Source of the DNA: an uncultured Muribaculaceae bacterium
GTDB lineage: Bacteria; Bacillota_I; Bacilli_A; RF39; UBA660
DNA: 44,360 nucleotides
NCBI GenBank assembly: GCA_964605575.1
Contig: CAZSDG010000002.1
Coordinates: 1 to 44,360, forward strand
Direction of reading: 5' to 3'
Shown here: one piece after another, positions 1-44,360 of the stretch
Layout of the letters: each line of letters opens with the position of its first letter
How positions within the stretch are numbered: position 1 is the first letter of the stretch
The notes under the pieces: model-generated
The model's database searches: none
The model's input: the letters and a program-made list of their open reading frames with translations, nothing else
Told to the model about the DNA's origin: nothing
Program-made: the position numbers and the translations under genes

Positions 1-492
1 ATTATTTTTTAAAGATTTTTTTACATCAATTATTCTCTGGTTAGCTGAACCTTTGAATTGTAAATCCAAACTTTTATCCTCTAAAATAAATTTTCCATCA
101 ACAAGTACATCTATATTTTTTAATATTTCTAAATATATTGGTTCTGTTTCACTTTTTTCGATTAATTGATCAAATGTAAAACCCGAATAAATCCAAATAT
201 TAAATTTCTTTTCTTTCGCATATTTTGTTAGCTCAAATAATACTTCTGGTTGAGACATAGGTTCTCCACCGGAAAATGTTATTCCATCTTGAATTTCTAA
301 ATTATCTATTTCCTCTTTTAATTTAGTTAACGAAACTTTTTCGCCTGTTTTAAAGTTCCATGACTCTGGGTTATGGCATCCTGGGCAATGATGCGGACAA
401 CCTTGAAACCAAATTACAGTTCTTAGTCCTTCTCCATCTACGATACTGTCTTTTTGAATGGGACTAGATAGTCTTGCGTAAATTTCTTTCAC
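1..492 (-). CDS. nrdG: Anaerobic ribonucleotide reductase activating protein (radical SAM); the 3' end runs off the window
   Basis: Not in the ORF track (GTG start, open at the window edge). Hand translation from GTG at 492 gives VKEIYARLSSPIQKDSIVDGEGLRTVIWFQGCPHHCPGCHNPESW...FSGGEPMSQ...FKGSANQRIIDVKKSLKNN. It carries the CxxxCxxC radical-SAM motif. GTGA overlap with the nrdD stop. Confidence 0.85.
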   Translation of the reverse strand, partial: MKEIYARLSSPIQKDSIVDGEGLRTVIWFQGCPHHCPGCHNPESWNFKTGEKVSLTKLKEEIDNLEIQDGITFSGGEPMSQPEVLFELTKYAKEKKFNIWIYSGFTFDQLIEKSETEPIYLEILKNIDVLVDGKFILEDKSLDLQFKGSANQRIIDVKKSLKNN

Positions 493-2837
493 GCTCTATG
501 TTTAACCCTATCATGTTCTTCGGCTTTTTTACTGTTGTTGAATCTATCAACAGTGCCGACTAAATACCCAGTAATTCTTCTAATACGGTCAAATGGAACA
601 CCATCTTCTTCTTTTCTTCCACATCCTGGACATTGATCATTAATAACACCAACAAATCCACAAACGGGATCACGATCTACTGGGTGATTGATTGCACCAT
701 AACCTATACCGCTTTCCTTCATGATTCGTACTACTTTTACGAATGCATCAACGTTATCTGAAGGATCACCGTCTAATTCAATATAGCTAATGTGACCTGC
801 ATTTGTTAAAGCGTGATAAGGCGCTTCTGTTTTAATTTTATGTTCAATTGTTGTATTATAATAAACTGGTAAATGGAATGAATTTGTATAATAATCACGG
901 TCAGTGATTTCCGGAATAATTCCATATATTGATTTATCAATTGCGGTGAATCTTCCGCTTAAACCTTCAGCTGGAGTCGCGATTAATGTGTAATTCATAT
1001 TAGTATCTTTTGCATACTTGTCACACTTCTTACGCATAAATCCAATTATTTCTAATCCGAGTTCTTGTGCTTTTTTAGATTCCCCGTGATGTTTTCCGAT
1101 TAATGCTTTTAACGTTTCAGCAAGGCCAATAAAACCAAATGTTAAAGTTCCGTGACCTAATACTTTTCTAACTTTATCACGCGGTTTTAACTTTGCTGAA
1201 TCCATCCAAACTCCTTGTCCCATTAAAAACGGGAAATTAACCACTCTTTTGTTAGCTTGTATTTCAAATCTTTCATCTAATTGAGCTTTGACAAGATCCA
1301 TTAATTCATCTAATTCTTTGTAAAATCCTTTCATATCCGCTTCTGATCTTTCTTTGCCAATTATTCCATATTTAATACCTAATCTAACCAAATTAATCGA
1401 AGTAAATGAAAGATTTCCTCTTCCTGGAGTAATTCCTTTTTCTTTATCATAACTATTTGCTAAAACTCTTGTTCTGCAACCCATATATCCTACTTCAGTC
1501 TTATAATTTCCCGGTTCATAAGTAGCTAAATTATAAGGCGCATCTATAAATGAGAAATTAGGGAATAATCTTTTTGCCGAAACACGACAGGCAAGTTCGA
1601 ATAAATCATAGTTAATATCAGTTTTATTATAGTTGATTCCCTCTTTGATTTTGAAAATTGAAATTGGAAAAATAGGAGTTTCTCCCTTTCCTAAACCTTC
1701 TTCTGTCGAAAGTAAGAAATTCTTTGTAACCATTCTTCCTTCAGGAGTAGTGTCAGTTCCTAAATTGATAGAACTAAATGGCACTTGCGCCCCAGCTCGA
1801 CTGTGCATAGTATTCAAGTTATGGATGAATGCTTCCATCGCTTGAAATGTTGCACGATTAGTTTTTTGTAAAGCTTTTTCATATGCGCTTCTAAATATTT
1901 TTATTACTTGTAAAGATTCTTTCGCATATTTATCTAACTCAGAAACATCAAAATCTATGCTAGTAATTTTAGTAATATCTTTTTCTATTTGATTAAAATT
2001 AATGAATGATAAGAATCCTTCAACTTCCAAAAAATCATATGTTAGTTGTTTAAATTCTTTTTTAAATGTTTTCAAAACTCCAGGGGCCATAAATACATCA
2101 AATGCCGGAATACTTTGACCACCGTGTTGATCATTTTGGTTAGCTTGAATAGCAATAGCAGCTAAAGAAGCATAACTCATAATACTTTTTGGTTCTCTTA
2201 AAAATCCGTGACCAGTTGAAAACCCATTTTTAAACAAATCATTTAAATCTATTTGACAGCAAGTAGTTGTTCCCATAGGTAAAAAATCCATGTCATGAAT
2301 ATGAATCCTACCCTCATCATGAGCATCTGAAAATCTTTTATCTATTAAATATGCTTTTGCAAATTCTTTAGAAATCGTACTACCAAATTGTAACATCGTT
2401 CCCATCGAAGAATTTCCATCTATATTAGCATTTTCTCGTTTGCTGTCGGCTTCCGAAGATTCTTTTAGGCTTAGCTGCTCAATTGCTTTGATAAGCTTAC
2501 TTTGTCTTGAACTAAACAATTCTCTTGATGCTGTTCTTCTCTCGCGATAAGCAGAGAAAGACTTATGGACATCAGAATATCCATCTTTTTTTAAAGTTTC
2601 TTCAATTATTTCTTGTATTTCCTCAATTAAAATTTCTTTTTTATCAGCATAATCTTTTTGAATTTTATCAATTACATGCAAATAAACTTCATTTACTACT
2701 CCGTCAGTATAATCTGAATTTTCAATGCTATCAAAACCTTTTTTAATAGCAATCGCAATTTTTCCCCCGTTAAATGAGACCTTTTTGCCGTCGCGTTTTA
2801 CGACAATTAGAGTCTTTAAAAAATTAGTTTTGTCCAT
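489..2837 (-). CDS. nrdD: Anaerobic ribonucleoside-triphosphate reductase (class III)
   Basis: 782 aa. N-terminal ATP-cone (VVKRDGKKVSFNGGKI). C-terminal Zn site CPGCG and glycyl-radical motif RRITGYLVG. Followed by nrdG. Confidence 0.95.
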   Translation of the reverse strand: MDKTNFLKTLIVVKRDGKKVSFNGGKIAIAIKKGFDSIENSDYTDGVVNEVYLHVIDKIQKDYADKKEILIEEIQEIIEETLKKDGYSDVHKSFSAYRERRTASRELFSSRQSKLIKAIEQLSLKESSEADSKRENANIDGNSSMGTMLQFGSTISKEFAKAYLIDKRFSDAHDEGRIHIHDMDFLPMGTTTCCQIDLNDLFKNGFSTGHGFLREPKSIMSYASLAAIAIQANQNDQHGGQSIPAFDVFMAPGVLKTFKKEFKQLTYDFLEVEGFLSFINFNQIEKDITKITSIDFDVSELDKYAKESLQVIKIFRSAYEKALQKTNRATFQAMEAFIHNLNTMHSRAGAQVPFSSINLGTDTTPEGRMVTKNFLLSTEEGLGKGETPIFPISIFKIKEGINYNKTDINYDLFELACRVSAKRLFPNFSFIDAPYNLATYEPGNYKTEVGYMGCRTRVLANSYDKEKGITPGRGNLSFTSINLVRLGIKYGIIGKERSEADMKGFYKELDELMDLVKAQLDERFEIQANKRVVNFPFLMGQGVWMDSAKLKPRDKVRKVLGHGTLTFGFIGLAETLKALIGKHHGESKKAQELGLEIIGFMRKKCDKYAKDTNMNYTLIATPAEGLSGRFTAIDKSIYGIIPEITDRDYYTNSFHLPVYYNTTIEHKIKTEAPYHALTNAGHISYIELDGDPSDNVDAFVKVVRIMKESGIGYGAINHPVDRDPVCGFVGVINDQCPGCGRKEEDGVPFDRIRRITGYLVGTVDRFNNSKKAEEHDRVKHRA

Positions 2838-2972
2838 ATCTTTTACCTCCCACAGTTTGATATTTTACAACCCATTTGACTTGAAAAAATAACATTTTTT
2901 AGTCTTAATTGTATATTAAGTATAACCTTGAAAAATATAAAATGCAATACAAAAACCCAGAATTTTAGATAA

Positions 2973-3272
2973 TTATTTTACAATTTTAAATATTATTTCT
3001 CCCTCCTTTGATATCAAATATTTTTCTCGTGCATACTTGGCAGCATAGTCAGGATCTTCCAACTTAATTATCTCGCTTCTAAGGTTTTCTTCGGTTTTTA
3101 ATAATTCTTTATGTCTTTTTTTCAAACCTTTTTCAACACTTCGATTACTTATAATTCTAGACCAAGCTTCAACTGTTGTAACACACAAATAAGCCGCCAA
3201 AAAGCAGCAAATAACAAAAGAAAATAATATGCGTCTCTTATCTTTTTTTGTCTTTTTTCGCATGTACTTCAC
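2973..3272 (-). CDS. divIC: Septum formation initiator (FtsB/DivIC family)
   Basis: 99 aa. Basic N-terminus, one TM helix, a coiled coil, then DPDYAAKYAREKYLISKEGEIIF, which is typical of DivIC/FtsB. Confidence 0.65.
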   Translation of the reverse strand: MKYMRKKTKKDKRRILFSFVICCFLAAYLCVTTVEAWSRIISNRSVEKGLKKRHKELLKTEENLRSEIIKLEDPDYAAKYAREKYLISKEGEIIFKIVK

Positions 3273-3291
3273 CTAACCATCTATTATTTTA

Positions 3292-3320
3292 ATTATATAG
3301 ACAATCTAAGTTTAATACAA
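3292..3320 (-). promoter_or_regulatory. Sigma-A type promoter for divIC (TTGTAT-17 nt-TATAAT)
   Basis: On the minus strand, -35 TTGTAT is at 3320..3315 and -10 TATAAT at 3297..3292, with a 17-nt spacer, about 20 nt upstream of the divIC ATG. Confidence 0.55.
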
Positions 3321-3362
3321 TTGATAATTAAGGAGTTTTACATGATTTAACACTTTTTATAC

Positions 3363-3388
3363 ATAAAAAAAACACGAAACGTGTTTTT
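3363..3388 (-). terminator. Rho-independent terminator after spoVG
   Basis: The minus-strand RNA reads AACACG-UUU-CGUGUU followed by U8. It begins at the spoVG stop codon. Confidence 0.75.
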
Positions 3389-3660
3389 TATTCTTCGTTT
3401 TCTTCTAACACTTTATTGTACTCATCAAAGATTGCATTTTCAAATTGTTTTCTTACTTCTGGCGTAATTGGATGAGCTACGTCTTTGTATCCACCTGTCG
3501 ATGTCTTTCGGCTTGGCATCGCGATAAACAAACCGTTGTCACCTTCGATAATACGAATATCATGAACAGCAAACGAGTCATCTAGAACAACATTTGCAAT
3601 CCCTCTTAGACGAGAGTCTGTTTTTTCAGTTTTTCGAACAGATACTGATGTAATTTCCAT
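3388..3660 (-). CDS. spoVG: Septation protein SpoVG
   Basis: 90 aa, MEITSVSVRKTEKTDSRLRGIANVVLDDSFAVHDIRIIEGDNGLFIAMPSRK..., the canonical SpoVG sequence. Confidence 0.95.
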   Translation of the reverse strand: MEITSVSVRKTEKTDSRLRGIANVVLDDSFAVHDIRIIEGDNGLFIAMPSRKTSTGGYKDVAHPITPEVRKQFENAIFDEYNKVLEENEE

Positions 3661-3727
3661 AATGTCTCTCCTTCTAAAGTTAAATTAACTTAACCTAAGT
3701 TTATAATATTTACTAATAAAATGCAAG

Positions 3728-4549
3728 TTATTTACTTAATTTTTGTGTTAGCTCAATAAAGACATTTATTGGTAGCTCTTCAGCGCGAGAATTCAAATCG
3801 AATTTGTGTTTTTGCAATACATTATTAACAATGTCTAAATCGTATTTTCGTAAATTATTTCTAATGTTTTTGCGTTTAAATTGAAATGAATCACGCAGTA
3901 GTTTTTGAAAAAAATCCAAATCAATTTCTTCTTCATTTTCTTTTTTTTCAAAAAGTAGGACAACGCTATCAACTTTCGGTTTTGGCAAAAAATTTTCTTT
4001 ACCAACAAATAATACTTTTTTTATATTATAAAAATAATTTAAATGAACAGTTATTGAGCCATAAGATTTTGTTCCAGGTATAGCAGTAAATCTTTCGCCA
4101 ACTTCTTTTTGAACCATTAACAACATTTTATTTACTTGAATATTTTCATTAATTATTTTATTAATAATTGGCGTTGTAATATAATATGGTAAATTAGAGA
4201 TGATATATAAGTTTGAATAGTTTCTATTCTTTAAATAGTCTTTAATATCTATTTTTAGGAAATCTGCAAAAACTATTTCTGATCGCTCTGAAGAAAATCT
4301 ATCCAAATAAACTTTTAAATCTTCATCAATTTCAAAACCAATATAGTTTGAATTTTTGCTTAAAATTATTGCTGTTAAATCTCCTTGACCAAGGCCTATT
4401 TCAATAACCAAGTCATCTTCTTTTACATCAATAAAACTAACTATTTTTTTTAATAGATTTTTATTTTTAATAAAGTTTTGACCAAATTGTTTTTTAGTTT
4501 TATATTTATTCATAAAAGAAAAGGCGTTTATTCGCCTCTTTTTTTCCAA
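3728..4549 (-). CDS. rsmA: 16S rRNA (adenine1518/1519-N6)-dimethyltransferase RsmA/KsgA
   Basis: FGQNFIKNKNLL, SAM motif VIEIGLGQGDLT, NLPYYITTPI. The track start is a TTG at 4549; an ATG at 4513 (MNKYKTKKQFGQNF) is an alternative start. Confidence 0.9.
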   Translation of the reverse strand: MEKKRRINAFSFMNKYKTKKQFGQNFIKNKNLLKKIVSFIDVKEDDLVIEIGLGQGDLTAIILSKNSNYIGFEIDEDLKVYLDRFSSERSEIVFADFLKIDIKDYLKNRNYSNLYIISNLPYYITTPIINKIINENIQVNKMLLMVQKEVGERFTAIPGTKSYGSITVHLNYFYNIKKVLFVGKENFLPKPKVDSVVLLFEKKENEEEIDLDFFQKLLRDSFQFKRKNIRNNLRKYDLDIVNNVLQKHKFDLNSRAEELPINVFIELTQKLSK

Positions 4550-5085
4550 CCTTTTCTTAATAAGTCATATTTTATTTGGCTTCTACCTATTTTTCTTCCA
4601 GCATAGTCCTCTGATTCTGTTAACAAATCTATTGCGGTTCCACCAACACCTCGATCTAAAACAATCGCTATAACTGGTTCGGCAGAAACTCTACTTGATT
4701 CAAAACGAATTATCGAACCACAAGGAATATTTTTTGAAGAAGCGACAATTCTAACATTACCATAATCAGCATCTTTATGAATTATTGTTCCATCTCTTAC
4801 ATCTTTACTTGTACAACCTAAAAAACCAGAGCATAGAGCACAATCAGCGCCATATCCAGTTAGGTCCCCAACAAAAGAATCCAGCGGAGAGTATAAATCA
4901 TCATAATTTATTGCTTCCATTACCTCAGCTCTTGCACTAAGATTAAGTGTTTTATTTAAATTTTCGTTTATAACTCTAACTTCGTTTTGTCCTGCAATAT
5001 TTTTAGCAAGAAATAGCAGTCCAAAAACAAGAACAAACTGAAAAAAACGATAAATGTTTTTTAAGATTTTTTTCAAGATTATCAC
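4528..5085 (-). CDS. Membrane-anchored 3D-domain protein (YabE-like, putative cell-wall lytic/remodelling)
   Basis: N-terminal TM helix, then GYGADCALCSG...VASSKNIPCGSIIRF...AIVLDRGVGGTAIDLL, typical of the 3D (MltA-like) domain. It occupies the yabE position between tatD and ksgA. Confidence 0.6.
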   Translation of the reverse strand: MIILKKILKNIYRFFQFVLVFGLLFLAKNIAGQNEVRVINENLNKTLNLSARAEVMEAINYDDLYSPLDSFVGDLTGYGADCALCSGFLGCTSKDVRDGTIIHKDADYGNVRIVASSKNIPCGSIIRFESSRVSAEPVIAIVLDRGVGGTAIDLLTESEDYAGRKIGRSQIKYDLLRKGWKKRGE

Positions 5086-5121
5086 CTCATTTAGTATAAG
5101 AAAATTTTATCACGAACTTTA

Positions 5122-5874
5122 TTAAATGTCAAAAATTCGTTTAATGTTTTTTTCTGTTTGAGATGATATTTCTTCCGCTGATATATCCAGTTCTTTAGAT
5201 AAGTAATTTACTATATCTATTACCATTTTCGGTTCGTTTTTCTTACCGCGGTTTGGTTCTGGTGTTAAATATGGACAGTCCGTTTCAAGAATAATATTTT
5301 CAATACCCACTTTTCTTATCACTTCAATTAATTTGCTATTTTTAAAAGTAACAGTTCCATTTATTCCAAGCAAATACCCCATTTTAATATATATTTGTGC
5401 CGTTTCATAACTACCAGAAAAAGAATGAATAACGCCTTTTAAACTATACTCTTTTAATATTTTTATCGTATCTTCCGTCGCTTCACGACTATGAATAACA
5501 ACTGGCTTGCTCTTCGCTTGAGATAATTTAAGCATTTTGTGAAACAAATTAATTTGTTCTTCTTTTGTATTCTTGCCATAATAATAATCTAAGCCTATTT
5601 CACCAATCGCTATTATTTTTTGATTATTTACGTTTTCATTAATGAACTCAATCCAGGAAAAATCATAGTCTAATGCTGAATGAGGATGAATTCCAAGTGT
5701 TCCAAACAAATTTTTGTACCGATTTACTATAACACTAACTTCTTTATTAGAATCATTATCATAACCACTCGTTATATATCTTAGAACATTTCTTTCTTTA
5801 GCGTTATCAATAATTACGTCAATATCATCATAATATTTTTCGCTTAAATGACAATGACTATCAGTAAAATTCAT
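5122..5874 (-). CDS. tatD: TatD-family metal-dependent hydrolase (YabD)
   Basis: MNFTDSHCHL..., GEIGLDYYY, VVIHSR, ETDCPYLTP motifs. Confidence 0.9.
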   Translation of the reverse strand: MNFTDSHCHLSEKYYDDIDVIIDNAKERNVLRYITSGYDNDSNKEVSVIVNRYKNLFGTLGIHPHSALDYDFSWIEFINENVNNQKIIAIGEIGLDYYYGKNTKEEQINLFHKMLKLSQAKSKPVVIHSREATEDTIKILKEYSLKGVIHSFSGSYETAQIYIKMGYLLGINGTVTFKNSKLIEVIRKVGIENIILETDCPYLTPEPNRGKKNEPKMVIDIVNYLSKELDISAEEISSQTEKNIKRIFDI

Positions 5875-8800
5875 TCAATCAGCTCCTTTTATAGCTTTTT
5901 TTGTTTCAATAATATTCATAATATCTAATAAGTAATAAATAAAGTGTCTTTTGAGTTTGTTTTTATAAATAATAATAGTTATTCTTCCATTTCTATATGT
6001 TAGAGAAATGCTGCTGTTAATCTTAGTGATAAGCTGAAGTAGTTTTTCTCCATCGATTTCATTGGATAGATTTCTTGGAACGGTTAACTCAATGATTGTT
6101 TTGTTAAAGTTTATTTGATTTATGTTATTTTTATTTGCATAGTACTCAAATAATCTTTGATGCATATATACTTTAATATTATCAGTAATTTTACCGAACC
6201 GATCTTCAATTACTTCTTTAACAGCTTCTAGTTTTTCCTTACTATCAATCTCATTTATCATTTTGTGTATTTCTATTTTAACCATTTCATCACTTACATA
6301 GGTGTTAGGAATATGTGTTTCAACATCTACTAAATTTTGAATATCGTCTTCAGTTTTTTTAATTTCTTGATTATTTAATTCAGCTATTTTTTCGTTGATC
6401 ATTTCCATATATAGTTCAATACCTACTGAATCTACAAAACCAGCTTGTTCACTACCAAGAACATCTCCTGCACCTCTAATAGCTAGATCTCGCATTGCTA
6501 TTTTGTAACCACTCCCAAGTTCAGTAAACTCTTGAATTGATTTAAGCCTTTTTATCGCTACATCAGTTAATATTTTGTTTTTCTTATACATTAAATAAGC
6601 ATAGGCAATTCTATCACTTCGACCAACTCGACCTCTTATTTGATATAGTTGGCTTAATCCAAATTGGTCAGCATCAATAACTATCAACGTGTTTACATTA
6701 GGTATATCTATTCCTGATTCAATTATAGTTGTACAAACCAAGACATTATATTTTTCATTAATAAAATCGGTCATAATATTTTCTAACTCTTGCTTATTCA
6801 TTTGGCCGTGTGCTGCGATTACTCTAGCATCTGGAACCAATTTTGTTATATTAAAAGCTTTTTCTTCAATGTTTGCAACTCTATTATATAGGATAAAGCA
6901 TTGACCATCACGAGAAATTTCTTTGTAAATTGCATCTTTAATTAATAATTCATCTTCTTCAATCACATATGTTTGAACAGGGTATCTATTAATAGGTGGA
7001 GTATCAATTATTGATAAGTCCCTAATTCCAGATAAAGCCATTTTTAATGTACGAGGGATTGGTGTTGCTGAAAGAGTTAAAACATTAACATTTTTCTTAA
7101 TTTTTTTAATTTTTTCCTTATGAATAACTCCAAATCTTTGTTCCTCATCAATAACTAGTAAATTTAAATTTTTATATTTTATTTTTTCATTTAAAAGCTT
7201 ATGAGTACCAAATACAATATCTATAGTACCTTTTTCTAGTCCTAACAAGATATTTTTTGTCTCTTTTTCCGTTACAAATCTATTTAAAAGAGCAATATTA
7301 ATTGGATAATTTTTAAATCTTTCTACTGCACTTTGATATTGTTGATTTGATAGTATAGTCGTTGGGCAAAGATATGCTACTTGATACCCATTCATAACCG
7401 TTTTGAATATTGTCCTAAAAGCAACCTCTGTTTTTCCATATCCGACATCTCCGCATAATAACCTGTCCATTGGTCTTGATAATTGTAAATCTTTATCAAT
7501 CTCTTCAATAGCTTTTATTTGATCAGGAGTTGGATCGTAAATAAACTCACTAGCAAATGTAGCCTCTTCAACATAATTTATTAATGGTTCTCCCTTTTGA
7601 CTTTCTCTTTCTGCATATAATTCTATTAACTCCTTAGAAATGTCATTTATTTTTGCTTGAACTTTTCTTTTTTTATTTTCCCATTCAATTGAGTTTAACT
7701 TATTAATAGTTGGTTTGTTTCCATCTTTTGAAGTATATTTGTATAGTGTGTTTATTTTTTCAATGGGTATATATACTTTATCATTTCCTTTATATAAAAT
7801 TTGAATATAGTCCATACTAATTTTGTTTTTTTCTATAGTTACTATTCCATTATATATTCCAATTCCATGAATTCTATGAACAACATAATCACCAATTATT
7901 ATTTGATCAAAATTACTTATCCTTTTTCCTATTTTTAAACTGCTTTTGTATTTTATTCTTTCAAATGATATTTTTTCATAATCTTTATCTGAAACAACTA
8001 CATAATTGTTAATGATAAACCCTTTATTCAGCTTAATATTTATTATGTTAATTTTGTTTTTCTTAATATCGTTAAAATTATCAATAACAATAGCATTTGA
8101 AAGCTTACTTTTCATAAATTCAATTTGAGAAAAAGTTGCTAAACATATAATTATTGTTTTATTATCATTAATTTTTTCAATTACAAATTGATTAAATTGA
8201 TTAATATCAGAGTTAAAATTGGGGATTTCCTGACAAATTATCTTGTTATTTGGCGATTTGTTAATTGTGTCGATCTCAATTGCTTTTTCCTTTTCATTAT
8301 AATTATTAAATAATTTTTCTTCAGGATTAATTTTGTTATTATCAATATAGTGCTGTTTTTCTTCTAGCAGTTTATCATATGTTAATTTTATTTGGTTTGG
8401 ATCTATTTTTATTATTAATGGATCATTTAATAATTGAGTAAGACTAGTGCTTTCTTCTGAAATAATTTCTTTAAAGGGATAAATGTAATGAGTATCTATA
8501 TTTTCTGTTGATAACTGAGTTGTATCATCAAAATAGCGAATTGATTCTATGGTGTCACCAAAAAATTCAATTCTAACAGGTTGATCATCATCAATCGCAA
8601 AATAATCTACAATAAATCCTCTTACCGCGTATTCTCCAGTTGTAGTGACTAATGATGTTCTTGTATAACCGTATATTTCCAGTTTCTCCACGATTTTTTC
8701 GCGGCTAATTTCTAATCCTAAATTTATTATGAACTTTTCATTTACGGTCTTTTTATTTGGTAAGAGGTGAATATATCCCATTAAGTTAGTAATAATTATT

Positions 8801-9099
8801 TTTGGTGTCTTATCCGCTATTTTTCTTAGGGTTTCTAATCTTTTTATTTTTAATTCTGGTGAAATAGACAAGGCAACGCTAGAAACAAAGTCATCCATTG
8901 GAAAAAGATATACATCATCAATATAAGTACTTATTTCACCGTATAAATTGTTTGCTTTAAGCAAATCTCCTGTTAAAACTATTACATCTTTATTAGAACT
9001 CAAAAATTTTCGAACAATTATTAACGTATTGACTTCTTTTGTCAAACCATCATATTTGTCACTATTAATATCAATAATTTTGTCTAAAAAAGAAAACAT
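5875..9099 (-). CDS. mfd: Transcription-repair coupling factor
   Basis: 1074 aa. CarD-like RNAP-interaction domain (GDYVVHRIHGIGIY), DEAD/H helicase motifs (GDVGYGKTEVA, VIDEEQRFG, TATPIPRTL), TRG and C-terminal domain. Confidence 0.95.
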   Translation of the reverse strand: MFSFLDKIIDINSDKYDGLTKEVNTLIIVRKFLSSNKDVIVLTGDLLKANNLYGEISTYIDDVYLFPMDDFVSSVALSISPELKIKRLETLRKIADKTPKIIITNLMGYIHLLPNKKTVNEKFIINLGLEISREKIVEKLEIYGYTRTSLVTTTGEYAVRGFIVDYFAIDDDQPVRIEFFGDTIESIRYFDDTTQLSTENIDTHYIYPFKEIISEESTSLTQLLNDPLIIKIDPNQIKLTYDKLLEEKQHYIDNNKINPEEKLFNNYNEKEKAIEIDTINKSPNNKIICQEIPNFNSDINQFNQFVIEKINDNKTIIICLATFSQIEFMKSKLSNAIVIDNFNDIKKNKINIINIKLNKGFIINNYVVVSDKDYEKISFERIKYKSSLKIGKRISNFDQIIIGDYVVHRIHGIGIYNGIVTIEKNKISMDYIQILYKGNDKVYIPIEKINTLYKYTSKDGNKPTINKLNSIEWENKKRKVQAKINDISKELIELYAERESQKGEPLINYVEEATFASEFIYDPTPDQIKAIEEIDKDLQLSRPMDRLLCGDVGYGKTEVAFRTIFKTVMNGYQVAYLCPTTILSNQQYQSAVERFKNYPINIALLNRFVTEKETKNILLGLEKGTIDIVFGTHKLLNEKIKYKNLNLLVIDEEQRFGVIHKEKIKKIKKNVNVLTLSATPIPRTLKMALSGIRDLSIIDTPPINRYPVQTYVIEEDELLIKDAIYKEISRDGQCFILYNRVANIEEKAFNITKLVPDARVIAAHGQMNKQELENIMTDFINEKYNVLVCTTIIESGIDIPNVNTLIVIDADQFGLSQLYQIRGRVGRSDRIAYAYLMYKKNKILTDVAIKRLKSIQEFTELGSGYKIAMRDLAIRGAGDVLGSEQAGFVDSVGIELYMEMINEKIAELNNQEIKKTEDDIQNLVDVETHIPNTYVSDEMVKIEIHKMINEIDSKEKLEAVKEVIEDRFGKITDNIKVYMHQRLFEYYANKNNINQINFNKTIIELTVPRNLSNEIDGEKLLQLITKINSSISLTYRNGRITIIIYKNKLKRHFIYYLLDIMNIIETKKAIKGAD

Positions 9100-9104
9100 A
9101 TTAT

Positions 9105-9626
9105 CTATTTCTTTTCTAAAATAAATTTATTAATATCACGTATAGCTAAATCGAAGATTTCATTCAGTATTTCTACCTCTTTTTTAGTAAATTTACTCAA
9201 TACAAAATCTTTTGCATCCTTATTATTTGCATTGTTAACACCTATCTTGATTCTCAAAAAATCTGTTGTATTTATATTATCTATTATAGATTGAATCCCG
9301 TTATGGCCACCAGAAGTACTATGATTTTTTAATTTATAATTTCCAATCGGCATATCAATATCATCTTGAATTATTAATAGATCTTCAATTTTTATTTTGA
9401 AATATTTTAAATATTTTTTTACTACAATTCCAGATAAATTCATGTATAGGAGTGGTTTAATAAAAATAATTTTTTCTCTACCAAATTTTGTTTCATATAT
9501 CAATGCATCAGGTTTTGATTGCCAGGCAACATTGCCTAAAAATTTATCAATTAAAAGAAAACCAATATTGTGACGGGTTTTTTCATATTTTTTACCTGGA
9601 TTTCCTAAACCGACAATTAACTTCAT
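9105..9626 (-). CDS. pth: Peptidyl-tRNA hydrolase
   Basis: MKLIVGLGNPGKKYEKTRHNIGF..., GGHNGIQSI. Confidence 0.95.
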   Translation of the reverse strand: MKLIVGLGNPGKKYEKTRHNIGFLLIDKFLGNVAWQSKPDALIYETKFGREKIIFIKPLLYMNLSGIVVKKYLKYFKIKIEDLLIIQDDIDMPIGNYKLKNHSTSGGHNGIQSIIDNINTTDFLRIKIGVNNANNKDAKDFVLSKFTKKEVEILNEIFDLAIRDINKFILEKK

Positions 9627-10417
9627 TTGTTTTTTTTCTCTTTCTTTTCCTGTTTAACTTCTACTGTAAATCTTTCGTTGTTAATATTTACTATTACTTT
9701 TTGGGAAATAATATCAATATTTTCAACCTTGCCTTTACCGTGTTCAGTAGTTATAATTTCACCAATTTGTGGCATGTTTTTTCTATATTCTTGGTATTGC
9801 TCGTCTTCATATGTAAGACAACAAAGTAATCTTCCACAAGCGCCATTTATTTTATTAGGATTTAAGGCGATGTTTTGATTTTTAGCCATGTTTATGGTTA
9901 CAGTATCAATTGAATCTAAAAATGAACAACAACATAACTTTCTACCACACTGACCTATACCGCAAACTTCTCTTGCTTTATCTCTTACACCAATTTGTCT
10001 TAATTCGATTCTGGTGTGGTATATACTAGCAAGTTTTTTTACTAATTCTCTAAAATCTACTCTTTCGTTTGCTAAAAAATTAAATAGCAACTGTTTTTTA
10101 TCAAACGTATAACTCGCATCAATTAATCGCATATTTAAACCCATTTCATCAACTATTTTACGAGCATTATTTAATGCTCTAGCGGCAGCTTCTTGATTTG
10201 AAGCATGAATTTCTAAATCTTTTTCTGTAGCAATTCTCAAAATTTGCTTATAATTATTTAAAGCATCCACTTCCTTGCCTTTTCTTACTACACTTGCAAT
10301 TTGTGCTCCTTTGTCTGTATCAACAATTACTTTTATATTTACATCTATGTCGTCTTTACTTACAAAATTGTACACCTTGCCATTCTGCTTAAAAACTAAT
10401 CCATATAATTTATACAT
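9623..10417 (-). CDS. ricT: PSP1-domain protein YaaT/RicT (stage 0 sporulation protein-like)
   Basis: 264 aa. Cys clusters CGIGQCGRKLCCCSFL and GACGRLLCCLTYE are typical of YaaT. It sits downstream of holB as in Bacillus. Confidence 0.85.
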   Translation of the reverse strand: MYKLYGLVFKQNGKVYNFVSKDDIDVNIKVIVDTDKGAQIASVVRKGKEVDALNNYKQILRIATEKDLEIHASNQEAAARALNNARKIVDEMGLNMRLIDASYTFDKKQLLFNFLANERVDFRELVKKLASIYHTRIELRQIGVRDKAREVCGIGQCGRKLCCCSFLDSIDTVTINMAKNQNIALNPNKINGACGRLLCCLTYEDEQYQEYRKNMPQIGEIITTEHGKGKVENIDIISQKVIVNINNERFTVEVKQEKKEKKNK

Positions 10418-11333
10418 CTATTCTCCCCATTTCTATAAATAATTTATCTATTGATAAATCAATATTAACATTATAATTATTATTTCTGATAATTTCTTCT
10501 ATTATTTTTATTTTTTCAGTTATAGCTGCAATACTGTTTTTTTCTCTAATTAGTTTAATCAAAGCTTTTTCAACATTGTTTTTTTTGTGTTGATCGGCAA
10601 TAGAAACATAGTATATATTTGAAAGTATCCTTAATAATATAACAAACATGGCTCTATCAACAGTTTTTCTATTTTCTTTTTTATCAGTTGAAGAGCCTTC
10701 TTCATTGCCAATTTCAGACTGTTTTTTAATTAATAAATCTTTTAAATCATTTTTATAAAAAAACAAATTTGAAACTTTTTTATCTTCAATAAGTGATACA
10801 ACTTTTTCAACCATACTAAGATAATTAATATATTCATTCTCTTCAATGTTTAAAGTCTCGTAGAAAGAAGTATTATCATAATTTTTTTTGTAAATGCTAC
10901 ATCTACTAACAATTGTTGGTAAAACTGAAATATAATTTTCTGTTAGAAAAATTCCTATAATATTTCTTTCTGGTTCCTCTAAAAATTTTAATATAGTGTT
11001 TCCTGCAGATAAATTCATTTTTTCTGGTTTTACAATAATATATATATTATTATTTATTTCTGATGGTATAGAACTAAATCTGGCTTGCAATTCTAAAATT
11101 TGTTCTTTTTTAATATCAGTATTTTCTTTATTTATAATTGCTATTTCAGATATATTATCAAGATCTATACTTTTTTTTGTATAGTTTTGATTATCGTTAG
11201 CAACAATTTTTTTAATAAATAATATTGTTTCCTCATAACATTGTTCAATATCATTTGTTTCAATAAGTATGGCATGGGAAATAGTATCAGTTTTATAGTT
11301 GCTTAATAGTGTTTCAAATAATTTATCATCCAT
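10410..11333 (-). CDS. holB: DNA polymerase III subunit delta prime
   Basis: 307 aa. ISHAILIE (HAYLF-like), NTILKFLEEPE, IVSRC clamp-loader motifs. The position between recR and yaaT fits. Confidence 0.7.
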   Translation of the reverse strand: MDDKLFETLLSNYKTDTISHAILIETNDIEQCYEETILFIKKIVANDNQNYTKKSIDLDNISEIAIINKENTDIKKEQILELQARFSSIPSEINNNIYIIVKPEKMNLSAGNTILKFLEEPERNIIGIFLTENYISVLPTIVSRCSIYKKNYDNTSFYETLNIEENEYINYLSMVEKVVSLIEDKKVSNLFFYKNDLKDLLIKKQSEIGNEEGSSTDKKENRKTVDRAMFVILLRILSNIYYVSIADQHKKNNVEKALIKLIREKNSIAAITEKIKIIEEIIRNNNYNVNIDLSIDKLFIEMGRIDV

Positions 11334-11343
11334 TTTTTACCAC

Positions 11344-11940
11344 CTATATTTTTTTTCTATCTTGTAAAGCTCTATCAAGTGTAATGGAATCTAAATAATC
11401 TATTTCCGCTCCCATTGGAATACCATAGGATAACCTAGAAACCGAAATTTTTTTATCCTCAAATATTTTTTTTAAGTATAAAGTGGTAGTTTCTCCCTCA
11501 ATTGTCGGTTTTAATGCTACAATTAATTCAACATTTTCTAAGTTTTCACATCTAACAACTAAAGAAGAAATATTAATGTCTTCAGGAAATATTTTATCAA
11601 TTGGAGAAATCAAACCATTCAAAACGTGATATTTCCCATTAAAATTACCTGTTTTTTCAAAAACAAATACACTTTTATAGTCTTCTACAACACAAATTGT
11701 TTTAGAATCTCTATTTTCATCATTACAAATATCACAAATTTCTTTATCAGTTAAATGGCCACATATCTCACATATTTGCAAATCTTTTTTTGATTTAACT
11801 AATACGTCTGCAAATTGGTTAATCTCATCTGCAGTCAATTCTAAAACAGAAAGTGCCATTCTTTCAGCTGTTTTTTCACCAATTCCTGGAAACTTTTTAA
11901 AGTATTCTATAACACTTGCTAAAACTTCTGGATAAATCAT
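11344..11940 (-). CDS. recR: Recombination protein RecR
   Basis: FPGIGEKTAERMA helix-hairpin-helix, a CxxC..CxxC zinc finger, and a Toprim domain. Confidence 0.95.
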   Translation of the reverse strand: MIYPEVLASVIEYFKKFPGIGEKTAERMALSVLELTADEINQFADVLVKSKKDLQICEICGHLTDKEICDICNDENRDSKTICVVEDYKSVFVFEKTGNFNGKYHVLNGLISPIDKIFPEDINISSLVVRCENLENVELIVALKPTIEGETTTLYLKKIFEDKKISVSRLSYGIPMGAEIDYLDSITLDRALQDRKKI

Positions 11941-11942
11941 AA

Positions 11943-12239
11943 TTATAATAACCCATTTAAGGAATTACTGTATTTTCCCATTTTTGAGTCAATATCAGCA
12001 TTTATTTTTTTAATACAATCATTAATTGCAATTGTTATCATATCTTCAAACACTTCTATATCATCTGCATCAATAATATCTTTTTTTACCGATAATCTCA
12101 CTAACTCTTTTTTACCATTAAATTCAACGTCAACAAATTCATTTTCACTTGCATATATCGTTGAATCAATTTCTGCCTGTGTTTTCGCTATTTCTTTTTG
12201 TAATTTTTGGGCCTGAGCCATCAAATTTTGCATATTCAT
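11943..12239 (-). CDS. ybaB: YbaB/EbfC family nucleoid-associated protein
   Basis: 98 aa, MNMQNLMAQAQKLQKEI...; canonical dnaX-ybaB-recR synteny. Confidence 0.9.
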   Translation of the reverse strand: MNMQNLMAQAQKLQKEIAKTQAEIDSTIYASENEFVDVEFNGKKELVRLSVKKDIIDADDIEVFEDMITIAINDCIKKINADIDSKMGKYSNSLNGLL

Positions 12240-12250
12240 ATTTTAATCTC

Positions 12251-13933
12251 CTATCTAATATCTATATTTTCTTCGCCAAAAATATCAATTGCTACATCTG
12301 CCGTTTTCTCCTTTTTCTTGGTTACTTTTGGTTCTTCTATTTCAACATATTTTATATTATTTGATCTTTTGTCAATATATTCCTTCATTTCGATTTCCCA
12401 CTCAGTATCAGTTAAAAAGCAGATACTTATTTTTGTTCCAGAAAAAGTTTTAAATGCTTTTTCAATTTCTTCCGTTTGTTCAACTAATAATTTAATTGCA
12501 CCGTTAACTGGTGCCGATATAATCAAGTACTTCTTAGAAGCAACTTCTACCTGGCTGTGTTCAACCATAGAAAACAATTGTGCATTGCTGTCTTGCAAAT
12601 TTTCAATAAATTTATTCCAGCTTTTAACCATTTCTTGTTTTATTGTTTTACTAGCTCCTGCAAAACAATTATTAATTCTGATTTGTTTAATGTCAAAATA
12701 ACTAACATTTTCTTTTTTTTCATCTTTTTCTTTTTTTTCTATGTTAACTTTAGTTAACATTTTCTCGCTCGCAGACTTTTCATTGTACTCCTTCGTTAAC
12801 ATTTCTTTTTTTGGAGAAATATTTTTGTCAACTTTAGTTAACATTTCATCTTTTTCTTTATTTTTTATGTTAATTTTAGTTAACATTTCATCATTATTTC
12901 CAGCAAAATCTTTATTATTGCTTAATATATGAGATAAAATGTTTATTTCAAGCAATAAATATGGATTTGTAGTTAATTTTATTGATTTTTGACAATCAAT
13001 CAATAATAAAATTAAATTTTTATTTTTTTCAATTTTTTTGTTATTACTACGAATTAACCCATATATTTCTTCTTTTAAACTTTCAATCATTTTATTTATT
13101 AGAACACTAATATCTGTGCCACTTTTTTTTATACTACCAATTTCATCAAGAAATTGTTTAGAATCTTCTTCTTTAATAGTATTGAGTAGCAAATTAATTT
13201 TTTCGGTTGAAATATATGAGAATGTTTTTTCTAAGTCTTCAATTTCAATCTTATCTTCGTTGTTGGATAATTGATCTAATATGCCTAATGCATCGCGAAG
13301 CGATCCATCGCACATAACAGATATTTCATTTAATACATCTTTATTTATATTTATTTTTTCTTTTTTACATATTTTACTTAAATGTTCGGCTATTTTTTCA
13401 GTACTTATTTTGAAAAAATCAAATTTTTGGCATCTGGAAAGTATAGTTAGTGGCACTTTATGTATTTCTGTAGTTGCCAAAATAAATTTGACGTGTGAAA
13501 CGGGTTCTTCTAATGTTTTTAACAAGGCATTGTAAGCGCTTGAGGAAAGCATATGAACTTCATCAATAATATATACTTTAAATAGTAATGAGCTTGGAAC
13601 TAATCTAGAATTGCTAACTAGTTCTCGCATTTCATCAACTCCATTATTAGATGCAGCATCTATTTCAATAATATCTGGCGAAGTATCATAAATTAGGCAA
13701 TTTTCACACTTATTACATGGATTACCGTCAGTATTATTTAAACAATTAATGGCTTTTGCAAATATTTTTGCTGTACTTGTTTTTCCGGTTCCTCTTACAC
13801 CAGTAAATATATATGCATGAGCTGTTTTATTGTTAACAATAGATTGCTTAATAATTTCCACTATATTATCTTGACCAACTACCTCATCAAATGTCGATGG
13901 TCTATATTTTCTATATAAAACTTTATAATTCAC
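12251..13933 (-). CDS. dnaX: DNA polymerase III subunit gamma/tau
   Basis: GTG start. YRKYRPSTFDEVVGQ, Walker A GVRGTGKTS, zinc module CNKCENC, DEVHML, SRCQKF. Repeat-rich linker and a tau C-terminal region. Confidence 0.95.
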   Translation of the reverse strand: MNYKVLYRKYRPSTFDEVVGQDNIVEIIKQSIVNNKTAHAYIFTGVRGTGKTSTAKIFAKAINCLNNTDGNPCNKCENCLIYDTSPDIIEIDAASNNGVDEMRELVSNSRLVPSSLLFKVYIIDEVHMLSSSAYNALLKTLEEPVSHVKFILATTEIHKVPLTILSRCQKFDFFKISTEKIAEHLSKICKKEKININKDVLNEISVMCDGSLRDALGILDQLSNNEDKIEIEDLEKTFSYISTEKINLLLNTIKEEDSKQFLDEIGSIKKSGTDISVLINKMIESLKEEIYGLIRSNNKKIEKNKNLILLLIDCQKSIKLTTNPYLLLEINILSHILSNNKDFAGNNDEMLTKINIKNKEKDEMLTKVDKNISPKKEMLTKEYNEKSASEKMLTKVNIEKKEKDEKKENVSYFDIKQIRINNCFAGASKTIKQEMVKSWNKFIENLQDSNAQLFSMVEHSQVEVASKKYLIISAPVNGAIKLLVEQTEEIEKAFKTFSGTKISICFLTDTEWEIEMKEYIDKRSNNIKYVEIEEPKVTKKKEKTADVAIDIFGEENIDIR

Positions 13934-13981
13934 GAAATCACCTCTTGTATATCAATTATAACATATTTATTAGTATATTAA

Positions 13982-14416
13982 TCACCTTTTATCGATAAAA
14001 AAATTTGATAACTGTTCTTTATATTCTTCAAGTATTTTTTGGTCTGTATGAATATTTTCAATGCTTATTTTTTTAAATTTCGTACCTTGAAATTGTTTTT
14101 TTTCTTTACTACGATCTAACAAATAATATGTATTTCTAATTCTTGCTTCTGAAATGATTTTTTTACACATTTCACATGGTTCCAGACTTATATAAAGATC
14201 ACAATCGGAAAGCCGCCAATTTTTTTCAATTTTACAAGCTTTTATTATCGCAACGACTTCAGCATGATCAATTGTTAAATAACTTTTATTTCTTTTGTTA
14301 TATCCTCTTGAAATTATTTTATTATCCTTCACAATTACAGCGCCAACTGGCACATCATCAATATTGCTTGCTTTTTTTGACAAAGTTATAAGTTCTTTAA
14401 GTATTTTTTGTTTCAT
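13982..14416 (-). CDS. tadA: tRNA adenosine(34) deaminase
   Basis: CMP/dCMP deaminase zinc motifs HAEVVAI and PCEMC. Confidence 0.9.
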   Translation of the reverse strand: MKQKILKELITLSKKASNIDDVPVGAVIVKDNKIISRGYNKRNKSYLTIDHAEVVAIIKACKIEKNWRLSDCDLYISLEPCEMCKKIISEARIRNTYYLLDRSKEKKQFQGTKFKKISIENIHTDQKILEEYKEQLSNFFIDKR

Positions 14417-14433
14417 TTATTTCACCACCATAT

Positions 14434-14510
14434 AAAAAGTGCACACAAACAGTGATTGTTATGGCTGCTATTTTCCAATCCTGACCAATTTCCAATGTGT
14501 TTGTTGCACA
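14434..14510 (-). ncRNA. ffs: Signal recognition particle RNA, small 4.5S type
   Basis: The minus strand reads GUGCAACAAACACAUUGGAAAUUGGUCAGGAUUGGAAAAUAGCAGCCAUAACAAUCACUGUUUGUGUGCAC-UUUUU. It has the conserved domain IV core GGUCAGG..GGAA tetraloop..AGCAGCC and a long closing helix. Its own promoter lies just upstream. Confidence 0.85.
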
Positions 14511-14515
14511 TATGA

Positions 14516-14545
14516 ATTATAACATATTATCATTAGTTTATTCAA
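14516..14545 (-). promoter_or_regulatory. Promoter of the SRP RNA gene (TTGAAT-18 nt-TATAAT)
   Basis: On the minus strand, -35 TTGAAT is at 14545..14540 and -10 TATAAT at 14521..14516. The predicted TSS coincides with the first base of the SRP RNA helix. Confidence 0.65.
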
Positions 14546-14560
14546 TAAATATTTTTTTAA

Positions 14561-14576
14561 TGTTACACGTGTAACA
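14561..14576. other. parS site 1 (TGTTACACGTGTAACA, perfect palindrome)
   Basis: Matches the Firmicute parS consensus TGTTNCACGTGNAACA at all specified positions. An identical second copy lies 90 bp away. Confidence 0.8.
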
Positions 14577-14582
14577 TGGTTT

Positions 14583-14598
14583 TATTTCCCGGGAAATA
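14583..14598. other. Noc-binding site 1 (TATTTCCCGGGAAATA, perfect palindrome)
   Basis: Identical to the B. subtilis NBS (core ATTTCCCGGGAAAT). The palindrome extends to 20 bp (14581..14600). Confidence 0.8.
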
Positions 14599-14621
14599 AA
14601 ATGATGGTTACAAACAAAAAT

Positions 14622-14637
14622 TATTTCCCGGGAAATA
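14622..14637. other. Noc-binding site 2 (TATTTCCCGGGAAATA)
   Basis: Second identical NBS. Here the palindrome extends to 30 bp (14615..14644) and is followed on the minus strand by UUUGU, so it could also act as the gyrA terminator. Confidence 0.8.
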
Positions 14638-14650
14638 ATTTTTGGGTTGA

Positions 14651-14666
14651 TGTTACACGTGTAACA
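14651..14666. other. parS site 2 (TGTTACACGTGTAACA)
   Basis: Second identical copy. It abuts the gyrA stop codon (14668..14670). Confidence 0.8.
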
Positions 14667-14667
14667 T

Positions 14668-17151
14668 TTAATTTACTTGCTCATCTACTTCTAGTTCCGT
14701 TTTTTCTTCAGAATCTTCATCAGTAGCATTTGTTTCTTCTTGTTCAATTACACTAACTGTGGATACCTTTTGTTCATCTTTTAAAGTTATTAATCTAACT
14801 CCTTGGGTTACGCGACCAAGTTGAGATATCTGCTCGATTGGAAGTCTAATCATCATGCCAGAATCTGTTATTATCATTAAATCGTGCTCATCATCAACTA
14901 CTCTAAATGCAATTAATTTTCCTGTTTTTTCTGTAGTATTTAATGTTTTTACGCCTTTGCTTCCTCTTTTTGTTTGTCTATACTCTGATAGCCTAGTTTT
15001 TTTACCATAACCATTTTCAGTTACAATAAGAATATTATCTTCAGGAGAAGCAACAGCTGCTCCTATACAACTTGCTCCATCCAAGTTAATTCCTCTAACT
15101 CCCGAAGCTGTTCTTCCCATTGTTCTTACTTCTTTTTCATCAAATACGACCATTCTTCCAGAATCTGAACCTAATACAATTAAACTATCATCATCTGTTA
15201 GTTTAACGGAAATCAATTCGTCACTTTCCTTAAGAGTAATACAAATTTTACCAGTTTGTCTAATGCTTTCAAATTCAGAAACACACGTTCTCTTGACTAA
15301 TCCCTCTTTAGTAACAAATACCAATTTTTTATCTATTTGTTCAGGTGAATATTTAATTACTGAGTTTATCATTTCATCTTTATCTATTTGTAATAGATTT
15401 ATAATAGGCAACCCTTTTGCTTGTCTACTGTATTCAGGTATTTCGTATCCTTTTAAACGATAGACTTTTCCTTTGTTTGTGAAAAACATAATATAATCAT
15501 GTGTTGATAAATTCAGCATCAGTTCAACAAAATCCTCTTCATTAATCGACATTGCTTTAACACCGACACCACCACGGTTTTGAGTTTTGTAAGTATCAGC
15601 TGTGATTCTTTTAATGTATCCGTTCTTAGTAATTGTTAATATGCTGTTTTTTTCTTCAATTAATGACTCGTCATCAATATATTCAATAGCGGTCATATCA
15701 ATTATTGTTTTTCTTGGATCATTATATTTATTTTTAATTTCTAACATCTCAGACTTTATTATATCTAAAACTCTTTGGTTGTTTGCCAAAATATCTTTTA
15801 AATCAGCAATTAATTTTAATAATTCGGCTAACTCTTCTTCAATTTTATTTCTTTCTAAACCAGTTAATCTTCTTAACTTCATTTCTAAAATTGCTTGTGT
15901 TTGTTCATTTGATAATGAAAACTTTGTCATTAATTGATTTACTGCTTCTTCATCATTTTTAGCTTCTTTAATTGTTTTAATCACTGCATCAATGTTATCA
16001 AGTGCAATTTTTAATCCTTCAAGTATGTGCTCACGCGCTAGTGACTTTTCTAAATCAAACCTAGTTCTTCTTACTATAATTGTTTTTTGATAATCAACAT
16101 AATGATTAAATATATCAAGCAACCCCATTGTTTGTGGTCTGCCATGAGATAACATCAACATGTTAATACCATATGATACTTGTAATTGAGTTTGTTTATA
16201 TAAATTATTTAATAAAACATTTGCATTTGCATCTCTTTTTACATCAATTACTATTCTTATTCCTTCAAGAGCTGATTCATCGTGTAAATTAGAAATACCA
16301 TCAATCATTTTATCTCTTACTAATTCAGCGATTCTTTTAATCAGTGATTGTTTATTAACTTGATATGGTAGTTCAGTAACAATTATTCTTGATTTATCAT
16401 TTTTTTCTTCGATTTCGACTTTTGAACGAATTGTTATTGTTCCTTTACCAGTTTCAAATGCTTTTTTTATACCACTATTTCCAAGGATTGAGCCTGCAGT
16501 TGGGAAGTCTGGACCTTTAATATACTGCATTATTTCTTCTATTGTTATTTCGTTATTATCAATGTAAGCGATACAAGCATCAATAACTTCTCCTAAATTA
16601 TGTGGCGGAATATTTGTTGCCATTCCAACAGCAATACCCATATTTCCATTTACTAATATATTTGGAAATCTACTTGGTAGTATTTCTGGTTCTCTTCTTT
16701 GACCATCATAGTTATCTTTAAAATCAACTGTGTTTTTGTTTAAATCTCTTAACAGTTCCATTGATATTTTTGAAAGTCTTGCTTCTGTATAACGATGGGC
16801 AGCTGCGCCATCACCATCAATTGAACCAAAGTTACCGTGTCCATCAACTAGTGTATGGCGATATGTAAAATCTTGAGCCATTCTAACCATTGAATCATAA
16901 ATTGCTGCATCTCCGTGTGGATGGTAATGTCCCATAATTGCTCCTACAGCATTTGCACTTTTTTGGTGTTTTTTTTCGGGAGTCATTCCTTCTTCATACA
17001 TTGTATATAAAATTCTTCTATGAACAGGTTTTAAACCATCTCTTACATCAGGTATTGCTCGAGAAATGATAACGCTCATAGAATAGTCTAAAAATGAGGT
17101 TTTCATTTCATTTGTTAAATCGTGAATTATAATATTTTCTTCGTTATTCAT
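14668..17151 (-). CDS. gyrA: DNA gyrase subunit A
   Basis: 827 aa. DGLKPVHRRILY, the AAHRYTEARL active-site Tyr region, a C-terminal beta-pinwheel and an acidic tail. Confidence 0.97.
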   Translation of the reverse strand: MNNEENIIIHDLTNEMKTSFLDYSMSVIISRAIPDVRDGLKPVHRRILYTMYEEGMTPEKKHQKSANAVGAIMGHYHPHGDAAIYDSMVRMAQDFTYRHTLVDGHGNFGSIDGDGAAAHRYTEARLSKISMELLRDLNKNTVDFKDNYDGQRREPEILPSRFPNILVNGNMGIAVGMATNIPPHNLGEVIDACIAYIDNNEITIEEIMQYIKGPDFPTAGSILGNSGIKKAFETGKGTITIRSKVEIEEKNDKSRIIVTELPYQVNKQSLIKRIAELVRDKMIDGISNLHDESALEGIRIVIDVKRDANANVLLNNLYKQTQLQVSYGINMLMLSHGRPQTMGLLDIFNHYVDYQKTIIVRRTRFDLEKSLAREHILEGLKIALDNIDAVIKTIKEAKNDEEAVNQLMTKFSLSNEQTQAILEMKLRRLTGLERNKIEEELAELLKLIADLKDILANNQRVLDIIKSEMLEIKNKYNDPRKTIIDMTAIEYIDDESLIEEKNSILTITKNGYIKRITADTYKTQNRGGVGVKAMSINEEDFVELMLNLSTHDYIMFFTNKGKVYRLKGYEIPEYSRQAKGLPIINLLQIDKDEMINSVIKYSPEQIDKKLVFVTKEGLVKRTCVSEFESIRQTGKICITLKESDELISVKLTDDDSLIVLGSDSGRMVVFDEKEVRTMGRTASGVRGINLDGASCIGAAVASPEDNILIVTENGYGKKTRLSEYRQTKRGSKGVKTLNTTEKTGKLIAFRVVDDEHDLMIITDSGMMIRLPIEQISQLGRVTQGVRLITLKDEQKVSTVSVIEQEETNATDEDSEEKTELEVDEQVN

Positions 17152-17162
17152 CTTTTTTCCCC

Positions 17163-19073
17163 CTAAACATCCAAGTTTTTAACGTATATTGCGTTATCTT
17201 CTATAAATTTTCTTCTAGGTTCTACATCTTCACCCATTAATATTTGAAAAGTTTCATCTGCAGTTATAGCATCTTCTAAGTGAATTTTAACTAATTGTCT
17301 AGAATCTCTGTGCATTGTTGTTTCTCTTAATTCAATTGCGTCCATTTCACCAAGACCCTTCATTCTTCCAATGTCATATTTAGTACTTTCTGGTAAAGTT
17401 GCTAAGTATTCATCTCTCTCTTTATCATTAATTACATATTTTTTTATTTTTCCGTGAGAAATACAATAAAGAGGTGGCTGTGCTGCATATATATGTCCAT
17501 TTTCAATTAATGGTTTGAAGTATCTATAGAAAAATGTTAATAATAGTGTTCTAATGTGCGAGCCATCAACGTCCGCATCCGTCATTATTATTATTTTATT
17601 ATATCTTAATTTATTAATATCAAACTCATCGCCGATTCCTGTACCAAATGCTGAAATTAAACTTCTTATTTCGTCATTACCAAGAACTCTATCTAATCTA
17701 GATTTTTCAACATTTAATATTTTTCCTCTAATAGGCATTACTGCTTGGGTTTCAGAATCTCTACCTTGTTTTGCTGGTCCTGCAGCACTGTCTCCTTCTA
17801 CAATAAACATTTCAGTATTAGTTGGATCCTTAGATATACAGTCGGTTAATTTTCCTAATTGACTACTTAAATCTAAACCACCTTTTCTGATTGTTAGTTC
17901 TCTTGCCTTTTTCGCTGCTACTCTAGCACGAGAAGCAATTAAACTCTTCTCAATGATAATTTTTGCTTGATCAGGATTTTCTAATAAAAATCTTTCTAAA
18001 CCAGCTGAAAATATATCATCAGCTATTTTTCTTACTTCTACATTACCAAATTTTGTTTTTGTTTGACCTTCAAATTGAGGATTTGGATGTTTACAAGAAA
18101 TAATCATTGTTAGCCCTTCGCGAACATCTTCTCCCAATAACCCTTCTTCATTATCCTTAATAAATTTGTTATTTTTTGCATATTTATTAATAATTCTTGT
18201 CAATGCTCTTTTAATACCATCTTCATGTGTTCCACCTTCATATGTGTTAATGTTATTAACAAAAGAATAAACACTTGAGTTATATGTATCATTATATTGC
18301 ATAGCAACTTCCATTATTACGTTATCTTCTGTTCCTTCAATAAATATTACATCCTCGTGAATCCCTTTTTTATTTTTATTTAGTAATTGAACATATTCGA
18401 TTATTCCGCCTTCATAGATATATTCATTTCTTTTTTCTTCTTCTCTTTCGTCAACTAAAATAATTCTTAAACCTTTATTTAAAAATGCTATTTCTCTTAA
18501 CCTATTTGCTAATATCTCATAATTATATGATGTAGTTTCTTGAAATATTTCTGGATTTGCCTTAAATCTTACTGTTGTACCAGTTCTTTCTGGTGAGCAT
18601 TTATCAATAATTTTAATATCCTCGGTTGCATGCCCTCCGTTTTCAAATTTTTGATAATACACATTACCGCCGTGATAAATTTTTACTTCTAACCAGTTTG
18701 ATAGAGCATTAACTACACTTGCTCCTACCCCATGTAGACCACCTGATATTTTATATCCTTCTCCACCAAATTTACCACCAGCATGTAATACAGTAAAAAT
18801 TGTTTCTACAGTTGATAATCCTGTTTTTTTATTTATTCCAGTCGGAATACCTCTTCCGTCGTCTCTTACTTGAATAACATTATTTTTTTCAATTATTACT
18901 TCTATATCATCACAAAAACCAGCTAATGCTTCATCAACTGCATTATCAACTATTTCCCATACTAAATGATGTAATCCCTTTTCACCAGTACTACCAATGT
19001 ACATTCCTGGTCTTTTTTTAACAGCTTCTAATCCTTCTAATACTTGAATGTCACTATCGCTATATTCTCTCAT
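17163..19073 (-). CDS. gyrB: DNA gyrase subunit B
   Basis: 636 aa. GHKL ATPase ([30 protein letters not shown]) and Toprim ([32 protein letters not shown]). Confidence 0.97.
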
Positions 19074-20165
19074 TTATTTCACTTCTCCATCTCTTATTCT
19101 CAATATATTAGCTTGTTGGCGAAGATTTTTATTAACTTTATTTAAATCCGTAACGGTAATAAATATTTGCATTGATAAATCTAAGTTATCTAATATATTT
19201 TTTATTTTATTTTTATCTAATTCACTATATAAATCATCAATTAATAATATTGGAATTTCTTTCTTTAACTCTTTAATAAGATCGATTTCACACATCTTTA
19301 ATGCAATTATCGCATTTTTTTGTTGTCCTTCAGAACCAAAATCCTTTATATTATTATCATCCAGAATAAATTCAATATCATCAGCATGGATTCCTATAAT
19401 TGTTTTACCTAATGTTATTTCTTTTTCTATATTTTTTTGATATAGATTTATTAGTTGATCCTTAGTTTTATTTTCATAATCTGATTTATAATTTATTTTC
19501 AATTTATCATTTTTAGTTATTTTTTTATAATAATCACCTATTTTTAGATTAATTAAATCAATTATTCGCTTTCTTTCTTCAAAAACTTTTAAACCATTGT
19601 CAATCATTTTAGATGTTAAAATATCTAAATAATCTAATGAAATAGTTTTGTTTGTATATAAAACTTTTAAAAACGAATTTCTTTGTTTGTTTAATTTTGT
19701 ATATTCATTTAAATATTTTATATAATCATTATTTAATTGAGAAATAATAATATTAATTATTTTTCTTCTGGTACTAGGACTATCTTTTATTAATTTTAAA
19801 TCGTTAGAGCTAAATGTGACAATTAGTATTTTAGAAATATAATCACTTAAACGATTTATATTATTATTGTTAATTTTAGCTTTTTTACCTTCTTTTGTAA
19901 TTTCTATTTGATATTTATTAACTATTTTTCCCTTAACTTCCCCGGTAATAATGGCAGATTGTTCATTTTTTTTAATAAGAACATTATCATATACATTTCT
20001 AAATGTTTTAGTAAGTGCTAAAATATTTATAGCTTCAATAAGATTTGTTTTGCCACTTCCATTATTTCCTATGATTAAATTTAGGCTTTTAGAAAATTTT
20101 AAATTTATTTTTGAAAAATTACGAAAATTTACTAATTTTAAATTTAAAATTTCCATTTTTACCAC
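19074..20165 (-). CDS. recF: DNA replication/repair protein RecF
   Basis: Walker A GNNGSGKTNLIEAI, signature SEGQQK, Walker B LLIDDLYSELD. Confidence 0.95.
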   Translation of the reverse strand: MVKMEILNLKLVNFRNFSKINLKFSKSLNLIIGNNGSGKTNLIEAINILALTKTFRNVYDNVLIKKNEQSAIITGEVKGKIVNKYQIEITKEGKKAKINNNNINRLSDYISKILIVTFSSNDLKLIKDSPSTRRKIINIIISQLNNDYIKYLNEYTKLNKQRNSFLKVLYTNKTISLDYLDILTSKMIDNGLKVFEERKRIIDLINLKIGDYYKKITKNDKLKINYKSDYENKTKDQLINLYQKNIEKEITLGKTIIGIHADDIEFILDDNNIKDFGSEGQQKNAIIALKMCEIDLIKELKKEIPILLIDDLYSELDKNKIKNILDNLDLSMQIFITVTDLNKVNKNLRQQANILRIRDGEVK

Positions 20166-20176
20166 CTAACATCCCC

Positions 20177-20221
20177 TAAAATAAAATTAATAGGTATTAT
20201 AGTACTCCTATACCTATTAAT
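20177..20221 (-). terminator. Rho-independent terminator after comK (12-bp stem)
   Basis: Stem arms are ATTAATAGGTAT at 20186..20197 and ATACCTATTAAT at 20210..20221, with a 12-nt loop. On the minus strand the hairpin is followed by UUUAUUUU. Confidence 0.7.
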
Positions 20222-20260
20222 ATTATAACACTTTATTTTGACTTAATAAAGGCTTTTTAA

Positions 20261-20713
20261 TCAAAAATTACTTAATTTACGATTTCTCAAAACTGATTCT
20301 AATCTTGTTGCTCTTAATATTTGATTATTCATTACTCCATAAGAAACATCTGACTCAATTATGGTATTATTTTTAAATAATATATAATTTTTATCATTTT
20401 TTTTAATTATTTTTTCTACATTTTTTAAAGATATCCAAGAACACTTATCTATTCTTGGTGACATTGTAGGAAAAAATATTATTTCCTTGCTCTCTTCAAT
20501 AATTACTGGTGCTTTATGTGTAACACCAATTAATTTTGAAGTTCCTTTTTGACGACCTTCTAAAGAACTTCCGAAAAATTCACAACTATCATCCATTATC
20601 TTTAATGCGGATTTATTTACAATAAACACACGATCAGTTTCATAGACTTTGGATTTATCGGATTTAATTGGAATAACAGCAAGTGTTTCTTCATTAATCT
20701 CATATTCTTCCAT
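20261..20713 (-). CDS. comK: ComK-family competence transcription factor
   Basis: 150 aa. YEINEETLAVIP, CEFFGSSLEGRQKGT, HKAPVII and IFFPTMSPRIDKCSWISL line up with B. subtilis ComK (YEVNGATIAVLP, CRFFGSSYAGRKAGT, HKPPIMV, IFLFPTLSSTRPQCGWIS, quoted from memory). Confidence 0.85.
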   Translation of the reverse strand: MEEYEINEETLAVIPIKSDKSKVYETDRVFIVNKSALKIMDDSCEFFGSSLEGRQKGTSKLIGVTHKAPVIIEESKEIIFFPTMSPRIDKCSWISLKNVEKIIKKNDKNYILFKNNTIIESDVSYGVMNNQILRATRLESVLRNRKLSNF

Positions 20714-20735
20714 ATATTCACCCCCTAACGGCTAC

Positions 20736-20744
20736 CTTATAACA
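20736..20744 (-). promoter_or_regulatory. Extended -10 element (TGTTATAAG) of the comK promoter
   Basis: On the minus strand, TGtTATAAG lies about 23 nt upstream of the comK ATG, with RBS GGGGGTG in between. There is no good -35; that region is occupied by the phased repeats. Confidence 0.45.
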
Positions 20745-20750
20745 TATTAC

Positions 20751-20780
20751 TTTGTCGAAATTTGTCGCTTTTTGTCGAAA
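20751..20780. repeat. Three direct TTTGTCG repeats at exact 10-bp phasing over the comK -35 region
   Basis: TTTGTCGAAA / TTTGTCGCTT / TTTGTCGAAA at 20751, 20761 and 20771. Confidence 0.7.
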
Positions 20781-20793
20781 TTATTTTTATTGC

Positions 20794-20818
20794 AAAAAAA
20801 AACACAATATTTTGTGTT
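20794..20818 (-). terminator. Rho-independent terminator after dnaN
   Basis: The minus-strand RNA reads AACACAA-AAUA-UUGUGUU followed by a U-run. It overlaps the dnaN stop codon. Confidence 0.75.
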
Positions 20819-21936
20819 TAATATGTTTTTATCGGTAATATTAGTTGAATTAAAGTTTCATCTGTTACACTTTTAATAATTATAGGTTTAACATCTGAGT
20901 TTAATAATATTAAAATATCATTTTCTTCAAAAGATCTTAATGCTTCTAACATATATTTTGAACTAAAGGAAATATCTATTTCATCTGATTCATTTTTATC
21001 TACAATTAAATATTCTTCCACTTTTCCTAATTCACTAGATAATGATGTTACTGTTAAACTATTTTTATCAGTAATCATTTTTACTGTATTTTTTTCTTTA
21101 TTTTGTGTTAATAAAGAAGCGCGATCAACTGAATCATATAACTCATTAAGTTTAGTATTAATAATAATTGCAAATTCACTTGGAATTAAATTAGAAGTAT
21201 CAGGATAAGTTCCATTTAATAAATTAGTTTTAAAAATAATATTTTTATATTTAAAAATTACCTTATTATTAAATATATGCATATCTACTGGATCAGAATC
21301 ACTAATTATTTTATCAAATTCAATTAAATTTTTGCCTGGAATAACAATATTAATTGATTCATTGACTATATTATCTAATTTTATTGTCTTTTTTGCTAAA
21401 CGATATGAATCAGTAACAATACAATCAAAATTATTACCAATTATTTTAAAATTAACTCCTGTCAATAAAGGTCTTGACTCTTGTGTTGAGATTGCAAATG
21501 CAGTTTGATTAATTATTTTTTTTAATTCTAAACCTTCTATTGATATAGGATTTTCTGCATCTTCGAAAGTAATTGCTGGATAATCATTAAAATTTAAACA
21601 ATTTAAATCATATTTATTTTTATCTGAATAAATCATTATTTTAAATTCATCAATAAGATCAAATTGAACTATTTCTTCAGGCATTTTTCTAATAATATCA
21701 ATAATATACTTACTTTGAATTATTGCTAATCCTTCTTTTTCAATACTAGCTATATCCTTCTTTGGTATTAGTGTTTGAACAATAACTTCAGAATCACTAG
21801 CTGTTAATTCTAATCCTTTCTTTGTTAATTCGAATTTAATACCATTCAATACTGGGATTATATTCTTTGGAGAAATCGCTTTTATTACATAAGATAAGTT
21901 TTCTAGTAATAAATTCTTTTTAATTGAAAATTTCAT
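20818..21936 (-). CDS. dnaN: DNA polymerase III subunit beta (sliding clamp)
   Basis: The track ORF extends to 22005. The canonical N-terminus MKFSIKKNLLLENL starts at the ATG at 21936, preceded by AGAAGGAA, which gives 372 aa, a typical length. Confidence 0.93.
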   Translation of the reverse strand: MKFSIKKNLLLENLSYVIKAISPKNIIPVLNGIKFELTKKGLELTASDSEVIVQTLIPKKDIASIEKEGLAIIQSKYIIDIIRKMPEEIVQFDLIDEFKIMIYSDKNKYDLNCLNFNDYPAITFEDAENPISIEGLELKKIINQTAFAISTQESRPLLTGVNFKIIGNNFDCIVTDSYRLAKKTIKLDNIVNESINIVIPGKNLIEFDKIISDSDPVDMHIFNNKVIFKYKNIIFKTNLLNGTYPDTSNLIPSEFAIIINTKLNELYDSVDRASLLTQNKEKNTVKMITDKNSLTVTSLSSELGKVEEYLIVDKNESDEIDISFSSKYMLEALRSFEENDILILLNSDVKPIIIKSVTDETLIQLILPIKTY

Positions 21937-22034
21937 ATTTATATTCCTTCTTTCTTTTTTATATTTATTATAACGTTTAAATTGTTTAAAACTATTTAAT
22001 ACCAATAAATCACTAACAATATTATATCTTATTA

Positions 22035-22043
22035 TGTTGATAA
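22035..22043 (-). promoter_or_regulatory. DnaA box (TTATCAACA) in the dnaA-dnaN spacer
   Basis: One mismatch to TTATCCACA. It lies in a 111-bp AT-rich spacer (21937..22047). Confidence 0.5.
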
Positions 22044-22047
22044 TATG

Positions 22048-23406
22048 TTAATTAATTTTGTTTTTAATTTCTTCAATCATTTTTTTCACTTGATTATTTT
22101 TCTTAATATCTTCGGTTATTTTATTACAAGCATGAATTACAGTAGAATGACTTTTACCGCCAAATTCTATTCCGATTTTTGTTGTTGTTTCATCTGTAAT
22201 TATTCTAGATAAATATATAGCTATTTGTCTTGGATAGTTAATATCTGCAGTTCTTTTCTTACTTTTTAAATCTTCAACTGTTATTTCGTAGTAATCAGCA
22301 ACAATTTTTTGAATTTTTGTTATGCTACTACTTAAGTATTCATTACTTTTTAAATGATCTTGTAACGATTCCATTGCAAATTCTAAATTAATATTTCTTT
22401 CGTTCATTGTTGCTGAATAAGCAATTAATCTATTTAATGATCCTTGAAGGTGCCTTATGTCATTATCGCTGTTTTGAGCTATATATTCAATTGCTTCCTC
22501 GTTAATATAATCTCTAATTTCTAAATTTTTGATTTTATCCTTTAATATTTTTAATTTTAAAGTGAAGTCTGGTGGATAGATATCAATCGTTAAACCCCAA
22601 CTAAATCTTGTTTTTAACCTATCTTCTAGAAATTTTAAATCATCAGGAGAACGATCAGAACTAATAATAATTTGCCGATTAAGATTTTTTAAATATTCAA
22701 ATGTATGAAAAAATTCTTGTCTAGTTTTCTCAGCTCCACTAAAAAATTGGATATCATCAATGATTAGGACATCAATACTTCTATATTTATTTTTAAAGAA
22801 ATTAATATAATCAAAGTTATTTTCATTATTAGAACTTCTATTATTAATATCTACAAAATCTTCTCGAAATTGATCACTTGTAACATAAAGAACTTTTAAA
22901 TTTGAGTTTTGAACAATATAATTACCAATTGCATGCATTAAATGAGTTTTACCAAGTCCACTTTTACCGTGAATAAAAAGTGGATTATATATTTTACCAG
23001 GATTTTGTGCTACTGTTAATGCTGATGAATAAGCGAATTTATTAGTATCACCAATCATAAATGTTTCAAAAGTATATTCAGGTTTTAAATTAGTGTTTAT
23101 AGTACTATTTTCTAGATTATTTTTATCATTAATAGGATCTTCATCTTGTTGTTCTTCAAGTTCATCTTGATAAATAAAATTAATTTGATAACTTTTTCCT
23201 GTTTTTTCTAAAAATATTTCTTCAAAGAGTGATTTATAAGTATCTGATAAAATTTTTTTATGTAAAGCCATTTCTACTAATATATCTACATTGTTAATAT
23301 CTATATTGTGTAATTTAATATTTTTAAACCAGGCATTGAAAGAAACTGGAGAGATTTGTTCTCTTAATTCATTTAAAACACTATTCCACAAAGAATCATT
23401 ATTCAT
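22048..23406 (-). CDS. dnaA: Chromosomal replication initiator protein DnaA
   Basis: 452 aa. Walker A GKSGLGKTHL, Walker B LIIDDIQF, and the C-terminal DNA-binding signature GGKSHSTVIHA. Confidence 0.97.
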   Translation of the reverse strand: MNNDSLWNSVLNELREQISPVSFNAWFKNIKLHNIDINNVDILVEMALHKKILSDTYKSLFEEIFLEKTGKSYQINFIYQDELEEQQDEDPINDKNNLENSTINTNLKPEYTFETFMIGDTNKFAYSSALTVAQNPGKIYNPLFIHGKSGLGKTHLMHAIGNYIVQNSNLKVLYVTSDQFREDFVDINNRSSNNENNFDYINFFKNKYRSIDVLIIDDIQFFSGAEKTRQEFFHTFEYLKNLNRQIIISSDRSPDDLKFLEDRLKTRFSWGLTIDIYPPDFTLKLKILKDKIKNLEIRDYINEEAIEYIAQNSDNDIRHLQGSLNRLIAYSATMNERNINLEFAMESLQDHLKSNEYLSSSITKIQKIVADYYEITVEDLKSKKRTADINYPRQIAIYLSRIITDETTTKIGIEFGGKSHSTVIHACNKITEDIKKNNQVKKMIEEIKNKIN

Positions 23407-23706
23407 TAATAAACCACCCCGCTCACTAATATTTTTCTTAAGTTAATTTTAACTTAGAATTAACAATTATTAAAGTCAAAAAAACAAACAAGAAGAGTTT
23501 TGAACAATATATCAACAAAAATAATTTGTTAGTTACTTATAATAACTGATAATAAAAAAGTTTTCAACAATTTAAACAAAATGTCTTTGAACATAAATTA
23601 ATATCAACATGTTAAAATGTTTAAAACTATATTTAGTTAAGCTTTATTCATATATTTATCCGTGGTATACTAATATTAATCAGTTAAAGAACTAGATCGG
23701 TAATTT
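23407..23706. other. oriC candidate / divergent dnaA-rnpA promoter region with degenerate DnaA boxes
   Basis: 300-bp AT-rich spacer at the point where gene orientation switches. Same-orientation 9-mers: TTTTGAACA 23498, ATATCAACA 23509, TTTTCAACA 23561, CTTTGAACA 23585, ATATCAACA 23601, TTATCCGTG 23656. Confidence 0.6.
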
Positions 23707-24036
23707 ATGAAAAGATACGAAAAAGTCAAAAAAAATAGTGAGTTTGATTTTATTCTAAACAAAGGAAAAAATTTGAAAAATAAATATTTCAACATTTTTT
23801 TTGTTGAATCGAAATCATATAAACCTAAATTTGGGGTAGCAGTTAGTAAAAAAGTTGGTAATGCTGTAACAAGAAATAAATTAAAAAGAATAGCTACTTC
23901 TATAATTGATAAAAATAAAAACTTATTTAAAAATAATAGAAACTATATTATAATTGTTAAAGGCGATTGTTTAAAATTAAAATATGATTTATTAACAATA
24001 AAGTTAATTAATTTATTAAAGGAGGAGAAAAAATGA
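23707..24036 (+). CDS. rnpA: Ribonuclease P protein component
   Basis: KKNSEFDFILNKGK..., VSKKVGNAVTRNKLKR (RNR motif). Confidence 0.92.
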   Translation: MKRYEKVKKNSEFDFILNKGKNLKNKYFNIFFVESKSYKPKFGVAVSKKVGNAVTRNKLKRIATSIIDKNKNLFKNNRNYIIIVKGDCLKLKYDLLTIKLINLLKEEKK

Positions 24037-24971
24037 AAAATAAAATTAAAATAGTTTTAGGAATATTGTTGATATTTTTAGTAAGTGGGTGTACTCAATA
24101 TTTAAAAGATGATTCTAAAAAAACCGTTACATATGAAAAAACTGGACAAGTAGTAACTGCTAATATATTATGTAAACCAAAAGACCCGGAATTATTAAAA
24201 ATATATGAAAAAAACAAAGAAAGTTTACCTATTGCAATTGAAAAATTACCTGAATGTTCAAATTTTAAACCAAGCAATATTAAATATACAGGAATTTGGG
24301 AATCAATTTTTGTTAAGCCGTTGGCGTGGACAATCGTAACAATTGGTAATTTTGTTAAAAATTATGGTTTATCAGTAATGATAGTAGGCTTATTAATAAG
24401 AATAATATTGTTACCAGTTTCAAAAAAAAGTGCGCTTCAAACCAAAAGAATGGCGGATATTAATCCAGAATTGCAAAAAATAGAAAAAAAGTATAAAGAT
24501 AAAACAGATAAAGAATCAATGATGGCTAAAAGTCAGGAAACAATGTTAATATATAAGAAAAATGGTATAAACCCAATGTCAGGTTGCTTAATTGCTGTTT
24601 TACAATTACCATTGTTCTTTGCATTCTTAGAGGCTATTAATCGGGTTCCAGCAATTTTTGAAGAAAAATTATTAACATTTCAATTAGGAACAACACCTTT
24701 AGTAGGTATTTCTAAAGGAAATTATTTATATATATTATTAGTAATATTAATAATATCTACCACATACTTTTCAATGAGAGATGCTTTAAAGGGAAATCCA
24801 ACAATGCAATCTGATCAACAAAAACAATCAAAATATATGATGATATTTATGATAGGTTTTATTTCAGTAGCATCATTAAATTTACCAACAGCAATCGCAC
24901 TTTATTGGATTGTAACTAATGCCTTTGCAGCAGTCCAAAATACTATAGTGAAAAGGAATGATAACAAATGA
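24033..24971 (+). CDS. yidC: Membrane protein insertase YidC (lipoprotein type)
   Basis: Lipobox LVSGC. YidC/Oxa1 core motifs (LPVSKKS, INPMSGCL..LQLPLFFAF). ATGA overlap with rnpA. Confidence 0.92.
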   Translation: MKNKIKIVLGILLIFLVSGCTQYLKDDSKKTVTYEKTGQVVTANILCKPKDPELLKIYEKNKESLPIAIEKLPECSNFKPSNIKYTGIWESIFVKPLAWTIVTIGNFVKNYGLSVMIVGLLIRIILLPVSKKSALQTKRMADINPELQKIEKKYKDKTDKESMMAKSQETMLIYKKNGINPMSGCLIAVLQLPLFFAFLEAINRVPAIFEEKLLTFQLGTTPLVGISKGNYLYILLVILIISTTYFSMRDALKGNPTMQSDQQKQSKYMMIFMIGFISVASLNLPTAIALYWIVTNAFAAVQNTIVKRNDNK

Positions 24972-25591
24972 AATTAGGAATATATGAAGGAAAAACAGAG
25001 GAAGAAGCTTTAGAAAAAGGACTTGTTGAATTACATGTTCAGGAACAAGAAGTTGTATATAAAGCCGAAGAAACAAAAGGTGGAATTTTTAAATCTGGAG
25101 GTTATAAAGTTTCAATTTTGCCATTAACAGAGGTTAGTGAGTTTATTAAAAATGAATTAACTACTATTTTATCCTTAATGGATATTGAAGTATCATTTGA
25201 AACAAAAATAAGAGCAAATAAAGTTCAAGTAAAAATGTACTCTGATCGTAATTCTATTTTAATAGGCAGAAATGGAAAAACTTTAGAATCATTAAATATT
25301 ATTATTAAGCAATCGATATTTAATCAAACTGGAATGTATCCATATTTTTCCCTAGATGTAGAAAATTATAAAGAAAAACAAGAAGCTAATTTAGAAAGGC
25401 TTGCAAAAAGAATGGCTAAAGAAGTTGTAAACACAAAGGTTGATGTAACATTAGAAAGTATGAATTCTTATGAAAGAAGAATAGTTCATAATTGCCTAAC
25501 TAATTATAAAGGAGTATATACTACTAGCGAAGGTGAAGAACCAAACAGATGTGTTGTTATTAAGTATAAGGAAGTTGAAGAAGAGGAATAA
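24968..25591 (+). CDS. jag: RNA-binding protein Jag/KhpB (KH + R3H domains)
   Basis: LIGRNGKTLESLNIIIK (KH domain) and ERRIVHNCL (R3H domain). Canonical position after yidC. Confidence 0.88.
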   Translation: MKLGIYEGKTEEEALEKGLVELHVQEQEVVYKAEETKGGIFKSGGYKVSILPLTEVSEFIKNELTTILSLMDIEVSFETKIRANKVQVKMYSDRNSILIGRNGKTLESLNIIIKQSIFNQTGMYPYFSLDVENYKEKQEANLERLAKRMAKEVVNTKVDVTLESMNSYERRIVHNCLTNYKGVYTTSEGEEPNRCVVIKYKEVEEEE

Positions 25592-25603
25592 TCCTCTTTT
25601 TTT
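25582..25603 (+). terminator. Rho-independent terminator after jag
   Basis: AGAGGA-ATAA-TCCTCT followed by T7. It overlaps the jag stop codon. Confidence 0.65.
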
Positions 25604-25663
25604 GTTGAAAAATAGTAATTATTGCCCATAATTATGATATAATTAGCAATCGAGAGGGATAAT

Positions 25664-27016
25664 ATGAATGATACAATTTGTGCGATAGCTACAGCAAGTG
25701 GTATTGGAGCAATATCAATTATTAAAGTAAGTGGACCAGAATCAATAAAAATAGTTGATTCTATTTTTACTGGTAATTTAACAAAATCCAAAAATAAAAC
25801 TTTAAATTATGGATTTATCGTTGATAAAAAAGAAAAAATAGATGAAGTTTTAGTATCAATAATGCACTCACCCAAAACATTTACTACTGAAAATATTGTT
25901 GAAATTAATTGTCACGGTGGTATTGCTGTTACAAATAGAATATTACAATTATTAATATTAAAAGGATGTCGACTAGCCGAGCCAGGAGAATTTACAAAAA
26001 GAGCCTATTTAAATGGACGAATAGACTTGGTTGAAGCCGAGGCAATAAGTGATTTAATTGCTTCTGAAACAGAAAAATCAAGTATTTTAGCAATTAATCA
26101 AATAGATGGAAAATTATCCCGAAAAATTCAAGAATTAAGAGATGATCTATTAAGTATTCAAGCCAACATTGAAGTAAATATTGATTATCCAGAATATGAA
26201 GATATAGAAGTCTTAACAAATGAAACATTATTACCAAAATTAGAATTACTTCAAAAGAAGATGAGAAAAATGCTTTTAGACTCTGAAGATGGAAGAATAA
26301 TTCGTAATGGTATTAATATTGCTATAATTGGCAAACCAAATGTTGGTAAAAGTAGTATCTTAAATTTTTTAATTAATGAAAATAAAGCAATTGTGACAAA
26401 TATTGCTGGAACAACAAGAGATATTGTTGAAGGAAAAACAGTTATTAATGGAATATTAATTAATTTTATTGATACTGCTGGTATTCGCGATACAGAAGAT
26501 CAAATTGAAAAAATAGGTATTAATAAAAGTATTGATTCACTAAAAAACAGTGATTTAATAATCTTTGTTTTAGATAATAATACAGTTCTTTCATTTGATG
26601 ATTTAGAAATATTAGAAATGATAAAGGACAGAAAATTTATATTATTTATTAATAAATCAGATTTATCTAAAAAAATTAATAATGATCTTATAAATAAATA
26701 TGATTTAGTTGAGGGAAATACAGTTGAAAATGATGGTTTAGATTCATTAAAAAATAAAATAATAGAAATGTTTAATTTAGAAAAAATAAAAACAAAAGAT
26801 ATTAATTACTTATCTAATTCAAGACAAATAGCTTTAATGAAACAGGCTAGTCAAAGTCTAGATATGGGAATAGAATCACTTAGAAAAGGATTGCCAATAG
26901 ATATTATTGGTATTGATTTAAGCAAGTCGTGGAGTTTACTTGGTGAAATAATAGGCGAAAGTTATGAACAAGAATTATTAGATAAACTTTTTAGTAATTT
27001 TTGTTTAGGAAAATAG
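25664..27016 (+). CDS. mnmE: tRNA modification GTPase MnmE
   Basis: DTICAIATASG, G-domain GKPNVGKSS/DTAGIR/NKSD, C-terminal FCLGK. Confidence 0.96.
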   Translation: MNDTICAIATASGIGAISIIKVSGPESIKIVDSIFTGNLTKSKNKTLNYGFIVDKKEKIDEVLVSIMHSPKTFTTENIVEINCHGGIAVTNRILQLLILKGCRLAEPGEFTKRAYLNGRIDLVEAEAISDLIASETEKSSILAINQIDGKLSRKIQELRDDLLSIQANIEVNIDYPEYEDIEVLTNETLLPKLELLQKKMRKMLLDSEDGRIIRNGINIAIIGKPNVGKSSILNFLINENKAIVTNIAGTTRDIVEGKTVINGILINFIDTAGIRDTEDQIEKIGINKSIDSLKNSDLIIFVLDNNTVLSFDDLEILEMIKDRKFILFINKSDLSKKINNDLINKYDLVEGNTVENDGLDSLKNKIIEMFNLEKIKTKDINYLSNSRQIALMKQASQSLDMGIESLRKGLPIDIIGIDLSKSWSLLGEIIGESYEQELLDKLFSNFCLGK

Positions 27017-27029
27017 AAGGAAAAAGGCT

Positions 27030-28859
27030 ATGAATTTTGATATTATTGTTGTTGGAGCTGGTCATGCTGGATGTGAAGCTGCTTACAGTTCTAGTAAGTT
27101 AGGTTTTAATGTTGCTTTAATTACAAGTAATATTAATAATATTGCTGATATGGCTTGTAATCCTTCAATTGGTGGGACTGCTAAAGGTGTTGTTGTAAGA
27201 GAAATAGACGCCTTAGGTGGAATAATGGGTAAAATAGCTGATAAATCTCATATTCAAATCAAAATGTTAAATTCAGGAAAAGGTCCAGCAGTTCAATCAT
27301 TAAGAAGTCAAGCAGATAAAGTAAAATATCCAAAAAATATGTTAAATCATTTCAAAAATATAGAAAATATTACTATTATTGAAGAAATGATAGAAGATAT
27401 TATAGTAGAAGATAATATGGTAAAAGGGGTTATTTCTTCAGTAAATAATGAATATTATTCAAAAGTAGTAATTTTAACAACAGGAACATATTTAAAAGCA
27501 AGTGTCCTAATAGGTGATCAAAAAATAGATGAAGGACCACATGGTGAAAAACGATCAGAAACATTAAGTGATAAGCTTAAAAAAATAGGATTTACTATTC
27601 AAAGACTAAAAACTGGAACTCCACCTAGAATTGATAAAGATTCCGTTGATTTTTCTGTTTTAAAAGAAGAATTAGGGGACAATATTCACAGATATTTTAG
27701 TTTTGATAATCAAACCCCCTATGATATTAATAAACAAGAAAAATGTTATTTGCTTTATACTAATGATAAAACTCATGAAATAATAAATAAAAATTTAAAC
27801 AAATCTAGTATGTACGGTGGTTTTGTAACTGGAATTGGACCTAGATATTGTCCGTCTATTGAAGATAAAATTGTCCGTTTTTCTGATAAAGAAAGACATC
27901 AATTATTTTTAGAACCAGAAAGTTTGTATTATGATGAACTATATTTACAAGGCTTATCAACCAGTATGCCAAAGGATGTTCAAGAAGAATTAGTTCATAG
28001 TATTAAAGGTTTAGAAAATGCAAAAATAGTTAAATATGCATACGCGATTGAATACGATGCGATTGATCCTTTACAAATATATCCAACATTAGAAACAAAA
28101 CTTGTTAAAAATCTCTTTACAGCTGGTCAAATTAATGGTACAAGCGGATATGAAGAAGCTGCTTGTCAAGGTTTGATTGCTGGAATAAATGCGACAGCGA
28201 AACTATTAAATAAAGAACCATTAATTTTAAAAAGAAATGAAGCCTACATTGGGGTATTAATCGATGATTTAGTTACAAAAGGAACTCATGAACCATATCG
28301 ACTATTAACATCAAGAGCTGAATTTAGATTATTATTAAGACACGACAATGCTGATTTAAGATTAAGAAAATATGGTTATGATTATGGTTTAATTAATGAA
28401 AACCAATATAATAAACTAATTGAAAAAGAAGAAAATATTGAAGAATTAATTAAATTGTTAATAACAATGAAAGAAAAAATAATAATTAATGATATTGAAT
28501 ACAACAATAAATCATATTATCAATTACTTAAACACCCAGAAATAAAAATTAAGGATTTAATTCAAAATATTGAAAAAAAGTATAGTGAAGATGTTTATGA
28601 ACAAGTAGAAATTATGATTAAGTACGAAGGATATATTAAGAAAGCAAATAACGAGGCCCAAAAATTAATAAAATTAGAAGATAAACAAATACCTGATGAA
28701 TTGGATTATAACAAAGTGAAGAATTTAGCTTCAGAAGCGAGACAAAAACTTCAAAAGATAAAACCAAAGACAATAGGTCAGGCCTCTCGAATAAGTGGTG
28801 TAAATCCAGTTGATATATCGGTATTAATGGTATATATGAAGAAAGAATATGGAAAATGA
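27030..28859 (+). CDS. mnmG: tRNA uridine 5-carboxymethylaminomethyl modification enzyme MnmG
   Basis: FAD motif VVGAGHAGCEAA, GPRYCPSIEDK, AGQINGTSGYEEAA. Confidence 0.97.
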   Translation: MNFDIIVVGAGHAGCEAAYSSSKLGFNVALITSNINNIADMACNPSIGGTAKGVVVREIDALGGIMGKIADKSHIQIKMLNSGKGPAVQSLRSQADKVKYPKNMLNHFKNIENITIIEEMIEDIIVEDNMVKGVISSVNNEYYSKVVILTTGTYLKASVLIGDQKIDEGPHGEKRSETLSDKLKKIGFTIQRLKTGTPPRIDKDSVDFSVLKEELGDNIHRYFSFDNQTPYDINKQEKCYLLYTNDKTHEIINKNLNKSSMYGGFVTGIGPRYCPSIEDKIVRFSDKERHQLFLEPESLYYDELYLQGLSTSMPKDVQEELVHSIKGLENAKIVKYAYAIEYDAIDPLQIYPTLETKLVKNLFTAGQINGTSGYEEAACQGLIAGINATAKLLNKEPLILKRNEAYIGVLIDDLVTKGTHEPYRLLTSRAEFRLLLRHDNADLRLRKYGYDYGLINENQYNKLIEKEENIEELIKLLITMKEKIIINDIEYNNKSYYQLLKHPEIKIKDLIQNIEKKYSEDVYEQVEIMIKYEGYIKKANNEAQKLIKLEDKQIPDELDYNKVKNLASEARQKLQKIKPKTIGQASRISGVNPVDISVLMVYMKKEYGK

Positions 28860-29572
28860 AAGAAGAACAATTTATTGAGAAGTTAAAAGAACTTCAGATT
28901 GAAATTACAAATGATCAGTTAGAAAAACTAAATATATATTATGAGTTTCTTGTTGAATATAATAAAAAAGTTAACTTAACAGCAATCGTTGAAAGAGATG
29001 AAGTATATTTAAAACACTTTTATGATTCACTAACACCAACAAAAATAATCGATTTTAGTAAAATAAATACTATGATTGATGTTGGAACAGGCGCTGGTTT
29101 TCCTGGAGTTGTACTTAAAATATTTTTTCCAAGTTTAAAATTGACATTATTAGATTCAAATAATAAAAAAACTATATTTCTTGAACAATTGCTAAATAAA
29201 TTAAAATTAATTGATGTTGAAGTAATTTGTTCAAGAAGTGAAATATTAGTTAAGAATTCCAAAAAAAGTTATGATCTGGTTGTTGCTAGAGCAGTAAAAA
29301 ACTTGGATGTACTTTTGGAACTGTGTTTGCCGCTAGTTAATAATGGTGGCCGTTTTCTTGCAATGAAAGGCAAATTAGATGGAGAACTTACGGACAATAT
29401 TTCAGTAATAAAATACTTTGATTGTGAGATTGAAAAGCATGTTAGTTTCAATCTCCCCGATCAATCAAACAGAAATTTATTACTAATAAAAAAACAAATT
29501 GATGCAAAAACAATTAAACCAAGAGAATATTCTCAAATAATTAAAAAACCATTGAAATATCTGGTAAAATAA
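28856..29572 (+). CDS. rsmG: 16S rRNA (guanine527-N7)-methyltransferase RsmG
   Basis: KHFYDSL, DVGTGAGFPG. ATGA overlap with mnmG. Confidence 0.93.
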   Translation: MKEEQFIEKLKELQIEITNDQLEKLNIYYEFLVEYNKKVNLTAIVERDEVYLKHFYDSLTPTKIIDFSKINTMIDVGTGAGFPGVVLKIFFPSLKLTLLDSNNKKTIFLEQLLNKLKLIDVEVICSRSEILVKNSKKSYDLVVARAVKNLDVLLELCLPLVNNGGRFLAMKGKLDGELTDNISVIKYFDCEIEKHVSFNLPDQSNRNLLLIKKQIDAKTIKPREYSQIIKKPLKYLVK

Positions 29573-29610
29573 AGTAATATTAAATATAGAATAATAAAAG
29601 AGGGGCAAAA

Positions 29611-30822
29611 ATGAATTCAAATTCACAAGTAATGGATATTTTTATTGAAGAAATAATTCCTAATCGTTTTCAACCACGACTTTCTTTTGATGAAAAAAAG
29701 ATTAATGAACTTGCAGCCTCGATTAAAGTACATGGAATAATACAACCTTTAGTTTTAAGACGTATTGGAGATAAATATGAAATAATCGCTGGTGAGAGAA
29801 GATTTAAAGCCGCGACAATGGTTGGTTTAAATAAAGTACCTGCAATTATTGTTGAAATGGATGATACAAAGAGTGCTGAAGTTGCACTTGTTGAAAATCT
29901 CCAAAGAAAAGATTTATCAGCAATAGAAACAGCAAAGTCATTTAAGAAAATCCTTGATATGGGACAGATGACACAAGAACAATTAGCAGAAAAAATGGGT
30001 GTTTCTCAATCCTCAGTGGCTAATAAACTTAGATTATTAAATCTTGATGAAAAAGTTCAACAAGCTTTATTAGAAGAAAAAATTTCAGAAAGACATGCAA
30101 GAAGTATGTTATCAACATCAGATTATAATCAACAGCAACAATTATTAGAAAAAGTTATTAATGAAAGATTAACCGTAAAACAACTCGATGAAGAAATTAA
30201 AACAATGTTGAAAGGAAACGGTATTGAAAAAGTGGAAGTTTTTGAAGAAGGTTCAAATGTAGAAAGTTTTGATTTATCAGAAAATGAAAATAATTCTGAA
30301 AAATTTGAGTTTTTTGACGAAAAAAAACCTGATATTATTGAAACGTCACCGAATCAAGAACCAATAAAAGAAGTTTTTAGTTTTGATGAACCAATAATTA
30401 ATACATTAGAAACTGCAAATCCAGAAAAAAGCATTTTTACTAATGGTGAACCAATTATTGACTTATCATCGAATAATGTTTCAGATAATTTGTCTAATGT
30501 TCAAAGTATCGAAGAAATGACAATTTTGACAGAAGCGGAAAAAGAACAAGCGGCTATTATTAATTTAGATCAAGCTATTAGTGAATTACAGCCAGATAAT
30601 GAGAATCCTGAACCACTTATTGTTTCAGAAAAACAACCAGAAGAACAAACAACAGAAGTAATTAAAGAAATAGAAATAAAAATTGATAAAAATAACTTTA
30701 GAACTGTTGAAGAGGCATTTGACAACTTAAAAAAAGACATAGAGAATGCTGGTTTAAGAATAGATATGGATACTTATAATTTTGAACAATACTATCAGTT
30801 GATAATTAAAGTTTATAAATAA
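29611..30822 (+). CDS. noc: ParB-family protein of the Noc (nucleoid occlusion) type, with a long acidic insertion
   Basis: IPNRFQPR, the GERRFKAA CTP-binding box, LVENLQRKDLS. The HTH region QSSVANKLRLLNL...ISERHAR and the C-terminus FEQYYQLIIKVYK resemble B. subtilis Noc (QSTIANKLRLLKL...ITERHAR, FEEYIQLTIRIPK, quoted from memory). It sits at the syntenic position after rsmG. Confidence 0.8.
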   Translation: MNSNSQVMDIFIEEIIPNRFQPRLSFDEKKINELAASIKVHGIIQPLVLRRIGDKYEIIAGERRFKAATMVGLNKVPAIIVEMDDTKSAEVALVENLQRKDLSAIETAKSFKKILDMGQMTQEQLAEKMGVSQSSVANKLRLLNLDEKVQQALLEEKISERHARSMLSTSDYNQQQQLLEKVINERLTVKQLDEEIKTMLKGNGIEKVEVFEEGSNVESFDLSENENNSEKFEFFDEKKPDIIETSPNQEPIKEVFSFDEPIINTLETANPEKSIFTNGEPIIDLSSNNVSDNLSNVQSIEEMTILTEAEKEQAAIINLDQAISELQPDNENPEPLIVSEKQPEEQTTEVIKEIEIKIDKNNFRTVEEAFDNLKKDIENAGLRIDMDTYNFEQYYQLIIKVYK

Positions 30823-30846
30823 GGAATTATTTATTCCTTTTTTTTA
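30821..30846 (+). terminator. Rho-independent terminator after the noc-like gene
   Basis: AAGGAAT-TATTT-ATTCCTT followed by a T-run. Confidence 0.7.
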
Positions 30847-30918
30847 TGAAATAAACTATAATGTTTTTGATATGAAATTATTTGTGATATAATTCATAGC
30901 AAATGAAAGGGGCAAAAT

Positions 30919-32526
30919 ATGATAAATATTATTAAAGAATCAATAAAAAACTCTTTATCAGATTTAAATATTGAAATAACAGAAGAAATAATAATAGATA
31001 TTCCTAAACAAAAAGAAAACGGAGATTATTCAAGTAATATTTGCTTGAAATTAGCATCAAAAAATCAATTGTTACCAATGGAAATGGCTGAAAGGTTAAA
31101 ATTAAACATCAAAAATTCTAATATAGCAAAAATAGAAGTAAAACATCCTGGATTCCTTAATTTTTTTGTTAACAAAAAATATTTATTAGATAATATTAAT
31201 AAAATTTTAGAATTAGGTAGTAAATATGGCAGTAGTAACATTGGAAGTAATCAAAAAGTTAACTATGAATATGTTAGTGCTAATCCTACCGGAATTTTAC
31301 ATATGGGTAATGCTAGAGGTGGAGCTTATGGTGATAATATGGCTAGAATACTATCTTTTTCTGGTTATGCTGTTACAAGAGAGTATTATATTAATGATGC
31401 AGGAAACCAAGTTAATAACCTTGGACTTTCATTAAAAACTCGATATTTATCATTATGTGGAATTGATTCTCCAATGCCAGAAGATGGTTATTTTGGTGAA
31501 GAAATAAAAGACTTAGCCAAAAAACTATATACAAATCATTCGGCGGAATTAATTGAAACAGAAACCACTTTTTTTTCTGACTATGCTGTAAAAGAATTGA
31601 TTAGTAAAATAATCGCGGATTTAAAATTATATGGGGTTGAATTTGATGTTTTAACAAGCGAAAAGTCTATATATGAGAAATATCCAATGGAAAAATTAAT
31701 CGAAGACTTAGAAAAAAAAGGTCTAACATATTGCCAAGAAGGAGCAACCTGGTTTAAATCTTCTGAACTAATGGATGATAAAGATCACGTATTAATTAAA
31801 AAAGATGGAAATTATACTTATTTAGTACCAGATATTGCATATCATCAAGATAAAATAAACAGAGGATTTACTAAGTTGGTGGATATATTAGGCACAGATC
31901 ATCACGGTTATGTAAATAGAATTAAGTCGGGTTTAATGGCCTTAGGTCACAATCCTGAAATATTAGATATCAAACTATTACAGTTAGTTAGACTGATAAA
32001 AGATGGCCAAGAGGCAAAGATGAGCAAAAGAACGGGAATAGGAATTTCATTAAGAGAATTAGTCGAAGAAATTGGTGTAAATGCCGCAAGATACTATTTT
32101 GCATCTAGAAGTTTAGATACCCAAATGGAAATTGACTTAGATTTGGCTGTAAAAAAATCTAATGAAAATCCTGTGTACTATGTTTCTTATGCATATGCAA
32201 GAATTTGCTCGATATTATCTAACTTTAAAATAGAAAAAAAAGAAGACTATTCACAACTAAATTTAACTAAAACTGCTGATATATTGGAAAAAATATACTA
32301 TTTTCCAAAAATAGTTGAAGATGCAGCTTTAAAAGAAATGCCACATTTGATAACAAATTATGTTTATGACCTTGCAACTTCTTTTCATAGCTTGTATAAT
32401 GAATATCGATTTATTGATGAAGATGATAACATAACGCAAATAAATATGAATTTACTTCAAGCAATAAAAGTAACAATGAATAACGCACTTAAACTGATTG
32501 GTGTAACGCCACCAGAAAAAATGTAG
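30919..32526 (+). CDS. argS: Arginine--tRNA ligase
   Basis: Class I motifs: HMGNARG (HIGH-like) and KMSKR. Confidence 0.95.
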   Translation: MINIIKESIKNSLSDLNIEITEEIIIDIPKQKENGDYSSNICLKLASKNQLLPMEMAERLKLNIKNSNIAKIEVKHPGFLNFFVNKKYLLDNINKILELGSKYGSSNIGSNQKVNYEYVSANPTGILHMGNARGGAYGDNMARILSFSGYAVTREYYINDAGNQVNNLGLSLKTRYLSLCGIDSPMPEDGYFGEEIKDLAKKLYTNHSAELIETETTFFSDYAVKELISKIIADLKLYGVEFDVLTSEKSIYEKYPMEKLIEDLEKKGLTYCQEGATWFKSSELMDDKDHVLIKKDGNYTYLVPDIAYHQDKINRGFTKLVDILGTDHHGYVNRIKSGLMALGHNPEILDIKLLQLVRLIKDGQEAKMSKRTGIGISLRELVEEIGVNAARYYFASRSLDTQMEIDLDLAVKKSNENPVYYVSYAYARICSILSNFKIEKKEDYSQLNLTKTADILEKIYYFPKIVEDAALKEMPHLITNYVYDLATSFHSLYNEYRFIDEDDNITQINMNLLQAIKVTMNNALKLIGVTPPEKM

Positions 32527-32536
32527 GAGGAATAAT

Positions 32537-32965
32537 ATGGAAAAATTAACTTATGATGAATTGGAATTAATGTCTTATGACGATATAGCTTATGAAATTT
32601 TAAGAGAAAAAGGTTCAAAAATGACAATAAAAGACTTATTTTCTCAAATAATTAAACTTTTAGGCCTACCAAAGGAAGAATACGAAAATCACGTAGGTGA
32701 CTTTTTTGAAATTTTATCAACAGATAAAAGATTTATTATGTTAGAAAAAGGATTTTGGGATTTAAGAGTAAATCATAGTCATAAAATTAAAATTGAAGAA
32801 GACGATGAAGACTTTATAGATGATTTAGATATTGAAGAAGTTGAAGAAACAGAAACAGAGGAAGAAGAAATTGATGAAGATGTCGATCCAGAAGATGATG
32901 AAGCTGAGGATGATTTAAAAGATTTAACGGTAATTTCTGAAGATGAAGAAGATGATTTAATGTAG
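32537..32965 (+). CDS. rpoE: DNA-directed RNA polymerase delta subunit
   Basis: N-terminal HARE-HTH (MSYDDIAYEILREKG...FWDLR) plus a polyacidic C-terminal tail. Confidence 0.88.
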   Translation: MEKLTYDELELMSYDDIAYEILREKGSKMTIKDLFSQIIKLLGLPKEEYENHVGDFFEILSTDKRFIMLEKGFWDLRVNHSHKIKIEEDDEDFIDDLDIEEVEETETEEEEIDEDVDPEDDEAEDDLKDLTVISEDEEDDLM

Positions 32966-32998
32966 CAGGTCCTTTTTAATTATAGAAAGGAAAAACTA

Positions 32999-34054
32999 AT
33001 GTTAGAAAGACTAGAAATAATAAATAATCGTTATCAAGAATTAATAGCTGAATTAAACAATCCAGATGTTTTAAGTGATTTCTCAAAAGTTAAAAAATTA
33101 TCAAAAGAACAAAGCGATTTAGAAGAAACGATTGAAAAATATAATAAATATAAAAAAGTTTTAAGTGATATTGAAGAGCTTAGTTTAATTTCAGATAATC
33201 CAGAGATGCTAGAAATAATTAAAGATGAAATTTCAATACTAACTATAGAAAAAAATAATCTTGAAGAAGAATTAGAAATATTATTAATACCTAAGGATGA
33301 AAACGATGGTAAAGATATCATCATGGAAATAAGAGGCGCAGCAGGTGGTGATGAAGCAAATATTTTTGCTGGCGATTTGTTTAGAATGTACTCAAAATAT
33401 GCTGAAAAAAACAATTGGAAAATCGAAGTTAATCACGAAGTTCATGGTTCAAGCGGTGGATTTGCTCAAATTGAGTTTTCTATTAAAGGTGAAAATGTAT
33501 ATTCAAAGTTGAAGTATGAAAGTGGATCACATCGTGTTCAAAGAATACCTGAAACTGAAACTCAAGGAAGAGTTCACACATCAACTTCTACAGTATTAGT
33601 AATGCCAGAAATTGATGATGTAGAAATTGAAATAAAAGAATCTGACTTAAAAATTGACGTTTTTCACAGTGGTGGAGCGGGTGGTCAATCTGTAAACACT
33701 ACAAACTCCGCAGTTAGAATTACCCACTTGCCAACAAATATTTCTGTTTCTTGTCAAAATGAAAGAAGTCAATTAAAAAATAAAGATAAAGCAATGCAAA
33801 TATTAAAGGTGAAAATATATGATGAACAACAAAGAAAACAAGAGGAACAAGTAGATGCTGATCGCCGAAGCAAAATAGGTACAGGAGATCGTTCTGAAAA
33901 AATTAGAACATATAATTATCCACAAAACAGGGTTACAGATCACCGTATTAATTTCAGTGTAATGAATTTAGACAAGGTTATGGAAGGCGAAATAGATAAT
34001 ATTATTGAAGCTCTAATAACGGAAGATCAAAGACTAAAATTAGAAGGTAAATAA
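32999..34054 (+). CDS. prfA: Peptide chain release factor 1
   Basis: GGQ motif ([12 protein letters not shown]) and the RF1 region [17 protein letters not shown]. Confidence 0.96.
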
Positions 34055-34055
34055 A

Positions 34056-34796
34056 ATGCAAAAACCAGATAATATATCAGATTTAGACTGGAAAGAACTA
34101 ATTAATAAAAATAAAAATATAACCATTAAAACTATCAAAAAAATCAACAGTGGTTATCCAATTCAATATTTAATTGGAGATGTTGATTTTTTTGACTGTA
34201 TTATTGAAGTAAACAAACATGTATTAATCCCTAGATTTGAAACAGAATTACTAGTTGAAAAGGCTATTAAAGAAATCAAACAAAAATTTAAAAAAAATAT
34301 TGATATTATTGATTTTGGAACTGGTTCTGGCTGTATTGCAATTAAATTGGCAAAAGAATTCCCAAATAATAATGTAACCGCGATTGATAAATCAAAAAAA
34401 GCTATAAAATTGGCGAAAAAAAATGCTATATTAAATGAGGTAACAATAAATTTTCTAATTAGTAAATTTAATAAATATGAAGGTGGCTTATTTGACGTTT
34501 TAATAAGTAATCCGCCATATATCCCAAAGGATGGTATGATTGATATCAATGTCCAAAAACATGAGCCAAAACTCGCTTTATTCGCCAAAGATAAGGGTTT
34601 ATATTATTACAACCAAATATTAGAAAAATCCAAAGAAATAATGAAAGAAAAAAACATAATCTTTTTTGAAATTGGTTATGATCAAAAAGAACCGTTAGAA
34701 AAAATAATAAGAAAATATTACCCAAAAGCAAAAATAGTATTTGATAAAGATTATAATAATCTAGACCGTTTTTGTACCATTTATAATAATGTTTGA
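34056..34796 (+). CDS. prmC: Release factor glutamine methyltransferase PrmC/HemK
   Basis: DFGTGSGCIA SAM motif and NPPY catalytic motif. Follows prfA. Confidence 0.9.
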   Translation: MQKPDNISDLDWKELINKNKNITIKTIKKINSGYPIQYLIGDVDFFDCIIEVNKHVLIPRFETELLVEKAIKEIKQKFKKNIDIIDFGTGSGCIAIKLAKEFPNNNVTAIDKSKKAIKLAKKNAILNEVTINFLISKFNKYEGGLFDVLISNPPYIPKDGMIDINVQKHEPKLALFAKDKGLYYYNQILEKSKEIMKEKNIIFFEIGYDQKEPLEKIIRKYYPKAKIVFDKDYNNLDRFCTIYNNV

Positions 34797-34819
34797 ACGT
34801 AAATAAAAGGTTAAAATAA

Positions 34820-34848
34820 TTGACTTTAGGTTGACTTCATTATATATT
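34820..34848 (+). promoter_or_regulatory. Sigma-A promoter for fba (TTGACT-17 nt-TATATT)
   Basis: -35 at 34820..34825 and -10 at 34843..34848, followed by RBS GGTGAT and the ATG at 34864. Confidence 0.65.
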
Positions 34849-34863
34849 TTAAGTGGTGATAGT

Positions 34864-35706
34864 ATGGAAAGAATGGATGACATATTAGCATTAGCTAAGC
34901 AAGGTAAATATGCAATTCCTCAATTTAATATAAATAACTTAGAGTGGGCAAAAAACATTTTAGAGGCTTGTCAACAAGAAAAGAGCCCTGTTTTTCTTGG
35001 AGTGAGTACAGGTGCAGCAAAATATATGGGCGGTTATAATGTTGTTAGAAAAATGGTTGATGGTTTAATTGAAGACTTAGAACTGACAATTCCAGTAATT
35101 TTACATTTAGATCACGGAACTTCAGTAGAAGAATGTAAAAAAGCTATTGATGCTGATTTTAATTCAGTAATGATTGATGCTTCACATTATGACTTAGATA
35201 CTAATATTAAAATGACAAATGAAGTAATTAACTATGCAAAAACTCAGTTAATTGAAGCGGAACTTGGTACAATTGGTGGTGCTGAAGATGGAATTACGGG
35301 AAATCTACAATTTACAAATCTTGAAGATGCTGTAAAATTTACAAATAATGTAAAAGTAGACTTACTTGCCCCATCATTAGGAAGTGTACACGGACTATAT
35401 AAAAGTGAACCAAATATTCAATTTGATTTAATGAATCAAATTTTTAATGCAACAAATCTCCCCCTTGTTTTACATGGAGGAACAGGATTAAATGATGAAA
35501 TAATTAAAAAAAGTATTAGTTTAGGAATATGTAAAATAAATATTAACACAGAATTTCAAGTGGCTTGGAATAATGAAGTTCGTAAATTTATTGAAAATAA
35601 TCCTAACGAGTATGATCCTCGTAAGGTGATATCATCAGGTGCAGCAGCAATTAGAGACGTTGCTATTCAAAAGATTCGCTTATTGGGATCAAATAATAAA
35701 GGATAG
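34864..35706 (+). CDS. fba: Class II fructose-1,6-bisphosphate aldolase
   Basis: The track ORF starts at TTG 34831, inside the promoter. ATG 34864 has an RBS. Motifs AIPQFNINNLEW, LHLDHG, LVLHGGTG. Confidence 0.9.
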   Translation: MERMDDILALAKQGKYAIPQFNINNLEWAKNILEACQQEKSPVFLGVSTGAAKYMGGYNVVRKMVDGLIEDLELTIPVILHLDHGTSVEECKKAIDADFNSVMIDASHYDLDTNIKMTNEVINYAKTQLIEAELGTIGGAEDGITGNLQFTNLEDAVKFTNNVKVDLLAPSLGSVHGLYKSEPNIQFDLMNQIFNATNLPLVLHGGTGLNDEIIKKSISLGICKININTEFQVAWNNEVRKFIENNPNEYDPRKVISSGAAAIRDVAIQKIRLLGSNNKG

Positions 35707-35713
35707 TGATATA

Positions 35714-36970
35714 ATGAAAAAATTTATTATTGAAGGTGGTAATTTATTAACCGGTAACATTAAAATAAGTGGTTCAAAAAACAGTGCAGTTGCATTACTA
35801 CCGGCAGCAATATTATCTGATGATTTCTCTACCATATATAATGTTCCATCAATATCTGATACACACAATTTAATTCATATATTAGAATTGTTAGGTTGTG
35901 AAATCAAGTTTATGGATGATACTTTAGTGGTAAACTCTAAAAATCTTGAAAATAAAGTCATAGAAGAGCAAGAAGCATGCAAATTAAGAGCTTCATATTA
36001 CTTTATGGGAAGTCTTTTAGCAAAATTTAATAAAGTAGAAATGTATTTTCCGGGTGGATGTAATATTGGATCAAGACCAATAGATATACATTTAAAAGGA
36101 TTTGAAAAATTAGGTGCAAAAATCACCGCAAATGGAAATAAGTATTTAATTGAGGCAGAAGAGTTAGTAGGTGCAAATATTTATTTAGACTTTGCCAGTG
36201 TTGGAGCAACAATAAATTTAATGATTGCTTCTTCGAAAGCAAAAGGTATAACAATTATTGAAAATGCTGCTAAAGAACCTGAAATAGTCAATGTAGCAAC
36301 TTTTTTAAATAACATGGGAGCAAAAATAACTGGAGCCGGAACAAGCACTATTAAAATTGAAGGAGTAACTTCGCTTTCTAATGGAATTGTTGAAAATATT
36401 CCCGATCGAATTGAAGCTGGAACATACATAATAATAGGTGCATTAATTGGTCAAGATTTGGTAATTGAAGGTGTAATAAAAGAACACTTAGATGCATTAT
36501 TATCTAAATTAAAAGAAATGGGAGTAAATTTTAGCGTCTTTGGAAATTCGATAAAACTTTCAAAAGTTGATAATATGAAAGCGGTAAACATTAAAACACT
36601 TGTTTATCCCGGATTCCCAACTGACTTAGGTCAACCTATAAGCGTATTATTAACTCAATGTAATGGTAATTCTCTATTTGAAGAAACCATATTTGAGAAT
36701 AGACAAGGACATGTTGCTCATTTAAATAAAATGGGAGCAAACATATCTCCTTCAGGTCAAAATTTAATAATTAAGGGAAAATCCGAATTGAAAGGTGAAG
36801 AAGTTTGTTCAACAGATTTAAGAGCAGGCGCTTCATTAGTTTGCGCAGCTTTAATAGCTGATGGTACAAGCACAGTGAGAGAGATAGAACATATTCTAAG
36901 AGGATATGAAAATATTGTCGAAAAATTACAACACGTTGGAGCAAAAATAATTATTCAAGAAGAAATATAA
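35714..36970 (+). CDS. murA: UDP-N-acetylglucosamine 1-carboxyvinyltransferase
   Basis: Canonical N-terminus MKKFIIEGGNLLTGNIKISGSKNS at ATG 35714; the track ORF's 25-aa extension overlaps fba. Active-site region FPGGCNIGSRPID. Confidence 0.95.
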   Translation: MKKFIIEGGNLLTGNIKISGSKNSAVALLPAAILSDDFSTIYNVPSISDTHNLIHILELLGCEIKFMDDTLVVNSKNLENKVIEEQEACKLRASYYFMGSLLAKFNKVEMYFPGGCNIGSRPIDIHLKGFEKLGAKITANGNKYLIEAEELVGANIYLDFASVGATINLMIASSKAKGITIIENAAKEPEIVNVATFLNNMGAKITGAGTSTIKIEGVTSLSNGIVENIPDRIEAGTYIIIGALIGQDLVIEGVIKEHLDALLSKLKEMGVNFSVFGNSIKLSKVDNMKAVNIKTLVYPGFPTDLGQPISVLLTQCNGNSLFEETIFENRQGHVAHLNKMGANISPSGQNLIIKGKSELKGEEVCSTDLRAGASLVCAALIADGTSTVREIEHILRGYENIVEKLQHVGAKIIIQEEI

Positions 36971-36983
36971 GAATTAAAAAATG

Positions 36984-37011
36984 TTGCTTTATCGTTTTCT
37001 TGTGATATAAT
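36984..37011 (+). promoter_or_regulatory. Promoter for rpmE (TTGCTT-16 nt-TGaTATAAT)
   Basis: -35 at 36984..36989 and extended -10 at 37003..37011. A 7-bp inverted repeat (TTCTTGT/ACAAGAA) brackets the -10. Confidence 0.55.
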
Positions 37012-37067
37012 TGACAAGAACGGAATTACTATGACTGCTATTAGTCATGGCGGAAGGAGCAAATAAA

Positions 37068-37271
37068 ATGAAAGCAAATATTCATCCAGAACAAAAAGAA
37101 TGTAAAGTTGTTTGTGCATGTGGAAATGAATTTACTACTATGTCAAATAAAGACTCAATGCATATTGAAGTATGTAGTGAATGTCACCCTTTTTACACAG
37201 GAACTCAAGGAAAAACCAAGAAAACTGGAAAAGTTGAAAAATTTAACAAAAAGTATAATCTTGATAAATAA
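37068..37271 (+). CDS. rpmE: 50S ribosomal protein L31 (zinc-binding type A)
   Basis: [11 protein letters not shown]... with CxCG...[10 protein letters not shown]. Start at ATG 37068 behind GGAAGGAG; the track ORF is 7 codons longer. Confidence 0.93.
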
Positions 37272-37272
37272 G

Positions 37273-37297
37273 ACTGCAAGTAATTGCAGTTTTTTTA
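37273..37297 (+). terminator. Rho-independent terminator after rpmE
   Basis: ACTGCAA-GTAA-TTGCAGT followed by T7. Confidence 0.8.
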
Positions 37298-37327
37298 TAA
37301 GTAACATATAATTAGATTGGTGATAAA

Positions 37328-37771
37328 ATGAAAATAGGAATATCAAGTGACCATAGAGGTTATGAAAAAAAACAAAAAATATTGGAGTTATTAAGTAAAA
37401 AGTATGAAATCATTGATTATGGAAATGATATTTTTGATCCAGAAGATGATTACCCAGATTATGCAATAAAAGTTAGCGAGGCTGTTGCAAGTGGCAAGCT
37501 AAACTATGGTATAACAATGTGTGGCAGTGGTATTGGAGTTTCAATAGCTGCGAATAAAGTAAAAGGTATCAGGTGTGCTAAAGTTGATAATGTTGAAGAT
37601 GCAAAATTATCCAAAAAAGATAATAACGCTAATGTAATTGCTTTGAATTCAAATAAAACAGTTGATGAATTAATATCTATAATCGAAGCTTATATCACTA
37701 CTCCATATAATGAAATACCTCGTTATCAAAGAAGAATAAACAAAATTTCAAATTACGAGGAAAACAAATGA
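37328..37771 (+). CDS. rpiB: Ribose-5-phosphate isomerase B
   Basis: MKIGISSDHRGYEKK..., GITMCGSGIGVSIAANK (RpiB/LacAB family). Confidence 0.9.
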   Translation: MKIGISSDHRGYEKKQKILELLSKKYEIIDYGNDIFDPEDDYPDYAIKVSEAVASGKLNYGITMCGSGIGVSIAANKVKGIRCAKVDNVEDAKLSKKDNNANVIALNSNKTVDELISIIEAYITTPYNEIPRYQRRINKISNYEENK

Positions 37772-37974
37772 TAAAAGTAATAATCTATACAGCAAGTATA
37801 TTAATTAGTACATTTGCAATGACGGGGATTAATTTTGATTTAATAATAAAGAAAAAGCATATTTGGGAAGCTAGAATATTAGCAATACTTTTAGCTGTTT
37901 CTTTAGGATATTTGACGGGGTCATTTATAATTGACTTTTTAGAAGCCAGTCAAATCATTAAATATTGTTTATAA
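37768..37974 (+). CDS. Small two-TM membrane protein (DUF1146/YwzB-like)
   Basis: 68 aa with two hydrophobic helices. ATGA overlap with rpiB. The family assignment is from memory of YwzB-like proteins only. Confidence 0.45.
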   Translation: MIKVIIYTASILISTFAMTGINFDLIIKKKHIWEARILAILLAVSLGYLTGSFIIDFLEASQIIKYCL

Positions 37975-38023
37975 CATTTAATCATGCTATGATAACTATA
38001 AGTTAACGTAGCGAGGTGAATAA

Positions 38024-38725
38024 ATGGTTGAATTTATATTAATTGAAGATGATTTATTGATTCATAATACAGTTGAAAAAATCATTGTCAATTTATTATT
38101 TTCAAAAAGCATCGAATTTAATATTCAAACCTTTATTAATTATAATTCTGAACTTCAAAAAGTAATTGAAAGTAGCAGTATGAAAAAAATATATATTATT
38201 GATATACAATTAGCTGGTAAAATTTCCGGAATTTCAATTGCCGAAAAAATTAGAGAAAAAGACTGGGATAGTGAAATAATATTTATTACAAATCATTCTA
38301 AAATGTTTGAAAAAGTTTTTAATAATATATTAAATGTTTTTTCATTCATCGAAAAATTTCACAATTTTGAAGAAAGACTAACAGCCGATATTAAAAGAAT
38401 AATTTCCCATAAAATTGATAATGAAACTTTTAATTTTTCAAAAGGAAAAATAGATTTAAGAATACGTTTTAAAGAAATTATATATATTTTTCGTGAAACA
38501 AGCACCAGAAAAATTCATATAATTACTACAAATAATGAATTTATTATTTCGATGAATATTAAAGACATAATGTTAAAACTTGACGGTAGATTTGCTCAAG
38601 TTCACCGCGCTTGTATTGTTAACAAAGATCGTATAGTAAAATATGATTGGAGAAATAAATATTTTGAAACAGATAATAAAAAAATAGTATACTTGCTGTC
38701 ATCAAAATACAAAAAATCAATATGA
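38024..38725 (+). CDS. agrA: LytTR-family response regulator (AgrA-like)
   Basis: Receiver domain (ILIEDD, YIIDIQL phospho-Asp context, IIFITNHS, FIEK) and a C-terminal LytTR domain (IIYIFRE..., FAQVHRACIVNKDRI). Similar in outline to S. aureus AgrA (YFLDIQL, IIFVTSHS). Confidence 0.85.
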   Translation: MVEFILIEDDLLIHNTVEKIIVNLLFSKSIEFNIQTFINYNSELQKVIESSSMKKIYIIDIQLAGKISGISIAEKIREKDWDSEIIFITNHSKMFEKVFNNILNVFSFIEKFHNFEERLTADIKRIISHKIDNETFNFSKGKIDLRIRFKEIIYIFRETSTRKIHIITTNNEFIISMNIKDIMLKLDGRFAQVHRACIVNKDRIVKYDWRNKYFETDNKKIVYLLSSKYKKSI

Positions 38726-39987
38726 ACTTTAATAGTTTTATCCTATTTTTTACAGTTATTTCATTATCAAGCCTTGTAAATATTTTTTGTATTAAAAAAA
38801 TATCTTCAAAACGAGTAGAATTCAACATAATTAATACTGTAATATTTATTGTAGCAACAATAATAGTTATGTTTAATAATTTACAAAACAATATTCTTTT
38901 ACTTTTACCAATTAATTTTGTAGTAATGCTAATATTAAATCGGTTTATATTCAAAATAGATAAAAATATTATATTTAAATATTTAACTGTATATTTTATT
39001 ATTGGGATAACAATCGATATTATGTTGTCAATATTATTAATAATATTTGGTTTTAACAATATTATAGAATTTAATAATGATAATCTATTTAAGTCCCTTT
39101 ACACCTTAATTCATTCGATATTTGTAATACTATTATTTTATAATAAAAAGACGTATTCAATTATCGATAGCATTGTTGTAAGCATTGAAAAAATTGAAAA
39201 TCAATTTGTTATAATTACTATTTTTGTTTTTATATCTAGTTTACTGATGAAATTTAATGTATCAGAAAAAATTATGATTAAAAAGTATCTATCAATAATA
39301 CTTATATTTACATTTTTATTAATGCTGATTATTAAATTATATAAAAGTATCTATAAAAATAGTTTACTAATTAATAATTTAATAAAGGCGGAAAAAATAA
39401 ATAATGAATATCGCTTAATGAAACACAATATTTTAAACGACTTAATTCATATTAAAACAAGTAAGACAGATGAAATTGTTCAAGAAACAATAAATAAATA
39501 CCTGGAAGAAAAAAACAATAATATAAATCTTGGGATTATTAAAGATGGAATTAACGGAATTATTTACTACAAAATGCCGGAAATTATTGATAATAAAATA
39601 AGTATATATATTAATAATGAACTAGAAGAAAATATAGAAAACCTTATTCCTGCAAGACAATATAAATCTTTTTGTGATATATTTTCTATTCTAATTGATA
39701 ATGCACAAGATGCAGCTTGTTGTAGTGAAAAAAAGAATATATACATAAATATATATAAAAATAATGAAGTATTAAATTTAATGGTTGCAAACTCATTTAA
39801 TAATAAAATTGATTTAGATCAGTTAGAAAATATTAACTATTCTACTAAACTCATTCCCAGTGGATTAGGTCTATTTTATATTAACAAAATAAATGATAAT
39901 AAGTTTAAAATAAATCGAATAATAAAAGAAGATGTATTTATTACTAAGGTATTGTGGAAAATAAATAATGACATTAAAAAAATATAG
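38722..39987 (+). CDS. agrC: AgrC-like (HPK10) membrane sensor histidine kinase
   Basis: About 200-aa polytopic N-terminus, H-box RLMKHNILNDL, N-box ILIDNAQDAA, G-box PSGLGLFYINK. ATGA overlap with the regulator gene. Confidence 0.8.
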   Translation: MNFNSFILFFTVISLSSLVNIFCIKKISSKRVEFNIINTVIFIVATIIVMFNNLQNNILLLLPINFVVMLILNRFIFKIDKNIIFKYLTVYFIIGITIDIMLSILLIIFGFNNIIEFNNDNLFKSLYTLIHSIFVILLFYNKKTYSIIDSIVVSIEKIENQFVIITIFVFISSLLMKFNVSEKIMIKKYLSIILIFTFLLMLIIKLYKSIYKNSLLINNLIKAEKINNEYRLMKHNILNDLIHIKTSKTDEIVQETINKYLEEKNNNINLGIIKDGINGIIYYKMPEIIDNKISIYINNELEENIENLIPARQYKSFCDIFSILIDNAQDAACCSEKKNIYINIYKNNEVLNLMVANSFNNKIDLDQLENINYSTKLIPSGLGLFYINKINDNKFKINRIIKEDVFITKVLWKINNDIKKI

Positions 39988-40020
39988 ACAGTTTGCTTTC
40001 TAACTGTCTACATTTATTTT
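39985..40020. terminator. Bidirectional terminator between convergent agrC and agrD
   Basis: TAGACAGTT (39985..39993), 8-nt loop, AACTGTCTA (40002..40010). A T-rich tract follows on the plus strand. Confidence 0.6.
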
Positions 40021-40047
40021 ATTACTTCAATTAATCTGTTTTTTTCT

Positions 40048-40164
40048 TTATAACAGAGACTTTGGACATTCTAGTTCATCTAAAATAAACCAAAAACAAG
40101 CTGTTCCATTGTTTACTGCAACTGTACTTAGAACAATTAATGTTGAAGCTAATAATTTTTTCAT
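40048..40164 (-). CDS. agrD: AgrD-like autoinducing peptide precursor (38 aa)
   Basis: Not in the ORF track (under 60 aa). Hand translation: MKKLLASTLIVLSTVAVNNGTACFWFILDELECPKSLL. RBS AAAGGAGGAAAAC lies inside the agrB 3' end, and there is an ATGA overlap with the agrB stop. The Cys+4 ring followed by an acidic DELExPK tail parallels S. aureus AgrD (CDFIM-DEVEVPKEL). Confidence 0.85.
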   Translation of the reverse strand: MKKLLASTLIVLSTVAVNNGTACFWFILDELECPKSLL

Positions 40165-40697
40165 GTTTTCCTCCTTTCTTTAATATCAAAATTGAGATAA
40201 TTACGATAAGGTTGTCCAAATATTTTATAAGTAAATGGAGAAATCAAGAACAATTGAAAAGTAGCTGCCCAGAGCATGCTTGTTGAAACATTTTTTGGTA
40301 CAAAATTCAATAAAATGATGTATATAAATAATATAAACAATGTTAAAAATTTACTAAAAATTCTTTTTTTCTTATTAAGCATTGATTTTTTCACGGTGTC
40401 GGCAGGTGCCCAAATAGTATAAAAAGGTAGATAAATTATCAATAATATTAAAAATATATTTGTTGGTAAATCTATTTTAGTTATTAGAAAAGGAATAATA
40501 AGAAATGCTATTAGAGAAAAAAACCAACAATCCCTACTTTTAGACAAATGTATTCCAAAAGAAAAAGTCCGCAATGGGAAATAGCACAACATGAAAATAA
40601 TTGTATTATTAAAGTTATTTAGAAAAAAACTCAACAATAATATTACTAACAGTTTTGTCGTAGTCATAAGTATACCTTTTAACCCATAAATAAACAT
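40161..40697 (-). CDS. agrB: AgrB-like AgrD-processing membrane endopeptidase
   Basis: 178 aa, polytopic. The catalytic His/Cys pair has the S. aureus spacing (FGIHLSKSRDCWF; H50, C57). agrD lies immediately downstream. The start could also be M11 (40667). Confidence 0.8.
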   Translation of the reverse strand: MFIYGLKGILMTTTKLLVILLLSFFLNNFNNTIIFMLCYFPLRTFSFGIHLSKSRDCWFFSLIAFLIIPFLITKIDLPTNIFLILLIIYLPFYTIWAPADTVKKSMLNKKKRIFSKFLTLFILFIYIILLNFVPKNVSTSMLWAATFQLFLISPFTYKIFGQPYRNYLNFDIKERRKT

Positions 40698-40709
40698 TTC
40701 TTTTTCTTC

Positions 40710-40739
40710 TGTTTACAAAGAAATGTTTTTGTTTACAAA
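40710..40739. repeat. Direct repeat TGTTTACAAA x2, 20-bp period, upstream of agrB (candidate LytTR operator)
   Basis: Copies at 40710..40719 and 40730..40739, 13 bp upstream of the first agrB ATG. Confidence 0.35.
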
Positions 40740-40970
40740 ATTATTTATTTTATTAATAATTACTTCCAATACTCTCACCAGTCAAAGCATAGAGTAAAAA
40801 AAGAAGATTATTTAGTTTTAAGATTATAATGGTAATAACTTTGTTTAAAGTAAATAAATTTATATATTTAATATTATTTAGTCATTTTCAGACAAAAAAA
40901 CGACTATAATAGACGTAATTTTAAAAAAATAAATATAATTAAGGAAAATTTAACTAAGATAAGAGGTGAT

Positions 40971-41174
40971 ATGATGTTTGGAATTGTAAGGTGGTTTGAT
41001 CTTGAAAAGGGTTATGGATTTGTTGTTTATAAAGACTTAGAAAATATATTTATTCATTATTCAGATGTTCTTAACTCTCAGTATAAAACACTAATTGAAG
41101 GTCAAAAAGTTTCATTTAAATTAGTTGAGACTTCAAGAGGATTAAGAGCCAAAGAAGTATATATTGTTGATTAA
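40971..41174 (+). CDS. Cold-shock domain protein
   Basis: 67 aa. RNP1-like KGYGFV and RNP2-like IFIHYS. RBS AAGAGGTGA. Confidence 0.8.
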   Translation: MMFGIVRWFDLEKGYGFVVYKDLENIFIHYSDVLNSQYKTLIEGQKVSFKLVETSRGLRAKEVYIVD

Positions 41175-41227
41175 ATAACTAGAAATTGTCTTAAAATAAT
41201 GCTATTATTAATTTAGGAGGAGCGCTT

Positions 41228-41767
41228 ATGAAAATAAATATAAGAGGTCAAAAACTTGAAATTACTGAACCGATAAAAAAACACATTGAAAGCAAATTAA
41301 CTAGATTGGAAAAATATTTTAATAAACCTGAAGAAGTAAATGTTCATGTTTTGGCAAAAATTAAAGGAATTAATCAAACTATTGAAGTAACAATTCCAAT
41401 AAATAAAGTAACATTAAGAGCTGAAGAAAGTCATTCAGATTTATATGCGGCAGTCGATTTAGTCATTGATAAGTTAGATGCCCAAATTAGAAAAAATAAA
41501 GATAAACTAAAGAAAAAAAGATCTGGAGAAACAAATGAATTTAGTTTTGTTGAAAGTTTTCCATCAGAATCAACTGAACCAGAAGAAGACAATAAAATAG
41601 TTAAAAGAAAACTTATTGAACTAAAACCAATGGATGATGAGGAAGCAATTTTACAGATGGAAATGTTAAATCATGACTTTTTCTTATTTAAAAACATTGA
41701 TAAAGACTGTTTCTCAGTTATTTATCGAAGAAAAGATGGAAATTACGGCATTATCGATACTGAATAA
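41228..41767 (+). CDS. hpf: Ribosome hibernation promoting factor (long form)
   Basis: MKINIRGQKLEITEPIKKHIESKLTRLEKYF... plus the C-terminal dimerisation domain. Canonical hpf-secA synteny. Confidence 0.92.
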   Translation: MKINIRGQKLEITEPIKKHIESKLTRLEKYFNKPEEVNVHVLAKIKGINQTIEVTIPINKVTLRAEESHSDLYAAVDLVIDKLDAQIRKNKDKLKKKRSGETNEFSFVESFPSESTEPEEDNKIVKRKLIELKPMDDEEAILQMEMLNHDFFLFKNIDKDCFSVIYRRKDGNYGIIDTE

Positions 41768-41793
41768 ACTATAGTAAAAACTATAGTTTTTTT
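41766..41793 (+). terminator. Rho-independent terminator after hpf
   Basis: AAACTATAG-TAAAAA-CTATAGTTT followed by a T-run. Confidence 0.75.
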
Positions 41794-41864
41794 ATATAAA
41801 AAAACGATATATATGTGTAAAAATTGTCAATATATGATAAGATATTTCTTGTGGAGATGATAAA

Positions 41865-44360
41865 ATGAGTTTCATAAAAAGATTATTAGATTCAGAATAT
41901 AAAGAATTAACAAAATTTGAAAAAATAGCCAATAAGATTGTTGAGCTAGAAGAAGAGTATAAAAATTTATCTGATGATGATTTAAAGAAGAAAACCGAAG
42001 AATTTAAGGAACGATTAGCCAATGGTGAAACCTTAGATGATATTTTAGTGCCTGCATTTGCAACTGTTCGTGAGGTTGCTGATCGAGTACTAGGCGAAAG
42101 AGCATTCTATTGCCAATTATTAGGGGCAATTGCTATTCACAATGGAAATATTGCTGAGATTAAAACTGGTGAAGGAAAAACATTAGTCACTACCTTCCCT
42201 GCTTATTTAAACTCCCTAGATGGAAAAGGTGTTCACGTAATAACGGTTAATGAATACTTAACCCAAAGAAATGCCGAATGGATGGGCGGAATTTATGAAT
42301 TTCTTGGTGTCAGTGTTGGAATTAATTTAAGAGAATTAAGCCCAAAAGAAAAAAAAGAAGTTTATAACTCTGATATCACTTATTCAACAAATAATGAAGT
42401 TGGCTTTGATTATTTAAGAGATAACATGGTTGTTCGTAAAGAAGATAGAACTCAACGACCACTTAATTTTTGTATTATCGATGAAGTTGACTCAGTATTA
42501 ATTGATGAAGCAAGAACTCCATTAATTATTTCTGGTGGTAAATTTGATTCAGCAAACCTTTATGTTGATGCCAATCGTGCTGTTCAAAGATTTAGTGAAG
42601 ATAAAGAATATACTCTTGATGCAAAAACAAAAAGCGTTTCCTTAACTGAAGAAGGAAGCAAAAGAATTGAAAAATCAATTGGAATAGATAATCTATATGA
42701 TATTAAAAATTCAGTATTAGTTCATCATATTAGTCAAGCTTTAAAGGCTAATTATGGAATGAAACGAGATGTAGATTATGTTGTCAATGAAGAAAATCAA
42801 GTAATTATTGTTGATCAATTTACTGGTAGATTAATGCCAGGAAGACAATTTAGTGAAGGTTTGCACCAAGCAATTGAAGCTAAAGAAGGTGTTGAAATAA
42901 ATGAAGAAACCCAAACAATGGCGACAATTACCTTCCAAAACTTATTTAGAATGTATAGCAAATTATCGGGAATGACTGGTACTGCCAAAACTGAGGAAGA
43001 AGAATTTAGAAATATTTATAATATGTTTGTAATTCGTATTCCTACTAATAAACCAATCGCTAGAGATGATCTTGCTGATCTTGTCTACTCTACTGAAAAT
43101 GGTAAGTATACGGCCATTATTCGTTCAATAAAAGAAGTTCATGAAAAAGGCCAACCGATTCTCGTTGGTACTATTTCCGTTGAATCAAACGAAAGATTAA
43201 GTGAGTTATTAACAAAACATAAATTACCACACGAAGTATTAAATGCTAAAAATCATGCTCGTGAAGCGGAAATTATTGCTAAAGCTGGTCATAAAGGCGC
43301 GATTACAATCGCAACAAATATGGCAGGTCGTGGAACCGATATTAAAATCAATGATGAGGTAAGAGAATTAGGTGGATTATTTGTTTTTGGTACTGAAAGA
43401 CACGAATCAAGAAGAATTGATAATCAATTAAGAGGTCGATCAGGAAGACAAGGAGATCCAGGTTCAAGTCAATTTTTCGTTTCATTCGAAGATGATTTAA
43501 TGCGTAGATTTGGTACAGAAAAAATAAAAGGTATGTTAGTAAATCTTGGTGTTGCTGAAGATGAGGCTATTAGGTCGAATATGTTTACTAAAACGATTGA
43601 AAGTGCCCAAAAGAAAGTAGAAGGAAATAACTTTGATTATCGTAAAAGTGTTCTAGAATATGACGATGTTATGAGTGAACAAAGACAAATCATCTATGCT
43701 AGAAGAAATGAAATTCTTGATGAAGAATCAATTCATGAAAGAATCATTGAAAATATTAAAAATAGTATTGATAAATTAGTAGAAGATCATATTGAACCTG
43801 AAGGTTATTTAACTAAAGAAGACTTAAAAGAGATAACAGAGTTTATAAATACAAACTATACAAGAAATAATTCATTTAAAATTAAAATTATTGAAGAAAA
43901 GACAGTAGATGAAGTCAAAGACATTATTTATGATTTCATCATTAAAGAATATGAAGAAAAAATATCTGTCTTACCAGAAGAGGGAAAATCTGAGTTTGAA
44001 AAAGCAATTTCTTTAAGAGTAATTGATAACGCTTGGGTAGAACACTTAAATGTAATGGAACATCTAAGAGAAGGAATTGGTTTAAGAGGTTATGCTCAAA
44101 GTAGTCCTATTCAAGCCTATGCTTTAGAAGGTTTTGAAATCTTTGAAGATATGTTAGATAGTATTGATACAACTATAACGACTTTTCTTTTAAAAGCTCA
44201 AATAAGTCAAAGAGTTGAAAGAGAACAAACATTAAAAGGTTCTGCTAATGATGGTAAAGAAAAAGTCAAACAAAAACCTAAAAAAACTACTAAAGTTGGT
44301 AGAAATGATCCGTGTCCGTGCGGCTCTGGTAAAAAATATAAACAATGTTGTGGAAAATAA
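41865..44360 (+). CDS. secA: Preprotein translocase ATPase SecA
   Basis: 831 aa. Walker A KTGEGKTL, DEVDSVLIDEARTPLIISG, TNMAGRGTDI, and a C-terminal zinc motif CPCGSGKKYKQCCG. Confidence 0.97.
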   Translation: MSFIKRLLDSEYKELTKFEKIANKIVELEEEYKNLSDDDLKKKTEEFKERLANGETLDDILVPAFATVREVADRVLGERAFYCQLLGAIAIHNGNIAEIKTGEGKTLVTTFPAYLNSLDGKGVHVITVNEYLTQRNAEWMGGIYEFLGVSVGINLRELSPKEKKEVYNSDITYSTNNEVGFDYLRDNMVVRKEDRTQRPLNFCIIDEVDSVLIDEARTPLIISGGKFDSANLYVDANRAVQRFSEDKEYTLDAKTKSVSLTEEGSKRIEKSIGIDNLYDIKNSVLVHHISQALKANYGMKRDVDYVVNEENQVIIVDQFTGRLMPGRQFSEGLHQAIEAKEGVEINEETQTMATITFQNLFRMYSKLSGMTGTAKTEEEEFRNIYNMFVIRIPTNKPIARDDLADLVYSTENGKYTAIIRSIKEVHEKGQPILVGTISVESNERLSELLTKHKLPHEVLNAKNHAREAEIIAKAGHKGAITIATNMAGRGTDIKINDEVRELGGLFVFGTERHESRRIDNQLRGRSGRQGDPGSSQFFVSFEDDLMRRFGTEKIKGMLVNLGVAEDEAIRSNMFTKTIESAQKKVEGNNFDYRKSVLEYDDVMSEQRQIIYARRNEILDEESIHERIIENIKNSIDKLVEDHIEPEGYLTKEDLKEITEFINTNYTRNNSFKIKIIEEKTVDEVKDIIYDFIIKEYEEKISVLPEEGKSEFEKAISLRVIDNAWVEHLNVMEHLREGIGLRGYAQSSPIQAYALEGFEIFEDMLDSIDTTITTFLLKAQISQRVEREQTLKGSANDGKEKVKQKPKKTTKVGRNDPCPCGSGKKYKQCCGK

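Follow-up and report, generated by a model that had tools for sequence, protein, structure and literature searches.

Interleaved parS-type and NBS-type palindromes in an origin-proximal spacer of uncultured low-GC Bacilli

In the stretch of DNA presented above, a 108-bp gap after gyrA holds two parS-type and two NBS-type (Noc-type) palindromes, and comparison with related genomes indicates that this array is a small representative of a feature found clade-wide. On balance, we favour the reading that the array would act as a combined, origin-proximal hub at which two paralogous CTP clamps are loaded, a Noc-like protein at NBS and a canonical ParB at parS. The components are of known kinds, namely parS, NBS, and a Noc-family CTPase. 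Three points appear to be new: the occurrence of parS and NBS in one syntenic spacer near the origin as a conserved, interleaved array, often with tandem amplification; the concentration of NBS at what would be a centromere; and a large Noc subfamily that naturally lacks the membrane-targeting sequence and carries N184.

Four exact palindromes between gyrA and ffs

The window, that is, the whole stretch analysed, is one entire contig (44,360 bases) of a metagenome-assembled genome (MAG). The features on which the analysis turns are the following.

14423-14517, minus strand: ffs, the small SRP RNA gene (Rfam RF00169, 60.8 bits), transcribed away from the array
14545..14516, minus strand: ffs promoter-like site, TTGAAT-18-TATAAT (scan 10/12, extended -10 TG)
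14560-14577 (16-bp core 14561-14576): parS-1, ATGTTACACGTGTAACAT, fitting TGTTNCACGTGNAACA at each specified base
14582-14599 (core 14583-14598): NBS-1, TTATTTCCCGGGAAATAA, the centre of an imperfect 32-bp palindrome at 14575-14606
14621-14638 (core TATTTCCCGGGAAATA at 14622-14637): NBS-2, TTATTTCCCGGGAAATAA, inside a perfect 30-bp palindrome at 14615-14644, CAAAAATTATTTCCCGGGAAATAATTTTTG
14650-14667 (core 14651-14666): parS-2, ATGTTACACGTGTAACAT, abutting the gyrA stop codon at 14668-14670
14668-17151, minus strand: gyrA (Pfam DNA_topoisoIV and six GyrA C-terminal repeats), transcribed towards the array
22048-23406, minus strand: dnaA, the gene of the inferred origin region
22048-23706: inferred origin region, comprising dnaA and the divergent dnaA-rnpA spacer, with a GC-skew sign change
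29611-30822, plus strand: Noc-family CTPase (ParB_N and HTH_ParB by Pfam), the predicted NBS reader

A first-pass annotation, made from the sequence of the window, had described the four palindromes and located them in the interval from the stop codon of gyrA to the promoter of the SRP RNA. When re-checked, all four positions and sequences were as described, the second NBS copy does lie within the 30-bp perfect palindrome, and the gene calls, Rfam, and the promoter scan agree on the flanking features. The parS core was said to fit the Firmicute consensus, and it matches TGTTNCACGTGNAACA at all specified positions; the NBS core was said to equal the Bacillus subtilis site, and palindromes containing the ATTTCCCGGGAAAT core are indeed present as two exact 16-mers, at 14583-14598 and 14622-14637. 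The centre-to-centre spacings are 22, 39, and 29 bp, and the earlier judgement that such an arrangement is not due to chance was borne out. With up to two mismatches allowed, TGTTNCACGTGNAACA has two matches in the 44,360 bases against 0.08 expected, and none of 100 shuffles reached two; with up to three mismatches, TATTTCCCGGGAAATA has only the two array matches in the window, both exact. A chance origin of the four-site array is thus excluded.

parS-1, whose A/T flanks are the clade consensus found in 97-99% of copies, precedes the -35 hexamer of the ffs promoter by 15 bp and is identical in the relative L085, as are NBS-1 and its flanks. On the minus strand, a U-rich tail adjoins the NBS-2 palindrome, whose extension to 30 bp is mostly accounted for by the 24-bp NBS consensus of the clade, AAATTATTTCCCGGGAAATAATTT.

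The GC skew switches sign at about 23-24 kb, between dnaA (minus strand) and rnpA-yidC-jag-mnmE-mnmG-rsmG (plus strand), so that the array lies at a distance of about 8.7 kb from dnaA and this sign change, in agreement with the earlier estimate of about 9 kb from oriC for an origin that is itself inferred. No cluster of consensus DnaA boxes (TTATCCACA, at most one mismatch) was found next to dnaA (23407-23706), and the whole-window count equals the chance expectation; oriC is therefore placed by skew and gene order only and is not delimited, and it may have divergent boxes or lie elsewhere in the spacer. Both a match to TGTTNCACGTGNAACA and a conserved, origin-proximal location were thus found for the parS-type sites. 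On the far side of the array from gyrA, beyond ffs, lie tadA and dnaX.

The array is conserved at one syntenic position across a clade

A genome scan with one genome per species and the pattern parS-N{0,30}-NBS found mixed parS/NBS clusters in the gyrA-ffs-tadA spacer of at least 119 species-level genomes of uncultured low-GC Bacilli; because the pattern itself selects parS-NBS adjacency, the fraction of the clade with interleaved sites is known only roughly. Nearly all hosts of these loci are MAGs labelled ‘Bacilli’, ‘Mollicutes’, ‘Tenericutes’, or CAG-type, from guts and digesters. Among the matches listed, a gyrA and/or tadA homologue accompanies the array in 119 of 119 loci, and gyrA homologues flank it in 106 of the 119, while ffs adjoins the array in 16 of the 18 relatives tested. 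The 82 loci with both gyrA and tadA have spacers that total 57 kb (median 650 bp) and hold 299 parS and 151 NBS, compared with 52 parS and 60 NBS in the remaining 576 kb, which makes NBS about 25 times as dense in the spacer as in the flanks. In the closest relatives, L085 and L123 (GyrA 94% identical), the parS (P) and NBS (N) sites follow the same P-N-N-P order, and the sites and their immediate flanks are identical while the spacers contain indels. This conservation indicates that the sites are real and under selection. The earlier proposal of a non-random composite array near a Noc-like gene therefore extends to the same spot in at least 119 species.

A site-independent sample, in which metagenome loci were fetched by GyrA similarity alone, gave a sharp boundary: where GyrA was at least 59% identical, parS and/or NBS followed gyrA in 10 of 11 evaluable loci, interleaved in 4 of the 11, whereas at 58% identity or less, none of 55 loci had sites after gyrA. 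Possession of the cassette therefore marks a single clade and does not extend to Firmicutes in general. Two of the spacers examined, in L124 and L128, contain parS only.

The two site classes are distributed differently around this spacer. Copies of parS are essentially confined to about 1 kb around the main cluster, and NBS also forms a low-density background in relatives, at about 0.3-0.6 per 10 kb near the origin; the window holds only its two array copies. Sites within ORFs account for 39 of 296 NBS compared with 15 of 473 parS. A conserved NBS lies inside dnaX in 22 loci, at about residues 340-400 and 1.5-2 kb from the main array (for example, L002:3792, L003:3555, L005:4702, L015:1875, L016:3087, and L020:2444); this dnaX-embedded extended NBS, AAAATTATTTCCCGGGAAATAATTT, is perfect and can be read as K-I-I-S-R-E-I-I. 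The dnaX of the window (12251-13933) lacks the intragenic NBS found in its relatives.

That the palindromes are REP-like or mobile repeat copies with no dedicated protein reader would suit short perfect palindromes in an intergenic spacer, with tandem arrays in some relatives, but we find this explanation hardly credible. No further copy of either site occurs in the window even with 2-3 mismatches allowed, the location is syntenic in all 119 loci among the matches listed, the sequences equal two experimentally defined binding motifs, and a cognate reader of the Noc type is predicted nearby. Scattering through intergenic regions, which the first-pass annotation had named as a test of the REP-like reading, was not seen for parS, and NBS is scattered only as a low-density background like that of Noc sites.

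Eleven records titled Muribaculaceae or Bacteroides helcogenes carry the gyrA-array-tadA locus of low-GC Bacilli (L004, L005, L011, L023, L029, L039, L049, L055, L080, L108, and L115), which probably reflects public MAG sets in which genomes were mis-binned or mislabelled. Genes for SpoIIR, SpoIID, a class A PBP, and MurA occur in relatives that public records label Mollicutes, Tenericutes, or Mycoplasma (L121, 18041-18526; L122, 15857-16390 and 19273-20151). These genes point to walled, possibly sporulating Bacilli, so that the Mollicutes-type labels are misleading.

Joint expansion of parS and NBS, and what it says of the array's role

In other species, the commonest form of the array is the P-N-P triad. 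Tandem Repeats Finder identified tandem parS+NBS arrays with units of 64 bp (7.8 copies), 75 bp (8.8 copies), and 172/334 bp, and site spacings revealed periods of about 76-84 bp in further loci; the alternating tandem arrays comprise up to nine units, with up to 9+9 sites over more than 600 bp. Within tandem arrays, the site cores diverge by 2.5% as against 7.3% for the spacers (p = 1e-6), a further sign of selection on the sites. The parS+NBS units have expanded together repeatedly and independently, with different unit lengths. The alternation of parS and NBS exceeds the permutation expectation, and the cluster termini are parS in 130 of 176 cases versus 113 expected (p = 0.0002).

The possibility that parS and NBS keep a fixed helical phase was discarded, since the P-N spacing is broad (16-50 bp). 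This absence of phasing argues for independent loading sites and not for a fixed ParB-Noc contact.

These observations bear on the view that the co-location itself has no function, with parS and NBS working independently as in Bacillus and gathered in a scarce origin spacer. In its favour, a crude ORF proxy puts the coding share of this compact genome at about 81%, the P-N spacing is not fixed, and the spacers of L124 and L128 contain parS only. We nevertheless consider this view quite improbable: joint expansion of parS+NBS units happened repeatedly and independently with different unit lengths, alternation and the parS-outside order go beyond the permutation expectation, NBS is some 25-fold enriched over the flanks, and both site types survive in the closest relatives despite indels in the spacers.

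A further reading takes the palindromes as mainly RNA-level or transcriptional elements, a gyrA terminator together with an insulator or operator of the ffs promoter, the likeness to parS and NBS being secondary. The array does lie exactly between a gene end and a promoter, its minus-strand transcript folds into one nested hairpin (-49.7 kcal/mol, z = -8.9), and NBS-2 provides a 13-bp stem (-10.7 kcal/mol) followed by UUUGU. The large hairpin was rejected as functional evidence, since pairing is the automatic outcome of palindromes in mirror order; what comes after it is an A-run and not a U-run. A consensus scan called no terminator on the minus strand, the local stems hold only one to three G-C pairs, and the 9+9 sites over more than 600 bp in relatives far exceed the needs of termination. 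NBS with the same extended flanks also occurs in the dnaX coding sequence, and conservation of all 16 positions suits a dimeric helix-turn-helix (HTH) protein rather than a stem. A mainly transcriptional role is, in our judgement, very unlikely. The suggestion in the first-pass annotation that the sites double as the gyrA terminator would hold at best as a secondary role of NBS-2, which has an A/U-rich stem and a U-rich tail but no terminator call on the minus strand.

Some of the contigs that carry an array combine a very short length with very high coverage, such as L001 (3,369 nt, multi=565) and L118 (3,867 nt, coverage 330), or end at the array. Since tandem repeats may break short-read assemblies, the array sizes in MAGs may be underestimates.

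A Noc orthologue lacking the membrane-targeting helix

The ORF at 29611-30822 is the only ParB-family ORF on the contig. It lies immediately downstream of rsmG, as noc does, and is followed by argS; relatives have the same order, rsmG-noc-(PBP)-argS. The protein contains the CTP-binding motifs of the N domain (GERR at aa 61 and ENLQR at aa 95), the HTH, and a C-terminal domain that aligns to positions 212-255 of the Noc model, so that the N domain, the DNA-binding domain, and the C-terminal dimerisation domain expected of a Noc are present. Against PDB, its first 200 residues score 198 bits with Noc and 164 bits with Spo0J, which upholds the earlier description of the only ParB-family gene in the window as Noc-like. 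With the NCBIfam Noc model TIGR04285, the native protein scores 275 bits and the protein with its linker removed 287 bits, both below the cutoff of 315; in the latter form, it aligns with the model from end to end. We take the product of 29611-30822 to be a Noc orthologue.

In the HTH, Q133, K139, N144, and R161 occupy positions 173, 179, 184, and 201, so that the four specificity residues of Noc, QKKR, appear here as QKNR. In the work of Jalal et al. (PMC7383237), Q173 reads adenine 1 of NBS and cytosine 6 is read by R201 so long as position 179 or 184 holds a lysine, and R173 is invariant in parS-specific ParB/Noc variants. Q133, R161, and K139 conform to this rule for an NBS reader. The Noc-like protein is accordingly predicted to read NBS and not parS, because it has Q173 and R201 together with K179, while parS-specific variants keep R173. 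Two of its DNA-contact residues depart from Noc (K171V and K184N) and its score is below the Noc cutoff, so that this specificity is a prediction only; the supplement of PMC7383237 gives no fitness value for QKNR. All four residues, Q173, K179, N184, and R201, are kept in 120 of the 120 closest homologues. In a representative search aimed at ParB-type paralogues, the best 150 hits all belonged to the Noc-like family, and Q173 and R201 were kept in 142 of the 142 alignable representatives among these best 150, with mostly N, S, T, or A at position 184.

The helix at the N-terminus that targets the membrane is absent. The alignment begins at about Noc residue 26-27, the ORF cannot be extended upstream, and only 16 residues precede PNRFQPR; the short N-terminus is common to 120 of the 120 closest homologues. 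In B. subtilis, the N-terminal 10-residue helix of Noc is needed for nucleoid occlusion and for liposome binding (PMC8429893). With the first ~26 Noc residues missing, classical membrane tethering is improbable, and the protein probably does not act in that way. Between the HTH and the C-terminal domain lies an acidic linker of 147 aa (residues 204-350, 25% D+E). Across the family (P0001-P0265), the proteins are 227-821 aa long, and the linker varies from about 55 to more than 400 residues but is always acidic (about 25% D+E and 5% K+R).

Two site classes and their readers

Approximately 770 sites were collected from relatives, comprising 473 pure parS and 297 pure NBS palindromes, and none of them was a hybrid of a parS half and an NBS half. 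The NBS site is invariant in 296 copies. The flanks also differ between the classes: 97-99% of parS have the form A-core-T, and NBS is flanked by AAAT and ATTT, as in its 24-bp consensus. From the lack of hybrids, the different flanks and distributions, and the Q173/R201 signature of the Noc-like protein, we think it reasonably probable that two readers, not one, serve these sites.

A search for the second reader gave no candidate in the sequences covered. With the window protein and B. subtilis Spo0J as queries, phmmer against all ORFs of 119 + 83 loci retrieved only the Noc-like gene. No ParB of the R173/G201 type was present in the 44-kb contig, in L120-L122, or in about 1.6 Mb of origin-proximal sequence from the clade and related genomes; one of the loci, L089, is 8 kb of a complete clade chromosome (CP091739.1). 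Pfam and NCBIfam detected no second ParB and no ParA in 30 of the 52 window ORFs of at least 80 aa, and soj/spo0J is absent after the noc-like gene both here and in relatives. The parS-type sites are putative ParB sites, because no ParB able to read parS was found in the window or in the loci of its relatives.

The same observations lend themselves to another explanation, in which the canonical ParB has been lost and the QKNR Noc-like protein is the sole centromere clamp, reading both parS and NBS. Its gene is alone in representing the ParB family within the 44-kb origin region, neither the window nor its relatives have anything in the soj-spo0J slot, no other ParB occurred in any clade sequence searched, and parS and NBS stay together and are duplicated as a single unit. 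The Noc-like family also differs from Noc at contact positions 171 and 184 and lacks the membrane helix, and is therefore, on this explanation, not doing the classical Noc job. Against this, Q173 and R201 are invariant, and the mutational scan found R173 to be required for parS binding and dual-specific variants to have mostly T or S at 201 (PMC7383237). Moreover, a monomer able to read either half-site should tolerate hybrids, of which there are none among the ~770 sites, and the two classes differ in flank preference and chromosomal distribution. A single reader is in our estimate unlikely. If true, a single dual-specific reader would be a natural ParB/Noc state of the kind that deep mutational scanning suggested evolution avoided, and the alternating arrays would load one protein in two modes.

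The first-pass annotation had offered three readings of the array. The one with two clamps at one hub gains from the discrete site classes with their different flanks and distributions, and the one-protein reading is disfavoured, Q173/R201 being invariant and parS-specific variants needing R173; the third, the gyrA terminator, was dealt with above. Its authoring model had been aware of no described locus of this kind, and our full-text literature searches, which included Mollicutes and RF39, likewise returned no parS/NBS arrays and no ParB or Noc work in this clade.

A proposed composite loading hub

In the two-clamp hub that we favour, the gyrA-ffs spacer would be the version, in this organism, of an origin-proximal ‘centromere’ cassette that the whole clade shares. 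From its specificity residues, the Noc-family product of 29611-30822 is predicted to bind the NBS, and we infer that the parS sites would be read by a canonical ParB of the R173/G201 type encoded elsewhere in the genome. The subsequent steps are taken from established ParB/Noc biochemistry (PMC7383237, PMC8429893, and PMC5540599): each clamp dimer would nucleate on its own palindrome, close on CTP, and slide off, whereupon the site would be reloaded. Through such closing, sliding, and reloading, a few packed sites could coat several kilobases of flanking DNA. With both site types in one spacer, both clamps would occupy the same origin-proximal stretch, gyrA-gyrB-recF-dnaN-dnaA on one side and ffs-tadA-dnaX on the other, and the tendency of parS to lie outermost may mean that ParB spreads outward while Noc-type clamps load in between. 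With its acidic linker and C-terminal domain, the Noc-like protein might add a second mark or level of organisation to the origin region, or it might take part in replication control, as reported for Noc of Staphylococcus aureus; both ideas are speculative. In S. aureus, Noc and ParB occur although ParA is missing, and spreading of its Noc covers 8-10 kb (PMC5540599).

The system resembles the Noc-NBS pair of B. subtilis and S. aureus in its identical 16-bp site TATTTCCCGGGAAATA, in a protein that follows rsmG and has a CTP-binding N domain, an HTH with Q173/K179/R201, and a Noc-like C-terminal domain, and in the scattered single NBS of relatives, some of them inside genes. Unlike those systems, the Noc-like protein here has no membrane helix, has N184 and V171 in place of lysines, carries an inserted acidic linker (100-200 aa; about 55 to more than 400 aa across the family), and scores below the NCBIfam Noc cutoff; the NBS are not only dispersed but gathered, in alternation with parS, within a single spacer near the origin. 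With the ParB-parS systems of Firmicutes (Spo0J-parS in B. subtilis, and S. aureus and Streptococcus pneumoniae, which lack ParA), it shares TGTTNCACGTGNAACA, an origin-proximal position, and several copies, and there is no ParA in the region, as in S. aureus. Firmicute parS sites are spread over tens to hundreds of kilobases, whereas here they are packed in one spacer of less than 1.5 kb, with up to 9-11 copies in relatives, and alternate with the sites of a paralogous protein; parB is missing from its customary position and did not turn up in the loci searched.

The centromere of the F plasmid, sopC, consists of 12 tandem repeats of 43 bp. We take the head-to-tail units of relatives (64-84 bp, about 8-9 copies, a binding palindrome in each) to be comparable with such plasmid centromeres, from which they would presumably differ in being chromosomal and in having two palindromes per unit, for two ParB-family specificities. 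The window itself differs from tandem-repeat centromeres, since its sites number only four and follow a mirror order.

ParB and Noc are the textbook example of a DNA-binding clamp that was duplicated and whose copies then took on separate tasks: the centromere is marked by ParB, and Noc, spread over the chromosome, tethers it to the membrane and blocks division. A large uncultured clade that packs both site types together, often in strict alternation, and whose Noc orthologue lacks the membrane helix could serve as a natural system for several questions: the function of Noc-type clamps that do not tether DNA to the membrane; whether a pair of paralogous sliding clamps, with loading sites a few turns apart, obstruct, corral, or assist one another; and whether, once the duplication had occurred, Noc first worked at the centromere. 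Short and defined, both the sites and the protein lend themselves to easy tests in vitro or in a heterologous host.

Other features of the window

For a 185-aa ORF at 4528-5085 (minus strand), flanked by the TatD and KsgA/RsmA genes, Pfam gave no match. Upstream of rpmE, at 37029-37059 (plus strand), there is an L31-Firmicutes ribosomal-protein leader (Rfam RF03156, 35.5 bits). Between dnaN and recF, a ComK-family gene encoding 150 aa is found at 20261-20713 (minus strand) and is kept in relatives (L120, 649-1101; L121, 186-638; L122, 469-921); the dnaA-dnaN-recF-gyrB-gyrA core block is an unusual place for a competence regulator.

Follow-up and report, generated by a model that had tools for sequence, protein, structure and literature searches.

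The gene that directly follows rsmG in the analyzed window (the whole stretch of DNA considered, 44,360 nucleotides) encodes a ParB-family protein that is best explained as a member of a Noc-type family reading the Noc-binding site (NBS), devoid of the N-terminal membrane-targeting helix and provided with an acidic, motif-bearing linker, a separate ParB encoded elsewhere in the genome being in charge of parS. Considering the protein sequence together with those of its homologs, we regard this reading as quite probable. A ParB-type CTP-binding domain, a Noc-type helix-turn-helix (HTH) and a Noc-specific C-terminal dimerization domain can be recognized in it, either plainly or by strong inference. 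The gene, its parts and its flanking signals are as follows.

29598-29605, + strand: ribosome-binding site aaGAGGGG, 5 nt 5' of the ATG (direct reading)
29611-30822, + strand: Noc-like ParB-family gene, 403 aa, ATG start
29626-29904, + strand: ParB N-terminal (CTPase) domain, residues 6-98 (Pfam PF02195, ParB_N, E 9e-32)
29908-30210, + strand: ParB/Noc HTH DNA-binding domain, residues 100-200 (Pfam PF17762, HTH_ParB, E 5e-31)
30226-30669, + strand: acidic intrinsically disordered linker (composition, pLDDT)
30670-30819, + strand: Noc-type C-terminal (dimerization) domain, residues 354-403, ending in FEQYYQLIIKVYK (hhalign, BLASTP)
30823-30845, + strand: A+T-rich hairpin GGAAT-atttt-ATTCC followed by T8, between the Noc-like gene and argS (direct reading)

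The open reading frames of the window reproduce the gene order of the original prediction, rnpA-yidC-jag-mnmE-mnmG-rsmG-X-argS, where X is the Noc-like gene; it occupies the syntenic noc slot directly after rsmG, as it also does in relatives. It is argS that comes next, and soj-spo0J is not found there, again as initially claimed; the same rsmG-noc-like order without soj-spo0J is present in loci L005-L009, L012 and L013. No other ParA or ParB domains were detected in the remaining open reading frames of the 44 kb window, and the examined flanks of relatives were likewise free of ParA. The early description of the gene as a lone ParB holds only for the 44 kb window and the equivalent 10 kb flanks of relatives. 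The gene is probably co-transcribed with rsmG, since it begins 38 nt after the rsmG stop codon. An in-frame TAG at 29587-29589, already pointed out as barring a longer N-terminus, is confirmed by reading of the sequence to close the frame upstream, and of the seven codons that separate it from the ATG (AAT AAT AAA AGA GGG GCA AAA) none is a possible start. At the other end, the hairpin at 30823-30845 is likely an intrinsic terminator, missed by the terminator scan because it falls under the G+C threshold of that scan.

Within the CTPase domain, IPNRFQPR (residues 16-23), box I HGIIQPLVLR (41-50) and box II GERRFKAA (61-68), together with ENLQR (95-99) at the domain boundary, can be aligned to 7NG0, 7NFU and 7OL9, all of them Noc structures; GERR and ENLQR are intact, and AF2 pLDDT values for this domain range from 75 to 91. 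K66 stands at the arginine equivalent to Noc R91, and R91A is the one arginine substitution that does not abolish Noc foci (PMC4331003). Foldseek superimposes the HTH domain on the Noc DBD-NBS complex 6Y93 (TM 0.90-0.93, rmsd 1.2-1.7 Å), its top five matches all being Noc, and the best solved-structure matches by sequence are likewise Noc (198 and 186 bits, versus 164 for B. subtilis Spo0J).

Q133, K139, N144 and R161 (nucleotides 30007, 30025, 30040 and 30091) were found at the specificity positions exactly as first listed, three of the four residues of the Noc quartet (Q173, K179, K184 and R201, Caulobacter numbering) being matched, while N144 differs. Canonical Noc proteins show QKKR in 119 of 119 sequences. 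Across the family of the Noc-like protein, Q and R are invariant, with R at the 201-equivalent in ~260 of 265 sequences, that is, in every parseable HTH; QKNR is found in 116 of 116 close homologs and in 107 of 145 of the best 50%-identity representatives, the third position being non-lysine across these representatives, usually N but also S, T, A or G. According to the published mutational scan, A1 is selected by Q and C6 by R, one Lys, at either 179 or 184, already confers NBS specificity when both switching residues are present, position 201 of dual-specificity variants is mostly T, S or C, and the parS-reading R173 and G201 do not vary among ParB orthologs (Jalal et al. 2020, PMC7383237). 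Q133 and R161, with K139 as permissive lysine, predict that the protein binds the NBS palindrome but does not bind parS. Since no QKNR variant was found in the searched text and supplements of that paper, NBS specificity is here an extrapolation from QK(A/K)R-type variants in the Caulobacter ParB scaffold. The protein resembles the engineered PtoN variants (PMC7383237) in that Q-K-x-R comprises both switching residues plus one permissive lysine, and differs from them in being natural, ancient and widespread, in the N, S, T, A or G at 184, and in its Noc scaffold as opposed to that of Caulobacter ParB. The wide use in nature of Q-K-x-R with a non-lysine third position agrees with the mutagenesis result that one permissive lysine suffices.

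The C-terminus also points to Noc, in line with the resemblance first noticed by eye. It aligns end to end with residues 257-283 of B. subtilis Noc (BLASTP E 0.008), and comparison by hhalign of the family C-terminal profile with that of canonical Noc gave 97.8%, E 8.6e-13, over 53 columns with coinciding ends. On the contrary, neither alignment nor profile comparison matched the Spo0J C-terminal domain to the Noc-like C-terminus. In a neighbor-joining tree (210 columns; Noc from Bacillaceae only, one Firmicute Spo0J and two outgroup ParBs), bootstrap values were 100 for the family, 100 for canonical Noc and 96 for both together, with Spo0J and other ParB outside. When carried out, the phylogenetic placement proposed with the original prediction puts the protein (96/100, NJ), relative to the Noc/Spo0J duplication, on the side of Noc, and at this bootstrap of 96 the family appears as a sister to canonical Noc that branched after the Noc/Spo0J split. 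The match to the NCBIfam noc model (TIGR04285) covers positions 1-198 of its 255 and reaches 275 bits, under the 315-bit cut-off, the C-terminal part of the protein being set apart by the long linker; B. subtilis Noc and Spo0J score 373 and 257, respectively. The NCBIfam noc score minus the parB score amounts to +103 for this protein and lies between +100 and +115 in relatives, with +30 for Spo0J and +154 for Noc. The initial assignment as Noc-type rather than Spo0J-type is thereby upheld by the C-terminal domain, the HTH residues, the tree and the structure matches. Among the named relatives, MAGs that carry the labels 'Mollicutes bacterium' and 'Bacilli bacterium' come nearest, the more distant ones being spore-forming gut bacteria, and the species of loci L005 and L016 are abundant in the gut; the literature search on Noc in Erysipelotrichia or Mollicutes returned nothing relevant.

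At the N-terminus, just 5-6 residues (MNSNS/MNSNSQ) precede the conserved core, versus ~28 in canonical Noc, where they form the helix and a spacer. Alignments to solved Noc structures begin at residue 4-6 of the protein and residue 26-27 of Noc, and the NCBIfam noc model begins at residue 6 here and residue 29 in B. subtilis Noc; from these starting positions, the ~23-28 N-terminal residues of Noc have no counterpart. The lack of an N-terminal membrane-targeting helix, a central point of the original prediction, is thus substantiated by the Noc alignments and the upstream in-frame stop. Neither is it a peculiarity of this sequence: 13-29 residues precede PNRFQPR in 120 of 120 closest homologs and in 150 of 150 best 50%-identity representatives, versus 37-56 in canonical Noc (n=120), all 120 of which carry an MK..FSRFF-type motif (MK..FS[RK].F). 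The amphipathic helix of Noc (aa 1-15) is highly conserved and required for function (PMC4331003). By analogy with Noc NΔ10 (PMC4331003), it is reasonable to infer that the Noc-like protein cannot reach the membrane, but the linker contains conserved motifs.

Residues 206-362 bear a net charge of -29, and AF2 pLDDT drops below 50 at 205-227, 244-259, 263-314 and 337-350. Several islands of this linker are conserved in the near clade, namely IEKVEVFEE (205-213), IIETSP (242-247), KSIFTNGE (273-280), VQSIEEMTIL (297-306), LDQAISEL (319-326) and NENPEPL (330-336). The linker spans ~150 aa here and 60-535 aa in the family, being acidic and disordered in 150 of 150 best representatives; by equal boundaries, that of canonical Noc is short (~5 aa) and net-basic. 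A motif N[KR]FFNFLEDE..NM is found in about half of the representatives, and both of its halves are kept in the window protein, with KSIFTNGE at the place of the FF half and VQSIEEMTIL. As read from these homologs, the short N-terminus with acidic linker is the normal form of the protein in a very large group of gut and digester bacteria.

Some 15 kb away, next to gyrA (- strand, ending at 14668), candidate loading sites are found.

14561-14576, no strand: parS-type palindrome TGTTACACGTGTAACA flanking the NBS pair (sequence match)
14583-14598, no strand: perfect 16-bp Noc-binding site TATTTCCCGGGAAATA (18-bp TTATTTCCCGGGAAATAA; sequence match)
14622-14637, no strand: second perfect NBS TATTTCCCGGGAAATA (sequence match)
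14651-14666, no strand: second parS-type palindrome TGTTACACGTGTAACA, directly after the gyrA stop codon (sequence match)

The original prediction had described both perfect NBS and perfect parS at this distance; the former stand, but the latter turn out to be the variant TGTTACACGTGTAACA, with one T>A change per half-site relative to TGTTTCACGTGAAACA. The NBS at 14583 is the predicted loading site of the Noc-like protein. An identical 18-mer NBS occurs in relatives L007, L010, L011, L014, L015 and L016 despite a G+C content of ~27%. The parS-type palindrome is kept in L010, L011 and L014, canonical parS being present in L015 and L016 instead. The site array that lies between gyrA and scr, the SRP RNA gene, is conserved across the lineage, five relatives having parS arrays there, and four organisms have NBS paired with parS-type sites at distances of up to ~100 bp. 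The two kinds of sites appear to behave independently, because the gyrA-scr array of L016 contains four parS and no NBS, its only NBS lying elsewhere; in L007 and L016 an NBS is placed between jag and mnmE. Here, 4 of the 9 positions of each half-site distinguish the parS-type site from the NBS, a larger number than in the classical pair. Moreover, parS flavor varies among relatives (TTACAC, TTTCAC, TTCCAC), and the HTH quartet remains QK(N)R in all family members looked at, which do not include the L015 and L016 proteins. Since relatives carry parS arrays without NBS at the equivalent place, a separate parS-binding ParB is likely encoded elsewhere in the genome, and the parS-type sites are probably read by that different ParB and not by the Noc-like protein.

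Compared with Noc from B. subtilis and Geobacillus thermoleovorans (7OL9, 7NFU, 7NG0, 6Y93; TIGR04285), the protein shares the slot directly after rsmG, a ParB CTPase domain that includes GERR and ENLQR, the Q and R of the switching positions together with K at 179, a core identity of 45-48%, a homologous C-terminal domain and the presence of perfect NBS sites. It departs from them in the absent N-terminal amphipathic helix and spacer, in N for K at the 184-equivalent, in an acidic disordered linker in place of a short net-basic one, in lacking soj-spo0J after the gene and in scoring under the curated TIGR04285 cut-off. The three departures from studied Noc in helix and spacer, third specificity position and linker are, at sequence level, common to the whole family. 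With ParB/Spo0J (6SDK, 1VZ0, 4UMK, 6T1F; TIGR00180) it has in common the fold, the CTP-binding motifs, a core identity of 38-43% and a predicted clamp-and-spread behavior. Nonetheless, it shows Q/R and not R/G at the parS-reading positions, NRFQPR versus NPYQPR, and an unrelated C-terminal domain, it is devoid of both the N-terminal ParA-stimulating peptide and an adjacent parA (soj), and ParB/Spo0J branches outside the clade formed by the family and Noc.

Other explanations must be considered for these features. That the short N-terminus reflects a decayed or mis-assembled Noc peculiar to one MAG might be suspected from the metagenome-assembled origin of the contig. Nonetheless, N-terminus, linker architecture and C-terminus are alike in >260 homologs from many samples and one independent assembly, conservation is strong in both the N- and the C-terminal domain, and rsmG ends just upstream with an in-frame stop in between, leaving this possibility practically negligible; the truncated-Noc reading was rejected on the family-wide conservation of the short N-terminus. 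Membrane association might also have been kept but moved, with the aromatic linker motif (KSIFTNGE plus VQSIEEMTIL in the window protein) replacing the helix, an idea favored by the occurrence of this motif in the family and by its superficial likeness to the Noc N-terminus MKHPFSRFFGLGEKE. An HMM built from 27 distinct canonical N-termini gave, however, a best score of 0.5 bits against 275 family sequences, not exceeding the reversed-sequence control, so the resemblance is unsupported; in addition, the motif is predicted to be disordered and its strongly acidic surroundings are unfavorable for anionic membranes. A hydrophobic-moment scan was non-discriminating, even the B. subtilis Noc helix not standing out. 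We regard relocation of the membrane contact as decidedly unlikely.

The original prediction favored an intermediate or dual-specificity ParB/Noc, which as the sole ParB-family protein of the genome would serve both parS-type and NBS sites. It is consistent with the absence of any further ParB-family gene from the 44 kb origin region and from the flanks examined in relatives, with the close pairing of both sites in four organisms, with a third specificity residue that is neither that of Noc nor that of typical ParB, and with the COG table, where COG1192 ParA is absent from some Erysipelotrichia genomes and 'ParB/YyaA', which lumps Spo0J and Noc, is present in all. Considering, on the contrary, that (i) the residues equivalent to Q173 and R201 do not vary, the family normally has N at the third position, one Lys suffices and dual binders mostly have T or S at 201, (ii) the family branches as sister to Noc rather than at the base of Noc plus Spo0J, and carries the Noc C-terminal domain, (iii) both sites differ at 4 of 9 half-site positions and relatives have parS arrays without NBS, as in L016, and (iv) parS flavor shifts between relatives while the examined HTH quartets do not, such a double role is very improbable, and the Noc-like protein does not provide a living ParB-to-Noc intermediate. 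A further reading accepts NBS binding but takes the protein as a second origin-marking clamp beside ParB, with a centromere or SMC-loading role and no nucleoid occlusion. The only NBS seen in the window and its closest relatives do sit inside the origin-proximal parS array, the membrane helix is absent, and the CTPase and spreading motifs are intact. Nevertheless, NBS distribution is seen over just 12-44 kb per genome, the NBS of L007 and L016 between jag and mnmE lie outside the array, and Noc-type proteins are not known to be linked to SMC loading, all of which makes this role rather unlikely.

For the preferred reading of an NBS-reading Noc without membrane helix, the combination of CTP-binding domain, Noc-type HTH and Noc C-terminal domain predicts CTP-gated clamp loading at NBS. 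The protein would load as such a clamp at the two perfect NBS beside the origin-proximal parS array, spreading from there onto neighboring DNA. Its downstream effect could not use the B. subtilis route of inserting an N-terminal helix into the membrane, and would more likely be exerted through the linker, either with a motif on which a partner protein docks or by means of bulk and charge. The conserved short motifs of the linker constitute a lead to how Noc works without a membrane helix. As a tentative proposal, possible rather than likely, a large clade of Noc orthologs may have swapped the helix for an acidic docking linker, connecting nucleoid and division or segregation by way of a partner protein, or else by charge and bulk, and in the sub-lineage of the window being loaded beside ParB at origin NBS-parS pairs.

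Current models of Noc rely on one feature, an N-terminal amphipathic helix under CTP control by which DNA bound at NBS is pulled to the membrane (PMC4331003, PMC8429893). Here, a large and diverse sister family, abundant human-gut bacteria included, appears to keep all else that defines Noc with the helix gone in every member. Either this family does something other than nucleoid occlusion, or it reaches occlusion by another route; if the proposal is true, it would represent a Noc-based system of a second kind, with a different mechanism.

The sequence-level description of X in the original prediction (open reading frame, upstream stop, gene order, and domains) proved real and correct, and its four helix-turn-helix residues Q133, K139, N144, and R161 (positions 173, 179, 184, and 201 in Caulobacter numbering; hereafter the quartet, QKNR) were all confirmed. 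Only the sites 15 kb away, taken as perfect NBS (the Noc-binding site) and perfect parS, need correcting: both NBS are indeed perfect, but both parS are the palindromic variant TGTTACACGTGTAACA. The gene comprises the following elements.

29611-30822 (+): X, Noc-like ParB-family ORF of 403 aa, read from sequence
5 nt upstream of the X ATG (+): GAGGGG, read from sequence
X residues 6-98: ParB_N (Pfam)
X residues 100-200: HTH_ParB (Pfam)
30226-30669 (+), X residues 206-353: hypervariable acidic linker with conserved short linear motifs
after the X stop codon, before argS: A+T-rich hairpin, then T8, read from sequence

An in-frame TAG (29587-29589) leaves seven codons up to the ATG without an alternative start, and rsmG ends at 29572, the gap to X being 38 nt. 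Genes in the window are ordered recF-comK-dnaN-dnaA / rpmH-rnpA-yidC-jag-mnmE-mnmG-rsmG-X-argS-rpoE-like-prfA-prmC, and the domain search detected no ParA or ParB domain in any other ORF of the 44 kb. The ComK-family gene (20261-20713, -) lies between dnaN and recF, as in the relatives' loci L005, L007, L009, L012, and L014-L016; in B. subtilis the slot is occupied by yaaA, a small S4-like gene. An L31 ribosomal-protein leader (37029-37059, +; RF03156, 35.5 bits) precedes rpmE. Between ksgA and tatD, a GTG-initiated ORF of 185 aa (4528-5085, -) overlaps ksgA by 22 nt and has no Pfam match. An agr-like cassette is found at 38024-40697.

38024-38725: LytTR response regulator
38722-39987: 421-aa ORF, no Pfam match, possibly a sensor kinase
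40161-40697 (-): AgrB

In an independently obtained assembly of this organism (L001, 18414-19912), the region is ~2.2 kb shorter and hpf is immediately preceded by a LytTR gene of 301 aa, which indicates strain-level variation.

Five independent tests (PDB sequence, fold, NCBIfam, tree, and C-terminal domain) point to X siding with Noc rather than Spo0J, bearing out the original prediction in this respect. The best PDB sequence matches were Geobacillus Noc (198 bits) and B. subtilis Noc (186), with B. subtilis Spo0J at 164 and other ParBs at 117-157 bits; in the reverse comparison, Spo0J resembled other ParBs more closely than it did Noc. The AlphaFold model is confident over residues 7-202, its top five Foldseek matches are all Noc, and its DNA-binding domain fits the Noc-NBS complex 6Y93 with a TM of 0.90-0.93 (Foldseek). 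On the NCBIfam noc model X reaches 275 bits, under the 315 cut-off and with model positions 1-198 of 255 aligned, a raw score that is weak as sole evidence since B. subtilis Spo0J attains 257 bits; more telling is the excess over the generic parB_part score (+103 for X, +100 to +115 for its relatives, +30 for Spo0J, and +154 for Noc). A neighbour-joining tree of 210 columns and 100 bootstraps, with Noc sampled from Bacillaceae alone and one Firmicute Spo0J, supported the family of X (100), canonical Noc (100), and both together (96), leaving B. subtilis Spo0J, Thermus Spo0J, and Myxococcus ParB outside. Lastly, a profile built from the ~60 C-terminal residues of the family matched one of the canonical Noc C-terminus (97.8% probability, E 8.6e-13, 53 columns), both alignments ending at the C-terminus, and gave no match to the Spo0J C-terminal domain.

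X is no oddity but a member of a family. Its 120 closest homologues (320-487 aa) all have 15-21 residues before NRFQPR and a common C-terminal motif, and QKNR was present in all 116 parsed. When 1.84 billion representatives at 50% identity were searched exhaustively with HMMER, the best 150 matches were all of the X type (227-791 aa, median 446; 13-29 residues before the core), with Q and R of the quartet invariant, the second position mainly K or R, and the third N in 107 of the 145 parsed, otherwise mainly S, T, A, or G, and K once. Canonical Bacillaceae Noc (n=120) shows 37-56 residues before the core, a median of 289 aa, MK..FS[RK].F in every sequence, and QKKR in 119/119. What emerges is a whole, very large Noc sister family devoid of the membrane helix and endowed with a motif-bearing acidic linker, a description of which was not found in the searchable literature.

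Among named organisms, GyrB places the window nearest to MAGs bearing the labels 'Mollicutes bacterium' (94%) and 'Bacilli bacterium' and to Candidatus Coprovivens (74%; Bacilli incertae sedis). Several relatives carry spoIIR and spoIID and are therefore spore formers. Public MAG records with family members or lineage GyrB (L003, L004; protein P0433) are labelled 'uncultured Muribaculaceae' or 'Ignavibacteriales', which must be mis-binning or mislabelling because their gene content is Firmicute.

Regarding DNA specificity, Jalal et al. 2020 (PMC7383237) established that (i) the switch in specificity lies in R173Q and G201R, Q reading A1 and R reading C6 of NBS, (ii) one lysine, at 179 or 184, is enough alongside them, and (iii) most dual-specificity variants have T or S at 201. 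By these rules a protein with QKNR is predicted to read NBS alone rather than both site types; this is an extrapolation, as the exact variant was not found in that article's text or available supplements. The occurrence of NBS in the genomes is consistent with such a reader: the perfect 18-mer TTATTTCCCGGGAAATAA appears twice in the window and also in L007, L010, L011, L014, L015, and L016, which is not expected by chance at 26-28% G+C. One perfect 18-bp copy sits between jag and mnmE at the same place in the distant relatives L007 (5892-5907) and L016 (3158-3175). X would be neither an intermediate nor a dual reader; the original prediction of such a protein is not supported, Q-K-N-R predicting NBS reading and the family grouping with Noc in the tree.

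The sites themselves are gathered in arrays between gyrA and the gene for the small SRP RNA (14423-14517, -; Rfam RF00169, 60.8 bits), with GyrB identities to the window as indicated.

14561-14666: window, two NBS and two parS-type sites in a 106-bp stretch flanked by the stop codon of gyrA and the SRP RNA gene
L010, 3200-3316 (94%): parS-NBS-NBS-parS, sites identical, indels in spacers
L011, 5387-5497 (83%): NBS-terminator-NBS-parS
L014, 9251-9645 (86%): three parS...NBS pairs
L015, 14420-14633 (78%): a single NBS followed by two NBS-10 nt-parS units, parS being canonical TGTTTCACGTGAAACA
L016, 14454-14956 (74%; abundant human-gut species): four parS (TGTT[TC]CACGTG[GA]AACA), no NBS

Array position is kept in these six organisms, down to 74% GyrB identity, while content varies: inter-site spacing is not conserved, parS flavour differs (TTACAC, TTTCAC, TTCCAC), and the single NBS of L016 lies outside its array, between jag and mnmE. 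From this comparison, the parS array looks like an old, conserved, putatively centromere-like element of the lineage, which NBS appears to have joined within the window's sub-lineage.

Such arrays could be served by one protein or two. parS-type sites and NBS differ at 4 of 9 half-site positions. Across relatives parS flavour changes, but the family quartet remained QK(N)R in the Noc-like proteins examined, a set that excludes those of L015 and L016. The simplest reading, and quite a likely one, has two readers: X would attend to NBS, and parS would be read by a conventional R...G ParB whose gene lies beyond the inspected regions. A published COG table, in which some Erysipelotrichia are without ParA while a lumped 'ParB/YyaA' COG is always present, is compatible with either view. 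The original prediction's 'lone' X holds insofar as no other ParA or ParB is encoded in the window, but this loneliness is a lineage-wide feature of gene order, seven relatives, including the deepest family branches, having rsmG and the noc-like gene never followed by soj-spo0J; a genome without ParB it probably is not.

Regarding mechanism, the CTP-binding and spreading motifs of X (IPNRFQPR, box I, GERR, and ENLQR) are intact, and K66 stands at the R91-equivalent arginine of Noc box II, R91A being the only box II arginine substitution that did not abolish Noc foci (PMC4331003). X would therefore be strongly expected to nucleate at NBS and then spread as a CTP-gated clamp. In the same study, the helix was present in every Noc examined, and Noc minus its first ten residues stayed on the nucleoid, off the membrane and non-functional, so that the family presumably cannot use the N-terminal helix route.

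The obvious candidate effector part is the linker between the HTH and C-terminal domains (62-535 aa in the family, median -0.14 charge per residue), predicted as disordered and with a net charge of -29 over X residues 206-362. About half of the representatives carry [PT]x[NG][KR]FFN[FL]LE[DE]Exx[NS]M[NS], the consensus in many of the family members P0122-P0263 being PNKFFNFLEDEEANMN. In the window's clade its two halves lie apart, in X as KSIFTNGE (273-280) and VQSIEEMTIL (297-306), further conserved islands being at 205-213, 242-247, 319-326, and 330-336. The second half takes the form DIPSFEEL in some close relatives, resembling by eye the FtsZ conserved C-terminal peptide, DIPxFLR. A slight likeness of the motif to the Noc helix, as its equivalent, was unsupported by the profile test, and the acidic context argues for probable protein docking over lipid binding. 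X would be an NBS-loaded clamp whose output might, more tentatively, be delivered through the linker.

Follow-up and report, generated by a model that had tools for sequence, protein, structure and literature searches.

Known agr-type Systems

To our knowledge, work on agr systems has been confined almost entirely to pathogens and industrial clostridia. In S. aureus, the agr locus consists of a P2-driven agrBDCA operon with a divergent P3-RNAIII unit, and its AgrB peptidase has the catalytic pair H77/C84, spaced seven residues apart. The DNA sites of AgrA are paired direct repeats of about 9 bp with a period of about 21 bp, and the exact 21-bp direct-repeat architecture is a hallmark of LytTR regulators. 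Natural agr-defective variants are known to segregate in S. aureus populations (PMC12312760). Other arrangements, with the regulator gene preceding the kinase gene or with split agrBD and agrCA operons, have been described for C. difficile agr2, C. acetobutylicum and the streptococcal blpRH pair (PMC3754575, PMC12312760, PMC9638458). The agr2 locus of C. difficile R20291 follows the order agrA-agrC-agrD-agrB, where agrAC is transcribed as a unit of its own (PMC3754575), while C. acetobutylicum keeps separate agrBD and agrCA operons and makes a six-residue macrocycle, [CVLVTL] (PMC12312760). The autoinducing peptide of R. cellulolyticum is also a hexapeptide, CWFWSY (PMC8251862). For blpRH, the regulator gene lies 5' of the kinase gene, and the H-box consensus of HPK10 kinases, FRHDYxN, places an acidic residue after the phospho-histidine (PMC9638458). 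Head-on convergence of the two halves of such a system on a single shared terminator found no explicit description in the literature that we searched.

The locus analysed here lies in a window of 44,360 nucleotides, the whole stretch of DNA under study, and is likely a genuine agr-type cyclic-peptide module, ancestral to a family of uncultured Bacilli with genomes of ~1 Mb and represented in this strain by a probable signal-negative allele. It comprises the same four protein families as the S. aureus system (an AgrB His/Cys peptidase, AgrD, a 7-TM HPK10 kinase and a LytTR regulator), its AgrD resembles the staphylococcal one in the amphipathic leader, the Cys-containing core and the acidic DE..P tail, and a gene diverges from the signal operon much as in the P2/P3 arrangement, csp here and RNAIII there. 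The locus departs from that of S. aureus in being split into two convergent operons, in placing the regulator ahead of the kinase and in reading H-N in place of H-D at the phospho-histidine; its predicted ring has six residues rather than five, and the natural lesions fall in agrB and agrD, not in agrC and agrA. Moreover, an Rfam scan of 36.5-42.5 kb returned the L31 leader alone, with no RNAIII-like or csp-leader family. The chromosomal order A, C, D, B is that of C. difficile agr2; however, the clostridial hosts are large-genome spore-formers, whereas here we find ~1 Mb genomes and a fixed ori-proximal slot by csp-hpf-secA. The kinase N-box (LxDNAxxAA) and G-box (STK..G.GL) of streptococcal BlpRH and ComDE are both present, although those systems signal with linear double-glycine peptides that leave the cell through ABC transporters and are not cyclised by AgrB, and their H-box reads FRHDYxN.

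Layout of the Locus

The coordinates of the locus are collected in Table 1. The ORFs and their boundaries bore out the architecture of the original prediction, that is, two convergent operons, each of them coupled through an ATGA overlap, with the regulator gene 5' of the kinase gene and a common hairpin between the operons. This hairpin scored as a terminator on both strands, with minimum free energies of -12.9 and -17.0 kcal/mol (z -5.1 and -4.7), and none of 200 shuffled sequences was equally stable. The orientation of agrBD was also as first described: the GC skew switches near 23.5 kb, and on the lagging-strand side no real unit of 100 aa or more other than agrBD was found.

Table 1. Features of the agr locus and of the adjoining csp region, in positions of the window
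Feature	Position	Strand	Remarks
Predicted sigma-A promoter of agrA-agrC	37965..37993	+	TTGTTT, 17 nt including extended TG, TATGAT; read from sequence
agrA-like response regulator	38024..38725	+	233 aa
agrC-like HPK10 histidine kinase	38722..39987	+	421 aa; ATGA overlap with agrA
Bidirectional intrinsic terminator common to both operons	39985..40010		Overlaps agrC stop codon
agrD propeptide	40048..40164	-	38 aa; MKKLLASTLIVLSTVAVNNGTACFWFILDELECPKSLL; ATGA overlap with agrB
agrB, ancestral 202-codon ORF	40161..40769	-	TTG start 40769; interrupted at codon 19
First in-frame ATG past the stop, codon 25	40695..40697	-	Possible re-initiation site; start assumed in the original prediction
In-frame TAA nonsense codon of agrB	40713..40715	-	Codon 19 of 202
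Two AGAC-core direct repeats	40886..40918	+	TTTCAGACAAAA and TAATAGACGTAA; 21 bp apart; candidate AgrA boxes
Predicted csp promoter	40910..40939	+	TAGACG, 18 nt, TATAAT; consensus scan 10/12 positions
Cold-shock-domain gene csp	40971..41174	+	Divergent from agrBD

The predicted agrA-agrC promoter sits within the 3' end of the DUF1146 gene. In a sister species (contig L030) this block is conserved to ~90%, unlike the agrB-csp spacer. In some Logan gene calls, TGA is translated as Trp, as in genetic code 4 (P0022 'MLW...', an AgrA of 251 aa). Since TGA clearly terminates agrA and agrB here, code 11 applies.

Regulator and Kinase

HMM searches agreed with the family assignments originally proposed for three of the products: a LytTR domain (PF04397, 46.7 bits, model positions 5-91 of 98, forming a complete C-terminal domain), AgrD (TIGR04223, a marginal 20.2 bits against a cut-off of 19) and AgrB (PF04647, 88.8 bits against a cut-off of 23 for the ORF 40161-40697). 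The regulator also carries a receiver domain (PF00072, 32.3 bits, cut-off 30.2) with the acidic pocket E8/D9/D10 and, after a hydrophobic strand, D60. It is the sole LytTR protein of the genome and contains one of its 8 receiver domains. With only 48 bits (E = 1.2e-12) against the cut-off of 400 of the AgrA equivalog NF046049, it is not an orthologue of the staphylococcal AgrA.

In the kinase, hydropathy revealed seven hydrophobic segments between residues 6 and 207, and an H-box (KH235N), an N-box (LIDNAQDAA) and a G-box (STKLIPSGLGL) could be read by eye, but the protein alone gave no match to Pfam or NCBIfam at E <= 1. The proposed AgrC-like HPK10 assignment is consequently based on homologues and profiles instead of a direct HMM match: 13 of 16 kinase homologues carry PF14501 (HATPase_c_5), the best PDB matches of the family profile are the S. 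aureus AgrC structures 4BXI and 6E52 (E = 1.3e-17 and 6.3e-17), and hhalign against the kinase of a canonical agrBDCA locus gave a probability of 96.9%.

The translation does contain the KHNILNDL H-box that was first noticed, with the histidine and the asparagine at H+4 kept (KH235N236ILN); the residue at H+1 is Asn, so that it departs from the FRHDYxN consensus. The H-N state occurs in 118 of the 132 best full-length representatives, while the same-slot kinases of other genera have HE and a canonical relative has RHDYLN. To judge from these alignments, H-N is a real, clade-wide conserved state of a large kinase clade and not an oddity of this gene. One MAFFT run together with HMMER suggested a three-residue deletion (H-[DYV]-N to H-N). 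The ungapped alignment speaks against it, since every member retains the Leu at H+6 and the subclade of the window also retains the Asn at H+4, for which reason a simple D/E to N substitution is preferred.

The AgrD Propeptide

The AgrD of the window is 79% identical to a same-genus AgrD, and the spacing C/S-x5-[DN]E[PEL]..P is kept in all 12 AgrDs recovered from the family, the motif reading DEL in this strain and DEP in the intact conspecific allele. From the conserved C-x5-DE spacing, a six-residue ring, CFWFIL, is predicted. The agrD start is preceded by a strong SD, AAAGGAGG, behind which low-level initiation might take place in alleles with an ATA start codon.

A Nonsense Codon in agrB

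The match to PF04647 does not end where the original prediction began agrB. When read through the TAA, it rises to 103.8 bits (model positions 2-184) and extends upstream to about 40754, and a good SD (GGTGAGAG, 40772-40779) lies just before the TTG at 40769. Because this TTG is the ancestral start, the coordinate first given cuts the gene, and the ORF 40161-40697 is just the downstream remainder of agrB. In this strain a C to A substitution has created a nonsense codon at codon 19, and intact alleles exist in the same species: the conspecific contigs L042 and L045 read TCA (Ser) at this codon, and the Ser allele of agrB is found in runs SRR8925819 and ERR3345674. All four agr functions had first been taken to be present, but with a nonsense codon in the agrB frame the system of this strain is incomplete.

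The window is a contig of a draft MAG, assembled in 72 contigs, which raises the possibility that the TAA is a sequencing or assembly error and that the agrB of the strain is intact. We find this very improbable. The change is a substitution, not a homopolymer indel, and two further runs gave the identical base in their Logan assemblies, L043 (SRR8925715) and L046 (SRR8925808), where it is linked to five other agrB differences specific for the haplogroup.

Another possibility is that the locus is fully functional, with termination at the TAA followed by re-initiation, either at the ATG of 40697 or at a Met that follows ten codons later, and with a shortened AgrB that still processes AgrD. The ATG is in frame, 18 nt (six codons) 3' of the TAA, and has a purine-rich stretch before it; the NCBI call on this contig starts even later, giving 168 aa. 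The 178-aa protein starting at 40697 would keep all the TM helices, the conserved YGL motif and the catalytic His74 and Cys81 (GIH74LSKSRDC81), invariant in an alignment of 42 sequences, and sequence conservation is poor over residues 1-24, which it lacks. Moreover, the presence of the TAA allele in three assemblies indicates that it has not been rapidly purged. Yet the SD of this ATG is weak, whereas the ancestral TTG has a good one, and among 54 AgrB homologues at E <= 1e-10 none is naturally as short, with the exception of one on a contig fragment of 794 bp. The TAA also removes an N-terminal helix (residues 2-15) present in 42 of 42 aligned homologues and confidently modelled by AF2 (pLDDT 83-86); a PDB sequence search with AgrB found no relative of solved structure. 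Independent lesions hit the same arm of the system: agrD has changed from ATG to ATA in L043, of the TAA haplogroup, and in L042, of the intact haplogroup, and the sister species L030 combines ATG to ACG in agrD with TAT to TAG in agrB, a stop at the YGL tyrosine that could not be rescued in a similar way. On balance, a functional locus seems unlikely.

A signal-negative allele is the more probable reading. In all these conspecific and sister-species alleles agrA and agrC are intact. Most likely, signal production in this strain is low or absent, yet the cell would still respond to the peptide of its neighbours, as a 'mute listener'. Between the two haplogroups, 16 of 18 fixed differences fall between agrC and the agrB-csp spacer, those in the agr genes being about 10 non-synonymous and 3 synonymous, too few for a significant dN/dS. 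The recurrent lesions of the signal genes across the genus, the intact agrA and agrC and the deletions in the family fit a relaxed or socially fluctuating selection in the course of genome reduction. All the sequences compared are metagenomic assemblies.

An Ancestral Module at a Fixed Slot

The module had been suspected to be an accessory insertion in a block of housekeeping genes, and some features of the locus would agree with a recently acquired island between rpiB/DUF1146 and hpf. Its GC content is 0.20-0.22 against 0.28-0.30 in the flanks, DUF1146 is directly followed by hpf in two genomes of the same genus (G001 and G004), and AgrB shows a patchy distribution, being found in 19 of 41 relatives. 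Inspection of the gene neighbourhoods did not uphold this view. Within the family, 16 of 25 genomes have AgrB. At least 12 other genera of the family, as well as a second family of the order, carry this convergent module with the same genes and orientation at the same slot, immediately ahead of csp-hpf-secA, and identities across these same-slot loci are as low as 23-46% for AgrA and 24-34% for AgrC, which speaks of a deep divergence. Intermediate states of decay are also found at the slot, where one genome (G016) has agrA and an agrC with an internal stop, another (G024) has agrA alone, and four (G001, G004, G012 and G019) have no agr genes, while neither mobility genes nor flanking repeats were found at the module. 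Recent acquisition can thus be given almost no weight. The shared slot in many genera and the series of partial and complete losses argue for an ancestral module, vertically inherited, which looks like an indel only against genomes of the same genus that have lost agr together with csp.

The csp Gene and its Upstream Repeats

In each of the 14 loci with enough flanking sequence, csp lies next to agrB. This genome has no other csp. The gene is absent from the agr-less G001-G004 and G012 and has been inherited and lost with agr, since it is gone wherever agr is wholly lost at the slot. The proximal of the two AGAC-core repeats in the agrB-csp spacer occupies the -35 position of the predicted csp promoter. 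Exact 21-bp AGAC pairs are found in this spacer in 4 of 13 loci, against a mean of 0.12 in shuffled sequences, with 0 of 500 shuffles reaching 4, a figure to be read with the motif having been defined post hoc, after looking at the sequences; because of this choice, the protein that binds the repeats can only be inferred. Genome-wide there are only 3 AGAC pairs at 21 bp, a number similar to that at other spacings, and two of them lie inside genes, so that no AGAC regulon can be claimed; the pair at csp is the only intergenic one of its kind in the genome.

Other candidate boxes were less convincing. Two copies of TGTTTACAAA (40710/40730, with a 20-bp period) fall inside the ancestral agrB codons 11-20 and have no counterpart in the sister species; the second copy owes its perfect match to the nonsense C to A change, L042 having a mismatch at this position, and they were discarded as AgrA boxes. 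In front of agrBD or agrA we found no convincing, suitably placed pair, apart from one 21-bp pair in the spacer that is positioned for csp, and 10-mers spaced by 19-23 bp upstream of agrB and agrA in 12 loci had no motif in common. Autoinduction of agr is for this reason an assumption.

Whether the AGAC repeats belong to AgrA is, in our estimate, evenly balanced with the view that they are bound by another regulator, such as a stand-alone Spo0A_C protein, or are simply promoter or leader elements of csp, which would then be just a neighbour of agr. Read in reverse complement, they give TGTCT[AC]A, a sequence similar to the 0A box TGTCGAA, true TGTCGAA-like blocks occur in the agrB-csp spacer of several loci, the genome encodes a 117-aa protein with Spo0A_C only, and the pair, chosen a posteriori, is present in a minority of the loci. 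However, the exact 21-bp spacing of direct repeats is typical of LytTR proteins, at the position for which the 0A box requires G there is consistently a T in the AGAC repeats, and csp disappears with every complete loss of agr at the slot. Going further, csp could be a direct output of AgrA, in the manner of RNAIII and maybe with read-through to hpf, and the recurrent 'mute but listening' alleles could represent cheating on signal production, the agrD change from ATG to ATA having arisen, or been exchanged, in two haplogroups. We put forward this combined scenario as a tentative and rather doubtful one.

Proposed Mechanism and Meaning

Judging from family membership, AgrB would act as a membrane Cys peptidase, with His74 and Cys81 as catalytic residues, that cleaves the AgrD tail before D-E-P/L and cyclises the peptide through Cys23. 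The 7-TM AgrC would sense this peptide, autophosphorylate at His235 and pass the phosphate to Asp60 of AgrA, the LytTR domain of which would then activate target promoters. The agrA-agrC pair would be transcribed from its own sigma-A-type promoter and agrD-agrB as a separate convergent operon, both ending at the same hairpin.

Altogether, this is a known kind of system in a variant typical of the lineage, here with a probable signal-negative allele. The concept of agr is left unchanged, and what makes the locus valuable is the variant itself and the view of the population that it offers. An agr module has been kept at one chromosomal slot, with a fixed convergent layout, in many genera of bacteria with genomes below 1 Mb, and a kinase clade without the acidic residue beside the phospho-histidine provides a natural test case for HPK10 autophosphorylation. 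The co-inheritance and co-loss of csp with agr point to a testable first target of AgrA. The coexistence of intact and broken signal alleles in one species, with the receptor arm intact, gives a sequence-level handle on signal cheating in uncultured communities and, if the mute-but-listening alleles are what they seem, they would be a wild, uncultured case of cheating on the production of a signal rather than on the response to it.

Anatomy of the locus

The four agr ORFs fill the interval between a small DUF1146/YwzB-family membrane protein gene and csp, and the convergent two-operon anatomy of the original prediction is borne out by the ORF coordinates, the ATGA overlaps and a hairpin that scores as a terminator on either strand and, whichever way it is read, is well above shuffles in stability (z -5.1 and -4.7). 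The regulator indeed lies upstream of the kinase, and agrBD does run against replication, as the sole real minus-strand unit to the right of the GC-skew sign switch near 23.5 kb. HMM searches assigned the regulator a receiver (32.3 bits) plus a full LytTR domain (46.7 bits), identified the 178-aa ORF as AgrB (88.8 bits; cut-off 23) and let the 38-aa ORF narrowly qualify as AgrD (20.2 bits; cut-off 19), whereas the kinase's own sequence gave no Pfam or NCBIfam match at E <= 1. Genes for all four of the functions claimed are present, but agrB is interrupted by a stop codon. The locus is a real agr-type system, with a layout normal for its lineage.

Features of the agr locus and its surroundings (window positions)
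Feature	Position	Strand	Basis or remark
L31-Firmicutes leader (RF03156)	37029-37059	+	immediately 5' of rpmE
DUF1146/YwzB-family gene	37768-37974	+	
agrA-like regulator, 233 aa	38024-38725	+	ORF; receiver and LytTR domains
agrC-like membrane kinase, 421 aa	38722-39987	+	ORF; ATGA overlap with regulator
Intrinsic terminator hairpin	39985-40010	both	terminator scoring on either strand
agrD, 38 aa	40048-40164	-	ORF; AgrD model match
agrD start codon	40162-40164	-	ATG
agrB ORF from assumed ATG, 178 aa	40161-40697	-	ATGA overlap with 38-aa ORF
In-frame TAA in agrB	40713-40715	-	codon 19 of ancestral frame
Ancestral agrB start, TTG	40767-40769	-	GGTGAGAG just 5'
AGAC-core repeats	40886-40897, 40907-40918		exactly 21 bp apart
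csp	40971-41174		only csp in genome

An ATGA overlap joins the DUF1146/YwzB gene to the rpiB stop; the gene keeps its position in many relatives and holds a predicted agrA promoter within its 3' end. The hairpin upstream of rpmE is explained by the L31-Firmicutes leader located there (35.5 bits; gathering score 33.3). Since both gene pairs overlap by ATGA, TGA must be a stop in this organism; public annotations of Logan contigs from the same species (L042 1257-1886, L043 922-1677, L045 and L046) read it as Trp, giving false N- or C-terminal extensions (AgrB of 209/213 aa starting 'MLW', AgrA of 251 aa).

An ancestral module at a conserved slot

The window's genome is a 0.92-Mb assembly of 72 contigs, 91% complete. 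Of 25 genomes in its family (UBA660-type uncultured Bacilli with ~1-Mb genomes), 16 encode AgrB; across all 41 relatives the count is 19. When the window's proteins were used as tblastn queries against enlarged loci of relatives, agrA-agrC, an oppositely oriented agrD-agrB and csp-hpf-secA followed one another in this order in at least 12 other genera, mostly with rpiB and rpmE a few kb upstream, and a partial version appeared in one genome from a second family of the order. From fba to secA, the contig L030 of a sister species has every gene in the same order. Across genera, AgrA is 23-46% and AgrC 24-34% identical, against 45-75% for the flanking genes; such low values within the same arrangement show that the locus diverged in place. 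Moreover, relatives form a decay series: G016 has lost agrBD and retains agrA beside an agrC that contains a TAA, G024 keeps agrA alone, G012 and G019 have the slot without agr genes, and in G001 and G004, from the window's genus, hpf follows DUF1146 after 60-85 bp. The shared slot and this series led us to reject a recent insertion, and the accessory module originally proposed is better described, from these neighbourhoods, as ancestral. Its low GC (0.20-0.22) is consequently no evidence of recent acquisition.

The AgrC-like gene of G016 (G016:C1:64912-66126; L033 1416-2633), with its single TAA, directly adjoins csp, and the orphan agrA of G024 (L034 8044-8733) precedes it; in G014, the agrA/agrC-like genes and hpf lie on separate contigs.

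A kinase clade with an H-N H-box

Homologues of the kinase (E down to 1e-105) often carry PF14501, which was found in 13 of 16 scanned singly. The profile built from these 16 sequences has S. aureus AgrC structures as best PDB matches (4BXI, E = 1.3e-17; 6E52, 6.3e-17) and aligns with the kinase of a canonical agrBDCA operon from the same class at 96.9% probability. Together with seven hydrophobic segments and an N-box (LIDNAQDAA) and G-box (STKLIPSGLGL) that agree with published HPK10 motifs (PMC9638458), these data argue that the protein is an AgrC-type HPK10 of a distinct, large clade.

The KHNILNDL H-box pointed out originally is a correct reading. H235 and N236 are invariant in the 16-sequence alignment; [KR]HN..N.L occurs in five same-slot family loci (window, L030, L017, L019 and L033), the remaining 11 have the canonical HE[YFM]KNQL, and the same-class canonical kinase has RHDYLN. 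It is not an oddity of one gene: when 1.84 billion representatives were scanned in full with HMMER, 738 proteins reached E <= 1e-30, and the best full-length 132 comprised 118 H-N, 12 H-E, one H-D and one H-S, which points to a conserved clade character rather than decay.

Lesions in the signal arm

In a Pfam search of the whole genome, the AgrB match (model positions 2-184; 103.8 bits) spans 40245-40754 with one TAA within, and translation upstream of the assumed ATG, which is codon 25, reads ...LEVIINKINNFVNKNISL*TEEKEMFIYGL..., aligning gap-free with the N-termini of all relatives. Searching with the read-through protein recovered a full-length AgrB, 97% identical, in which Ser takes the place of the stop. 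Among five conspecific contigs, the window, L043 (SRR8925715) and L046 (SRR8925808) share TAA, whereas L045 (SRR8925819) and L042 (ERR3345674) have TCA. This single C->A change is linked to five more haplogroup-specific agrB differences, and this linkage, with TAA in assemblies of different runs, argues for a real segregating allele and led us to reject an assembly error.

A product re-initiated at Met25 could supply a working AgrB, and the 178-aa ORF is its predicted form. The missing N-terminal segment is nonetheless present in 42 of 42 aligned homologues, where His74 and Cys81 are invariant. In an AlphaFold2 prediction for the read-through sequence (mean pLDDT 91, pTM 0.84), a helix at residues 2-15 is followed by a short loop with codon 19 and by the first long transmembrane helix (20-49). 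We consider re-initiation the less likely reading; agrB function would rather be lost or strongly reduced, making the window strain's allele a probable signal-negative, receptor-intact one.

Other lesions affect the same arm. Three of the five contigs (the window, L045 and L046) start agrD with ATG. The other two, one from each haplogroup (L043, TAA; L042, Ser), have ATA, so that this change is found on either background, whether it recurred or was exchanged by recombination; L043 differs from the window at just 4 of 5425 bases, this codon included. In L030, TAG stands in agrB where the Tyr of the conserved YGL motif would be encoded, and agrD starts with ACG, while agrA (235 aa) and agrC (420 aa) are intact. 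In G005 (L014), both signal genes are intact and the peptide core has Ser, not Cys. The sequences thus compared within the genus indicate a signal arm repeatedly struck and a sensor arm spared. The two haplogroups show 18 fixed differences over 5.4 kb, 16 of them in the stretch from agrC to the agrB-csp spacer. Those in agr genes, ~10 non-synonymous and 3 synonymous, are too few for a test; the excess would fit selection that is either relaxed or diversifying. In the comparison between species, AgrB (56%) and AgrC (48% overall, 42% in its sensor half and 54% in its cytoplasmic half) have diverged strongly against neighbouring genes (79-95%), as expected of agr specificity determinants.

The predicted peptide

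All 12 family AgrDs recovered have Cys (one Ser), five mostly hydrophobic residues and then [DN]-E-[PEL]; the window has DEL, the other haplogroup and 9 of 11 other family AgrDs DEP. Because staphylococcal AgrDs place four residues between Cys and the D-E of the cleavage site (AIP table, PMC12312760), unlike the five here, a six-residue ring, CFWFIL, is predicted instead of CFWFI, a size known from C. acetobutylicum ([CVLVTL]; PMC12312760) and R. cellulolyticum (CWFWSY; PMC8251862). The same-genus AgrD (L014 627-740 and L030 6496-6609) has the Ser core SFWWIF against the Cys core of the window, a predicted lactone/thiolactone switch inside one genus.

Promoters, repeats and csp

The 49-bp gap 5' of agrA and the DUF1146 gene end are ~90% conserved with L030, and the TTGTTT-17-TATGAT found there, with extended TG, probably serves agrAC as a separate sigma-A-type promoter. 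Conservation of the agrB-csp spacer is low overall, but the two AGAC repeats are kept, and the proximal one coincides with the -35 of a predicted csp-facing promoter (TAGACG-18-TATAAT). In 4 of 13 loci this spacer contains a pair at 21 bp whose flanks are alike (TTTnAGACAnAA), against a mean of 0.12 in shuffles (0 of 500 reach 4), for a motif chosen after inspection; the window's genome has just two further pairs, both intragenic. The reverse complement of the motif resembles a Spo0A box and the genome encodes a Spo0A_C protein, so that AgrA is not the sole candidate binder. This stand-alone protein (117 aa; PF08769, 75.7 bits; G000:C7 ~22874-23227, L044 1450-1803) lacks a receiver, and its gene is flanked by tpiA and a membrane peptidase gene; none of the genome's eight receiver domains was recognised as part of a full-length Spo0A. 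Repeat searches of agr loci found no credible AgrA boxes placed for agrBD, and autoinduction is here assumed from family membership.

Whatever the motif, csp travels with agr: it adjoins agrB in every locus long enough to show it, and five agr-less family genomes (G001-G004 and G012) have no cold-shock-domain gene anywhere in their assemblies. Bacillota without any such protein are unusual.

Implications

The agr system in general is well known, and separate agrBD and agrCA operons, A-C-D-B and regulator-first orders and six-residue rings have all been published (PMC3754575, PMC12312760, PMC8251862, PMC9638458). Our literature search found no description of agr in uncultured 'Mollicutes'/RF39-type genomes or of an H-N H-box. 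What is new is the lineage-wide variant, combining convergent operons, the H-N kinase clade, C-x5-DE peptides and csp linkage, and the population-level pattern of signal-arm lesions. In HisKA kinases the acidic residue following the His acts in autophosphorylation, which gives the H-N H-box mechanistic interest. As for the module itself, its inheritance has been vertical, and its erosion is now under way in the lineage.

Follow-up and report, generated by a model that had tools for sequence, protein, structure and literature searches.

Among the described agr systems, those of Ruminiclostridium cellulolyticum, Clostridium acetobutylicum and Staphylococcus aureus resemble the locus analysed here most closely. 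The signal Rc-AIP1 of R. cellulolyticum, derived from AgrD1, was detected by HRMS/MS as a six-residue macrocycle CWFWSY without N-terminal extension; being unstable, its thiolactone converts into a homodetic cyclopeptide (PMC8251862). C. acetobutylicum has agrBD in one operon and the kinase and regulator genes agrCA in another, six-membered rings were predicted for clostridial AgrDs with a C-x5-Y-E-P spacing (PMC10301443, Fig. S1), and a synthetic peptide, R6T0, was used as the signal of C. acetobutylicum (PMC10301443). In S. aureus, AgrB, with the residues R70, G75, H77 and C84, cleaves AgrD between M32 and D33, a cut that requires both D33 and E34 (PMC10196373). The leader protease of S. aureus is MroQ of the CPBP family and not a signal peptidase, and natural agr-defective alleles are well known in this species (PMC10482373). 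Of the forms of the autoinducing peptide (AIP) established by experiment in staphylococci, Listeria and C. perfringens, the five-residue ring is the most frequent (PMC7300355; PMC10482373), and the AIP of Staphylococcus intermedius is a lactone closed by a Ser nucleophile (cited in PMC10482373).

The locus studied here lies in a 44,360-nucleotide stretch of DNA (the window) from a metagenome-assembled genome of 0.92 Mb in 72 contigs, 91 % complete and with 27 % G+C. The following features were assigned:

38024 to 38725, plus strand: AgrA-like response regulator with receiver and LytTR domains (PF04397, 46.7 bits; PF00072, 32.3 bits)
38722 to 39987, plus strand: divergent AgrC-type (HPK10) histidine kinase, a membrane protein of 421 aa, recognised by a profile of 20 family kinases
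39985 to 40010, scored on both strands: bidirectional terminator hairpin containing G+C, common to the converging kinase and agrD transcripts
40048 to 40164, minus strand: agrD, AgrD-family precursor of 38 aa (leader 1-22, core 23-28, follower 29-38)
40051 to 40080, minus strand: predicted follower peptide DELECPKSLL (D29-E30-L31-E32-C33-P34-K35-S36-L37-L38; codon of L31 at 40072-40074)
40081 to 40098, minus strand: predicted six-residue macrocycle core, codons C23-F-W-F-I-L28, from the family register, the S. aureus cleavage site and the CWFWSY precedent
40161 to 40697, minus strand: agrB remnant ORF of 178 aa counted from the first ATG past the stop (Pfam AgrB, PF04647)
40170 to 40177, minus strand: ribosome-binding site AAAGGAGG inside the end of agrB
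40713 to 40781, minus strand: 5' portion of agrB cut off from the rest (LVRVLEVIINKINNFVNKNISL), its last codon a premature TAA at 40713-40715
40887 to 40916, minus strand: candidate pair of LytTR boxes, ACGTCTATT and TTGTCTGAA, spaced at a period of 21 nt ahead of the ancestral start of agrB

As in R. cellulolyticum, the precursor gene stands beside an AgrB (PF04647), and the core starts with Cys and is rich in aromatic residues (CWFWSY against CFWFIL, the latter predicted only). The hosts differ, R. cellulolyticum belonging to the Clostridia and the present organism to Bacilli with reduced genomes. The layout in two operons, with agrBD apart from the kinase and regulator genes, is that of C. 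acetobutylicum, and so is the Cys-x5-(x)EP spacing, from which a six-membered ring is predicted (R6T0). In contrast to C. acetobutylicum, the operons converge, the regulator precedes the kinase, no LanM-like gene follows downstream, and the follower begins with D-E-P/L instead of Y-E-P. With S. aureus the locus shares the combination of an AgrC-type HPK10 kinase and a LytTR regulator; the staphylococcal system differs in its single operon, its RNAIII effector and a five-residue ring with an exocyclic tail of 2-4 residues.

Direct reading of the minus strand from 40164 to 40048 gave the protein MKKLLASTLIVLSTVAVNNGTACFWFILDELECPKSLL. The ORF, the ribosome-binding site AAAGGAGG with a 5-nt spacer to the agrD ATG, and the overlap of this ATG (40164-40162) with the agrB stop TGA (40163-40161) as ATGA were exactly as described in the original prediction, which had recognised an AgrD from the letters alone. 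The NCBIfam model TIGR04223 (quorum_AgrD) matched the ORF with 20.2 bits against a curated cutoff of 19 (E 5e-4), and a six-frame scan of the whole 0.92-Mb genome returned this ORF as its sole match. The genome-wide scans also found a single AgrB and a single AgrD, adjacent to each other. The small ORF follows agrB directly on the same strand and is followed by the terminator, an arrangement repeated in about 47 related genomes, where a homologous small ORF, collinear with this one and preceded by a good ribosome-binding site, lies 3' of agrB. Because of the family HMM match, the position after agrB and the adjoining AgrC-type kinase and LytTR regulator, ORF 40048 to 40164 is identified as a genuine agr-type cyclic quorum-sensing peptide gene. 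It is an ordinary member of its family and already catalogued: the description as unannotated was true of the initial ORF track only, since the identical 38-aa protein is present in the public protein collection, with NCBI among the sources and assigned to a contig as long as the window (44,360 nt). A phmmer search with AgrD against 1.84 billion representatives returned the query itself as the only match. Translation of TGA as Trp was considered and rejected; Trp is encoded by TGG in agrD, and all long ORFs, the largest of which has 1074 aa, stay open when read with table 11. Logan gene calls for two loci (L023, L108) do read TGA as Trp (...KERRKTWKNY, MLW...), which has placed artefactual extensions in the public protein collection, apparently through a code-4 model triggered by the low G+C content.

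The kinase of the window, searched alone, had no Pfam or PDB match. A profile of 20 orthologous kinases matched S. aureus AgrC with E 5e-27 (6E52) and 3e-23 (4BXI), and 17 of these 20 family kinases match PF14501. The window protein retains H235 of the H-box, D326-N327 of the N-box and G381-x-G383-L384 of the G-box. It is only 20-26 % identical to the family orthologues, is encoded in a region of 20 % G+C and is too divergent to be recognised on its own. For the regulator the best NCBIfam match was quorum_RR_AgrA (1.2e-12), below the equivalog cutoff. This layout, in which the plus-strand genes for the regulator and then the kinase converge with the minus-strand pair agrB-agrD, is conserved in relatives. 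Judged by sequence, all four agr functions are present at the locus.

The agrB gene of this strain carries a premature stop codon that had gone unmentioned in the original prediction. The whole-genome scan matched the AgrB profile from position 2 to 184 over 40245-40754 with one in-frame TAA, the translation running ...LVRVLEVIINKINNFVNKNISL, stop, TEEKEMFIYGLKG... The stop lies about 26 codons into agrB and removes about 30 N-terminal residues (profile positions 2-22), and the remnant matches PF04647 with 88.8 bits over profile positions 23-184 only. In conspecific contigs from SRR8925819 and ERR3345674 the codon at this position is TCA (Ser). The same two contigs encode Pro (CCA) at residue 31 of AgrD, as is the rule in the family, against Leu (CTA) in the window. 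On balance, these two changes make it more likely than not that this strain has lost its signal production or makes far less.

A fully functional agr system, in which AgrB is re-initiated at ATG 40697 or 40667 and the P31L exchange is neutral, is possible, if clearly the less likely case. The remnant AgrB aligns R43, G48, H50 and C57 at the spacing of R70, G75, H77 and C84 of S. aureus and keeps P98 together with all predicted membrane helices, the kinase and the regulator are intact, and agrD has its own strong ribosome-binding site; at the equivalent of Pro31, S. aureus has Val, so that P31L may be harmless. Against this reading, the N-terminal 20-30 residues of AgrB are kept, without an internal stop, in all 29 other relatives above the family cutoff. 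A good ribosome-binding site is absent before ATG 40697, and the NCBI-listed AgrB of 168 aa, which starts at 40667 (the methionine of MTTTK), would also lose the nearly invariant Tyr-Gly motif (Y4-G5). Moreover, start-codon loss and a deletion occur at the locus in the same species, and four congeners are without it, a pattern that fits decay.

For the signal itself, the register of the precursor was examined in an alignment of 48 family precursors including this AgrD, anchored on the follower motif [D/E]-E-P-x-x-P. At position -6 from [DE]-E-P the family has Cys (29 precursors), Thr (16), Ser (2) or Ala (1), hence a nucleophile in 47 of 48. In the window precursor C23 occupies position -6 from D29-E30 with five residues, FWFIL, in between, and P34 is present. 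The original prediction had counted exactly four residues between the Cys and the tail and was one residue out. The four-residue spacing of the five-residue-ring AIPs of the Staphylococcus, Listeria and C. perfringens type is not found in this AgrD; it has the Cys-x5 then x-E-P spacing of the six-residue-ring type, which is also the family norm, together with that type's small pre-Cys residues. A cut after L28 places D, E, P, K and L at +1, +2, +6, +7 and +9, the same positions as in the follower of S. aureus AgrD-I, the precursor of AIP-I, quoted in the original prediction as DEVEVPKEL; the follower has 14 residues in S. aureus and 10 here. The likeness of the two tails noted before thus holds residue by residue for a cut after L28, and the register proposed at the time, with a cut after I27, is off by one throughout. 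Since the family register at -6 and the cleavage site of S. aureus both point there, the predicted macrocycle is more likely CFWFIL than the CFWFI proposed originally.

It is unlikely that AgrB cuts after I27 and releases a five-residue thiolactone C-F-W-F-I with a follower starting at L28. Besides the prevalence of five-residue rings among established AIPs, this reading can draw on two family precursors (L007, L041) with a Cys four residues ahead of D-E-P, so five-residue rings may occur in the clade; the same two precursors, however, also carry Thr at -6. The I27 register would put Leu at +1 and Asp at +2 and move Pro, Lys and Leu by one residue out of step with the S. aureus follower, whose scissile bond lies directly ahead of the essential D33-E34 (PMC10196373), and the nucleophile is at -6 rather than at -5 in 47 of 48 family members. 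The computed cyclic [M+H]+ is 810.4007 for CFWFIL and 697.3167 for CFWFI. Peptide synthesis should target the six-residue macrocycle ([M+H]+ 810.401) and not the five-residue ring.

The residues ahead of the core concern the N-terminus of a CFWFIL signal. Of the 29 Cys-type precursors, 27 have Ala or Gly at -1, and 27 have one of Ser, Thr, Gly and Ala at -3; the window precursor reads G20-T21-A22 before C23. Since the Cys-type family members carry small residues at both positions, the leader is probably removed directly ahead of C23, which would leave a ring without tail. The lack of an N-terminal extension in Rc-AIP1 fits these small residues. The genome encodes one PF02517 (CPBP) protein, on contig 30.

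A second Cys in the tail, C33, had been regarded as unusual. Cys just ahead of the follower Pro occurs in 23 of 48 family precursors, that of a congener included, and by this distribution C33 is clade-typical and would leave with the follower. The congener precursor (G005), MKKHLASFLIMLSVVAVNNGTASFWWIFDEPECPKSLL, shares the tail and carries Ser at position 23, which makes position 23, not 33, the nucleophile; C33 as the ring-forming residue was rejected, as position 23 toggles between Cys and Ser within the genus and the -6 register is conserved. The toggle, Cys in this species and Ser in the congener, resembles the staphylococcal switch from Cys to Ser seen in S. intermedius, a comparison that concerns G005 and not the AgrD of the window. 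Across the family, 18 of 48 AgrDs carry Thr (16) or Ser (2) at the nucleophile position (L006, L018, L029, L042-L050, L057, L058, L065, L076, L091, L107). A Cys ahead of the follower Pro is present in 17 of these 18 and in 6 of the 29 Cys-type precursors (Fisher p 6e-7, phylogeny not corrected for). To our knowledge, no Thr-closed AIP has been characterised.

The genome is a 72-contig metagenome-assembled draft, yet an assembly or sequencing artefact concealing an intact agrB is highly improbable, because the same T at 40714 occurs in independently assembled Logan contigs of two other runs, 100 % and 99.98 % identical across the locus, and is linked to 16 other allele-specific differences. These contigs, 100 % identical over 1,800 nt in SRR8925716 and with a single mismatch at another site in the 5,440 nt of SRR8925808, show that the allele of the window is not an assembly slip. 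The AgrD allele of the window is also carried by SRR8925789. Conspecific contigs are 99.3-99.8 % identical, and some present other lesions. In ERR3345674 (L024, a single Logan contig) the agrD start ATG has become ATA (window 40162) and the agrB stop TGA has become TAA. In the 62-kb contig ENA ERZ4240871 and in SRR8925811, 2,235 bp (window 38687-40921) are deleted between 10-nt direct repeats (TAAAAAAATA); the deletion takes out the kinase gene, agrD, agrB and the agrB promoter, and it joins the LytTR regulator and the cold-shock gene csp in one frame, yielding a 301-aa ORF. A fully intact agr allele was present in only one of the conspecific sightings.

Compared with this intact allele (L023), 17 of 19 differences of the window fall inside the 2.2-kb agr module (38752-40940) and 2 in 3.2 kb of flanking sequence (binomial P 2.6e-5). 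Ten of the differences in the module are non-synonymous or nonsense against four synonymous ones, and in the kinase four of five changes are non-synonymous, located in the membrane sensor half. The clustering is suggestive either of selection that is relaxed or diversifying or of recombination in this segment. That a natural allelic series of agr signal-production defects circulates in one host cohort is conceivable, and we put it forward tentatively.

Relatives identified by SecA include genomes named uncultured Bacilli or Tenericutes bacterium, Mycoplasma sp. CAG:776, Clostridium sp. CAG:710 and CAG:302, Candidatus Scybalousia and Candidatus Faecimonas, sampled from rabbit, goat, chicken, mouse and human gut metagenomes; the CAG-named relatives presumably belong to the GTDB order RF39. 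The family genomes have sizes of 0.7-1.3 Mb. AgrB was found in 30 of 61 relatives searched, and 33 of 80 loci flanking secA have it in the same slot, upstream of csp-hpf-secA. Since both the slot and the arrangement of regulator-kinase and agrB-agrD are conserved, the agr locus is by its synteny an old one that the family has passed on vertically. Of the five other species in the genus, four (G001-G004, L113-L116) have no regulator, kinase, agrBD or csp; rpmE-rpiB-DUF1146 runs straight into hpf-secA, and this clean junction indicates that the absence is real and not a matter of incomplete assembly. In four more distant species (L030, L035, L097, L106) a LytTR regulator lies directly upstream of csp without kinase or agrBD, the same end state as in the deletion allele within the species. 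An ancestral agr locus appears to have decayed repeatedly, within and between species.

With regard to regulation, the ACGTCTATT / TTGTCTGAA pair lies upstream of the ancestral agrB start, and similar TGTCTAAAA pairs at 21 nt occur in four relatives (L029, L060, L047, L065). The shuffle expectation for GTCT(A/G) pairs at a 21-nt period was 0.035 in 50 regions, against the four relatives observed. As a lead only, the pair is a better candidate for the LytTR boxes than the direct repeat TGTTTACAAA, two copies of which (40710/40730; 40707-40746, 20-nt period) were rejected for lying inside the ancestral agrB coding sequence; it is the nonsense mutation at 40714 itself that makes both copies identical. 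The gene csp was considered as an agr-specific output. It is divergent from agrB in 25 of 25 loci with agrB, and the proposal is weakened by 19 loci that have csp without agrB, some of which have the slot occupied by sporulation genes. Among the relatives nearest by SecA that are without agr (L027, 430-2932), genes resembling spoIID, an M23 peptidase and spoIIID fill this slot, so genes of the sporulation type have been retained in some of these genomes of about 1 Mb.

Taken together, we regard it as likely that the ORF is agrD and belongs to an agr locus, complete but damaged in this strain, of an uncultured gut member of the Bacilli with a genome of about 1 Mb, encoding a six-residue signal whose production is impaired. 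By analogy with characterised agr systems, the hydrophobic leader (residues 1-22) would dock the precursor at the membrane, where AgrB, a Cys/His peptidase, would cut between L28 and D29 and hold the peptide as an acyl-enzyme. Attack of the C23 thiol on the acyl-enzyme bond would yield the six-residue thiolactone C-F-W-F-I-L, and removal of the leader, probably right at C23, would set free a tail-less ring, a type that in Clostridia rearranges to an all-amide cyclopeptide. The ring would be sensed by the AgrC-type kinase, and the LytTR regulator would activate the target promoters. AgrD is probably translated in the allele of the window because of its own strong ribosome-binding site; with the nonsense codon in agrB and the P31L exchange, processing of the peptide would probably be poor or absent. 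The strain would then be a likely signal non-producer that has kept sensor and regulator.

CFWFIL adds one more predicted pherotype to a family already recognised by automatic annotation. Peptide signalling of the agr type is widespread and syntenic in these uncultured gut Bacilli with genomes of about 1 Mb and yet has been lost repeatedly, which makes them a tractable case for the decay of quorum sensing during genome reduction. If an allelic series of production defects does circulate in one host cohort, it would give a direct view of social 'cheating', or of peptide quorum sensing being lost adaptively, in an uncultured gut commensal with a reduced genome and not in a pathogen.
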